Shown here piece by piece: positions 1-64,000 of a stretch of 64,000 bases of DNA (position 1 is its first letter; each line of letters begins with the position of its first letter). The stretch is from Tricharina praecox (lineage: Eukaryota), in assembly GCF_024521635.1 (NCBI RefSeq), contig NW_026250408.1:682001-746000 (forward strand), written 5' to 3'. A model generated the notes under the pieces. That model was not told the origin of the DNA, ran no database searches, and saw nothing but the letters and a program-made list of their open reading frames with translations. The position numbers and the translations under genes are program-made.

Positions 1-418
1 AAGCGGGGGAGAAGGGGGGGAAGACGCGTTGTGCCGACGCAGTGACTCTCGACAGTATATGTACTCGTAGTTACTCCAGTACCCGTGTACCACCTACCGT
101 AGTATACGGAGGGATCAACGTGCGAGCGGTTTGTTCGCAGTCAGCCACCAGCAGCAAGCGATCGAAAGAGGATCCAGCGATGCTCTTTGTTGCTCTGTGC
201 TCTGCCTATCTCTCGCGCGATGATGCTCTCTGCTTTCTTTGTTCCAACCACGCGTCGGTGTGGGAAGCAGGAGGAGGAGACACCAATCGAACTGGACGTC
301 ATCTGGAGCAGTTATGTACGGTAGGTATGTGGGCGGATTGATACGCTAGACGCTGGAGCATGCAGTGCACATGCTCGAGGGACCACACCGCGCCCGGAAT
401 AAGAAAAGAATGCAAGAG

Positions 419-752
419 GGAGGAGGAGCAGGAGCAGGAGCATGAGTAGCAGCAGCAGCAGCGGAGGAGGAGCAGGAGCAGGAGCATGAGTAGCAGCAGC
501 AGCAGCGGAGGAGGGAACGGAAGAAGAAGAAGAAGAAGAAGAAGAAGAAGAAGAAGAAGAAGAAGAAGAAGAAGAAGAAGAAGAAGAAGAAGAAGAAGAA
601 GAACATGGCCGACGGGAGTCTGCCATCTCCGCCAACTCCGCCATGACCGCGAAATCCGGTTCTCCAGGCTGGTCGCGTCGTGCTCAACGGTGGCTGCTTC
701 CTGTGCTGCTTCCTGTGCTGCTTCCTGTGCTGCTTCCTGTGCTGCTTCCTGT
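419..752. repeat. Compound repeat: 44-bp direct repeat x2 (419-506), (GAA)28 (520-603), (GCTGCTTCCTGT)5 (693-752)
   Basis: Read directly from the sequence. Confidence 0.95.
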
Positions 753-1447
753 ACGGGCAATGTGCAAGTTTGACGGTGACCGGCGAAAGCTTGGGCGAAG
801 GAAGGAAGCATGTACGATACTCTATAACCAGTAGGTACTAGGAGATACTCTAAAGAGATTGAAAGCCAATAATACGCGAGCAGGTTGATGAGAAACTCTT
901 TCATCCCATGGCTTTTCGTTGACACCTAGCGATCTACCACACCATCTAGCCCATCGACGCGCGGGGAGTGGGGGAGAGGAGATTCACCGCACGGTTTCCT
1001 TTCCATCACGTCGTGGTGAAGTAAGTGCACATTCAATGGGTTTCCACGCACGGAACGGATTGAGTCGTCACCACCAGTCTACCTATGGTACCGTACCGGC
1101 TCGACTCCCGTTGTTCGCAGGCAAAGCATCATCTTCGTTTTATCCGTATCCAGCTAGGTGGGTGTTCCGTGTCCGTGTCGTCTGCCATCCGCTTGAGGAA
1201 ACCCCGCCCTCAAAACAAACCCTGCAAGTCGTGGTGTATGTACGGGAAGGTTTCCTCAGCGTGTTCCCGTGACAGGCCTGGCGCACCTAAATACTGCACC
1301 TTCCAACTCATGGATGCCTGGCTGGATGGCACGATCCGATGGGCACTCGTATGTCGTAACCGAGACAGCTGCGGATGTCTCTGGCTACGGCACCGTATGT
1401 AGCCACCGTCACTCCTACAAACCAACTGTACCCACCGGACGAGAACC

Positions 1448-1559
1448 AAAAAACAAAACAAAAGAAAAGAAAACAAAAAAAGAAAGAAAACAAAAAAAGA
1501 AAGAAAACAAAAAAAGAAAGAAAACAAAAAAAGAAAGAAAACAAAAAAAGAAAGAAAAC
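1448..1559. repeat. A-rich 17-bp minisatellite (AAAACAAAAAAAGAAAG), about 5-6 copies
   Basis: Tandem copies visible in the sequence. Confidence 0.9.
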
Positions 1560-3880
1560 ATGTTTTCCACTCTGGCGGCCCACTCAGTGCACTCAGTGGA
1601 CGCTCCATGCATACCGTACATCCATCCATACACCCATATGTACCTACGCCTTCCCACTGCCCAGCCACACGAAGAAGAGTCATATCATACCCACTCGCAC
1701 GGCCGGATCTGGAAGAGGGGCCATTGTGTGGAGCTGCTTGCTGCTGCTTGCTGCGTTCGCCGTTTGTATGTAGTGCACAATGCACATCTGTAGGCTCTCC
1801 GTCTTGAATCTTCCAATTGTTTACCTCCACATGTTTGATGTGCGTCGGCAGGACTGGGTTGGCGAAGTCCCGATAGTGCATGTACGGTGGGTATTGGGTA
1901 GGTCGGCATGGAGGTGTGATAGGTACTCGGCGGTCAGAAGCCGAAGGGCGGCATCAGGGCGGCATCGTCGAGATGGAGTACCGTATGTACCGTACATCCT
2001 ACCTACGATAATAACTACGGGAAGCTGACAATTTGCCGAGCAATTCTTCAAGCGGATACAAAGCCAGAGACCGCAATCAGGACGCACGCAGCACCCGCCC
2101 CCGCGAGGACGACAGAGCGTGCTGAGATACCGTCTTCAACCTCGGGGAATCGGTCGTGGCTACCTATGCTTACTTGGTACAGGCTGCCGACTACGAAGCT
2201 CTGGATTCTGAGTCGCCATGCCCCGCCGGGCACGTGGCTGGAGCATGGGGGGAGGGGGTGGGTTTTTCTGCCCCGAGCTTCTGATCGGTCGGAGCTTGTC
2301 AAGACCTACCGCACCAAACGAGGGGTGACGCAGTATGTCTCCGGACGCTTTGGGGTTGGGTCTTGGCATTGCACCCGCTCGTACTCACACCTCACACTCA
2401 CACCTCACACCTCACATCTCACACCTCACACATCGCAACTCACACCTCACACTTTACACTCCACACATCATGTCGAAGCTTCGATTCCGTAACCGTTATG
2501 ACAGCTGACGAATGACACTTGCCACATCATATCTTTGGGGGTTGTTTTCTCCAGCTCTTGCTGCGCAGATCGCGAAACGGATTTCAATTTTCCGCAGCGC
2601 ATATCCCGTGTAAACGCGGCCTGGCCTGGCCTGGCCAGTGGCCACTTGGAAGTTGGAAAAGAATGCATGTATCCGACTGCCCCTCCTCCCCCCGCCCTCA
2701 CCCCTCACCGAATCCCACCCCTTCTTGCTCCTGCTCCGGCACCTCCGTCGATATCAGGAAATGCCAAATGGTGCCCCTCTCGCTCATGGATCGGTCGTGT
2801 CACCACTTTCACTCCGACTCCCACTTCCAATTGTTTTGACTACTCGCCGGTCTCCGTTCACACTCGTCTGATGCCTACTCGTTCGCGCCCATCATCCCGT
2901 ACCTACCTGCGCAATCCTGTTTCTGCACGCTTTTTCTCTTTCTCCTCTTTCTTTCTTCCAGTGACGGTGTATGTAGGCAGGCAGCTACATGTCTGAAGCT
3001 GCTGATCGCATTCGACCCAAAACACCAGCGGAACCAACGGACCGACAGACCGGACCGGCGAACTTGGAAGGAAGGCAAAGGTGGAGGCGAAGCAAAGAAG
3101 ACAGACAGCCGCAAGAAAACGCGTGTTCCCGTGACCTGACCACGGTCGGCCAGCCGGCCGTGAAACCCCGGCTATCTATGCTAACTTAACGGAGGAGGGG
3201 TCGTTGTGGTTCGACCGTTCGGAGTATTCGGGAAGCGAGCTCTGCCCCACCTTCCCCCCGCCCCACCAACCGGCCAAGCCTAAGCTGCTCAAGCCGTTGA
3301 ACTTGGACGTCGAGGACCCGAGGTGGAACATGGAACATGGAAATAGCCGCTGCCGCTGCCCGTGCTGGCTGTGGAAAATCTGGGTATGTAGGGTTCGTAG
3401 AGGGGATTGCGCCATCGCGAGTGAGATGGAAATATAGTACCATGTAGAGGAACTGGGGAAATTTATATGGAAAAACGGCGTCTTCACCTCGTAATACCAA
3501 TAGACTGCAACGGACGAAACGAACGTCGAACACTCCGAGCACTGCAAACATCGCCGCAAGCGGGGCTAATCGACACAAAGGTTGAAAGGTAGGTAGACGG
3601 TGAAGACATAACCACCGTACAAACCGGTACATACCTTCTCAGCACACCCCGGCCCGTCCCTCCCACCAGGCGCTGACTCTTCCAGACCTTCCGTTCAGCA
3701 GATCACCGATTCCCACCCCGCAGCCGCCAATCCCACCCCGTCAATTCCAATTCGACTCGCACAAGCACAACCTCTCTACCTCCTCCACCACGGAAACCTC
3801 GTTCCAGCCAGCCAAGCCAGAAGAAGCACCAATCCTGCGCCGCCCACCCGCGTGACCTCCTCACATCACAGCACATCACC

Positions 3881-5030
3881 ATGGGCGCCGACAACGACAA
3901 CGATAGCGACGGCCTGTCTCGCACGCTGAAAGACCTCTTTGCCGGTGCGGCAGGAGGAGTCGCGCAGGTTCTGATCGGTGAGTTCTTCACCCTCCCATTG
4001 CAGCGGCCCAGCAACTGACGTTCCCCAGGCCAGCCATTCGGTACATCCCCCCTCCCCCCCACCCCTTCCCCCTCGCCCACCTCACCCCTAACCCTCCCTC
4101 TATAGACATAATAAAAGTCCGCCTCCAAACGACCTCTTTATACAGCAGCGCGCTGGACGCTGGCCGACAAATCTACGCGCACGAGGGGGCCTTGGCATTC
4201 TACAAGGGCACGCTAACGCCACTGATCGGTATCGGCGCGTGCGTGTCCGTGCAGTTCGGCGCGTTCCATGAGGCCCGGAGGAGGCTCGAGACTTGGAATA
4301 AGAAGTATAATCCGGGAAGGAGCGAGCTCACGTATGCGCAGTATTATCTCGCGGGTGCGACCGCGGGGGTTGCGAATAGTAAGTTTCCCCTTGGACGGAG
4401 GGGGGATGGGATTGGGAGGGGGCTGATGAAGGTGTGGAACGGCAGCGGTGCTCTCGAGCCCGATCGAGCATGTGCGCATCCGGCTGCAAACGCAGCCACA
4501 CGGGGCAGCGGCGCTGTACAGCGGGCCATTGGACTGCATCCGCAAGCTGATCTCACACGGCGGGGGGGTTAGCAGCGGGCTATACCGGGGCACGGGGGTG
4601 ACATTGCTGCGGGAGGCGCAAGCGTACGGCGTGTGGTTCCTAACGTTCGAGTACCTGATGAAGCGGACGATGCGGCACACGCGGCGCGAGGATATCCCCG
4701 CGTGGAAGATCGCGCTGTATGGAGGTCTTGCGGGCGAGGCGTTGTGGCTCGCTAGCTACCCGCTGGACGTCGTCAAGAGTAAACTTCAGACGGATGGGCT
4801 CAAAAAGGGGGAGCAGGTGTATAAGGGCGCCGTAGACTGTGCCAAGAAGGTCTGGGCGAAGGAGGGTGTCATGGGCTTTTGGAAGGGGCTGGCTCCTACC
4901 CTTATGAGGGCTATGCCCGTTTCCGCGGGTACTTTCTTTGTGTATGAACCCATCCCATTGGCAAACGTTACTTTCTGGACACGGCTGACTGGAGAATAGC
5001 GTCGAAACCACGATGAGGCTGATCAACTAG
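3881..5030 (+). CDS. YMC1: Mitochondrial carrier family (SLC25) protein, YMC1/YMC2-like; exons 3881-3977, 4029-4040, 4106-4378, 4446-4941, 5000-5030
   Basis: Spliced product has three carrier signatures: GQPFDIIKVRLQT, SPIEHVRIRLQTQ and SYPLDVVKSKLQTD. All introns are GT-AG with branch points and the frame is kept. Confidence 0.9.
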
Positions 5031-5258
5031 CGGGTGCAGAACGATGGAGGAGTTGGGGCAGCAACGGGTTCGACACATGCACATAGAAGATGGAGTGATA
5101 CCTTGTGATTATAGGCGATAGAAAGAAACCATCATAGATGAGATACATTGTACATAGAGTGTGATGACTCGTTGATGCTATGTACATTTAAATACATATT
5201 TCCTGATCACCCTCTCTATTTGGTCTAACCATTTTTTCCCTTCTACCGCCGCGACAAA

Positions 5259-6485
5259 CTAACTGCCATCCATTTCCATATCCATGTTCTCGGCCATCCG
5301 AGATTCCATCGCCTCGTCGTGCTGCGTCTTTCGGATTCTCTGGTTCTTGCCGTTCTCGCCGGCTCTTCCGAGGACTCCTGCGATCAATTGTATACACCGC
5401 AAGCTGCACCGGCATCATCCATTAGCCGCTTCACTTCACTTCACTTCACTTCACGTCCCCAATCAATCGGAAAGGAGAGCACGCACCTGTCGTCGTTCGC
5501 CGGGATCGGATACGTGACCCAAGTCGGATTCGCATCTGTGTCGATAACGCCAATGGTGGGGATACCGTAGAGGCCGCACTCATGCAGGAGGATATAGTTC
5601 TCGAGGGGATTCAAGCAGACGACCAGATCTGGTCTGAGGGGGTCCTGGCCCGTGAGCGGCCCATCCGGACTGGCCCTATCCGCAAAATCCTTTTCGACAA
5701 GCGCACCATGTCCGACAATCCTGGTTCCATTGGTAATCGTGCCAGGGACCCACTTTCCAAAGAGATGGCAGCCGCCGGTCATGCGTGCCGCCTCGACGAC
5801 GGCGCGGTCCTGGCCCTGCCGGTTGCCCACGAACAGGACGAGCCCGCCGTTGCGCGCGACGCCCTCGACGACCTTGGCTGCGCGCCGCAGGTGCGCCGCC
5901 GTCTGCTCCAAGGAGATGATGTGGATCCCCTGGCGGATGCCGAATATGTAGCGTTGGTTCGCGGGGTTCCATAGCGACGTCGAGTGCCCTAGGTGCGCGC
6001 CGGATGCGAGGAGTAGCTCCAGCGTGATGTCTTTGGGACGTGGTGGAGAGGTTACCATTCGGTGAGGCTTGTAGTGCGGCGAGATCGTCGAGCCCAGCAT
6101 ACCGCTGGTCGAGCCTGCTGCTGTGTCAGTGGCGGGCCGCGGCGGGGCGGGGGTGAGGGGGCCATAGGGTGCACGTACGGAATCGCTGCAGCAGGTCGAA
6201 GTCGTCCTTGAGGCTCATGGGGGCTTCCCAGTCGATCGGGCGCTTCTTGTGGTCATTGGTAGGGGGTTCCTGCGGGTGCTCAGGGAGGTGGTGGCCCTGC
6301 GAGAGATCAGATTCGGGGTGGGTCGAGAGATGGCGGCGAACGGCGGCGGCGGGGGAGGATGACACCGATGTCAATCGGCCTGTAGGTTGCAAGCCGTCAT
6401 CGTCAGTACGAGTCCACCTCTACATTACGGGGCGGAGTGGAGAGAGGCGCGTACTCCCTCCGAGAAACGCTCTTCTGATGATCAT
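5259..6485 (-). CDS. MRP4: Mitochondrial small-subunit ribosomal protein uS2m; 3 introns
   Basis: Ribosomal S2 motifs LLASGAHLGH..WNP..YIFGIRQGIHII and PTIGVIDTDANP..VTYPIPANDDS-LRCIQLIAGVLGRAG. The N-terminus MIIRRAFL looks like a mitochondrial presequence. Confidence 0.9.
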
Positions 6486-6891
6486 CGTGTATGCTGTGTG
6501 GTGGGGAAGTTGCTTGTCCGTGCCATGCTTTGGTAGGTCACGAATTTTTGACGTCGCACCAGGTTTTCTCGGCAAATCTTTACCGAGTGCTGCGCATTCC
6601 GATGCTCGGAATTCAGTCCACTCACATCGGGACTGGTTTTTATGCTCCACCACGTGCAATTCCAGATCGTATTCATATCTTATTGAGAGAAAGAGGGAGA
6701 GAGAGGCGGAAGGGAACCATATCGTGTTCCTCAGAGAAGAAAAGAAAGCAAAACAAAATGAGCACAAACAATGAACCGACCCGCAGCGAAGTAGTAGTAG
6801 TATTACAAAAACGGAAAAACAAGTCCATCGATTACACCCAGTATGAATTGCTCGTTATTCCAATCATCCAACAATCATCCAGACCATTCAA

Positions 6892-8673
6892 TCATCTGCG
6901 GATCTCGAAGGATCCACGGTGTTCACGGAGCTCGCGCAAATCAATCGAGCCCCTACCCTGATCAAAGCTAGCCCTCATGGAACTGGATGAACTGCGGCGT
7001 CTCTGGCGCCTTGCTTGATTGGGGTCGTCAGGCGCGAGGCCTGCACTCTTTGCGATGAGATGAAGAATGTCAGTGAGAGAAACAACCCCAGTGAGTCTGC
7101 CGCTCAATCTCATGCCCGGAAGACCAGACGCCCCAGGAGCCGCGAATGACGGAGGCGAGTAGGGGTGTGTGGGTAACATGGCTGCGGGGGGTGGTATAGC
7201 GACGGCCGGTGTGATGGTGGGAGTTGGCGGCGCACTCGATGCCGGGCTCGGGGTCTCGACGATCCACATTCTACATTCGATTCGGTAAGAAGACAGGTCG
7301 ATGGTGGGGATTCTTTCGATTCCTTACCTGTGTGCCTGTGTAGCCACAATCTTTGCGACGGTGTGGGCCAAAGAGGACAGCGGGTTGACGTGGAAAACGG
7401 GGTATGAATCCTTTCCATCGCTCAATCCTCTATCCGTCAAAATCACCGTGAGGAAGTGGAAGCACGATGCTCTCAGCAAAGGGATCGAGCTTGATCTCGT
7501 GAGGTACTGGAGCACGGCGTTCAGTCAGTATATAAACCTGGCCATCCGGAACATTGGGGGTGTACCTTGACGTCGGCCGTCGAGATGTTTCCCATGACAT
7601 TGAATTGGTTGTCGACAACAGCCAGCGATGAGACTCCTTCCGAATTCATCAACTCGAGGGCATCCAGCACCATCTTGTCACCGCTGTGATAGTTAGCGAT
7701 CATACAATCATACATCTATACGTCGTACACAGTCTTCATATAGTGGTTTGCATTCGTTGCAGCAGCAGGGTCAGGGGACTCGTTGGGAGTGTGTTACTTT
7801 ATCGATATGACGATGGAGGACCCAATGCCAAGTTCACGCAAACTGCACGGATACAAAGCTTCTATGCTGGAGAAGCATCTGCCATAATCCCAAAAGAATC
7901 GAATCAAGCGGAGCTGGCTTATGATCCCAATAACTTGGTTTGTGCCTTCCCGAACAACGGCAATGCGGTGCACGCCACTTCCGAGCACCTCGACGACCTT
8001 CGTCAATGGTGCCGATTCTGGTACCGTGATGAAAGGATCCTTCTTTCCCAGGTCCTTTACGAGCTTTACGGGAATCGATCCTCCGGCGCGAGCTTTCCTG
8101 GCCAGCTCTTCGAACGAGGAGAGATCCTCATCTTCTTCCGGCTGATAGAGCCCCATGATCAACAGCAGGAATGCGTTCAGATCGGTGTAATCGAAGGTTC
8201 CGCACACGCTCTCATCGTCCGGAGAGGTGCGAATGGGTAGCGATGACAATCCATGATCGATGAGCATCTAGACGGTTGGTAAGCGCTGCGCGATCGATGC
8301 GGAACACCATTCACAAACGCGCGATCGCCCCTGGGCGAACCCCCGCCCCCCAAGCCGGAGGTCTTACCTGACATGCAGTCTCAACGGGGGTGTCGAGCTC
8401 TACGAACTGGAGCACCTGCTGATCGATCAACTCTCCGGCAGAGACAGATCTCCAGTCTCTCAGGAGACCTCCTTCTCCCTCTTGCTTCGGTAACGGCGGG
8501 GTCGAGAGAAGGTCGGCCATCGAGTGCTGCACGGTCGAGAGGTGGCGCGAGGGTGAACGCGGAGAGGACGGTGGTGGAGCTCCGCGCAGGCTTCCAGTGC
8601 TCTGGCGCGAGGTCAAGCTCGGCGACGACCCGTAGGCGGCTGGAGACGGTTGACGTGGGGCGTCCGACGACAT
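6892..8673 (-). CDS. SDS23: CBS-domain protein Sds23/Sds24-like; 4 introns
   Basis: Tandem CBS motifs across exons: [73 protein letters not shown] and GVVSLTDIL. Confidence 0.9.
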
Positions 8674-11600
8674 TCCGGGTGAACTTGTTTGGTTGAACTG
8701 AAGGGTACGAAGTCGATTTGTTTGGGATACTGATATTTACCCCGCTTCACGGACCCGTCTCACGACGATAGAGTGGCGGCCGTGCAACTGGGGCGCAGGA
8801 GAGCGATGAGTGCAGATGTGTAAGATGGAGGGATGGGGGTTGTTGGTAGTTGTTCCTTTGTATATATTTTGTTTTTTTCAGTGATGTAAGGAATGAGAAA
8901 TGTCGGTTGTAGGTGCAGGTTGTGGAGATGGCGAGTTGTGCAGCATCAGCAGCTTTGTGGGGGAGAGCTCCAGTTTGAAGCGGGGGTTGAGCTAAGAAGG
9001 CGGGGATACGGTACTACCGTACTTTACGCCATCAGCTCCACTCACGGGGTACAGGAATGCTGCCGAATCGCTGTCTCTCGATCAAGATCTTCAGCGAGCG
9101 GCAGGCAAAGCGATTGGGAGGCCCGCTTTCAGTGAATCAAGGTCAAAGCCTCGTTCTTGCTCTGTCAACCCCGCTATGGTAATGGTACTCTAGATACGCT
9201 CTCGTGCATCATCTCCCCAGACCCGACGAACCTGGAAAAACACCCCTAACCCGATCTGCTCACCTTCATGCAACTTCGCAGCACCTGGGTACTTGGTTAC
9301 CGGCACCTGAGCCCCCTCAATCCGACGATCCTCCTACGATGGCAGAGCAAGTACGATGTACTCTGTGTTTGAAAGAACGTTTTCAATCGGATGATTTTCG
9401 TACGGCGACTGGAGGGCATCCGGCTGCAGCGCATGATGTACGGTTTTGGACATTTGGACATCCAGAGCGCAACATACATGCTGATGTTGTCGAAGCAGGT
9501 CAGGTGACATACGTACCGGATCGACTGCCGTCATTGGCGTCCCAGAGGGAGAGTTCCGGCGTAGTTATGGACTGCGCCGCTCGCCTCGGTACTCTAATAC
9601 GGGTCGGTGCGGGCCCGTCGGGAAGGCTCCGGAGCGAAGCAGGAGTCGGCAACCAGTTGCTCTCGACTCGTCTGATGCCGTGAGGGAAAATCATACTTCC
9701 AGCCAAGCAAGTGCCTTTTCCATCTCCACCTCCAAGGCTCCACCTCCGCTCCACACTGTCTGTTACCTTCGTTGTCACTGCGCGCGGCGCACTGGCCGGC
9801 GCTGGGGCTTGCTGCACCATTTGTGGGGGAATCACTATCCAAAGACCGTTGTGGAGAGCTTCCTTGGAGTCTTCGGATTTCGTATCATAGATTCATAGAG
9901 TGGGCAATTCGGCAACAGCCTCTGGCTTCCCAAAGACGTTCTCACAGCAGGTGGGGTTACGCTAGAACACATTCCTCAATATGATAGTGAGCATGGACCG
10001 TTTAAGCTGTTTGGAATATGGATATAATGTTGTTGCACTGGCCGTTGTCCGCTTGACTACGGGTTCCGTCCATGATATCTGGGTAAGTGAGCTATATGTG
10101 TTGAAAGACTGGATTCTAGTATGTACATACCTCATACGAGGTCTTCTTGGTTGGGGTTTTATGTTTTTACGCTGGGTGTGCTGGGTGTGGTTTGATACGG
10201 CACGAGTGCACGGGTTTATCGTTTCGCATCAATGGTTCAAGCTATCGGTAAGCATATACATTCTTTTCCCATGCTTCCCAGGGGGGCAACTACTGCTGCC
10301 ATAGATATCTCATCTTGTGCCTCTGACGATCCGGCGAAGCGACGGAGCATATCAGGTCACTCGGGAAAAACATCCACCCACGATGCTTACGACACGATAC
10401 TGTGAGCCTCGATTGCTATGATCAAAATTATGGCTTGAAGCATCTATATATGTACAAGATGTGAGCCCCGCGCACTCTTACCGATCGATCCCACGGGTTG
10501 GAGTAGGTATGCTACATCACCGTACCAGCCTTCCATGCAAAATCAAAAGTCACCTCAGCATCGGTCTTCAGGATTCCGCAGCGGTCAAAGTACTTACGGG
10601 TCCACGATGGCAGTCTCTGTCGTGATGCGGCCAGAAGCCGAGTCCTCCTAACCCCCCATATGTATCCCGATGGCAAACCAGACTTCGTAAATCGGAAGCA
10701 TAAGTAGCGTGATATCCCATGAAGCGCCATCTGCGGGCTATGCGAGCGGGTTTCTGGGCATGGCCACTGTGAGGAGACACATAAAGGCTAATGGCGACTA
10801 GCCTGAGTGTGTATAGGTGCCGTATGCTTAGTAGTGGCATAGTTGCGGTTCTGGACAAAGCTGGCAAGAGTATGTACTTTGCTGTCGGCCAGAATGGTCG
10901 GAGAGTTCGGGCTGTGGCCGTGGAAAGTAGCTCTTGATTGGAGGGGATAACATGACATCGAGGGCTGAGGTGGTATGTAGCTGAGTGTGTGTGTATGTAC
11001 CTGATGTGTATCGTAAGTTGTGGGGAAGAGATGTGAGCCTACCGTCGTCGTCGTCGTCGACGACGTCGCAATGGCACTTTGCGTACACTCCCAGCGCGAT
11101 GGTATGGTCGAGTGCTTATCTGTACGTAGGCTTGTTCGAACTGCAGATTGCCTTGCCTTACCTTACGCAAGAGTCGTCACCCCCGCAGCAAGAACAACGA
11201 CCGTACGATATCTACCTACGGGTAACTATCCAATACGTCCACGAGCACGAACACGGTTACTCGCCACAACCGTATATACCACAGCAGCAACAGTAAAGGG
11301 CCGAGTGCCGTATGCTGGCGATGGGATAGGACCTAGTCAATCGGACGAGAGAGTGTCCCGACCCCCGGAATATCCAAACGTGGTGTGATCGCTGGAGATC
11401 TCTGGAGATGGGGCCCGATGACTCGTGAGTGAAAACCCATGATGCCACAGGCCCACAGCCAGCGACGAGAAGTCCAAGGTCGGGATTCGGTCCGACGGGA
11501 GCATTGTCGCCGGTCGGGCTTGCCGATGCTATAGCCCAGTGGTGCTTTTGCCACCCGGCACCCCGTTCCGACCCGTCGAATAGGGACGGAGACGGAGACG

Positions 11601-14600
11601 GCAGTCCGACTCTGGAAGCATCCACCGGGGGCACGGGGCAGACGTCGTACGATTCTTTGCGGAAAAATGCCGGAGGCGGCTGCTGAGAACGGTGGGCGGG
11701 CGAAAGAGTGGAGTTCCGTGACCAGCCACCGCCCACCGGTAAGTCGGCCTAGAACATTAAACTCGGTGCTTTCGGGACGGGGGATGGGGGGTAATCGACA
11801 GTCAAATGGTTCTGCTGGGGAAGGGTTGAACATGGAAAACTGATAGTTGGTGAACGAATGAAATCTATACTACCCATAGCCAGAACACCAGCCCGTTGCG
11901 TGCGCGCTGCTCAGCGGCCTCGCCGATACCTAACAGAGACTTCAGTCTTCAGGACCGCGTGATGTTGATATTAACTTTGCCTCCAAATATAGGATGCATA
12001 ATCAGACTTCCCCATGTGCATCGTGCATCGTGCACCTTCTGATAATGGCCAGAGTTTTTTGTTTTTTGTTCCCCACTGCCCGTGTTTGGTTCCCGGGGCC
12101 GGTCTACCTGCCACTCTTGGTCCTGGGAGTTAAAGATAGGTGTGTATGTATGCTAGGTGACCTGTGCCAGCGGATCAGAGCACCTGTTATGGACCCCCCC
12201 TTCAAGCCGTGAGTATCGAGCTGCGGAGTCGGGTTGATCAATACGAGAGTCGACGAGCACGGCCATTACATTTTGCCCCTCGCCCCTCCGTATTCGCTGC
12301 ATGACCACCAGGGTCCTGATCCCATCCTGATCCCCTCTCATCCCCAGGCACTCTGCGAAGTGCGAATCTCAAAGTGGTGACCACGGATAAAACCGTGCAG
12401 TGACGACTTCCCACTTCCCACTTCCCACTTCCCACTGGCCAGTCCTTTCCTGCGCGAGAACCTCGTTACAGCACTGTTATCCATCTCCAGACTCCCATGC
12501 CCCTCTAACTAGGTAGCGCATCCATCCAGCCGTATCTGGAGAAAGCGGAAGTCTTTAGAGTATTTGCGCCCCATATGTAGGCCATCAAGACTGGAAACGG
12601 ACGCAGTGCGCACTAGTTAGTTGGAGCAGGTCGTATAGAGTACATAGAAGCCTTCGTGAGGAGTGGGGGCCTTTTCTCCCTTCCATCCCTCCCATCCCAT
12701 CCCATCCATCCATCCCTTCCCTTCCCTTCCGGCGCGGCAGTTGGGTCGATACTCGGCAGCGTCCAGTCAAGTTTCCTCCTCGCAGGCAGGCAGACAGACA
12801 GACAGACAGACAGACAAACGACGTGCGTGCACGAGTGCGATGTATGTAGTATGTTGGGTACATATTGTGAGATTCGGGGGTAGACCCAATACGGTCGCCT
12901 CAAAGTTAAAATGTTCTCTGTCGCTGCTTTTATGTTGGTCTAGTCGGTCGGTCTGTCGTTCAACATATAGATAAGACATAAGACATTATCACCACCGCAG
13001 ACATTATTATCAACACCAACACCGTAGAGGTACTTTGAGGTTTTTCAGTCTGGAGACCACAGGCTGCTCTTCTTTCTTGTTGCTTTTTAGCCAATTGAAT
13101 CAGTCTCATCAGTTGCCCGTGCCTTTCGAGGGTCTCCCAATATGCAGAGTACAACAATCCCCTCGCAGGGCAGCTGAGGTGGGGTTTTGCTACTTGCTGC
13201 CACCCACCTCATCCACTCACTCGTGACTCTGTCCGCCTCAACCGACATGCATATGTAGAGTGCATGGCATAGGCATGGGGGCCGACGAGACGGTTCCACG
13301 ATCCATCACGGCAGTTCTATATATACCTCTACTAGTATACTAGTAGTCTAGTTAGTACATCTCCTCCAGTGAGTCGCGACCCTGGGCTCCGTCGCTCCGG
13401 ACTCTGGAGGTGAGGTGGGAGAGCCGCACTAGTTACTCTACGCAACGTCAAGACGCAACGGCTCTGGCGCCCCAAGCGGTCGTTCGGCGGTCAGGTCAAG
13501 TTCAAGTTCAACCCTCTTCTGATGTCGCCTCGATTTTTCCCCGCCTCACCCGCGATGTCCAGCCTCCAGGAGGAGGGGGGGACCTTGCATTCCTGTATGT
13601 ATGACATGAGAAACTACCTAGCATAGAAGCCACCCACGATCGATTCGTCGAACAAGCAAGCAAGATCCTTCCTTCCTTCACTTGACTTGCGCGACAGGGG
13701 GAGGACTGGGGGGACGGGGGCAGGAATTAACGTTTTGATGACTTACCTTCCTTCCTTCGGACTTCAAGCTTCAGGCTTCGAGATATTTGTTATCCAACCG
13801 GGCTTGGCCGAGAGTCAGTGTTTTAAATATTTATTTACGCAGGGTCGGTCCACCGCCCGGGTGCGGAAGCCAATCTTGCGTTAACTTTGATCCTGATCCT
13901 GATCCTGATCCTGACATCCTTGGCGTTGCCTATCGGAAAGGGCGTAGTTCCATATGTACCTTGTGGTTGGACTGTTGGAGGAGGAGGGGGAGGGGGAGGG
14001 GACGGGAGGGTTGAACGAAGATCCCGCGGTGTCCACCTCGGGAATAACTAGAGTAGTTATGTGAGCGTGGGTGGGTGGGTTGGAACGACTTCGTATTCGG
14101 GAATCGGGATGGTTGGTGGGGTGGGGAGGTTGGAAAACGCTTTCGATCATCGTTGTGAAGCGATGTATCTGGGTATGTTAGCTCTGGAGCGTAGGCGGGC
14201 AGAAAGAAAGAGGGCGGGGGGACATAGAGTTTCTAGTTGTATCGTCATCGCTGTCGGTCCCGGATAACAGTTGCCGTAAGGGAGGAGGGAGGGGAGGAAG
14301 AAGCTACAGTATCTACCCGTCGATTGGACATCCCAAGCGGACGCGGGCCCGCGGCGGACAGGAATAGTACCTACAAAGTCGCGTCTTTTTAGCTCGATCT
14401 AGAGGCTAAATATCATAGTTAGAAGCTGTATGTATGTCATGTTTGGATGACCTACCTATGCATGTATGCATGTATGGCTGCTGTCCGATGGATGAACATG
14501 ATTCGATTTATCCACCCCGTCCAGCCCATCCAGCCCATCCATCGGTTTTGGCCGACCACCGCTCCTCCTGCTCCTCCTCCTCCTCCTCCTCCTCCTCCTC

Positions 14601-17600
14601 CTCCTGGTGGTGGTGACAGCGGTGGTGGTGTGGTTTTGACGTAGTTATCCGAGACCGGGTGCCAACTACCTTGATGCTCTGAAGTCAATCCAGCAGTCGG
14701 GAGTCGGACCGTCACGTGCGGTGCGCGTGAGAGCCCATGATCTGCGGCAAGGTCTCAGTGTCCACTCCGATGTCCAGTGTCCCAGCCAAAAATAGGCACG
14801 GGTAGAGAATTTAGAACGAGAACGAACGACCCTATACTACCATCCAGTACTATGATCACGATGTCTTGTAGTCTTACATAGCACGCGAAGGACGTTTGCA
14901 GGTTGCACGGACGATTGTTTCGTATCCCCCATGGGCCATCTTGCCTCTCTCCTCCTCCTCCTCCTCCTCCTCCTCCTCCTCTTCCTCCTCCTCCTTTTTC
15001 TTCTTTCTCCTCACGTCGGGGAATCGGTGGGAAGGACAGTGGAGTCTGAAGTCTGGACAATGGGCACGGACGAGAGTTTGTTGCTATTATTATTCCACGC
15101 AGGGCTCCTGGTCCATCGAGAATCACGCATCTGTCACTGGTCAGTGGTGGTGGTCGCCCCGCCATCCGCAATTGCAGTTGCAGTTACAATTGCTGCAACG
15201 GTAACGAATGCAAGTATGTACACATGTAGTTACTGACATACATACCGGGCCAGCATCCATCGGCTCCAGCTGATGTTCCTTATTTCTTCTCGGCTAGCTA
15301 CTAGTCGTATCCAGCTCCTGAACATCCGGACCGACCGGGGACATTAGCCATCAATTGCTGGACCCTGCCCAGTGTCCACTATGCGGGGGGAGCCCTACTC
15401 GTCGTTGTCGTGAAGCCTCAAACCCTCCCTCCTGGGCCTCCTCTCGTTTCCTTTCCGTTACGGTATCAATCAATCTATCACATCAATCACTGGCGGCTGG
15501 ATGCGATGCGATGCGGGCGAGCACATGTCAACGTCAACGTCAATGTCAACGTCAATGTCAACGTCAATGTCAAACGTTTGAAGATACAGATTGAAGTTGG
15601 AATGTCTATCGTCATGTCTACCTACTTGAGTACATATCGTACATACTATACAGACGCGATGGAGCGCGTGCTATCCGGGAGACGGGTGTGTTCCGTTCGT
15701 TGATATTGATATCGATATGATTATTATTGTTATTATTGTTATTGTTATTGTTCTTATTTTGGTATTATTATTATTACCTGTCTTTCCTACTATTACCAAC
15801 TAACGTCGAGCAGGTAAGCTGTAACCAAGTACCATAGCACTCCCTCCCTGCATACCCTGTAGGCTGTAGGGCATACGGCAAACATACATACAGTATAATT
15901 GCTAGTAGAGTATATAGACATCCCGGAGTTTCGGAGTTTCGGGCTGGCTGTGAATCGTGGGCGCTCAAAGGAGAACGACATCGGACTGGTCCCGGCCACC
16001 CCCGGGTTCTATGTAGAGGCTGGAGGCTGCAGGCTGGACTCTCCCGCAATGTTAGTTAACGCGGGTATGTGTAATAGCGTCTACGGCGGAAGCTGGCGGG
16101 GGTCCGGGGCTGGATGGTTTCTTCGGCTGTGGCCGAAGATGCTGAAACTTGACGTTGGGCATGCGGTGGAGACTCGATTCCCGACGTCGGCGGCGACATC
16201 TACAGTACTCTAGGTATCCATCCAGGTAACCTACCAAATACCCGGTTGCTCCAGACAGTCAGCACTTGTATCTATAGGAAGTATACATACTCAACATACC
16301 GTACCTGGTCACTGAAGTCAAAGCACCGGAACAATGAGGTAAGTCAGTACCGTAAGTAGCATCTCTCTCTCGTCTTTCAGCTGGTCTCAACCAGTCTCAG
16401 CTGGTCTTGTCCCAGCCTTAACCAAGCGCGTCTATATCTGAACCTCATTGGTTTATCCCCGTCGGATCGTCCCCGGAACCTACGGATATCTAGGAAGGAC
16501 GACCGTTGCGGAGGCCGCACTTCGAACGTGCCCACTTGCCCGCTTGGTATAAAGTAAGTACATGGGCACGGTATCCTCTGGACCCGCCGGCTCGGGACCG
16601 CAAACACCTTATTCCTTGTTTTTTTCTTTTTTTCTTTGGTGGGGCGGGGGGAGGGGGGAGGACTCCATCCGGCTCGTTCTCCGGGCCCTGGCCCTGGTTC
16701 TCACTCGGGGCTTCGGGCCCGAGGGGGGCTCTGGGGGGCTTCTAGAAGCTTGAAGCTTGAAACTTGAAACATGACGCTTGAAGCTTGAAGCCTGACGGGC
16801 AGCGTTCGGCGTTTGAGCTACGGGATTAAGTACAGACTTGGTTACTTGGTTACTTGGTTACTTGGTTATACCCAGCTTCGAACTGTAGTGCTGTGTGGTA
16901 AGTACAGACACACGACATCTTGCTTCTTGCGCCTATGATTCTCGGTCGAATCCTCGGTCGAATCCCCTCCATGAAGCATACCGGTAGGAGACTTCCGGGA
17001 ATATCCCCCCTCCCATCATACCCGGGTGCTTGGGCTCGGAACATGCCGGCCATTCAAGTCAAGTCAACGGCTGGTTCGGCGTGAACCGAACCGAGCTGAA
17101 CTGAACTGGATTGAACCGGCTCGTGCCGGTTGGTGCATGTCCTCTGGACGGCGTGGATATGTTGATTTACTTGCTACTACTACTATTCTCCGATGCTGGT
17201 ATGAGGTATGAGGTATGTACTCTCAATGAGCGGTGAACGTTCGAGCCCGTGATTCGCGATTCACAATTCACGATCCGATGAGTACACACACTCCATGTAC
17301 ACCTCTTCCATACCCGAGTAAGTATCGTAAGTAGACATTCGCGGCAACGCACATCGACCCGCGGCGGCAGCGTCGATGGTCAATGCGTCACGGATGTCAC
17401 GGATATCCATTGTCCATTATCATCCACAGTCCAGTATCCACAGTCCAAGACGCCGATAGCGCCGATGGCGGTGATACCGGCACCTATCTTGACGACAGGC
17501 CGGCATGAATTGGAGTATCGATAGAGTGTCCACCATTCCCCACCCACCCATCCCCACCCAACGCAGTCCGCCACCCCAATTCCACGCCCGCCCGCCACAA

Positions 17601-17875
17601 TGGCTGCAAACATGTCTCAAGACAAGCCCAAGCCCAACTTCCAAGCGAGGATCACCAATGCACTCACCTCCACCACCACCGTCACCACATCCACCACCAC
17701 CACCACATCGTCATCATCATCATCACAGCATCACCACAGCATCATCAACGCAAACAACCATTCGTATGTAGAGCTCGAATCCAAAGTAATTAAGTCCGAT
17801 CACCATGCTAACCATGCTATGCATCCCCATCCCCATCCCCACCCCATCGCATCCCAATGATCCCATCATGACCCC

Positions 17876-17990
17876 AAGCCAAAAAAGCTAAAAAGCCAAA
17901 AAAGCCAAAAAGCCAAAAAAGCCAAAAAGCCAAAAAGCCAAAAAAAGCCAAAAAGGCCAAAAAGCCAAAAAAGCCAAAAAGCCAAAAAAA
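17876..17990. repeat. Degenerate (AAAAA[A]GCC)n microsatellite
   Basis: About 13 tandem 8-9 bp units visible. Confidence 0.9.
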
Positions 17991-18456
17991 ACGCACGCCG
18001 CAGCCCGCTAAAAATAGAAACAACAAAGACAAAAGCAAAGCCGCAAAAAAAAAAAACCGAGCCCCCATACCGTATGTATGTCGAGCCTGACCTCCCACCA
18101 CTGCCTTCCCTCCCTCGCTCCCTCCCTCGCTCCCCAGGCTCCGTATGATCTCGTATCGTAACTGGCTCGTTTCCATCCCCTCCCTGAGTCCCCTCCCTCC
18201 CCTCCCTGAGTCCCCTCCCTCCCCTCCCCTCCATCCATCCACCCATCCACCCATCCTCTCCGGAAATAGCAGCACTTTACTGCTGAACCCGACGGAATGG
18301 GTCGCATCACACCCATGCGGGGCTCCCTTGCAAGTCCAACGTCTCTCTCTCTCTGTCCTCCACCTGCACAAAGTCCCAAAATACACTCACTCACCACACT
18401 AAAATCTGGTGAAAACCCGCTCCTGTTCCCACCCCCCAGTCGGCCACCCCCCCCCT

Positions 18457-18487
<31 letters not shown>

Positions 18488-18747
18488 TCAAAAAACACCG
18501 CACAGTTGAATAAAGGAAAGATGCCCGGAAAGGAAAAAAAAACATAACCCCTTAGGAAAAAAACAGAACACCCCGCTATGTATGTGTAAAAAACCAGTAA
18601 TCCCAACCCGTCCGTTGTAGTGTGAAAATGACCGAATGAAAGGGAAAAGGAAATGTAGTCGGACCCCGGAAGGACAGTATGCGAGTGAGTGTACGAGAGA
18701 AGGTAGGTAAGGGAGAGTCGTGAAAAGAAGATGTTCATGTAGAATAT

Positions 18748-20121
18748 TTACATTTCGCGGTCGTACATCTGAACGTCGCCGGCCATGGTCTCATAAACTC
18801 TAAAGATGTGTCAGCAACTGTTGCGATGTGTGTTTTTTGTGCATGTGCGTGTGCGCGCGCTCGGAAGATCGGAAGAACTCACTTTCCGTAATCTTTGTTG
18901 TCCTGGAGATACTGGAAATATTCGGGAGTCGTCCAGGGCATGGAATTGTCGCACGTTGGTCCGGGAACTGGGCCAGCCGCTCCACTACGGAGCTGCTGTT
19001 GCTGCTGTTGCTGCTGGATATGTGCTTGTTCTTCGGCGTAGCGTTGTAAGAGATATCGCTCTTCGTAGAATCTCGCCTGTTGCTGCTGCTGCTGTTGCGG
19101 CCGCTGATTCGACCATTGAAGTTGCTGCTGCTCCCGGGGTAGGTAATCCAGGGCATCCAACCCCGTCGGTGGAGTGGGCGGGGTGGTGAACGCTGGCGCC
19201 AGCGACTCGACGGAAAGGAGCCCGGGATTGAGGTAGGGAGAAGCTGAAGCAGGAGCTGGCATAGCAGTGACGTCGACCTCTGCGACGCCAGGATAGCCGT
19301 ACTTTGTGGCTTTCCGCTTCTTGTGCGAGGCGAGGCTGTGCTGCTGCTGAAGCTGAAGCTCAGCTCCGGAAGCCCCCCCACCCCAGAACGCGGGAGACAT
19401 ATCGCCGACGGTGCTCTGGGGCGAGGATTGTCGTGAAGCAGGGCTGTTTGGACAGGTCCTCGAATTCGGATCCAACATCTGCGTATCGCTGTCGTAGTTC
19501 GCAATCTCCTCGGTCGAGATCCTATTGTCCACCCTCGCCTCCCGACTGATGATGTAGTTCAGCGCCCGTCCAGATTTCCCGTTCGCCACCTTCTCGGATG
19601 CCCAGTCGACTCCCTCGATCACCGGAAGTTGTCCACCGCGAGCCTCAATCAGTTGCTTGAAGATGATGATGGTGGCCTTCTTGAGAGTGAGATTCTCGCT
19701 CTGGAGGGCTTCGGCGACTCTGGATTGCACTTCCCGTTAGCTGGATGCAAGGAGCCGAGGCCAGGAATGATGAAACCTCGGGAGGAAGGAAAAAAACATA
19801 CGCAGGAGAGATCAGCTTGTGCTGAGGAGGTTTTCGATCGGTGTAGATGCACATAACGTCAGCGGAGACGCATTTGGCGCATTGCTCCTTTCCATCGCAC
19901 TGTGAGACAGTCAGTAACGGGAACCAGGCCATTGTCGGATCGAACGCCGAGTGGTTCTCTCCCCCTCCCCTGGGAAATGACGGGAGACATGCCTTTCCCT
20001 TCTTCAGTCGACACCGATCACAAGCCCTGGCGACCCTCTTACGGGGAGTCTCTTTGGAGTTCTGACCGCTGCTGCTGCCGCCGCTGGTGCTGCCGTCTTT
20101 GGTGATTTTGGGGTGCAACAT
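18748..20121 (-). CDS. Small Zn(II)2Cys6 transcription factor with Q-rich C-terminus, possibly Fcr1-like; introns 19900-19992 (GC-AG), 19720-19801, about 18800-18882
   Basis: Removing intron 1 restores RKRVARACDRCRLKKGK-CDGKEQCAKCVSADVMCIY, a canonical six-Cys cluster. The last exon reads VYETMAGDVQMYDREM*. The start ATG (20121) is inferred. Confidence 0.85.
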
Positions 20122-23100
20122 CGCTGTGAACGGGCCAGTCGGTGGGTTCGGGGAAAACAGCTTCACGGAGGTGTGCGAGGCTTTGTTGGGTTTTCTCGAT
20201 GGCTTCTTTTGCTTTACGCTCGGGAGGACTCAAGATTTATGGGATGCCAAAGCGTCTGGCTGGAGGAGTGGAGGGGCGGTGACTGGCGGGAATGGTCTTC
20301 TCCGTCGAGGTGGTCGACTAATATTTGGAGAAGTTTTGTTTGTTTCGGTGAATCCGGGGGGAAAGGGTGGGTGTGTTTTGTTGTTTCTCTTATTTTCTGT
20401 CCGCGATTGGTATTAAGAAGGATTCTCAAGCATCATCAACAGATCGATTGAGGCCTTACGGCGAAGATGGATGATTATTCTGTTGAAGTCTTTTTATTTA
20501 TTTCAACAGGTGAGATCGGGTGGGCGAGTGTTTAACGAGCGTTTTGTGAAAACGAATGGAACTCAGTAAATGTACTGATGTCGTGACGGTATAACGAAGG
20601 CGGATAGAGGATGGGGGTGAGAAAGAATGGAGGGGATTGCAGATATTTCAATGAGTTTTATTCCGGCCTTGGGCTGGCTGGCCGTCTGGCTGGCTGGCTG
20701 TCTGGCTGTCTGGCTGGCAGCTGCCCGTCCGTGGGCCATCGCGCCACAAGGTCATGCATGACTGCTTGGGTCGACTGTGACGTCGTGACCATGCTATGCT
20801 GCTTTTGGTGGTGCGAGCTCAGTCGGCGTAGCGGGCAAGAAATAAAAATGAAAACGGATGGCATGCTCTCTCGACTGTTGCTGGTAGCCACCTACCAGGC
20901 TACCAGACCTCCGCATCGCACTTTACTCGTACGTACAGAGATACGATACAGCTTGCCTTCCGCCCTTGCGCCTCACACGGTAGGTGCCCACTGCCCAGTG
21001 CCCAGGCCCTTGAAGGGATGGATGGATGGATGTGATGGGCCATGGCATGGCAAGGGCCGACATGGATGGGTGGAGGCATGGCATGGCATGCGTGTATGTA
21101 GGTGTGAAGTATGTAGGCATAGGTAATCCCACGGTTGCGGAGTTGGGCGAATGTTTGGACGTGGCTGTGGACTCTGGCTGCCCGCGTCGTGCATCTCAGC
21201 GTTGCCGAGTTCCAATCGAGGGTCGTCGATAGTCTACTCTAGCTTCCATCGGATCCATCCAGCCTATCGCACCGCAAGCGGTCTATTTCTGGTAGCAGGT
21301 TTGCATTAAGCACGAATGGGAGGACGGTTCGAGGGAAGCTGCCCACCTCCAGGGCCCGGAGTCCGAGACATCCCTGGCCGTGCGCTCTTACTGTTCACGG
21401 GATAATTGCGACGCCGAGTTGACTGTTGCAGGGCCCGGGGGAGGGGGGTGAGAGGACTAAGCTAGTCTGTCGTTCTGGAACGTTGTGTTCTCGCATTCCA
21501 GAGTGTTCCAGCAGCAGCAGGAAGCGGGAGCGGACTTCAGCGCAGGAGATGGACGGCCGGGCGGTCGGACGGGCCAGCGATGTCGTGTTGGCTGCTGCTG
21601 CTCGTTTCTCGATGCGGGGTACGACGGTATGTAGGTGTGTACAGGTATGTAGGCGGGCGGGCAGGCAGGTAGGGAAGAGTGGAGTATTCGAGCGGGTTGG
21701 GTCGTCCCCCGTACCCTGCAGACGGATAAAGCTGCTGGTGCCCGAGCAGGTACGATGCTCTCCTCTCTGGCAGCGGCTCTGGAGCCTCCGCCGTGCCCCA
21801 GCGTACCGTGCGTACCGGAAGAGTAGGAACGCTACCTGGTTACTCGGAAGAGACCCAATGCTCTACTAGAGCAACTACCGGCAACTAAAAGTAAGTAACT
21901 CCTCAAGTAACGACTTCTTACTATTAGTAGCGGCGTGCCTTGAAGGAGACTCAATGCTCTACGGTAGCTACTCTTCTACCACCTAGCAGCATGCCTTAGA
22001 GCAAAGACAACCACATGCAACCCGTATGTGTGTCCAAATAGTTGGCAGTGGCCGCGGATGCCCGTCGATGGCAGAGAGAGTCTCTGGTATGTCGAGCCGG
22101 CTGTTCCGAGTTCGTCGAGAGATCTGTCGTCGCACAATCTCGCGTCCCCGTCCTCCCCCTCCCTCTGATGGTGACCGAGACCCCCTCCCTCCGCCCAATG
22201 ACGCCCTCCCGTTGGCGACCGCCGCTCTGCGAGTCCGGGACTGCGCTTCTCCACGTTACACTGGGCCTACGTATCTGCCATGTGGCACGGATTTTATTAG
22301 ATCTCCTGTGTGGCTGTGTAGGTGTGATGTGTAGGTTGGAGGTATGTACCTGCTTGCTTTCATCATCAGCAGCTGCAGCTGCTGCACTCCTCGGCAATGC
22401 GGTGGTGGTAAGAGCGCTGGTTGGTCGTGCGTGACTGCGGACGGCGGACGGCGAGCACAAGGAGCGCCTGGCCCTGGGATCCTTTGCCCTTTCTTTGACG
22501 ATCATTGGCTGCCGTGCAGCAAACACTCCTTGCCACAAACGGCTGATTGTTTTATTATTAATCATTGGCTGGAAAAGCATGCAATGATCATTGATCACTC
22601 TGGAGTACCTACTGCCGTAGTACGATAGCTGCTTAGCATTCCATGTGAGCGGCGACGGCGATGGCAATGCTGATGAACGCTGCCATGATGATTTGAAGAC
22701 CCACCCGATGTAATAGTAACTAAGCAGTAACTGCGCGCGATCCTACTCCACTCTACAGCCCGCTCCGCTGCTGTCAGCGACGGAGTCAAGTTACCGCACC
22801 GTCATGTATGTATGTCGGTGTAAGTACATATTTACCAATGTACTCTAGAGTCTGCATCCTTCAGGCTTCGAAGCGCTCACCCACTCGCTCACCTGCACAC
22901 AGCGGACCGTCCCATCGCCCCATTCGCTGCATCCGGCCTCGGCGCCGACGGGCTTCGTAGACGAAATGTCGGACTTAACCTGGAGTTTGGACTGTTTCTG
23001 CTGTCGCCGAGTGACCGATCGGAATGACTATGGCCTCAGTACATGCCGACATACTTACGGTACTGAGTACTTCATACTTATTGTACACTACCTACTTGCT

Positions 23101-24876
23101 TGGGCGCATGCGCAGCTACCGTATGGATGTGAGTACCGTATGCACTCTGGGTACGATAGGTGCACGGAAAGTAGATATGCAGCCGGACAGGGTATCGGAT
23201 AGTCGTGAATAGTCGTGAGCAAGTGGGGATCACTCCATACCTGCACACCGTAGGCAAGTACCTGGTTATGTACTTGCTTGGGCGTGCCACTGCATCTCGT
23301 GTGCACCTGTACACCACCGCAAATAACCACTCCCGCCCCGCCCAGCGGAGCGGAGCATTCAATACCGGCAATCAAAGTTCTTACTACGACCGCCGCCGGA
23401 GAAAGATGGAACCGTCCCCCCAATCTGGAATCCCCAATCAAGTACCTACATGTGTGCCTTCTCGAAGCCGCTCGTGCATCGGCAAACAGAGAGAAGCCAC
23501 TCGGGGATATGTACCCAAATACTTGATGCACGGACGACCGGTATGGGCAGTTCGACTTCGACTTCGACATCGACTTTTCCCGCTATCCCCCCGTCTCCCC
23601 ATCCCCCCGGTCCCGGGCTGCTTAGTGGAGAGTGGGGGTTTCGGGTCATCTACACGCCCACAGCGTGAGATACTACAACTTTAACTGATGGCGGCGGATC
23701 GGGATGGCGGATGGTAGGCCGTTCGACTGTCTACCGTCCACTGTCTACTGTCTACGTGCATACTGTCGAGCGCGCCCCGGCGCCTTTTCATGCGCGTTGA
23801 CGTATAGTACCATACATACATACACTCATAAGGGAAAAAAGAAAAAACTCGGTATATGTGTGTAGGCGAAGGGCATACTTACCTCCTACCTGGACGCTGG
23901 TGGCTCAATCCCAAGATCCATGGCCCACAGGCGTGCACTGTGGAGTTCACTTAGTTACTGAAACAACCCTTCCTTCCCGTCGATAGCGAATCTCGATGGC
24001 GAATCGTGATTACAGTGCATCCGCATAGGTAGGATGTAGGCAACTGTCGTGCTGACCTGCAGTGCGGGCAATGACTGAACGAAAGAGAGGAAGGAAGAGA
24101 GGGCTCCCAGCGTTCGCGGACGGACAGCTCCGAACACACAAACAATCACGCGGTATGTCTGTTTATGTAGGCGGTACGGTACTCTATCCTACTCTACCGG
24201 TAGGTCCTACGGTCTACGGCGCGCGTAGATACCGACATGCGGACATGCGGAATACTAAGCGTCGGCGGCGTCGAATGGGGCCCAGAGCCATGTTCCTAAG
24301 TATGGGCTTGCGATCCGGATTCGGGAAGCATGTCACCAGGTAGTTGGCTGCGGATACCCGCTCAATTACATACGAATCGATAAGATGTGAGATTCCCTAC
24401 TCTACTGGGTGCGCGAGTGCTCGCTCGTGACTGTGATGCCATGCACGCTGTTGTTCACCCGTGCCGTATGCATACGGGGCTGCTAGGTATCGATCATTAT
24501 CTCGCCGGTATCTCAAGGCGTGCTGCACCCTTAAGTACATCCGTAAGTAAATACGGTTGGGAGTACGGTTGGGTTTACGCCCTGCCTTGCCTTGTCCGGT
24601 GCGACGGTGCCTTCCGTCAGCGCTCGGCGGCGTGTTGCCTCAGCTTGTGCTCTGGCGCTCTGTCGAAAGTGTCGGAAGTGTCGAAAGTATCGTGCCATCT
24701 TCTACTCTGCTCTACCATCAACTACTACCTACCATATCGGTGCTGCACGAGTAATCCGCAATGATCACCGAGCTACGAAATCGTATCCGAGTGATATCGT
24801 GTGATTGAATATTTCTTTTGTTGCACCTGAATATATATTCTATGAGATCTAGGATATAGGTACAATCCACCACTCT

Positions 24877-27193
24877 CTACACCAGATGCCCCCTGCGCAT
24901 AACATTCCTCCTAACGCGCCACACGGCCTCACCCGCCCTCTTCCTCTTCCCATCACCAGTCGTCAACCACGGCGCGCCGTCTCCAATAGCACCACCGGGC
25001 ATGAGCATCTCCCACACTGGCAACTCGAGACTTCCCCTGACCAGCACGATCTTTATCCCCTCGACCTCCCATTGCTGCATCTCCTCGGCCGCCACAGGCG
25101 TAAGGAGGTGTACTTCCCCCTTCTTCGCATCGATGGCGCGAATGACGGCAAGGCCTTTACACTCGAGCAGAGGCATGCGGCCGGGGAGGATCGGGACCGA
25201 TGCGGTTTCTGTGAGGGCGGGGATCTGCTGGCAGGAGTCGACGAGGACGATGGCGACAATTGTCCCCTCGACCGCAGTGGCGATCTCATCGGAAGCGATT
25301 GCGTCGCCAAGGAGGGCGATGCCTTCTATACCGCGCTCGGCGCCTGTGTAGGGTACCACCCACGGCGCGAGGCCGGTCAATGGCGTGGTGAAATCCCAGT
25401 TCCCAGTGGTCGGCTGGTGGTGGAAGTACGACATCGTGTGCAGCATCCGCAGGTCTCGTGGCGAGAAGCGGGTGTTGGTTGTTTGGGCGGCGGGGACTTC
25501 GTGGAAGACGATTGGAGGGGAGCCCAGGTGCGAAGGCATGATTTCGCGGATGGAGCTGGCGCCGGGGCCGAGGAAGACGAGGTCGCTGAGATTGCTGCAG
25601 GCCAGGATGTCTTGGAGGACTTCGAGGCCGATGCCCTTCGTCCAGCCGCAGGTGTTGATGAGGAGGGGTACGTTGGGGTAGTTTACAGTGTGCGCGGCGA
25701 CTAGGTCTGCGACTGACGCGACGTAGTGAGGTGGGTCTTCGCGGGGAGAATTGTGGCCGATGTTGTGACGCCGGATGTGGGATATGGCGGTGTGGGTGAA
25801 CGGAGGCCCCAGAATTGGTTTGGTGAGGAAATTGAGGGATACGATGCCAGCGGGAGCGAACTCTGGTTGGCCAGGGTCCGCATCAAGGTAGGCGACGGAT
25901 TCTACGTCGGTGGTGGTGAGTATCTTATTAACCAACATCCGCAAGAAGGTGGATTTTCCGACGCCCTTCGGGCCAGCGACCAAAATTATCGGTGGCCCTG
26001 TCATTTCCGTCGAAATGTAGCGTGAGCACGACCTTTCGGTCTTGTCGACTAGTTGTGATATCGGAGCTTTCCAGGACGGTGGAGTCGTTACTGTGGGAAT
26101 TACAGTGGTGCTGCTATATATCGACGTGAAGGAATGTCTGTTGTGTTCTTTGGATGGTCCTTTCCAGATGCCGTTGAAAGTTGGGCATACCCTTCCAACA
26201 TCCAAGATACCCGAGTGGTGATCCGAGACGCATATCTCAATGAAACCATCGCCGCCGTTGGACTTTCTCCGTCTCGAGGCAGCTTCGATCACTGGTAGTG
26301 AATGGGTCATCGGCGCATAGACTGTGTGCACACCAGAATCCTCCGAAAACTTCGCGCCAGAGACCTTGACTGTGCCTTTAATTACGTGGAGCTTATATAT
26401 TCCAACGAGAACGAGATTCTAGGAATGTATTAGAGCCACGCCCAGCGCACGACCAAGAGTGAAAATGGCATACCTCGCCCGGCTGCAGCCGAAAAATCGT
26501 TGACGAGCCGTTGTCAGTATAATTTATATCCGTTGGCACGAAACTCGAGATTTGTGTCGTCCTTGGAACCAGACTAGAAATGCCTTCAAATTAGCCAGCC
26601 GTTTCTGCTGCACGGGGCAATAGGGATACCAGCCTCTCAGGCACAGAGGCAACAGCTTCGTCTTCATCCGTTGCTTCTCCAACACTCATCATCTCGATAT
26701 CTTCGTCGGTAAATGCGCCGGCCATCCTCTTCTCTTCTTGTTCCCTCTTGATTCTGGCCAACGCAGATTCCTCCACCTTGTTCGGAGGGCTATCAACCGG
26801 GGTTTCTTTAACAGTGCCATTCACTGTAGAAACCTCCGCCATAGGAGTGTCCACCAGATCACCCTGGACTTCCTTCACTCGCCGGAGCAATCTCTTCTCA
26901 ATCTCTGCCCGCTGCCGCGCCAACTCTTCGTTTTCCGCCGTAAGGTCTTCATGCCGCTCCTTCTTCGCCGGCCTTTCCGTACTGGCTTCGACCGCAGGAG
27001 AACGAGTAGCAGGAGCCGTGGACGGTGTCGGCGATTGCGCTGCGGTCTGCTGTGTGCGAAGTCGTCGCTGGGCGAGTGCGCTGAGTTTGGGCGCAGCTAA
27101 GATCTTCAGTCGTCAATTGGCCGTAGTTGTCTCGAGAGGGAATGAGGCCTTCTTACGCTTTGCCGTGGCTTCTTTCGTTTCTTTCGTCGGCAT
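24877..27193 (-). CDS. GRC3: Polynucleotide 5'-hydroxyl kinase Grc3/Nol9 (Clp1 family); 3 introns
   Basis: Walker A GPKGVGKSTF, YLDADPGQPEF, PLLINTCGWTKGIG and the C-terminal WRVRRN. The N-terminal exons were modelled by hand. Confidence 0.9.
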
Positions 27194-27575
27194 GGTGGCA
27201 GCTTGTGGATCGAGGACTCTGGAAGAGGGCAAAGTCTGAATTCGAGGCTATGCCTGCAGAGCCGCCAATTTTCCGAGAAGTCACAATTTTTTTGTCACTC
27301 GACAGTTACTCAAAACACTGTGAATTTAACTGCACGCGCACTCCAATCCCTCCATTTTGTCTATGAGTCGCTCTATACATCTCTCTCAGTCCTCCCGATC
27401 GTCTATTTCTTGTTTGTCTGCTCGCTGTTGCCTGTCGCGTCCCGACGCGTCCCAGTCGCGATAAACGCTGCGGCTCTTCTGTGTAACTCGTGCCGCCTAC
27501 ATAGCACAAACTTTTTTTCGCCTTTAGATCGATTTACACCCAAAGCTAATCCCCCACCACTGACACAAAAAAGCC

Positions 27576-28469
27576 ATGGTCGAGAAAGCAAACTCCACCA
27601 AAAAGATGGCATCTACCACCAAGCCCAAAAAGTCCACAAAATCGAAACCGACGGAACTACTGCCGCCCAAGAAGTCCGCCGAACAAATCGCCGACAGCGA
27701 TCTCGAGTCCGAGAGTGAGGAAGAGGAGGAGGAAGAGCCGCAGTATGGGAGATTCACCTCTTGGGTTGGGGTTGGGGAGCAACTGCTGATTGCGCGTATA
27801 GAGACAAGACATACAGATACCAACCTCCAGAGGACTTCACCCCGCTGTCGTCAGACGATGCCGCGCGCGACTCGGATCCCTTCTCGGCTGCGAACTTGAA
27901 GGGCAAGCAGCTATGGTTCTTTACCGCGCCCGCCAATGCGCCACTGTCGAAGCTTCCTTCCTTCAGCGCTGCCGATGTCGCTAAGGGAAATGCTGTGTTG
28001 GAGACAAAGGGCGGGAGGGCTTACTATTTGAAGGCCGATGAGGATGTTTTGGAGGCGGGAGCGGGAGTGTCCATCATGGCTCCGGATCACAAGGGCGTTT
28101 ACAGAGCAGGTTTGAGGCAATTGGGACGGTTGCTTGAGTCGGGGTGCTGATTTGCGTCTAGTTGGACAACCTATAACAAAGGCATTCCGTATTGTGGAGA
28201 GCTTACCTCGGCCGCCCAAAATATCGAAAGACGACGTTCCGGAAAGGCAACCCGTTCGCCTGCAGCCTGAGGGTCTACGGATGCGATTCCGACCTTTCGG
28301 GTCTGTGGATGATGTGGATATGGCTGCAGAGGATGCAATGGATGTGGACGGGGCAGGAGAGACCCACGTGGAGGAGGGATCGCCGGAACGGAAAAAGAAG
28401 CGACAAAAGTCTTCTGGGGATGGGGAGAAGAAGAAGAAGAAGAAGAAGAGCAGGAGCAGGGAGGAGTAG
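27576..28469 (+). CDS. RPA34: RNA polymerase I subunit Rpa34-like; 2 introns
   Basis: Motifs YQPPEDF, GKQLWFFTAPANAPL and QPEGLRMRFRPFG, plus a Lys-rich tail typical of A34.5. Confidence 0.8.
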
Positions 28470-28640
28470 CTGCGCAGGAGTCGAATAAAACTGGGTAATG
28501 GGTGTTATATCATGGCTGCATCTGTAGGGTGCCTTGTAGTGATTGAGGTGGACTGTTCTATTACGAGCATATCCCGTGTGCGGTGCCACGAGCATAGAAC
28601 GTCTTCTACAAGATATTTTGGTATCGCCATGAATCGCACA

Positions 28641-29178
28641 TCATCCCTGCGCCGCTTCTGCCGCTTGCTGAAGCTGTTGCTGCACCTGCATGATCTCCAT
28701 CTTCTTCTTGTCCTGCTTGTCGCCGATATCCTTAATCTGGCCTTCGATCCGTTTTCTATCCACGGTGATATCAGCCATGTGGCCACTTGATCCTCGGCGA
28801 CTCCACATATACGCACATCTCCGACTGGATATATTCCAAACGCTTGTCAACGTTCATGACGGCCTCCGCTTTGTCCTGCTTCAGAAGCACCGGGCCAACC
28901 AGCTTGTAGATGTTGGCATCGTCTTCCAGCCCGCTGAACTCCTATAACGACCAGTGCATCAGCAATCTGGATCTCGCACACGTACGGGCGCTCCGTTCGG
29001 TACTTTCTGCACGGACTGGTTTTCCTGCAATTGCGACTCGAGTTTCTGACGCGCCTCAACCACGGTACTCAGGTCTACAGTAGAGTCAGCACTGATGAAG
29101 CATCGGAGCAAGAGACCGACCTTTCTGGAGCGCTTGAAATTCATCGGAAAGGCTCTGCAAGAGCTGGCTGTCGGCCAT
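28641..29178 (-). CDS. YKE2: Prefoldin subunit 6 (beta type); 3 introns
   Basis: Spliced product MADSQLLQSLSDEFQALQK-DLSTVVEARQKLESQLQENQSVQK-EF..DDANIYKLVGPVLLKQDKAEAVMNVDKRLEYI. Confidence 0.9.
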
Positions 29179-29618
29179 TTTTCGAATTTCGGTGGTCGTG
29201 GGTGTATGGTGGGGCAGACGTGGGGTTGGTTGGATCTTACTCAAAGATGCCAAGCGACATGATGCGTATCGATTGCTTTGGCTGCTGCACCTACCATTTC
29301 AGTCTAACGTATCAGGTGAACAACCTCCCCACCACAAGCACCTTGCCTTTGATCAACCTTCCCACCGGCCGAACTACAACCTTACACAGATCTCGCGACA
29401 CAGACACTGCAACCGTACCCACGTACCTTCTGCACATTTGGGGTACGTACCATGTGTGGACTATCTAGAGTATATATGCTATCCCTACGGAGACTCGCTG
29501 ACATGACGCTTCAACTGCCAGGTTTCCCATTTGGTCGTGCTCGGCACCCCGCCTTACACCTTCCTAGCACCCAGTGCTTCCACGAATCTCCATACCTCGT
29601 CCCCAACAACACGACGCG

Positions 29619-31046
29619 ATGTCGGATCCTGATTTCCTCGGCGTACGAACCCTCCGCGATCTTCGTATTTGCCACAGTCACACGGAAAGCTGACGTTCCC
29701 CTCAGAGAGCGATCAAAATCGTCAAGAAGGCGATTGAAGAGGACAATGCCGGCAACTACGATGCGGCCTACCAGCAGTACCACGCGTCGCTCGAGCTGTT
29801 CATGCTGGCATTGAAATGGGAGAAGAGTGCCCAGTCCAAAAGTACCATCCGCGCAAAGCTCAACCAGTACATGGAGCGCGCGGAAACGCTCAAGGAACAT
29901 CTCAACAACGATCAGAACAAGAAGAAGCCGAGCAAGATGGGTGCGAATGGCTCCAGTACGGGTGGTGCGGGGGCGAAGGCGAAGGGCGACGACGGTGATG
30001 ACGGACTAGACGCCGAGTCTAAGAAACTGCGTGGTGCCCTTTCGGGTGCCATTCTAACTGAGACACCGAATGTCCGCTGGGAAGATGTTGCGGGTCTAGA
30101 TGCTGCGAAGGAGGCGTTGAAGGAAGCCGTTATTCTACCCATCAAATTTCCGCAGCTTTTTGCAACCGGAAACCGGAAACCGTGGCGCGGTATCTTGCTT
30201 TACGGTCCTCCGGGTACCGGTAAATCCTACCTTGCGAAGGCGGTGGCCACCGAGGCGAACTCCACTTTCTTCTCGGTCAGCAGTAGTGACTTGGTCTCGA
30301 AGTGGATGGGTGAGAGTGAGAGGCTTGTGAAGCAGCTCTTTGCTATGGCGAGGGAGAACAAGCCTGCTATCATCTTCATCGATGAGGTGGATGCTTTGTG
30401 TGGAACTCGAGGAGACGGAGAGAGCGAGGCGAGCAGACGTATCAAGACCGAGATGTTGGTGCAGATGGACGGTGTTGGGCACGACAGTTCCGGCGTGTTG
30501 GTCTTGGGTGCAACCAATATTCCATGGCAGTTGGACTCTGCCATCCGACGACGGTACGTTCCTGTCTGCAAGCCTACTGGGGGCTCCGGCTAACGGGAGA
30601 CCAGATTTCAGAGAAGAATCCACATTGCCATCCCCGACATGCGAAGTCGCGTCCGAATGTTCGAGCTCGCCGTGGGTAAGACACCGTGCGAACTTGTACC
30701 ACAGGACTTCCGAACGCTCGCCGAGATGTCAGAAGGCTTCACGGGTAGCGACATCAGCATCGTCGCCCAAGACGCACTGATGCAGCCCGTCCGAAAGATC
30801 CAAAGCGCGACGCACTACAAGCAAGTTCTGATGCCGGACGGATCAACGAAGCTCACTCCGTGCTCCCCGGGAGACCCGGGGGCCATGGAGATGACATGGG
30901 AGCAGGTGGACGGAGAGAGACTTCTCGAGCCATCGTTGACGCTGAAGGATTTCATCAAGGCGGTCAAGAACTCGAGGCCAACTGTCAGTAGGGAAGATAT
31001 TTCGAAGAGCGAGGAATGGACTCGGGATTTTGGAAGCGAAGGCTAA
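29619..31046 (+). CDS. VPS4: ESCRT AAA-ATPase Vps4; introns about 29643-29705 and 30554-30605
   Basis: MIT domain ([19 protein letters not shown]), Walker [19 protein letters not shown], Walker B IIFIDEVD, and C-terminal SRPTVS..DFGSEG. Confidence 0.97.
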
Positions 31047-31504
31047 GACATCTTGGTGTTCATATCGGTTTGAAAAGAACTGGTATTGGTAAATGGCAGT
31101 GTATACGAGCGATGAAGGGAAAAGGATGGGAAGGGTGGTGTTTTTGTCAATTATCTAATTGCTTTCTTGCTTTTCGAGCGTTTTTTTCTCGGTGTTTGAT
31201 ACATTAGGAACCACGGAGATATCACAGAACAGCACAGTGTTACTTCAAGAATCATGTCTTATAGTAAATGGGCGTCATGGCAATTCTCCGAGGAACCCCA
31301 AGTGGGGGTCCATTTCGTGATGACAGTTATGTGGGGGTTCACTGCAGACAGTCAGACAAAATCCGTTACAAATAAACGCCCGAACATGAGTGACGACTAA
31401 TGATGGACCACGCCGTGGCGGAGAGCCGTGTTCCATGGTTAGACACGAAAAGCAAGAAGAAACTAGAAGAGATCGCCCGGTCGAGAAGTCCATATTACCT
31501 ACAC

Positions 31505-31512
31505 AGAGTCAT
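31505..31512 (-). promoter_or_regulatory. Candidate Gcn4/CPC-1 site (ATGACTCT) about 245 bp upstream of the SHMT start
   Basis: Near-consensus TGACTC core upstream of an amino-acid metabolism gene. Motif match only. Confidence 0.4.
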
Positions 31513-31752
31513 CCTCGCGGATTTCGTAGGATCAAATCCCGCAATGTTGTAGTGTAACATGGCCGAGAAATCGATTGGCGAAAAAATTGTGATTTTAGCG
31601 TTAATCCCCCCACCAAAAGCAAAGGAGTACAAAACTCTGCCCCGCCGCCCCACATCACAGCTCCTTTCTCCTCCTCTTCTCTCTCCTCTATCAAACAATC
31701 CCACCCTCTCGTTGCTTGAACTCAATCTTCTGCAACATTCACATTTCACAAA

Positions 31753-33568
31753 ATGACTTACGCACTCCCCCAGTCCCACAAGGATGTTAGTCCGCCTCTT
31801 CACAACCATTGATTTCTTCTGCGTCTATTGAAGGCCAATTGACTCATGACATTTTCATGGCATTAGATGCTCGAGAAGTCTCTCCAGGAGACTGACCCTG
31901 AGGTCTACGAGCTCGTGGTATGTTCATAATCCCCATTGACCCTGCATTCTCAAGTCTTGACACTGACGTAACCCTCGCTTCCAGCAACGCGAAATCCAGC
32001 GTCAGCGTGAGAACATTCCTCTGATCGCTTCCGAGAACATCACTTCGCGCTCCGTCTACGATGCCCTTGGATCAGTTATGTCCAACAAGTACTCCGAGGG
32101 ATACCCTGGAGCCCGTTACTACGGTGGCAATGAGCACATCGACTCCGTCGAGATCCTTTGCCAGGAGCGTGCTCTCGCCGCTTTCGGCGTCACCAGTGAC
32201 AAGTGGGGTGTCAACGTCCAGTGCCTGTCCGGTTCCCCTGCGAACTTGCAGGTTTACCAGGCTATCATGCGCCCTCACGAGCGTCTGATGGGCCTCGACC
32301 TGCCCCACGGTGGTCATTTGTCCCACGGATATCAGACTCCTCAGAAGAAGTCAGTTATCCGCATCTCCTTTCTGCTTTTTGAAACTCATTCTGACTGTTC
32401 CCAGGATTTCTGCTGTGTCCACCTACTTTGAGACCATGCCCTACCGTGTCAACGAGGAGACCGGCATCATCGATTACGACATGCTGGCCAAGAACGCCGT
32501 CCTCTACCGTCCCAAGGTTCTCGTTGCCGGAACTTCCGCCTATTGCCGTGAGATCGACTACAAGCGCATGCGCGAAATCGCCGACTCCGTCGGTGCCTAC
32601 CTGATGGTTGACATGGCCCACATCTCCGGTCTCGTTGCCGCTGCTGTCATCAAGAGCCCCTTCGAGTATGCCGATATCGTCACCACTACCACCCACAAGT
32701 CGCTCCGTGGTCCCCGTGGTGCCATGATCTTCTTCCGTCGTGGTGTCCGCAAGGTCGATGCCAAGGGCAACAAGACCTTGTACGATCTTGAGAACCCCAT
32801 CAACTTCAGGTTTGCAACTCCGGTCATCTCTTCTTTCCATGCCTCGTTCCTGCCCCAAGATTCATATGATGAAAAACTTTCGGATGTAAATCATTGTCTA
32901 CCGATGGCGCAAAACCGTGTGGATATTTTCCGTTGCCTTCCTTCTGACCTATGAATCTTTCTCTCCAATTCTCATCACCGATTTTTGGAATCAAGTTTAT
33001 TGACTCGCCCACTAGTGTCTTCCCCGGTCACCAGGGAGGTCCCCACAACCACACCATCACTGCTCTGTCTGTTGCCCTGAAGCAGACCATGACCCCGGAG
33101 TTCAAGACCTACCAGCAGCAAGTGGTGAAGAACGCGAAGGCCCTGGAAGTCGAGTTCAAGCGTTTGGGTTACAACCTCGTCTCTGACGGAACCGATTCGC
33201 ACATGGTTCTCCTCAACCTGCGCGAGAAGGCCCTCGATGGCGCCCGTGTCGAGGCCGTCCTCGAGGCTGTCAACATCTCTTGCAACAAGAACGCCATCCC
33301 CGGCGACAAGTCTGCGCTCACCCCTTGCGGAATCCGTATCGGTACCCCCGCTGCCACCACCCGTGGTTTCTCGGAGCAGGACTTCGTCCGCGTCGCTGGC
33401 TACATTGATCAGTGCATCGCCCTGGCCAAGAAGATCCAGAGCGAGCTGCCTAAGGAGAATAACAAGCTCAAGGACTTCAAGACCAAGGTCTTTGCCGGTG
33501 TTCCCGAACTTCAGGAGCTCAAGAAGGAGATCTGTGCCTGGGCTTCCACTTTCCCCCTGCCCATCTAA
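31753..33568 (+). CDS. SHM2: Cytosolic serine hydroxymethyltransferase; introns 31786-31866, 31918-31984, 32350-32405, 32810-33015
   Basis: Motifs [33 protein letters not shown], the PLP-lysine motif [13 protein letters not shown], and [12 protein letters not shown]. No mitochondrial presequence. Confidence 0.97.
32862..32951 (+). ncRNA. snR52: Intronic box C/D snoRNA, snR52-like (predicted guide for the equivalent of yeast 18S Am420)
   Basis: C box ATGATGA at 32866-32872 and D box CTGA at 32944-32947. Flanking 10-bp inverted repeat AAGATTCATA/TATGAATCTT (32857-32866 / 32950-32959). The guide GTTGCCTTCCTT (32932-32943) is antisense to the conserved 18S sequence AAGGAAGGCAGC with one G:U pair. 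Confidence 0.9.
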
Positions 33569-34237
33569 ATCTTCATTTCTACTTAATCTCTTGATTTTTT
33601 TGTATGCCTAGCCTTTCCTTTTTCCTTTTTCTGGGTCATGTGGTGCGAAAAGTGCTTCAACTCACAGTGTTTTACTCGGGTCATGGGACATGATTCGATG
33701 GTGTTTTTGGGATGGCTTGTTTTTTTCCGCGACGGATGGTGGGATGGGTTTTGCGGAGGGACGTATACTATATGTAAGATATATGCTCATAGTCTCAACG
33801 CTGATGAGGATATGAATCGAATCAACGATTGCCCTTCATTCTGTTATTGATTCACTTGTCGTGACTGCTATGAGTGATTGAACTTCCGCTACTTACAACA
33901 ACGATGTGTTGTTGATGGTTTAAACAGCAGGATATGCCTCGTCCTAGATTCTTTCTTCTCCAAGCATTGCCTTTCGTCGAGTCCGGACGCAGCCCAATTG
34001 AGCGTAACAGTACAGCGACCAACCAGGTATTCCCTCCAGAGCTCGAAATCCTCAAGAAGCCAGCCATGAGGTGTACTGTGGTATCTGTCCAGAATCGTAC
34101 AGACAAACCGCCCAATGCCATTCTCCATTCTCCATTCTCCATTCTCCATTCTGTTACTGTAAACCAACCACAACCAAAACTTGACCGAACCGACCGAACC
34201 CAGGTGATATACAACAGTACAATACTTGTAGTAGACG

Positions 34238-34340
34238 AAAAGGAAACGGAAACGGAAAAGGAAAAGGAAAAGGAAAAGGAAAAGGAAAAGGAAAAGGACC
34301 AAGGAAACGGAAAAGGAAAGGAAAAGGAAAAGGAAACGGG
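34238..34340. repeat. (GGAAAA)n microsatellite
   Basis: Read directly from the sequence. Confidence 0.9.
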
Positions 34341-34728
34341 GAAAAAAGACTTTTGGATGTGATATACAACTGTGTTGAACGCAAAGTAAACACACAAAAA
34401 ACAACAGGACAAGACCAAAGACAAAAAAGATAAAACAAAAAGACAAAACCCCTCCCGAATTGCAATTGCAAGAATCAAGCATATGAAAACCCCAAGTACC
34501 ATACTACTAGTAACTAGCGTAGCCCATTTGTCACGAAACGAAAAGAAAAGAAAACGAGTTGAACGCCCCCTTGAAGTAAAGAACAGAAAAAAGAAAAAAG
34601 CAAAGAGAAAGAGAAAGAAAGAAAACAAAAAAAATCACTTTTAAAAACCCCAACCCCAGCCCGAAACCCCATTTATCCCAAGAATTCAAATTCATTTACT
34701 GCTTTTTTTTCCCCTCTCTCTCCTCTCC

Positions 34729-35979
34729 TTAGAAGAGTGCAACTTCGCGCCCAAAGATGCCATCGTAGTACGCCGCCAGGCCATCCGAGACCCGCCCGGG
34801 GAGGACACGCTCCAGACCGACCCAGAGCTCGTGAAGCCAATAGACGTACACGCCTTCGCCGCGGCCGCCCATCGATCCCAGTCCCAGTATGTCCTGGCAG
34901 CCCCAGGCACGGCTTCCGCGTCCATGTCCACGCGTTTTTCCCAAGCCCACCGCAGCGAGACAACCACGGACACACGCGTCGACGTCTTGGACCAGCATTG
35001 AGTTCTTGCCGCGCCACGAGGCGGTACGGGTGTGGCCGATCAGCAGGTTGAGAATTTCGATACCGGCGGGCGCGTCCATTACGATGCCGCGGGAGAGACT
35101 AGTGAGGTACGACTTGGTGGCCGAGTGGACCGAGGAGTGGGCCGTCGCGTGGAGACCGGCGATGCATGAGATGTTCATGATGCAGCGGAGCTCCCACTGA
35201 ACACCGCCCTTGGCACCACCACCACCGAGAAGGGGTGAGTTTTCTTCTGCCGCCCTGGGGCTCATGGCATACGCGCTCGTGTCACTACCACGGCGGCGGA
35301 CGGGGGACGACAGGAGGTAATGTGTGAGCAAAGTGGGAAACGCAATGTTGGTGAGCAGTGCGGCATTGATCTCGTCCGAGGTTAGAGCACAGAAGGGGAC
35401 GGCGCTGTGTAGGGTGCCGACATTGTTGACCAGCAAGGTGATGGGCCCAAGCAAGTTAACGAGGTTGTGCGCGAAGAGGTCAGGGAACGAGGTCGAGTGC
35501 GTTGTGTCCTGCACCGTCACACGGGTGTCGATGGTGGGGTGAGCAGCGCGTAGTATATCGGCCAGGGCGTCAAGCTTGGTGGGGTTACGTCCGTGCAGGA
35601 TCAAATTCCACTGCGAGAGGAATATTAGTTTAGCTGAGAGGTCTAAAGGTGGGGGGGTAGGTAGGAGATAGGTGGGGTGAGGGTGGAGTGACAGAACAGA
35701 GGGGGGGGGGGGGGGGTTGCTGGAGTAGCTTACACCGCGGTTGGCAAGCTCTTCGGCCAATGCCTTTCCCACACCATCGGAGGCGCCAGTAATGAGAGCA
35801 TAGGCTTGAGGAAGATGATATTCGGTCTCAAGCACGGGAGAGTGCAGGAGCCAGCGGTAGATGAACCTCGGGAGCTCGAGGAGGGAAGCCACGAGCTGGA
35901 AGGTGACATAGACGACCAAGTAGGGGACGGCAACGACCCAGAGGATGCAGCAACCGATGAACGAAAGGATCGAACGCAT
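34729..35979 (-). CDS. Membrane-anchored short-chain dehydrogenase/reductase (17-beta-HSD / 3-ketoacyl-CoA reductase-like); intron 35611-35733
   Basis: Hydrophobic N-terminus, ALITGASDGVGKALAEELA, WNLILHGRN and LLVNNVG. The active-site motif reads HSATK instead of YxxxK. Confidence 0.85.
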   Translation of the reverse strand: MRSILSFIGCCILWVVAVPYLVVYVTFQLVASLLELPRFIYRWLLHSPVLETEYHLPQAYALITGASDGVGKALAEELANRGVSYSSNPPPPPSVLSLHPHPTYLLPTPPPLDLSAKLIFLSQWNLILHGRNPTKLDALADILRAAHPTIDTRVTVQDTTHSTSFPDLFAHNLVNLLGPITLLVNNVGTLHSAVPFCALTSDEINAALLTNIAFPTLLTHYLLSSPVRRRGSDTSAYAMSPRAAEENSPLLGGGGAKGGVQWELRCIMNISCIAGLHATAHSSVHSATKSYLTSLSRGIVMDAPAGIEILNLLIGHTRTASWRGKNSMLVQDVDACVRGCLAAVGLGKTRGHGRGSRAWGCQDILGLGSMGGRGEGVYVYWLHELWVGLERVLPGRVSDGLAAYYDGIFGREVALF

Positions 35980-36660
35980 CCTGAGGTAAGGTTGTCTTGA
36001 AGCAAGAGCGGTAGACGGCGAGATAGGTAGCTATCTATAGCTCTACGGTTGTTCGGTTGTTCGAGTCAGCTGGCAGTGTTTCGTCGTTGTCGAGTCGAGT
36101 CTCGCGGATGGGTCCCGAGAGCAGCGGTGGGTAGACGTTGCAAAGGAGTGGTATGATGGTAGTGGTAGTGGCGGTGGTTGTTGTGGGTTTTTTGTGGTTG
36201 AAGGAGTGTGCGAGTCGTAGGGGAGCTACTCTCTACAATAAGAAGAAACAGCGACAAGGCCGAGACATTTGATCCTCCTGTAAGGAAGGGAGGAGTGAAG
36301 GAGTGGACGACTGGTTGAACGGAGGGAGCTAGCGAGCGTGAGGCGAGAGTAGTAGTAGCGGACGCAGGCGGGTTCGTTGGACGGGTGGAGACGGGGGTGA
36401 CGGGGTAAGTAGGTGGGAAGGAGGACGACCTGGCCGGGAGGGTGTGCGGGAATCAATTTAGGTAGGGCGACGGACCGGTCGAGAATGTTTCGACGACTTG
36501 ACTGGCTGTTGGCATGGTAAAACAGCTGCTTAGCTGCTAGGAAGGAACAAGCATATATGCAAGCGGTATGTGGAGTAAGAGTGAGGTAGGGGCCAGGGAG
36601 AGGGGGAGGGGGGGAGTTTTTTTTCTTTCGGTTTCGGTTCCACAAGGGTTGGCTGGACAG

Positions 36661-36876
36661 AAGAATTTTATAGAGGCAGGACGGCCAAAGATGAGGTGGC
36701 CGAGATGTGTTTGCTCGGGCTCCGCTGAGCGGAAGAGCTTCATGGAGGCAGGGCGGCCACGGACAAAGTGGCCGAGATGTATTCGATTAAATTCGACCGG
36801 ACGGAAAAGATTCATGGAGGCCGGACGGCCAAACACGAAGGGGCCGAGATATGTTCGATCGGACACGGGCTCAGGA
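36661..36876. repeat. Three diverged tandem 72-bp units
   Basis: The core GAGGCMGGRCGGCCA recurs at 36673, 36745 and 36817. Confidence 0.85.
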
Positions 36877-37292
36877 CGGTGGTTACTGCTAACGGCCGCG
36901 GGGTATGTAGTTGGATACTCACCACGCACCCAAGTGGGTAGGTATACGCAGGTACTGGCAACAGTTTCTGAGAAGCAGGTACGCATCTGCAGATTCTGCA
37001 CGTACTCTCGGTGGACGAGGGTGACGCTGGCGATGATGGCGAATCCCTCGAAGCTGAAGAATGCTTCGTGTCCATCACTTCTTCATGCGGGTGCTCGGAG
37101 CTGGGATCTCGGAGCTTGGAGCTTGGAGCTGTTGCTTTAGTAGGCATAAGCAAGGACTTAGTTATCGTGCATCATGGAGCTCTGGTTATGCAGGTTCTTT
37201 TTGCCGTGTGAAGGTATTTATGTACTCTACCTACATACTCCAACAGAAAAGCCCGACGAGCGTCACGAACCCACGGACGAGGCCCCTTCGCT

Positions 37293-37608
37293 ACGAAGCG
37301 GATACTTGGGACCGGGCCCGGCTCGATCCGTGTCGGCAGACTCAATGGCGGACGACGATGGTTCGATATCTGCCCCTCTCCGCATCCCCACGCTTCACTT
37401 TCCCGTCTTTCGCCCTTTTCCCCCTGCTTTACTCCGACGTCACCACGAAGCGGACACTTGAGATCGGACTCAGCTCAATCCGTGTCGGTGGACGCAATGG
37501 CGGACGACGGTGATTCGATATCTGCCCTCTTCTCCGCGTCACCACGCTTCACTTTCACGTCTTCCGCTTTTTTTTTCTTCCCCTAGTTCACTCCGACTTC
37601 CGCCACGA
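37293..37608. repeat. Diverged tandem duplication, unit about 152-165 bp
   Basis: ACGAAGCGGAYACTTG..CAATGGCGGACGACG..TTCGATATCTGCCC..CCACGCTTCACTTTC occurs in copies starting at 37293 and 37445. Confidence 0.85.
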
Positions 37609-39206
37609 TCGCCTCTTGACTGTATGCGGCTTAGCTCCCGTGCGTCCCAATAATCCCCGCCGTCCTTGGGACTTCATCTATCTCATATCGTGCATGGTAA
37701 GGAAGTCCCAGTATAACATGGCCTTCGTTCTGATCCACATTTCTCTTCTAGAAGAACTTTTCTTCCGCAGCACTCCACGGATCGCCCGTGTTCCCGCTGC
37801 CGTGGACAGCTCCCGGCCATGTTTCGGCCCACGATGCCTGGCGGGCTGAGGGGAAAGAACCGCACTTTTGCGCAACGGGATGTTTGAGGAGCGATTGCGT
37901 CCGGTCCCAGGTATGTAGGTATGGTATGGTAGCATTGTGGCATTCGGAGGCGGTGCGGCATCGAAAATTGGAATGCTGCAGGCACTCTGCGTCGGATAGA
38001 TGTAATTCTCTGCTGTGCTCGGGGTCTTCGAGGCGTGCTGGCGCAATCTTGTCAACGAGGATGCTCCTGATGAGCTGTTAAAGCTGGTGCACGCTTGTGA
38101 TGTGGATCTCTGCGGATTCGTGGCACCGGCGGGCATCATGATCGGTGGTTGAGGATTGTGCGGCCAATGGCTTCACGGTCGATAGTGTTGATGGTGATCA
38201 CGATAAAGACCGGCAGCACAGAATCACTTCCGTGACGATAAATCTATCTAGGAATGCTGTGTCCAGAAGCACCGAAATCCCACATCTGCAAAACGACAGA
38301 TCTGTATACATAGCATCTACGCCTGGCCATCCATAAGAATCCGAGCCGCAATCGCCCAATTTCTACCGCCCTCCTCCCCGTGGCCATAGCTGACTCTCAC
38401 TTCCCGTTGTTACTCGTATGTACTGTACGGTACATACCAGCATCGGATCCCCCTCCATGTGCAACCTCTGCGACCTCTGCAACCTCCGCCATTAGGGCTC
38501 AGGGTCTAGGTCAATCTCTTGAGTAGAGGAAACTCATGATGCGATTCGTCTCCACTTTGCACATGCCACCTTCCTCTCGCTTCCACACACACCACCCTCG
38601 CAAGATGAGTCGGCCTACTCGCTATGCGGCTAGCCCCCGTCCAGTCATCCACCGTTCCATCTCACCGTGGTGGTGAACCCTGCGCAGCAGTAGTCACTAG
38701 TACGAGCTCTACTCTAGTTGCTGGCGGATTCATCATACTTGGCTTTTCTTCAAGGACCGAGATGTGTAGTTATGTAACTAAAACCCTTACAGAGTGTTGG
38801 GTGTTGGGTGTTGGGTGTTGGGTGTTGGTTGCGTGGCCTTACTTTAATTTACCGTAACTGCGAGTCCTTTGTATGTAAAATCGAGTGGCCATCCACCACC
38901 ACCTCCTCCACCGGGTATCCCGCCGTGTGGACAGTTTCCCCCCATCAGTCATCCTGTGGTTAACGCAAGGCTCATCTGCTACCTACCGTACCGGTACCCA
39001 CGAGTACCTACCATAAGCTCGAGCCCACTTGCCACAACTACTCGTACGTGAGTGCGGAGCCCGTTGTTTACTTTCCGACACCTGTCACCTCAATCCCAAC
39101 TGCCAAACCCAACAGACCCTTTTTACACACATACCCTCATATCTACAAAGCCGAAGCTCATCCATCCGACCATAGTCCCAGATAGCTAGACGTCATCGTC
39201 CAAGCA

Positions 39207-41142
39207 ATGGCGTCCCACCGCCGCCGTCGCCCAATCACCATCATCGTGCTCCTCGTCGCGCTATGTCTCTTTGTTCACTCCGCCGAGGCCGGATTCCTGT
39301 CGACACTCCGCCAGAAAGTGCTCGCGTTGACCTTGTCGGACGGGAATGAAGCTCCCACCGCCGTGCCCGACCAAGCCGTCGTCGAGAAGAAGCCCAAGCG
39401 CGAGGGAAAGCGTGTTGCCATCATCGGTACCTACCCACTTCCAACTTCCCACTTCCCACTTCCATCCTATCCCCGCACCATCCGTGTCGTAGTTGGTACC
39501 TAGACGGAATGGCTCACTGAACGCGTAACCCTCAGGTGCCGGAGCCGCGGGCTCCTCGTCGGCCTACTACCTGCGCAAATACCTCGCCAACTCGACCGTG
39601 TCCGGGCTGCCCGTGGAAATCACCGTCTTTGACAAGCACGCGTACGTCGGGGGCCGCTCAACGACCGTCAACGCCTACGACGACCCTTCGCTGCCGATCG
39701 AGCTCGGCGCCTCGATATTCGTCTCGATCAACCACAACCTGGTCAACGCCGCGGCCGAATTCGGGCTCTCGGTGTCCTCGGTGTCCAATGCACCACCGAC
39801 GAAGGAGGCAGCTGCAGACGTGCTCGGCGTCTACGACGGCACCGACTTCGTCTTCACGTTCCCCGAGGGCTCGTGGTGGACGCTCGCAAAGCTGTTCTAC
39901 AAGTACGGGCCGACGAGCCCGTACCGGACCAAGAAGCTGACGGACGCGGTGGTGGGGAAGTTCCTGGCCATGTACCAGGCACCGCTGTTCCCGTTCCGCT
40001 CCTTATCCTCCGCGGTGGAGGCGGCAGGGCTCCTCCCCGCCGTCGGCACCACCGGCGAGCAGTTCCTGCAGCAGAACGGCATCTCGACCGCCTTCGCACA
40101 GGACCTCATCCAGGCGTCCACCCGCGTCAATTACGGCCAGAACCTCGGCCTCATCCATGGCCTCGAGACGATGGTCTGCATGGCGACCGACGGCGCCGTC
40201 AGCGTGCAGGGCGGGAACTGGCGGATCTTCGAGGGGATGGTGCAGCACAGCGCAGTAGACCTACGATTACAAACAGCCGTAACCAAGCTCGAGCGCAACG
40301 ATGATGCCGGCGAGTGGATCGTTACGTCGCAGAAAGACGGCTCGCCCATCGCCACGTCGGAGGTATACGACGAGGTGATCGTCGCGGGGCCATGGCAGTA
40401 CTCCGTGCTCTCCGTGCTCCCACCACTGGCCAAAACCCCAGACACAATCCCGTTCGTAACCCTGCACGTAACGCTGTTCGCCTCCCCCCGCCGCCTCGAC
40501 CCAGGCTACTTCCACCTCCCCCCCGGCACCGCAGTCCCGCAAGCAGTGATCACCACGCTCAACGCCACCGAGCGCGCGGACCCCGACCTCCTCCGCGGCG
40601 AGGGCGTCCACGCCGTCGGCAACACCGGGTTCTTCAGCATTTCTACACTCCGCACCGTCGTCCGCCCCAGCGGACAGACGGAGCACGTGTACAAGGTCTT
40701 TTCCCCCGCGCGCTTCGGCGACGATAGGGTGCGCGCCATTATTGGCGCCACCGCCGAGGAGGAGGGGATGGAGGGGATGGAGGAGCAGGTTACCTGGTTG
40801 CATAGACACATATGGAAGTCGTACCCTTATGTGTACCCCCGCGTCACGTTCGATGAGACGAAGCTTGCCAACGGGCTGTGGTATACCGGCGCGGTTGAGG
40901 CGTTTATTAGCACTATGGAGACCAGCAGTCTTATGGGCATGAATGTGGCCAAGCTGATGGTTGATGAGTGGGATGGTGAGAAGAGGGAGAAGGAGGAGAA
41001 GGAGAAGGAGGCTGTTGTGGAGGCTGCGGCTGCGGAGGAGGCAGCGGCAGCGGCGGAGACAGAGGTGGAGGTGGAGATGGAGACGGAGGTGCCGGCGATC
41101 GGAGAGGACCAACCCGTGGCTGTTGACGAGTTGAAGAAGTAG
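39207..41142 (+). CDS. Prenylcysteine oxidase/lyase (FAD-dependent), with predicted signal peptide; one intron about 39427-39535
   Basis: Motifs RVAII-GAGAAGSSSAYYL, GGRSTTV..IELGASIFV, ASTRVNYGQN..IHGLETMVCMA..GGNWRIF and FISTMETSSLMGMNVA. Confidence 0.92.
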
Positions 41143-41770
41143 GCTACCTATGTAGGGATTTGTTTTATGGGAGTTCACTTGGCCTGGGATATTCGCGGTT
41201 TTCATGCATACATATCTGTCGTTTTTGATGGTAGAGCTACAGCATCTATATGACGGAGATGGTTTCATTCATTGAGTCCCAAGTGATAAAAACGCCATAG
41301 ATATATTACCCACCCACTTACCCCACACCACACACCACACACCGCCTACCTAAGTACCGCATTCCACACCGCCGCCTTCCACAGTCATGCCCAAAAAGCT
41401 CCAAAAAGCTCCAAAAAGCCAATCACAACACAGTCCCAGCCTGCCCACCTAACCAAACCTACCCACCTACTCCTGTACATCACCGTCTCCACCCCCAAAA
41501 CCCAACCGACCGTCACATCAATACACATACAACCCATCCCTCCCACCTCTCCCATCCCTCTTACCCCTCCTACCCTCCCATTCCCGCCCATGCGCCAAAA
41601 AACCAAAACCAGATCAAAGCACGATACAAAGAAAACCTCCAAGCAACGCAATGATGAATGGGGAATAAAAAACGCTCAAAAAAACACGCTAAAAAAAGGA
41701 GAATTATGCCATGCAATGTATGCCATGCAATGAGAGGGGTGAATGAGTGAGTGAGTAGTAGTAAATAGGA

Positions 41771-44700
41771 TTACGTCTGTTTCGGCTGAATCTTCTTATA
41801 GAGCTCCGTCTTTGAGAAATCGTAGTTCGGGTCGACTTCACAGAACTCGTGTTTTTCGAGCAGCGTCTTGGCCGTTGGGCGTTCGGATGGCTCGCTTTTC
41901 TTTCATTAGCCTTGTACAGGATACAGAGGAGGGAGGGAAAGAACTCACATGGTATGACAATCCGCTAAAAAACCGATAGCGCTCGGCGAGATGACCGAAG
42001 AGACGTCGTCGGGTACGGGTGGGGCCTGACGTTCGGAGCCGAGTTTATAGATGGCACCGATGACCTCCTCCTTACTCCACGGTCTGCGGCCCGCAAACAT
42101 CTCGAGCACCACGCATCCGAGCGACCAGATATCGATCTTTGCGCTGTAGCCCTGAGCCTCTGGCCGGATGACTTCGGGCGCCATCCAGAAGACCGAGCCT
42201 TGCATTGAGTTCCCCGGATCGTCGCCGTAGATGTTGTCTGTTTTCTTCGAGATGCCAAAGTCCGAGATCTTGCAGGTGCCGTCGACGTCGAGGAGGATGT
42301 TGTCGGCTTTGAGATCGCGGTGAAGGATTCCCTCGCGATGGAGGTACTCCAGTCCGCTGAGGGTTTGTCGCGTGAGACTGCGGACCATGGGCTCGTCGAA
42401 TCGCCCGTGCTTGCGGAGACAACTGCCGATACTGCCTCCGGGGATGTACTCGAGGAAGATGCTCATGTGTGTACCAAAATCTTCGCGTTCGCAGCCGAGG
42501 TATTGCACGATGTTCACGTGGTCGAGATGCTCCATGGTGATGATCTCCTGGTTCAATGCGGCGATCAACTCTTTCTGATGCTCGGCATCGCCAGAGCTCT
42601 TGGACACCTCGACTTGCTTAACGGCTATGAACTCTCCGGTGGTGACGATCATGCCCAGGTACACTTTGCCGTACGTCCCCTTGCCGATGAGCTCACCCTT
42701 GTACCACTTAAACGTGGCCTGTCTGGTGGGGGTGCCACCGAACTGCTGCGGCTGCGATAGCTCGGGAATCTTCGTTTGGCGATTTTGCATTCCGCGCTTT
42801 CCCTTAATCTCGATAAGTTTGGCACCAAATAACTTGGTACTCTTCCTCCGTAGTATATCATTATTCTTAAGGCCTTCAATCTGAGGTTGCGAAGGACGCC
42901 TCGGCTCGTGAGCACGCTTTGCAACGTCACGGATAGTGGTCCTTCTGCCCAGTCCGCCAGATCGCCCGACATTCCTTTGGGCAACCGCTTTGCCCCTGTT
43001 CATGGGCACGGCCATCATCGAGCCCATTGTTGACGAATCGTCAATATCCTGGTCAAACCTGGGCACCGGTGGGTCACTGAGTTGGTACGACTGTGGTTTT
43101 CCGGGCATTGCCGGTGACGGTGGTGGAGAGATGTTGCTCTCGTCGATAATCGGCTGGTCCAGGTCCAGATCCGGGAAGAAGTCGTCGAGACGCTTGATCA
43201 GCGCTTCGGGGGCGGGACGAGATGCCCACACATCGTTCCGGAACGAGTCGCGACGGCCTAGACGGGAGTAGTCGGCGGGCGAATGGGGAAGTCCTGTGGC
43301 AGAGCTCGGGACAGAGTTGTTATATACCGTCGGCGAGTTGAATCCCCGTCGGTCGTCGCCCTCTTCGTACTCTGGGGTCAGTGGTGTCTGCGCAGTGGTG
43401 TTACTTCCACTGCCGGTGGTTGATGTCGTCGTAGGTGACTTAAACTTCACCGACTTCGTGGTGCTGGTGGTAATGGACAGATTCGGCTTTTCAGATGCCT
43501 CTTGCGGCTGGGGCGCAGGAGCAGGCTTCGCCGGCTCACCGCCACTAGCTCGAATGACGGGCCTTGCAAATAGTCCATCATCGCTGTCACTATCATCATC
43601 ATCCGCTTGAGAGTCCGCCACAGCGACTGGAAGCGCTTTGGTGAATTGCACGTCATTTTCCCTGAATGGCGTCTCATGTCCGAGCGCAGGGTTGGGAATG
43701 ACGGGAGGAGTCATATTCATCGGACTCATACTCTGGGATACCGGGCGGCCACCAGTAGGAATGATCACCTTGAGTTTCTGCGATGCAGGGCCATTGAAGT
43801 TTCCATTCGAAAGCGCCCTCTGGTGTAGAGTCTGATTCTCGTGAGACGATTGTCGCAGTGGCACCTCCTTTCGCACACCGGGAATCCGGGTTCCAGTGAT
43901 ACTGGCGGAAAGTGCACCAGCCGATATCAACGAGGAACCGATACCAGCCGAAGGATCCGGACCACCACTATTCCGTGCTGGCGATCCGGGATGTCCGTCA
44001 TGTCGGCGCACCTGTACCATTGGTTTATCCATACCATCCCCACCACCAGCCCTTCTCATAGCCTGCATCTGTGCCTGTGCCTGTGCCGCCTGAAGCCTGG
44101 TCCAGGAGCCGGAAGACGACCGAGTAACTGCGGGTACGGGTACTGGAGGAGGGTTTCTTTGTGGGATGAGATCCTCCATCTTGCGGTCCTCGTAAGGCGA
44201 TGCTCGCGGGTTGTCGAAATCAACGATACGTCGTTGCCCAGGCTTTTGGAATCCCTTGTCAAGATCCGGGGGTCTCGTGTTTCTCTTGAAGCCTTGCTCA
44301 GCTGGCCGTTGTTGTTGTTGTTGTTGCTGCTGCTGCTGCTGCTGTTGTTGTAGCGCCTGTTGCTGTTGTAGTTGTTGCAACTGCTGCTGTTGTTGGAGTT
44401 GTTGCTGCTGCTGAGATAGTCCCTCCATCTTTTGACGGGCCGCAGCTTCCAGAGTAAGCGCACCAGCCGATCCACCACGGCTATTTGGATAAGCAAAAGG
44501 AGAGGAAGCCCTGCGATCCTCAAAGAACAACTCATTCTCAGGGCCGGCAGGGGAAGGTCCCGAGTCGGCCTGTGGAGTTGCGGGCGGTTGGTCCTCAAGA
44601 TTCGCGGTTGTTGCATCTGCTGTAGCAGGATATGGCGGTGGACTCTGGTCGTTAGGAGACGGCTGAACCGAACCCTGCGGTGGTGCAGGCGGAGGAAGGG

Positions 44701-47287
44701 GACTGTTTGGCTGGATGACATTGATTTTTGGGTTGCCAGCTGAGTTGCCGGACTCTTGGTGCCTGCGAAGCACGGCCAATCTCTGTCGTAAGACATCAAG
44801 ATCACCACCCTCATCACCCTTGGTTACATACTCAGCGGAAGGGGATACCCGATCACTTTCGGTTTCGACCAAATTCCTGGTCACGCTACTCTGCTTGAGT
44901 GTGCTCGAGGTAGACTCAGTCGGAGAGGAGAGCGATATTGAGTGGGGCCGGCGCTCGGAAAAGAGCGGGCGAGGTTCGGAGAGGAAGATACTGTGCTTCG
45001 ATGGAGATGTCGAAAGATCTCTCTCCAACGATGGTGACGACTCAACAGCGGACCCAGGCGAAGGTCGCACAAATAACTTCAACGTTGCAACGCTATCGGC
45101 CCTGTTCCGACAGGAGAGCATTAACATACTATCCGCAAATACATCATCTACCCAAAGCGTCAGCAAAATCTCGAAAGAAGAAAAAAGAACGAAAAAACCC
45201 ATACCATGTGCCCTCTGCCCAAGCTCAGTGGGGTATATCAAAGCAGTCTCCCAATCGCCAATCTCCAAGTTGCTACAGATTTCCTTCCGCACCGCATCCG
45301 CAGTCTCGGCGAGCGTGATATCAACCAAGATCCAAACTCTGCCATCCCTCGTAACAAGCACATACGCAGGAGTGTTCCTTGTCGGGAGTTGGCCATACGA
45401 AGCACGATGTCTCCTGGTCCCATCGACCGAGGAAACCGACACTCTATCGACCGAAGAACTGCTGCCATTATTCTCTGACGCAGCGAAGGGCAAGCTAACC
45501 AGTCCGCGCCCTCGTCCGGGACTAGTGGGCGACTCCTCGTCGTGAATATCCCCATCCCTCGAGAACCACCGGCGCTTGACTTTGTCGAGTATCTTCCCTC
45601 CGCCATGTCGCTGTTGCTGATGTTGCTGCTGCGGCGATTCAAATAGATCTTGCCTGCTCGACCCATGCGGCGATTCCGCCTTGTCGCTGCCACCACTGCC
45701 CCTAGGGATCAGCCCGAGTATCTGGCGGGCTTTGTCGTTCTTCCCGTCGCCTTGTCTATGGTTCAGGTTAGACGAATTCGATTCCATAGAGTTCGAGTGT
45801 CCATGTCGAGTAGAGGGGAGCTGATGCGAAAGACGTGGCGATCCATGAGGAGAAGCTGGAACAGATGGTCGATGTCCGGCACCCCCACCTCCACCTCCAC
45901 CTCCACCACTCTCGGAATTGGAGGGCGAGTGACGAATCGGATCGACGGAACCCAGCATCGACTTAGTAAAGTCACTCCGACTTCTCAACGCCGGGTCGGA
46001 TCCGTTTGGCCGTTGTGCTGCATCACCCCCAGCACCATTGAAACCGCCAGCCTCCGAATACACGGGCATCGTACAACTCCTCGGCGTGGGGATGGGCCGG
46101 CGCATGGTCTGTTGCTGCTGCCTTGGAGCGGCCATATCACCGTACTCATCACCTTGAGCCAGCCGGTGAATATCCTGAATCATCTTTTTGATATTCTTCG
46201 CAGCCACACGTTCCTGCGACTCATCTAAAGCGGGATTTATCCGTAGAACCTCGGGGAGCACATGTTGGAAAATTCCTTGGTTATGTGCCAACTCCAAAAA
46301 CTCGACGCCATGGATGTTAAGATTTCGGAACGCCTGGCGCCACTCGGCTGGGAATCGGTGACGGTCCAGGTATCCGGTTACACGGTCAATAGACCACAGA
46401 GCAGCAATGTCAGCAGCCACCGAGAACGACGACACCAACGGTGATTGGGGCGGATGGCTCGAGCGGCCGATAGGACCGGCTGAAAGCGGGGGGTTCCTGT
46501 AGTCATCTTGAGGATCGAGTCGAAGGAAAGATGATTCTGACAGCTGCGCGGATGGGTGTCGGTACATATCAGGTGGATGCCGAGGGGTATTATAGTTCGA
46601 GGGGTTGTACTGGTTGGCATTGTAGGTTGGCACTTGTAGGGGCGGAGGCTTCTGATGCGGGGAATACGGCACTCCATGCGATGACGAAGGCGGCTGAGGT
46701 GAATAAGGATAGTTATAGCCCGAGGAGTTCTTATAGTCGGGTCTCGGTGCATACATGGGCTGGAACTCTTGCTGGTTACGAGCCATCGCAGGCAGCGATG
46801 ATGGAGGCGGCGGCTGTGACGGCGGCGGAGGCAGGACGAACTGACCGTTTCCTAGACTTCCTGGACCATTCCCTCCCCCTCCCCCTCCGCCGAATCGCCC
46901 GCTGGTCTCCAATTGAGAGGTCGACACATGCCGCATCCCCGCACCAGTGTGTACCGGCAGCATGGAGTTCCTCTGCACCACGTTCCTCATCTGCGGAGGG
47001 TTGAACGCGTTTCCCCCCTGATCGGCGCCGGCACTCGTATGTGCGCGGGGCCTCGACATGCCAGTGGGAGGAATCCCCGAGGGAATATAGGTCGCCGTCA
47101 TGGCGGGATACGGTGAGTCGGTGCCATAAGAATGCTGTGGGAACGAGTCGCCGTGAAACGAAGGTATCTCGGCCGCGCTCAGGATCAGCGGATCGGGATC
47201 GTGGAGCGTGCTAGTCGAGTAACCACCGGGCGAGGAAGCACCACTGGCGTGAGAGAGCGAACTGGTGGAACGTTGACGCGCCGTCAT
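41771..47287 (-). CDS. BCK1: Cell-wall-integrity MAP kinase kinase kinase Bck1/Mkh1/Mck1; introns 45148-45204 and 41895-41948
   Basis: C-terminal STE11-family kinase domain (GELIGKGTYGKV, AVKQVE, HRDLKADNIL, DFGISK, SMQGSVFWMAPE). Bck1-type WASRP..LDDFFPDLDLDQPI and LRRKSTKLFG, a SAM-like segment and a polyQ tract. Confidence 0.95.
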
Positions 47288-48581
47288 GTTATTTCACGAG
47301 GAGACGCGGTAAATCAGGTGAGTTCGACGTCGATTATTGTGGGTGCACCGAACGAATATCCCGCCAGCCTGCCTGCCTACTGCTATAAAACTTTGAACGG
47401 AGGAGCGAGGGACGGTGTATGTATGTATGTAACGAGTGACTAGGAAGCGTGAGAAGTATAGGGCACCGACTCGACGCCCGTCATAAAACAGTTGACGGCA
47501 GTAAGGATAGCGGGCAGGCGAGACGGGGGAACGAAGGGGGGTTGCCGGTTACGAGTGCATAAGTAAGTGGGCGGGGGGGAGGGGAGGGGGGTGGTTTCGT
47601 TGGCAGGCGCGGGGGAGAAACGGGAGAGGGTTTGGGTGGCGGCGACGGCGATGTAAGTGTGTGTAGGGGGGGAGGTATCGGCTATGTAGGTAGCTGGCGT
47701 GTGCGCGGAGACTGGGGGGTGGAGGAGAATCGTCTAATGGAGCGCGGACGGGAATGATGGGGCAGTAGGGCGAGTGGAGAGCTCGCTTTTCTGGGCCCGG
47801 GAGGTGTATGTATGTAGGTGTTGGAAGTGGATTTCGCGGCTTTCGCTTCGAATGTGGGGTGAAGTACCGGTATGTGTAAGGTACCGGGAGAACTTTGTGG
47901 ATGTTATGATGTATGTAAGAAGGTATGGTATGGGTATGTACTTTAGGGTGAGTAAGTGAGATGTAAGTATGGTATGTGATGTGATGAGCAGTATAGCTGG
48001 GTATTCGTTTCGTTACGTCGGGTACGAAATGTGGTGAGGACGACGTCTAAGGGATTCTGCTATGGTATCGGATGCAACATGTAGAGGGCAGGAGGCGGAG
48101 GAGAGCGGCTGCGAATTGCAGGAGGTTAGGTGAGGTTTGGGGGGGATCAGGCAGGCGAGGGCCGGCGAGGGCGGAGGGAGAGATGAGGGAGAAGATCGGC
48201 GGGATGAGAGAGGGTCTGGGTTCTGGGTGTGGGTGAGGGTTAACCGCAGAGGTGAGAGGTTGAGGTGTGTGAGAGAAAGAGAGTGTGTGGGTGAGGGTGT
48301 GGAGAAGTGCAGGAGTGTGGTGGTAGTGGTGGTGGTGAGGATGGATGGGAGGTGGTGAGGATGAATGGCAGGGTGGGGGGGAGGGGAGAGGGAGGGGGAG
48401 TGTGTGAGACGTGGGGAGTCGTCGTCGGCTTCGTCTTCTCGGTCGTCTTCGTCGTCGTCGCAGCAAGACAGAAGAGGAAGAAGCAGAAGAAACGATTCCC
48501 GAGCCCGAATAGGCACAGCCAACCATTTCGCTTCGTTCTCACCACTCTCACTTGCCAATTCACCACTCAACTCTCCACAAT

Positions 48582-48668
48582 AACCACAATAACCACATCA
48601 ACCACAATAACCACACACATCAACCACATCAACCACATCAACCACATCAACCACATCAACCACATCAG
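48582..48668. repeat. (AACCACATC/AACCACAAT)n 9-bp repeat
   Basis: Read directly from the sequence. Confidence 0.85.
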
Positions 48669-51017
48669 CCACTCACAATCCCCATCTCGCACCTGCCAAT
48701 CACCTCGATCCCTGCTCGCTTCATTCAACCATTCAATTAATCGATCAGCAACTCCCCAATACCGACAACATCCGCACTCTCGTGTCCGCACCCGACGTCG
48801 GTATGCAAGATCAGCTTCACGTCTTTCCCACAAGGTAAGCGAGCCACCGAAGACCTCACTCGGGCAACGTCATGTCACGGTGGTCTTGATCACACTCAAC
48901 TTCCAAACAACAACAGCAACAACAACTATTCCACCTCTTCCTCCGCATATGTAGGAAACACTACACGGAAACCGACGCGCGCAGCGCCTCCAACGTAACC
49001 ACTGTGCTACATACAATGTACGTTCTGCAATGGCATTCACCAACAACTGTAAACAGCCGCGGCAGATCCCCACGCCTGGCTAGGCGATCGCGAGTGATGA
49101 AACAACACTTGTGTGGGGGAGCGCAGGAGGAGTTAGGAGGAGCAGGAGCAGAAGGGTTAGCAGGAGCAGGAGGAGGAGGGGAAGTTGAAGTTGAGGTATG
49201 ATATGGTAAAAAATGGTGGCGCCCGCGACCTCATGCGTCAGCGTCCTGTAGCGTAAGACGTACATACGTAGGTCGACTTCTCCCCTCCCCCCTCCCCCAC
49301 CTTTGCGGAGAGGAGGGACAGAGGGCTGAAGGCGCATATCTTCGTTCGTTCGTGATACTGAACCCCACGTGTCACTGCCTATGGTAGGATGCGTACGACG
49401 AAGGAGGAGGAGGAGGAGGACGAAGAGGAAGAGGAGGCCTTGGATGAGCACGCGGTAGGGCGTGAGAGGGAAGGGGATGCCTCACACCTGCATGCACGTA
49501 CTACAGGAGTACGAGAAGCGTACGCACCAAGCACAACCCACGAGCAGAGTGTCCATTTCTATTGGACATTTCCATTCGTGCGCACGATAATGGCCGCCCT
49601 TTAAGCACCACAGCTCTAGCTACTGAGGAGGTGGAAATCCGAATGATCGTGTGGGGTGAGGGGGGGATGGAGAGATGTGCCGCCAGAAAACTGGCGATAA
49701 AATCCACACGAAATCAAATCGACGAAAGCGGCCGACGCGAATCCGCCGCACGCACGGAAGGATGGATCGAAGGAAGCGCTTCGTTCGGACTCGGACAAAT
49801 TAACTGCCCTGTCCTGCCCTGCCTTGCCTTGCCTCTCCGTGCCTGAACACCCAAGCGGCAATCGGTAGCGAAAATATCACGATCACACCGCACACGGAGG
49901 AAACCTACCACAAAAATCAGGATACCTCTGACCGAAAAGAAAGAAAAAGAAGAAACAGGTCCACGATACCTGGGTGCCCGGGCCTGGAGGGGAGCTCACC
50001 GGCCAGCAAGTGAGCAAAAAGCCTCCCACAAACCAACGAACGAACGACGGCGGATCCGACTTCCTATCTACCAGGCGTCGAGCTGAGTCGCTTGCGGAAC
50101 ATTGATTCGCATCTCGATGGATGGATGTTCCCGGCCGGCCAGACGGGCGGACTTGTCCCTGCAGGGAAAACGCTCAACCGCTTCGAGGGAATCCTCGTGG
50201 TGTTTCGTGATATCTGCGACTTCGACTGCCCCCCCATGGCAGGTCGCGATTTCTCTACCTACCTGGGACCTAGGTTGCTTCCCTGCCCGGTAGTTACGGT
50301 AGACAGCTCGTCGGACGGGGGGCAGTCAAACCACTGACTGCCACCGTCCTCGTCCGAGTGTGGGGATACCCATTCACGGTGTTTGGCAATGTCGGATCGT
50401 CCCCTCCCTTTTTGCACCACTTGAGCTCCCGGCTGACAGAATATGAGATGCATTCGAGAGAAACACGATCCAATAGTTAGCCGCGCGGTAGCCATCTGCC
50501 ATGCGAACTTGCGAAGGCCTCCGCGTCACCACTATATACGGTACAGGAGTAACTAACGGTCGGAATCAGAATGGGAAAATGCGACATCCAGATTCCATCC
50601 ATCGCATTTGAATTCCCATCCTCTCTTTTCTCTTCTACATATGATACAATGTATTACACTCTCCCGAAGCAGAAACCGCAAAGAACACTCTACCTACTCT
50701 ATCACAAAAACTCCAGCTCTCTTCCCGACCCCGACCCCGACCCAAACCCCGACCTCAATTCCGACGCGATGCGCATGCGAGTGATCTGCGCTATTAAATT
50801 GGCGCATGTATCCAAAGCACTCTATCTGCAGCCAGTTATCTACAGACTGCAGGCTGCAGACTGACTGTTCTCCGACCGTTTGGCTTCCGTGTCAGTCAGC
50901 GTTAACTATATGCACCCGCCACCAACTACTCTACCAGCTATCCGCCACACGAGGTGGGGGTGGAGAGTGGATTCTAGGTATTGTACACTGTACACTGACA
51001 GACAGACCACTTTGTTG

Positions 51018-51118
51018 CACTGGCACTGGCACTGGCACTGGCACTGGCACTGGCACTGGCACTGGCACTGGCACTGGCACTGGAACTAGAACTAGAACTG
51101 GAACTGGAACTGGAACTG
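51018..51118. repeat. (CACTGG)n grading into (AACTAG/AACTGG)n hexamer microsatellite
   Basis: Read directly from the sequence. Confidence 0.95.
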
Positions 51119-51176
51119 TTAGAAGCAAACGTTGACGCTATGGTAAGGATTGTTGTTACGGGGGGCGGCGGCGGCG

Positions 51177-51619
51177 GATGGGCAGCTGAAGGTTCCGTCC
51201 CGGTCCGAGAAACGTGGGAGAATGATGAATTAGGTACCGGAAAGAAGGCACCACACACACTGCACAGACCACCGGCAGGCAGTCTGGACTCGGTCGACAA
51301 ATTGTGAAAGAGCTGAAGCTGGGGGCCATCTGGAATAGAAGTGGGTGAAGACTTGACAGTCGCCAGCGGGCATCGTTACAGGTATGGATTGATGGGCAGC
51401 TGAAGGTTCCGTCCCGGCCCGGGAAAACGTGGGTGGATGATAAATCTCCAGGAAGTATGTACCGGTAAGAAGGTACCGGCAAGAAGGCACCACACACTGC
51501 ACAGACCACCGGCAGGCAGTCGGTCGACAGATGGTGAAAGTGCTGAAGCTGGAGCTCCATCTGGAATATGTACATAGAAGTAAAGACTTGGCAGTCGCCG
51601 GTGGGTATGGTTACGGGTA
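51177..51619. repeat. Diverged tandem duplication, unit about 214-230 bp
   Basis: GATGGGCAGCTGAAGGTTCCGTCCCGG starts at 51177 and 51391. ACACACTGCACAGACCACCGGCAGGCAGTC is present in both copies. Confidence 0.9.
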
Positions 51620-53855
51620 AGTAGGGATTCTAGCAATCGACCGCCGCCGCTACAGTCGACCCTCATACCGGAATCATCACCAGAAAGCTCCGCTAAATTC
51701 CCTTTCGTCTCCAAGCCGTCTCCAAGCTCGGGACTACGGTAGTTAGCTTCTCTCCCCACCGTGCCCTCTACACACGTCACCATATCTCCCATAGGTTTCA
51801 TCCAGATGTCAACAATGGCGTAGACATGCAAGTGTAGAGAAACGAACCATCGGGAAGGGGGGAAAAGGACAACCCCTTCCGTAGACTCGATCTACCTCTT
51901 CTCAGTGCCCCTAGCATACAAGGGCAACATCCTATGTAACGCCCGCTTCAGGTTCAGCCCAACATTAGCTTTTCGTCGCCATGGCGGCGAGGTCCTCCAT
52001 GCTCAGCACTCATAAATCAGTTGAGAATCAACTATCCTGGGCCCAAGCTACAGAGTAGGTACTGAGTAGGTATCTTGCGAGGTTCGATGCCAGAAGCCGC
52101 TGTTCTTCCATAGAGGATCTGCTTGCGATTGCCGTTCAGGGAGCCTGGAGGGATAGCGACAATCGGTACATCGCCGTGGGAAGGGAATGTTGCGCCACTA
52201 TGTGGAATCGTTGCAGTCTCGGAGTCGGAAGACCAACCAGTGCTCCCCTGGGTAGTGCGGACGCTAAAGCCTCAGGCCCCCAGCCACATCAGCCATAACT
52301 ACCACCATACATACTGTATCTTCCGGATAAGCCGCACACGTGAGGAGACCTCAGACGACTCCTAGGGTAATATCACTCAGGGCTGACATACGGTAGCGAA
52401 GATGTGTGTTGCAGTCTTGCAGAGCGACTGTCGTACCGGTAATGGGAGACGGAACCTCACGAGTCACGAGAGGGTACGATATATATAGTACCGTACAGCT
52501 GTTCCACCGCCACGGAGTCACGGGCAAAGCCTGGCTTCCAAATTTCAATGCGCAGGTAGTTTTGCGCGACGTCTGGCACATCGGATCGTTAGCCGCGCGG
52601 TAGTTAGCCATCTGTGTTAGGTATGTTGTTGAGGCGGCATCACATGAAAGCCCGAGTGCCCACCTCTACAAAACAATCACAATGGAACATCAATCATTCA
52701 ATCCATCGCAATTCTAGGTTCTCTGTTCACCGCCTACGCCAGGACTCAGGCACCTAGGCATGCGAGTGAGCTGCGCCGGTAAATTGGGCGCCAGCACTTC
52801 ACCAAGGTACTCTACTCTACAATCTGCAGTCACCGCCACCGCCTGTTTGCAAGTTGCAGCCTGGTCGGCACGGAATCGGATCAGTCTGCGTAGAGTACCG
52901 GTAACTACTACTACCCAGCATCCGCCACCGACCTGAGAGGTGGGGTGAATTCTACATGTGCTTTCCGGAGGCAGACATGCCACTGGCCAGCCACCGGCCG
53001 AAGCAAACGGCGATGCAGATGGGTATGGATGATGATGATGACTAGTCTGGGACTCAGGGACTCTGGGGGCGAATGAGAGAATGGAGAGTATGTACATCCT
53101 AGATGTTCCGCCCCGGCCCGAACGAAAAAAAACGTGGGAGGAACGATAAGCATCTGGGTATCAGCAACAGCAGCACACCCAACCTGTCAGCATACACACC
53201 TACATCCAGTCGGTTAACTGGCAGGTAGTGCTGCGTGCTTTCGAACCTCTGAAGCTCTGAAGTTCAGGAGCTGAGCCGCGGACTCTTTGTAACTTCACGA
53301 GCTCTGCTGTAGTTAGCAAGCTTCCTGGAGTGCGGGGAAGCCAATGATCGTCCACCACCACCGCCGCCGCCGCCCTCGCCGCCGCCGCCGCTTTAAGTAC
53401 AGCCGCGATGACCGCCGGGCCGACAAAACTCCGCATCCTCCCACCTCCACCTCCACCTCGACGCCCCCCCCCCATCCATCGCATCGGCACAGCCCCACGT
53501 ACATCCGCATGCGTAAACCGCCGGATTGGGTGTGGGTGAGAGCATCAACGCCTCCCACCAGATACGACCGCAAACATCGTCCCACTTTTTAATTTCCGAA
53601 AAAAAACATCAGCTCAGGCTGATCTGTCGGGCTGGCCCCCAGAAACTAAAAAAAAGTCAAAAAAAAAATCGACTGAATGTGGTGTGCTCTTTATTTTTTC
53701 CTGCATTCGTTCGGAAAACAGACTGGATGGAGGGGTCACCAGCTGCACTGAGCTGCACTGAGCTGGAGGGGAAATTCCTACGTGATGCTGCACTGACGTC
53801 GTTTGTCGAGTGGGTTTCCCGTATGTATATGCGTGCGTACAGTACATACGGATTG

Positions 53856-53863
53856 ATATAAAA
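53856..53863 (+). promoter_or_regulatory. Candidate TATA box (ATATAAAA) about 105 bp upstream of the PDC start
   Basis: Consensus match at a plausible distance from the ATG. Confidence 0.5.
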
Positions 53864-53965
53864 ACCGCACCCCGCCCCACCCCGGCGGAGCTCAAAAAAT
53901 TACATTCCCAATCTCAATCCCATCACCACTACCATTGTTTTATCGATAGCAATCAGTTCACTACC

Positions 53966-55911
53966 ATGTCGAAGATCCCCGTCGCTCTATATCTCTACAA
54001 GCGACTCCATGAGCTCGGTGTGAGAGGTGTTCACGGTGTTCCTGTATGTGTTCAAGTTCCGGTGGATGGGGTTGTGGGGATGACGGTTTGGCTGACGAGT
54101 GAAGGGCGACTTCAATTTGGCGGCATTGGACCTTCTGCCCGATGCGGATCTGTACTGGGTCGGCAATTGCAATGAGCTCAATGCTGGTGTGTGTCTCTAA
54201 GACTGGGATTTGAGCTGCGGGCGGGGCGGTGGCTAACGATTGAGGATAGCTTATGCCGCCGACGGATACGCCCGAATCAAGGGAATGTCGGCATTGATCA
54301 CGACGTTCGGAGTTGGTATGTCAATCCTTCCACGAATCCCCCCACCATACGGCGATGCTAACACTCCACCAGGTGAGCTTTCCGCAGTCAATGGAGTAGC
54401 CGGCTCCTACAGCGAGCACGTCCCCGTCTGCCACATCGTCGGCATGCCCAACAGCACCTCCCAGAAGAGCGGCCTCCTCCTGCACCACACTCTCGGCAAC
54501 GGCGACTTCACTGTCTACGCTCGGATGTCGGCGTTCATCTCCGAGGCGACCACGACGCTCCTCGACCCGCACCGCGCCGCCGAAGAGATCGATCGGGTGC
54601 TGCGCACCTGCTGGCTGCGCGCGCGGCCCGTCTATATCGGCCTGCCCACGGACATCGCCTTCCACCAGATCTCCGACGAGCGCCTCAAGACGCCGTTGGA
54701 CCTGTCACTCCCACCTAACGACGCCGAGACCGAGGCCGAGGTGGTCCGCGAGATCGCCGAGCTGATGTACGCCTCCAAGAACACTGTGATCATCTCCGAC
54801 GCCTGCGCCATCCGCCACCGGGTCCTCAGCGAGCTGCACGAGCTCGTCGAGAACACGAAGCTACCCACCTTCGTCTCGCCCATGGGCAAGGGCTCAGTGA
54901 ACGAGACGCACCCGGCGTTCGGCGGCGTGTACTGCGGCGACGTATCGCGCGAGGACGTCAAACGGCGGGTGGAAGCGGCAGAGCTGATCCTGTACGTCGG
55001 CGGTCTCAAATCCGATTTCAACTCGGGCGGCTTCACGTACCGCGTTGAGAAGCGCAACACGGTCGAGTTCCACAGTGACCACATGCAGATCCGCTACAGC
55101 ACGTTCCCCGGCATCCAGATGAACCACGTCCTCCGCAAGCTGATCGACTCCCTCGACTACTCGCGCATTCGCACCACCGAGACCCCCGTCATGGACAACA
55201 TCATCCCCCAGCGCGAACGCCAGAGCATCAGCCAGGAGATCACACACGCCTACTTCTGGCCACGCGTCGGACAGTGGCTGCAGGAGAACGACGTCGTCAT
55301 CACCGAGACGGGCACGTCCAACTTCGGCATCCTCGAGGCGCGGTTCCCCGCGCACGTCACACACATCTCGCAGGTGTTATACGGGAGCATTGGGTACTCG
55401 GTCGGCGCGCTCCAGGGCGCCGCGCTCGCGGTGAACGAGACCGCGCCCTCGCGCCGGGTGATCCTGTTCGTGGGCGACGGCAGTCTGCAGCTCACGGTGC
55501 AAGAGATCGCGACACTGATCCGCCACGGCCTGAAACCCATCATCTTCGTGATCAATAACAACGGCTACACGATCGAGCGGCTGATTCACGGCATGGACGC
55601 GGGATACAACGATATCACCCCCTGGAAACATACGCAGCTCCTGGAGGTCTTTGGCGCTGACCCGGAAAAGAGCAAGAATCACCAGGTCAGGACGAAGACG
55701 GAGGTCGAGGCTCTGTTCCGCAATGAAGAGTTCTCGAGTTGTCCGTATATTCAGGTTAGTCCGCACAACTAATCCCCATAATTGACAGGCAACTGACAGA
55801 TGTTTCTAGCTGGTCGAGCTGTTTATGCCACAGAAGGATGCGCCCAGAGCGCTGATCAAGGTTGGCCAGATCACGGCCAAGAGAAATGCTGCCGTCGGGT
55901 CGGACGCGTAA
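53966..55911 (+). CDS. PDC1: Pyruvate decarboxylase (TPP-dependent); 4 introns
   Basis: Motifs [57 protein letters not shown], and the TPP motif [24 protein letters not shown]. Confidence 0.95.
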
Positions 55912-56867
55912 TGGTTTTTGGGGGGACGTTGGGGAGGACGGAGGACGGAGACGGATATAGAAAAGAAACTACTATAGATCTCGAAGCATCTGGATTGTTG
56001 CGCTGTAGTTATGTATGTGGGAGGAGGATATGTGGATTTTTGGGGTCTTTTCTTGGCTTGTTCTTGTTCTTGTTCTTGTTCTGAGTATAATGTTTGACGA
56101 ATGCGAATGCGAAATGATTTCTATCAAGTTGAAGGTTTTGGTTAGAAGGAGGGGGCTTTGTGTATTGTGTGAATGGTATGGTACAGTGAAAGGAAAAGGA
56201 AGATCGTGATAACAAAGAGAGCTCTACAAACGCCAAGCGTCAGTGCTGAGCTATGTTAGTATGGAATATGTCCGCAAGTGTACACGTGATAAACCAACAC
56301 GACACCGACAATTTACCGAACGATATCGTGTGATTGTCTTTATGCTACATACTACCAACATTTTACCATTTGTCTACAACCAAACACTGCGATTGAGACA
56401 GGCCTCAGCGGTTGGCTCAAACTTCACACCAATAAAAGTAATAATAATAGTAATAGTAATAAATAGACGATATGTCCGACCTGTCCTGTCCTGTCCTGTC
56501 CACCTAGGTACACCCAAAGGAAAAATGAAGGAAAAATGAAAAGATTGAAAGATTGAAAGAAATTGAGATAAAATCAGAGTAACTCCAAATACGCCCCCAA
56601 ACAAAACACAAAAAAGCATGACCCATCCCATCCCATCCCATCCCATCCCACTCCGGTCCGTTCGGATTAGATCAGATCAACGCCGCACCCGCCCCACCCG
56701 CCCACCTATGTACCTAGGTCCTAGGTATGATACTTAACCACCTAGCCCCCACAAGGCGAGACAAAGAAAAACATTCCCAGGCAGAACCCATATATATGAC
56801 AGAGATAGCAAGCAAGCAGTAGTTAGTTTAGTTATATCAGACCAGGGACCAGCCCGTTCCTTTCCTT

Positions 56868-58477
56868 TCAATGGTCGATTCCGACATGTTCATTTTCAAC
56901 AGGTAACTCGATTTCCCACGACGAGGGCTCATAGTCCGTCTCCGCGTGTGTCGCCGCCGTGACCATGGTAGGGACAGTTTCTTGATAGTCTTCGTCATCC
57001 GACTCCTCCTCGTAGTCGTACTCCTCTTCCTCTTCCTCCTCCTCTTCTTCTTCTTCTTCTTCTTCTTCTTCTTCTTCGTCATCATCGGGCGTGGTCAGAA
57101 GAAGACTGACGAATCGGCCGCAGCACACCACCTCGTCAAGGTCCTGGACAATTTTCTTCGACAGCAGGCGCTCCTCGGCGGCGGGAGTCCACAGATTCGA
57201 CAGCTCGTCGACATGTACCTGGGCCAGCTCCGTGACGGATCTTTTGATTTCGTCATCGGGAGTCGAATTCGAGGCCGTGCTCGACGATGGTTGTGCTCTT
57301 GGCGCGGTTACTATTGTAGCCTGGATGGTCGCGGGTTGCGGCGGCGGCGGCGGCGGCGAGGAAGAGGACATGGATGCTACGTTGGCTCCAAATTGCCGGA
57401 TACGCGCCTTCCATTTCCCCTGCTCCTCGTCAAACGTCTCGACGTATTTATCCAGGGCCCTGCGACGTCGGCCATAGCCCTTCATCCGGTACAGGTTGTG
57501 CACCTCCTTTATCCCGCCGTACACCAGCACCTTCGCGAAAGCGTCATTGGAGGGCCGCTGCGATTTCCGGCGGCCAAGCGTGCCGACGAACGGTAGCGAC
57601 GGCGGCGTGAAGCGGCGGAAGAATAGATGCAGCAGCAGGTGGTACATCTGGTGTATGGGCAGCAACATGTTCTCGGGATACTGCGCGATGATGTCGGATT
57701 GGATGTGCATGTTTTCCCGCGACAGCAGGCCCAGGATCGAGAGCTGGTAGTCGTGCGAAGGGTTCGTTCCCACGCGCTGCAGTCGAGCCACGACGTAGTT
57801 TTCAAAGAACTGGAAGAGCGCGAGAACCAGCGGCGCCATGCCCCGTTGGAGGCGCCGCTTCATGCGCTCGTGAAGTTCATGGTCCATATGGCGCCGGTGA
57901 CGGCGCCCCATCATCTCCTTGAGCACTTGCTCGGCCAGGTTCTGGGCTAGATCACTGGCGATCTTCTGCTTGACCGCGAGTTCCGTCACATACTGCAGCG
58001 TGGGCGTTTTCTTTGCGGGCGGGAAGAGCCGCACGACGAAGGAGGGCACACATGAGCGCAAGTAGGAATTTACTAGGTAGCCCTCGTGTGCAATAGTGAG
58101 GTATCGGAACTGGCTGTTCGACTTTCGCAGGTTCAGAATATCCTGCAGCGTTGTGAGATTGATGATTTGGAGCTGGACTTCGACGGGAAGCGCAAAGAAT
58201 CTTTGAGCCAGAGTGATCCTGTTTCTGTATTGTTGTGTGTAAGCCAGGTTTCCCTATGTACTCTATCCGTCTTCCTCCTCCGTCTTCATTCATCTTCATC
58301 TTTCACGAGAGAGGGAACACGATAGAAAGCTTCTAACCTGCTTCTGGCTGTCGAGCACTGCTCCTTTTTTATCCTCGCGCCGAAGATGTTCTTGCTCTGT
58401 CGTGCAAATAGAGCCACTCGAGCATAGATCCTCACAGCCGTCGAGGTGTTTGGCGGACGTCGATGTGTAGAATCCAT
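56868..58477 (-). CDS. F-box domain protein with acidic poly-Glu tail; one intron about 58225-58337
   Basis: Upstream of and in frame with ORF 56868-58061 is RFFALPVEVQLQIINLTTLQDILNLRKSNSQFR, an F-box consensus. A GT-AG intron joins it in frame to ATG 58477. Confidence 0.75.
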
Positions 58478-61400
58478 TGCTTTTCGATTGTTGTTTTTTT
58501 TCCTCGCTTGTGTGATTGTGGTGGGGAATGCAGGAGCTCAGGCAGGTAAGAACGGGGGAAAGCACATGGAAAAGGGAAAAGGGAATGGGAACGGGTTGGT
58601 GGGTTGGACTTATTGTCTCAGGGATCGGGGAGGGGGGGAGGATCCACCCGAGTGAGTTTCCCGGCGAATTGGACTGGGTCGTTTAGATGCCTTCCGTATT
58701 GGCTCAGACAGCGAGATTCCGATGGGGGCAGACCAGCGCAATCCGAAAATTGGACGGTGCTCCTTTCGGTCTGCTAACAGCTATGTATAGCTTCGGTGTA
58801 TGTAATAGTAGTGGTAGTAGTATGGAATGGGCGGATTTTTGGGGATCCAGAACACTCCAAGTTTCCAGCAAACAGATAGTAAAAAGGGCGGACCCAGTTC
58901 GTCTTATGGGGAAAGTGGAGACCGCGTGGATGGATGGATTATGGATGGGCAATCTTTTTCCGTATGCTCCGCCGGAGGGATCGTCTGGGTTCGAAAAAGC
59001 AGAAACAACAGACAGCGGCGGGGGCGGAGGCGGGGGGTGTGTGCGTGCAGCCTGGCCGAGTGAGGTGACAGGCGGAGAGGGTGTGAAGGAAAGAGAAGGA
59101 GGGAAAGGAGGGGAGGAGGAGTGAGGAGAAGGAGAAGGAGAAGGAGAGATCGTAGCTGACGGCACAGGGCCGTCGAGCATGCAGAGCCGATGCGTGTGGG
59201 ATACAGGAGACTCCGTGCGAAGGAAAGTCTATTGTCTACAAAGTTCCCCGTAACCACGACCGTATCCGGAGTATGATACATAAGGCATTGCTAGTACAGT
59301 CTGCGACCACGAACTCTGAGCGGTTCTTCACGATGATTCTCGCGCGTCCAATTCACAGATCGATACTGATGGTTTGTAGCCAGGATGGCATGCTCGAGTC
59401 GCGGCTCGCCTCCCCCGTGCATGAGGAAACCCCGGAATCGCGCCCCAAAGCGACGCTGCAGCATTTGCAAGTACATACATGTGGACTTATGTAGGTACCT
59501 ACAAGGCTACTAACGAGCAGTCTGCAGAATGCTCAGTGCCTACATATTTACATACATACCGTACCTAGCTACTCTTCATACCGTATTCTACACTACTCCA
59601 CTCCACCACTCCACTCCACTCCACCGACTCTGAAGATCTATTCCCAAGAAGGCCCAACTTCCGTGGGTTGGTCTCCGACCGACACGCTAACGGCGTTGGG
59701 CACGGTTCGAAACGGGCGGAGGCGTGGAGTCGACGGGAGGTACCCGGGCTTGGCGTCATGACTGAACCCCCTTCAAAACCGACCTCAAGAGCCGTTGCGC
59801 TTCTCCGTTCGTTCCCGACAGGTGGCGTCATCAACCGAGTACCCAACTGCTATATTCCGAGTACCTACTCTGGACTGCGTCAGGCAGATAGGTAGAGTAC
59901 GGTGTATACATATGAAGAGTAGAGTATCTACTGGCAGTGTACCTGAAGGCATAGTACCTACTCCGTCCACTCTATATAGGAACTCCACAGCACATGAGCC
60001 CGACGACCTCCAGAACCTCCGGAATCCCGAACCCCCCGAAAGCCTCCGCTGCCGCGACTTTGCGACTCCAAACAGCCATCATATCACCCCTATGTAGCTC
60101 GCCCAGAGTACCTATAATAGGCGTTGCGCACATCTCGGACATACCTAGGCGAACCGCCTTCTCCGCCGGCCTATGTAAACGACCTCGACAGCGCACTCGA
60201 TTTGCCACCACGATTCGGATAATTATCGTACCAACCAGTTGGTTCCGCGAGGCAGCGGAGGAGGAGCCAACAGAACCTGATGGTCCTGTAGTTTACGTGG
60301 GAGGAACAGCAGACTCAGCACCGAGTCTTCCTACCGATCGAGACTCCGTCTGGTTTCTGAGGATTCCGGATGTTTGAAATCTGCAAGCTCACACTCCCTC
60401 CTCCTCTTCCTCCTCCTCCGCTTCGTCCTCGTGTTTCGACCTGCAGCATTGGGCTCATGTGTGCATGAATGTCACTGCAGCCCTGAAACCCCGGTTTGCG
60501 GCGGTGATCGCCACCGCTACTTGCTCCGAGTGGAGTCGAGTGGAGTGGAGTAGACTCTAGAGTGCGTTAGGTTGGCATAAGACCTGCCAGGTAGTGAGCA
60601 CTCTAGTGAGTGGGTGGTGTGGTCTCGTGTGTGTGTTTGTGTACGGCCTGCACTCGGGAAGGAACACTTCCCCACGGAGAGAAGGCACATTGCCTACTTC
60701 ATACTGAGTTACTTGTCTACAATTCCATTGCACAAACGACCAGCGACCCCCCATTCCAACTTCTGCGCGGAGTTGTTCGATCCGGCGTGGGCGTGGGGGA
60801 ACCGATAAACAATTTTCACTGCCTAAGAATAATCGAAAAAAGACCTCATACATAGCCTCACACAGTCGGCTGCTTGCACGCACTCACGGGGGGTGGATCG
60901 GAGAAGTCTCTGCCTGTCCGTTGGTGTACATGCCTTTCTCCGCACCTCCGCACCTTCTGCTGAACGAATCGACCATCGCGTGCAGTTCGATTCCCGTCGG
61001 TGACTGTGGTTGGTAGATACAAGGCAAGTACACACAGTCACGAGGTCTTCTTCTCCTGCATGCAACTACGCGAAATCTTCAGGTACATCATACCTACATA
61101 CATGCCTACATACGGTACATACGGTACATACGGTACATACGTGGGCGGCAGTCCAGGAGTCCAGGAGTCCATGCGAGGTACATCCATACATGTGTACCTA
61201 TTGTACATCCATACATAGATCCACCAATGCCCAATGCCCAATGCCCAATGCCCAATGCCCATCGACGTCGTACCAGATACGGTACCGGACATCTACAGAT
61301 CCCAGAGGATCTGTGATGGTATCGTGGAACCCGCATGAACTCTGATCGACGACGACCTGCGATCGACCGCAGGTCGAGGGGTGACGGCGATTCGCAGACT

Positions 61401-64000
61401 CGTATCCTCAATTAGATGCTTGTCTGGTAACTAGGTCTAGATGGATTCATGAGGAGTTTGTACGTATCATACATACGAGTCTGCTCAAAATTCGGCGGTC
61501 AACCGTTCATCACGCTCAGAGTCTCAGGCTTCGGTAGGACTTAGGTAGGACCTAGGTACGGTATCTAGGACCTGTGAATATATATGATCCCGTATTACGA
61601 AGCGGATAGGTACCTTCATACGTGCTCCGATTCAAACTCAGCTGGGGAACACCGGTAAGCACGGGTGGGCAATGCCATCTCGGCGCCGAGGTATGTGTAA
61701 AGCACTCTACTGGTCGTAGTACCACTGGCAACTGCTGCTGAGCTGCGCGAGGAGTCGAGGACCAACGCCGACACTATTCGTGGCCAGTGGCCACCGTCCG
61801 TCCGTCCGTCTGTTTGTCTGTCATTGTCATTTGTTTCCATGAAATCTGGATACCATCCGTCCATCCGTCCGTCCGTGCCTCCGAAGTTCAAACCGCCAAC
61901 ATCCAACATCTTTTATGATATGTACCTACTCTATGTACGGCAGCATTCCATGGCGAAGCCGTGACCAATACCCATCCGCCGAGCGCACACACGGACACAC
62001 ACACCCACTCTCTCCCAATACATCTGCCGTACCCAATGGTATGGTACATAGGCTCGGTAGGTAGAGTGCTCTACCTACATACCATGTCGCCATCCCACCT
62101 GAATGGAGTGCACGAGCCTTCGAGCGGTCGATGTTTGCTTCCCGCGGCAGAACGCATTGTTTCCTTCTCGGCGGCAGGTTCGGAGGCGGGATTCAAATCG
62201 AGAGAGTGAGTTGCGTTGTTCCGCCAATGGAACACTGGAATACCGGTATGTACATACAGTACCGATTACCGCCCATCCTGATGGAAGTTATAACATCGCT
62301 CATATTGGGTATTTACCAGTATTGCCGGTAAATGCCCTACCAAGGAAGATACCTGGGCAGATACCTAACCCGCAAGAAGAGAACTCCGAAAACCCGCGTC
62401 CATACGTTATGTACGCACCTTCTATGTATACGATATGTCAAATCTTATTATTCTTATACCTGCATTCCTACCCAGCCTAGTTGCCGGCCAATCTCGCCAA
62501 CCACCTGGCACCTGGCACCTGCTCTCAAGTCTTCAAAGTTCAACCCAGTCCAACCCAGCAGGATTACCGCATTTTCCACTCTGGCGCGTCACAACCTGTC
62601 AACCGGAGGTCTGGAGGTCTGGAGGTCTGGAGGTCTGGAGCTCGAAGGAGGGCCCGCATAGCCGCTAGTTAGTCAACTGGAGGTAGTATCTCGCGTCATT
62701 TCCGCCCAGAAGCTCGTCGCAATGAAAAGAGCCGTATCCGTATCGAGGCCTTGGGCTTGGAGGTCTTTCTTTCTACTGCATATGATATGTAGGTAATTAT
62801 AGAGTACGGTGGATACGGTGGGTATGTGCGCTGAAGGTCTCGCGACTATCGTAGTTATGTATACCTATAACTAAGCCGGTTCAGCGCCGGTGTTCGAGAT
62901 CAGTCGCAGGCCGTCGCAGACAGTCCCAGGCCGTCGCAGTTGTAGTTACAGCTCGGGCCGTTTGAAAGGGCCGTATGGGTGGCGTTAGGGGGCCGTTAGG
63001 GGGGCGGCCAGCACGTCATGTCGACCTCGAAAACTCCCGCAGCCCGCAGCCCGCTGCCAAAACAGCACGGGTCCGGGTCGGGACTCGGTTGGAGTTCCGA
63101 TCGGTGCCCGGTGCTGCCCCGGTGTCCCGGTGTCCCGTCCGGAAGCGGTCCGTCGTCGGTGCGGGATTGGGGGCTGGCGGGAATAGGCCCCCTGGGAGAC
63201 TGGGCAGTGGGAGTGTAGGTAGGAGGATGGAAATCTTGTCGGGCTGGAGTGCAAGACGTGAGTAACGAAAGAGAGGGAGAGGGAAATCAATTCATTGTCG
63301 GAGACGGACCGTTTATACATAGTACTCTATGGAGGCGGTGATGGTGGCCACGAGCCCGGTATTTCCTGCTGCCCAGCTCCCGCCGGGGGGCTACTTGTCG
63401 CCGTTGGCCCCGTTGCTGCGCCGCTGCTGCCTACTGACGGATTAAGAGAGAGAGAAAACATGACCGTGATCCCCCTAGCTTCATCGTCACGCATAGTATG
63501 TACACGGAGCCCCGCCGAGCACGCCTGTTCGGCTTCGGAGACACCCGCTCCCCTCCTCGGCCGCATCTTCTATCGTCGGGATTTTTCTCCCCCACATCCG
63601 GCGTCCTTGGGTATTGTACCGGTATTCTAGCACTGCGCCATCGGTATAGGGCTCGTCGCCGAACATGTCCGCCATTGACACCGTCTTTTACTTTCTCTTC
63701 TCCCTTCCAGTCTTCTCCTTCATCCTCGTCCACATAGCCGTCCGTTGAGCCACCATTGGTCGCAGTTCTCAAAGAGGTGCTCCGGGTCTTCTTGGCCCGG
63801 TGAGTAACGGAAAACCAATTCTACAGACGGAAGTGGATCACATAAGCGAGTGACATCTTGTGACCTTATATATCACCGCGAACTAGTCCCATTCCGTGCA
63901 CGACCGAGCAAGCATGATGCGGCGCTGCTCGGTGCTCTCTCCAACTATCTCCAGACACCCCTCCACGCCGCACGACCAGCACCTCAACATCACCACCACC

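Follow-up and report, generated by a model that had tools for sequence, protein, structure and literature searches.

The host gene and its fourth intron

The window, by which we mean the whole 64-kb stretch of DNA that was analysed, carries on its forward strand a gene for cytosolic serine hydroxymethyltransferase (SHMT; SHM2, 31753-33568), recognized by an open spliced frame, by spliced contigs, and by the Pfam family PF00464, which matches exons 4 and 5 on either side of intron 4. The five coding exons (31753-31785, 31867-31917, 31985-32349, 32405-32809, and 33016-33568) specify a product of 469 aa, and the introns between them measure 81, 67, 55, and 206 nt, in that order. The initial annotation had singled out the last intron for its 206 nt and given the others as 56-81 nt; the upper bound stands, but the lower one is 55, off by one. 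Intron 4 (32810-33015, GT..AG, plus strand) is in phase 2 after codon 284. It is real: a joint skipping 206 nt is present in contigs of three RNA runs, and contigs of runs X1, X2, and X3 (three of four runs, from three studies) lack every one of the four introns, X1 and X3 being taken as RNA by guess and X4 (share 0.08) barely covering SHM2. The likely branch site is TTGAC (33000-33004, plus strand), with the A at 33003, the choice following the fungal branch-site consensus. The SHM1 paralogue of the same genome has no intron at the corresponding site.

The closest named SHMT proteins are from Wilcoxina (90%), Trichophaea (89%), Sphaerosporella (88%), Pyronema (82%), and Rhizina (80%). Since the nearest come from Wilcoxina, Trichophaea, and Sphaerosporella, which together with Pyronema we take to belong to the family Pyronemataceae, the fungus is Pyronemataceae-like. 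Upstream of SHM2, at about 29900-31046 on the same strand, is a gene that by eye has the look of a AAA ATPase, presumably of the Vps4 type; its coding sequence includes a chance C-box-like word at 29995. Downstream, 34240-34345 is a simple purine-rich repeat of GGAAAA-like units.

A Z13/snR52 box C/D snoRNA in intron 4

Intron 4 houses a box C/D snoRNA of the Z13/snR52 family (32860-32955, plus strand, as are all the elements described below). The Rfam model RF00335 (snoZ13_snr52) matches it over model positions 1-101 with 80.4 bits against a gathering cut-off of 47 (E = 2e-14 over the whole window), and this is the sole Rfam match above a gathering score in the 64 kb. The snR52-type identity proposed at the outset is thereby borne out, with the refinement that the family is the one modelled by RF00335; the budding-yeast model RF01195 reaches 19.2 bits, short of its cut-off of 45, and filing under the S. 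cerevisiae type was rejected on that threshold.

The terminal boxes are canonical. Box C (ATGATGA, of the RUGAUGA type) is at 32866-32872, at a distance of 56 nt from the start of the intron, and box D (CTGA) is at 32944-32947, from where it is 56 nt to the likely branch A and 68 nt to the 3' splice site. The 12-nt antisense guide, GTTGCCTTCCTT, occupies 32932-32943; boxes and guide are where the initial annotation had placed them. The internal boxes are variants, box D' reading CCGA (32901-32904) and box C' GTGGATA (32919-32925), and both are assigned from their alignment with the family consensus. Between boxes C and D' is a conserved CGGATGT element (32881-32887), recognized from the Rfam model alignment and from its complementarity to 18S rRNA. 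The mature snoRNA probably extends from about 32862 to 32950. The 10-bp flanking stem claimed earlier does form, its arms being 32857-32866 and 32950-32959, but neither the orthologous locus L034 nor the copies in ATP3 have this long stem, so it was discarded as a conserved feature. Folding energy was likewise set aside as evidence for a snoRNA (z of -1.54, with 13 of 200 shuffles folding equally well).

The snoRNA is wholly within the spliced intron, on the host strand, and at the usual distances from the splice sites; in Neurospora crassa, the intronic snoRNAs surveyed are mainly 41-60 nt from the 5' splice site (PMC2780460). The 16-mer made of guide and D box occurs twice in the 38-Mb genome, both times within a full snoRNA, and the reversed control pattern occurs nowhere in those 38 Mb. 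An independent Pol III unit was considered and rejected, a scan of 32301-33300 having returned one loose B-box-like word, inside exon 5.

The guide and its target

The guide forms with 18S rRNA of the same genome, at 412-423, a duplex of 12 bp including one G-U, and the D+5 nucleotide faces A416. The earlier assignment of an 18S target through the D+5 rule is thus reproduced on the genome's own rRNA, at a nucleotide which we take to be the equivalent of yeast A420.

Directly adjoining this duplex, 18S 406-411 is complementary to GGATGT (32882-32887) of the conserved element. A match to either 6-nt flank of the guide site arises in 1.7% of shuffles, and GGATGT is present in 48 of 50 distinct snoRNA cores (whose collection is described below). 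The complementarity is similar to the "extra base-pairing" described by van Nues et al. (2011; PMC3116282), a paper whose main text, in the passages available, is without snR52, and GGATGT is possibly a candidate for such a pairing, of 6 bp, beside the guide duplex. However, the RF00335 model pairs CGGA of the same element with TCCG (32929-32932) inside the snoRNA, and CGGAT, found in all 50 cores, is the more invariant word. A further point against the extra pairing is that fission-yeast snR52 sequences have retained the match to 18S only in part.

A complementarity search against the genome's own rRNA found no convincing guide before box D' of the SHM2 copy. Nor did it find a guide for LSU Um2921: no D'-adjacent complement is shared by the two copies of the snoRNA in this genome, the best ones having 9-10 bp with two G-U at unrelated sites. 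The word ATTGTC (32893-32898), which precedes box D', can form 6 bp with 18S 463-468, or 8 bp in the case of the ATP3 copy, and is perhaps the remnant of a second guide. As a second guide it was rejected, its register varying among loci and its presence being limited to 11 of the 50 cores; it is a weak lead. Among the rRNA genes themselves, there is a second rDNA type (C64:20667-31940 and C102), in which 3314 of 3365 large-subunit positions are identical to the repeats on C77. The 18S on C64 is in pieces with about 5.5 kb between them, which may indicate a degenerate copy, an insertion, or a second organism.

A second copy in ATP3 and traces in RNA

Genome-wide, RF00335 has exactly two matches, one in SHM2 intron 4 and one in ATP3. 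The latter (C42:21345-21445, which is 1501-1601 of locus L002, on the minus strand of that locus; 79.8 bits) is within the 222-nt intron 2 of the gene for the ATP synthase gamma subunit, of 294 aa, and its guide is identical to that of the SHM2 copy. Since this intact copy exists, deleting the SHM2 intron alone should leave A416 methylation in place.

In run X1, a separate 154-nt contig covers 32827-32968 of SHM2 intron 4 at a depth of 68, and another derives from the ATP3 copy at a depth of 130, the depth of the mRNA being 1422; depth is a poor measure here, and the SHM2 contig exceeds the predicted snoRNA ends, contigs carrying no information on ends. The shorter introns are an unfair control for the X1 contig because they are possibly too short to be retained as contigs. 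Runs X2 and X3, both of which cover SHM2, contain no intron-only contig. The X1 contigs are a hint that the snoRNA accumulates. A contig in which intron 4 is retained and joined to exons was found in none of the RNA runs, contigs being assemblies from which rare forms are dropped.

Hosts across fungi and the empty SCD6 intron

A pattern scan of fungal metagenome contigs gave 106 matching stretches, and hosts were counted in 80 loci among the matches listed. SCD6/LSM14 is the host in 55 of these, a DUF2408 gene in nine, ATP3 in four, a host with a short frame in four, and SHM2 in one; the remaining seven are mostly at contig ends. The loci are redundant, and after removal of duplicates and of five incomplete loci, with the two copies of the present genome included, 77 sequences reduce to 50 distinct cores, of which 37 are LSM14-hosted. 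In 53 of the 55 LSM14 loci, the splice donor comes just after DPA[IV][LI], mostly with one further glycine codon first. The single SCD6 gene of the present genome has an intron at this place, after DPAILG (L115 1440-1378, minus strand; C8), but at 63 nt it is too short for snR52, and it has no Rfam match. From the breadth of SCD6 hosting among these loci, which are without taxon names, we infer that SCD6 is the ancestral host. The suggestion that SHMT might host the snoRNA in filamentous fungi generally did not survive this survey: SHMT is the host in one of the 80 listed loci only, and most other SHM2 genes are intronless at the site.

Several other arrangements were seen among these loci. 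The DUF2408-hosted ones (L009, L021, L030, L051, L053, L058, L067, L078, and L080) look like another host switch, in another fungal lineage. In L010, L013, L014, and L032, snR52 is in an intron directly after an ATG, and the host is possibly non-coding; two frames of this fourth host that were scanned had no Pfam match, and its Atlas hits were under 0.8. Two of these four loci are just downstream of eRF1. A D' guide of the snR56 type is present in L010, L013, and L014, and the core of L032 is that of L010. Locus L049 has tandem snR52 copies, at 2022-2131 (69.2 bits) and 2425-2536 (60.8 bits), apparently in neighbouring introns of a host that has no evident coding frame.

Range of SHM2 and ATP3 hosting

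Gene calls that leave introns unspliced translate into the intron, which makes its content visible in protein collections, and the letters of snR52 were judged by eye from such translations. In a search with exon 4 and its read-through, 95 of 120 hits run on across the intron-4 site (some of these being spliced models), 20 break there, and five are unscorable. A rough filter classed 43 proteins as unspliced gene calls, and 42 of them have no intron at the site. Nine of the 20 breaking hits show snR52 letters, one of them being this species' own. Altogether, the letters were seen in SHM2 intron 4 of 10 relatives (eight proteins, P0005, and L034). The guide itself is visible in five of the 10, the other read-throughs ending earlier. 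The L034 copy scores 82.2 bits and has its boxes and guide intact in an otherwise diverged intron. In a FastTree tree of 124 SHMT residues rooted on SHM1, Wilcoxina, Trichophaea, Pyronema, Sphaerosporella, and Ascodesmis group with the 10 relatives in a single clade (local support 0.88), and the SHMT exons of these relatives are 84-97% identical to the one described here. Hosting by SHM2 was observed in no other group than this clade of Pyronemataceae and Ascodesmis. Outside the snoRNA clade, there are 10 intron-bearing SHM2 calls, which mostly end before any snoRNA could show. One sequence outside the clade, P0132, has an intron translation that hints at the snR52 words for boxes C, D', and C', with the guide changed or decayed.

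Hosting by ATP3 has a different range. It is common to the Tuberaceae-like loci L048, L059, and L072 and to the close relative L028; L048 is 93-94% identical to Tuber and Choiromyces. A search with ATP3 gave 120 hits, of which 64 lack the junction motif, about six of these being full-length or odd sequences. By eye, snR52 letters appear in eight ATP3 hits: five have Pyronema as their nearest neighbour, two are L048-like, and one is unplaced. This comparison consists of nearest-neighbour identities with eight sequences left out, and many calls in it end too early to tell. At the same place in Tirmania-like and Leotiomycete-like read-throughs, the ATP3 intron is short, and the intron is therefore older than its snoRNA.

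Origin and significance of the SHM2 copy

The reading that we strongly favor is that of an ordinary methylation guide released by splicing, whose family moved from SCD6 to an ATP3 intron within Pezizales and was then copied into the SHM2 intron in a narrower clade. The snoRNA would be co-transcribed with SHM2 by Pol II and would leave in the intron-4 lariat, to be freed by debranching and trimming, an established pathway that presumably applies here. Release by splicing, as the initial annotation proposed, accordingly stands as the likely route for an intron that is spliced in all three studies. The box C/D core proteins would bind the RNA, which would then guide 2'-O-methylation of 18S A416, possibly aided by the 6-bp extra pairing. 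As to history, a copy would have entered the older ATP3 intron, now common to Tuberaceae and Pyronemataceae-like fungi, and a further copy the SHM2 intron; the SCD6 copy would have been lost from this genome, with its intron remaining. This order of moves is suggested by the nested ranges of the hosts. SHM2 would thus be a strongly expressed carrier, redundant with ATP3.

A different course of events, rather improbable but the best placed of the alternatives, is that intron 4 and the snoRNA arrived together as one transposed intron, so that intron gain would replace colonization, an origin compatible with function. The lack of an intron at the site in 42 of 43 unspliced calls, in 95 of 120 exon-4 hits, and in SHM1 fits such a gain, as do the early ends of most of the 10 out-of-clade intron-bearing calls and the snR52-like remnant in P0132. 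However, those 10 out-of-clade sequences are interrupted at the same position, consistent with an older intron that other classes have lost, and the ATP3 intron that was colonized is clearly older than its snoRNA.

The initial annotation had gone further and tied the methylation guide to the enzyme that supplies methyl groups. Co-location is the only support for that tie, and the ATP3 copy has an identical guide. A broader form of it would have the SHM2 copy retained for coupling, either because guide supply follows one-carbon metabolism or because snoRNP assembly tunes the splicing of intron 4. We consider it unlikely, and equally so its metabolic version, in which ATP3 gives a basal supply and the duplicate was selected so that the level of the A416 guide additionally tracks one-carbon status. 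Retention of the SHM2 copy in at least 10 relatives, despite an ATP3 copy in the same group, speaks for coupling; read-through of intron 4 meets a stop after 48 codons (P0121), so that retention would give a premature stop, and cis effects of snoRNAs on host splicing have been published for mammals (PMC10324135). On the other hand, the ATP3 copy has the deeper contig in X1 (130 versus 68), intron-retaining contigs joined to exons are missing, in assemblies from which rare forms drop out, and of the at least five hosts of the family, four, SCD6, ATP3, and DUF2408 among them, have no evident one-carbon role. The link between methyl supply and the guide is thus probably absent; were coupling true, methyl-group supply would be wired genetically and directly to ribosome methylation.

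A silent or decaying SHM2 duplicate, with the ATP3 copy alone at work, is very improbable: the two copies are redundant and an intronic contig appears in one of three covering runs, but their scores are equal (80.4 and 79.8 bits), boxes and guide are intact here and in L034 despite its diverged flanking intron, and the copy is retained by relatives whose SHMT exons are 84-97% identical.

With a splicing-released, relocated guide as the preferred reading, the snoRNA itself is ordinary, and its value is in a readable history, with at least five hosts, a vacated SCD6 intron, and nested ATP3 and SHM2 ranges in Pezizales. Pure drift would not most simply predict that a redundant copy persists throughout a family-wide clade. 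Either copy, or both, can be removed, and the pair is thus a clean natural experiment for telling "constrained drift" from selected co-expression. In practical terms, deleting or recoding the SHM2 or ATP3 introns in these fungi removes a guide RNA, the effect of a single deletion being masked.

Relation to known systems

Intronic snR52 is an already described state outside budding yeast. CD42 of N. crassa is an intronic RNA of 92 nt, assigned to 18S-Am417, for which there is evidence from northern blotting and from reverse transcription (Liu et al., 2009; PMC2780460), and snR52 of Schizosaccharomyces pombe, SPSNORNA.29, is intronic and assigned to 18S-Am423 (Diao et al., 2014; PMC4138321). As far as these sources were available, both share with the present snoRNA the same boxes, the 12-nt D guide, the 18S site (A416 here), a single guide, and the intronic location; the passages and supplement rows on them name no host. 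They differ from the arrangement found here, in which there are two copies, in SHM2 and ATP3, and an empty SCD6 intron. The initial annotation had allowed that its arrangement might be known elsewhere, which is so for an intronic snR52, but not for the SHMT host in the literature found.

In Saccharomyces cerevisiae, SNR52 is transcribed by Pol III, as sources available in part state (PMC10557570), in keeping with the contrast drawn at the outset, and has LSU Um2921 as a second target (PMC3511168). In the model alignment, the D guide and D box of S. cerevisiae snR52 (RF01195) are identical to those described here. However, the body has diverged (19.2 bits), and the present snoRNA is intronic instead of Pol III-transcribed and has no Um2921 guide.

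The two families snR52 and snR56 make up snoRNA clan CD_19 (Canzler et al., 2018; PMC5824354), whose D' guide is absent from the window copy. The main text of that paper, so far as it was available, has no mention of Tuber, Pezizomycetes, or a host gene; its supplements, where the history of CD_19 and genomic locations are given, may already hold these coordinates. No paper naming SHMT, ATP3, or SCD6 as a host of snR52 was found in a search whose range excluded those supplements and most of the subscription literature.

The snoRNA is thus a new member of the curated family RF00335, and its host switching is an instance of a known process. In the parts available, Hoeppner and Poole (2012; PMC3511168) describe mobility of snoRNAs among broadly expressed hosts, or "constrained drift", as a general pattern, and intragenomic mobility has also been published elsewhere (PMC8476143). 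In the primate example of Hoeppner and Poole, too, a snoRNA left one broadly expressed host gene and came to reside in introns of two more. The present case differs from it in being fungal, in that the vacated intron is still present, and in that the new hosts are metabolic enzymes instead of ribosome or translation genes.
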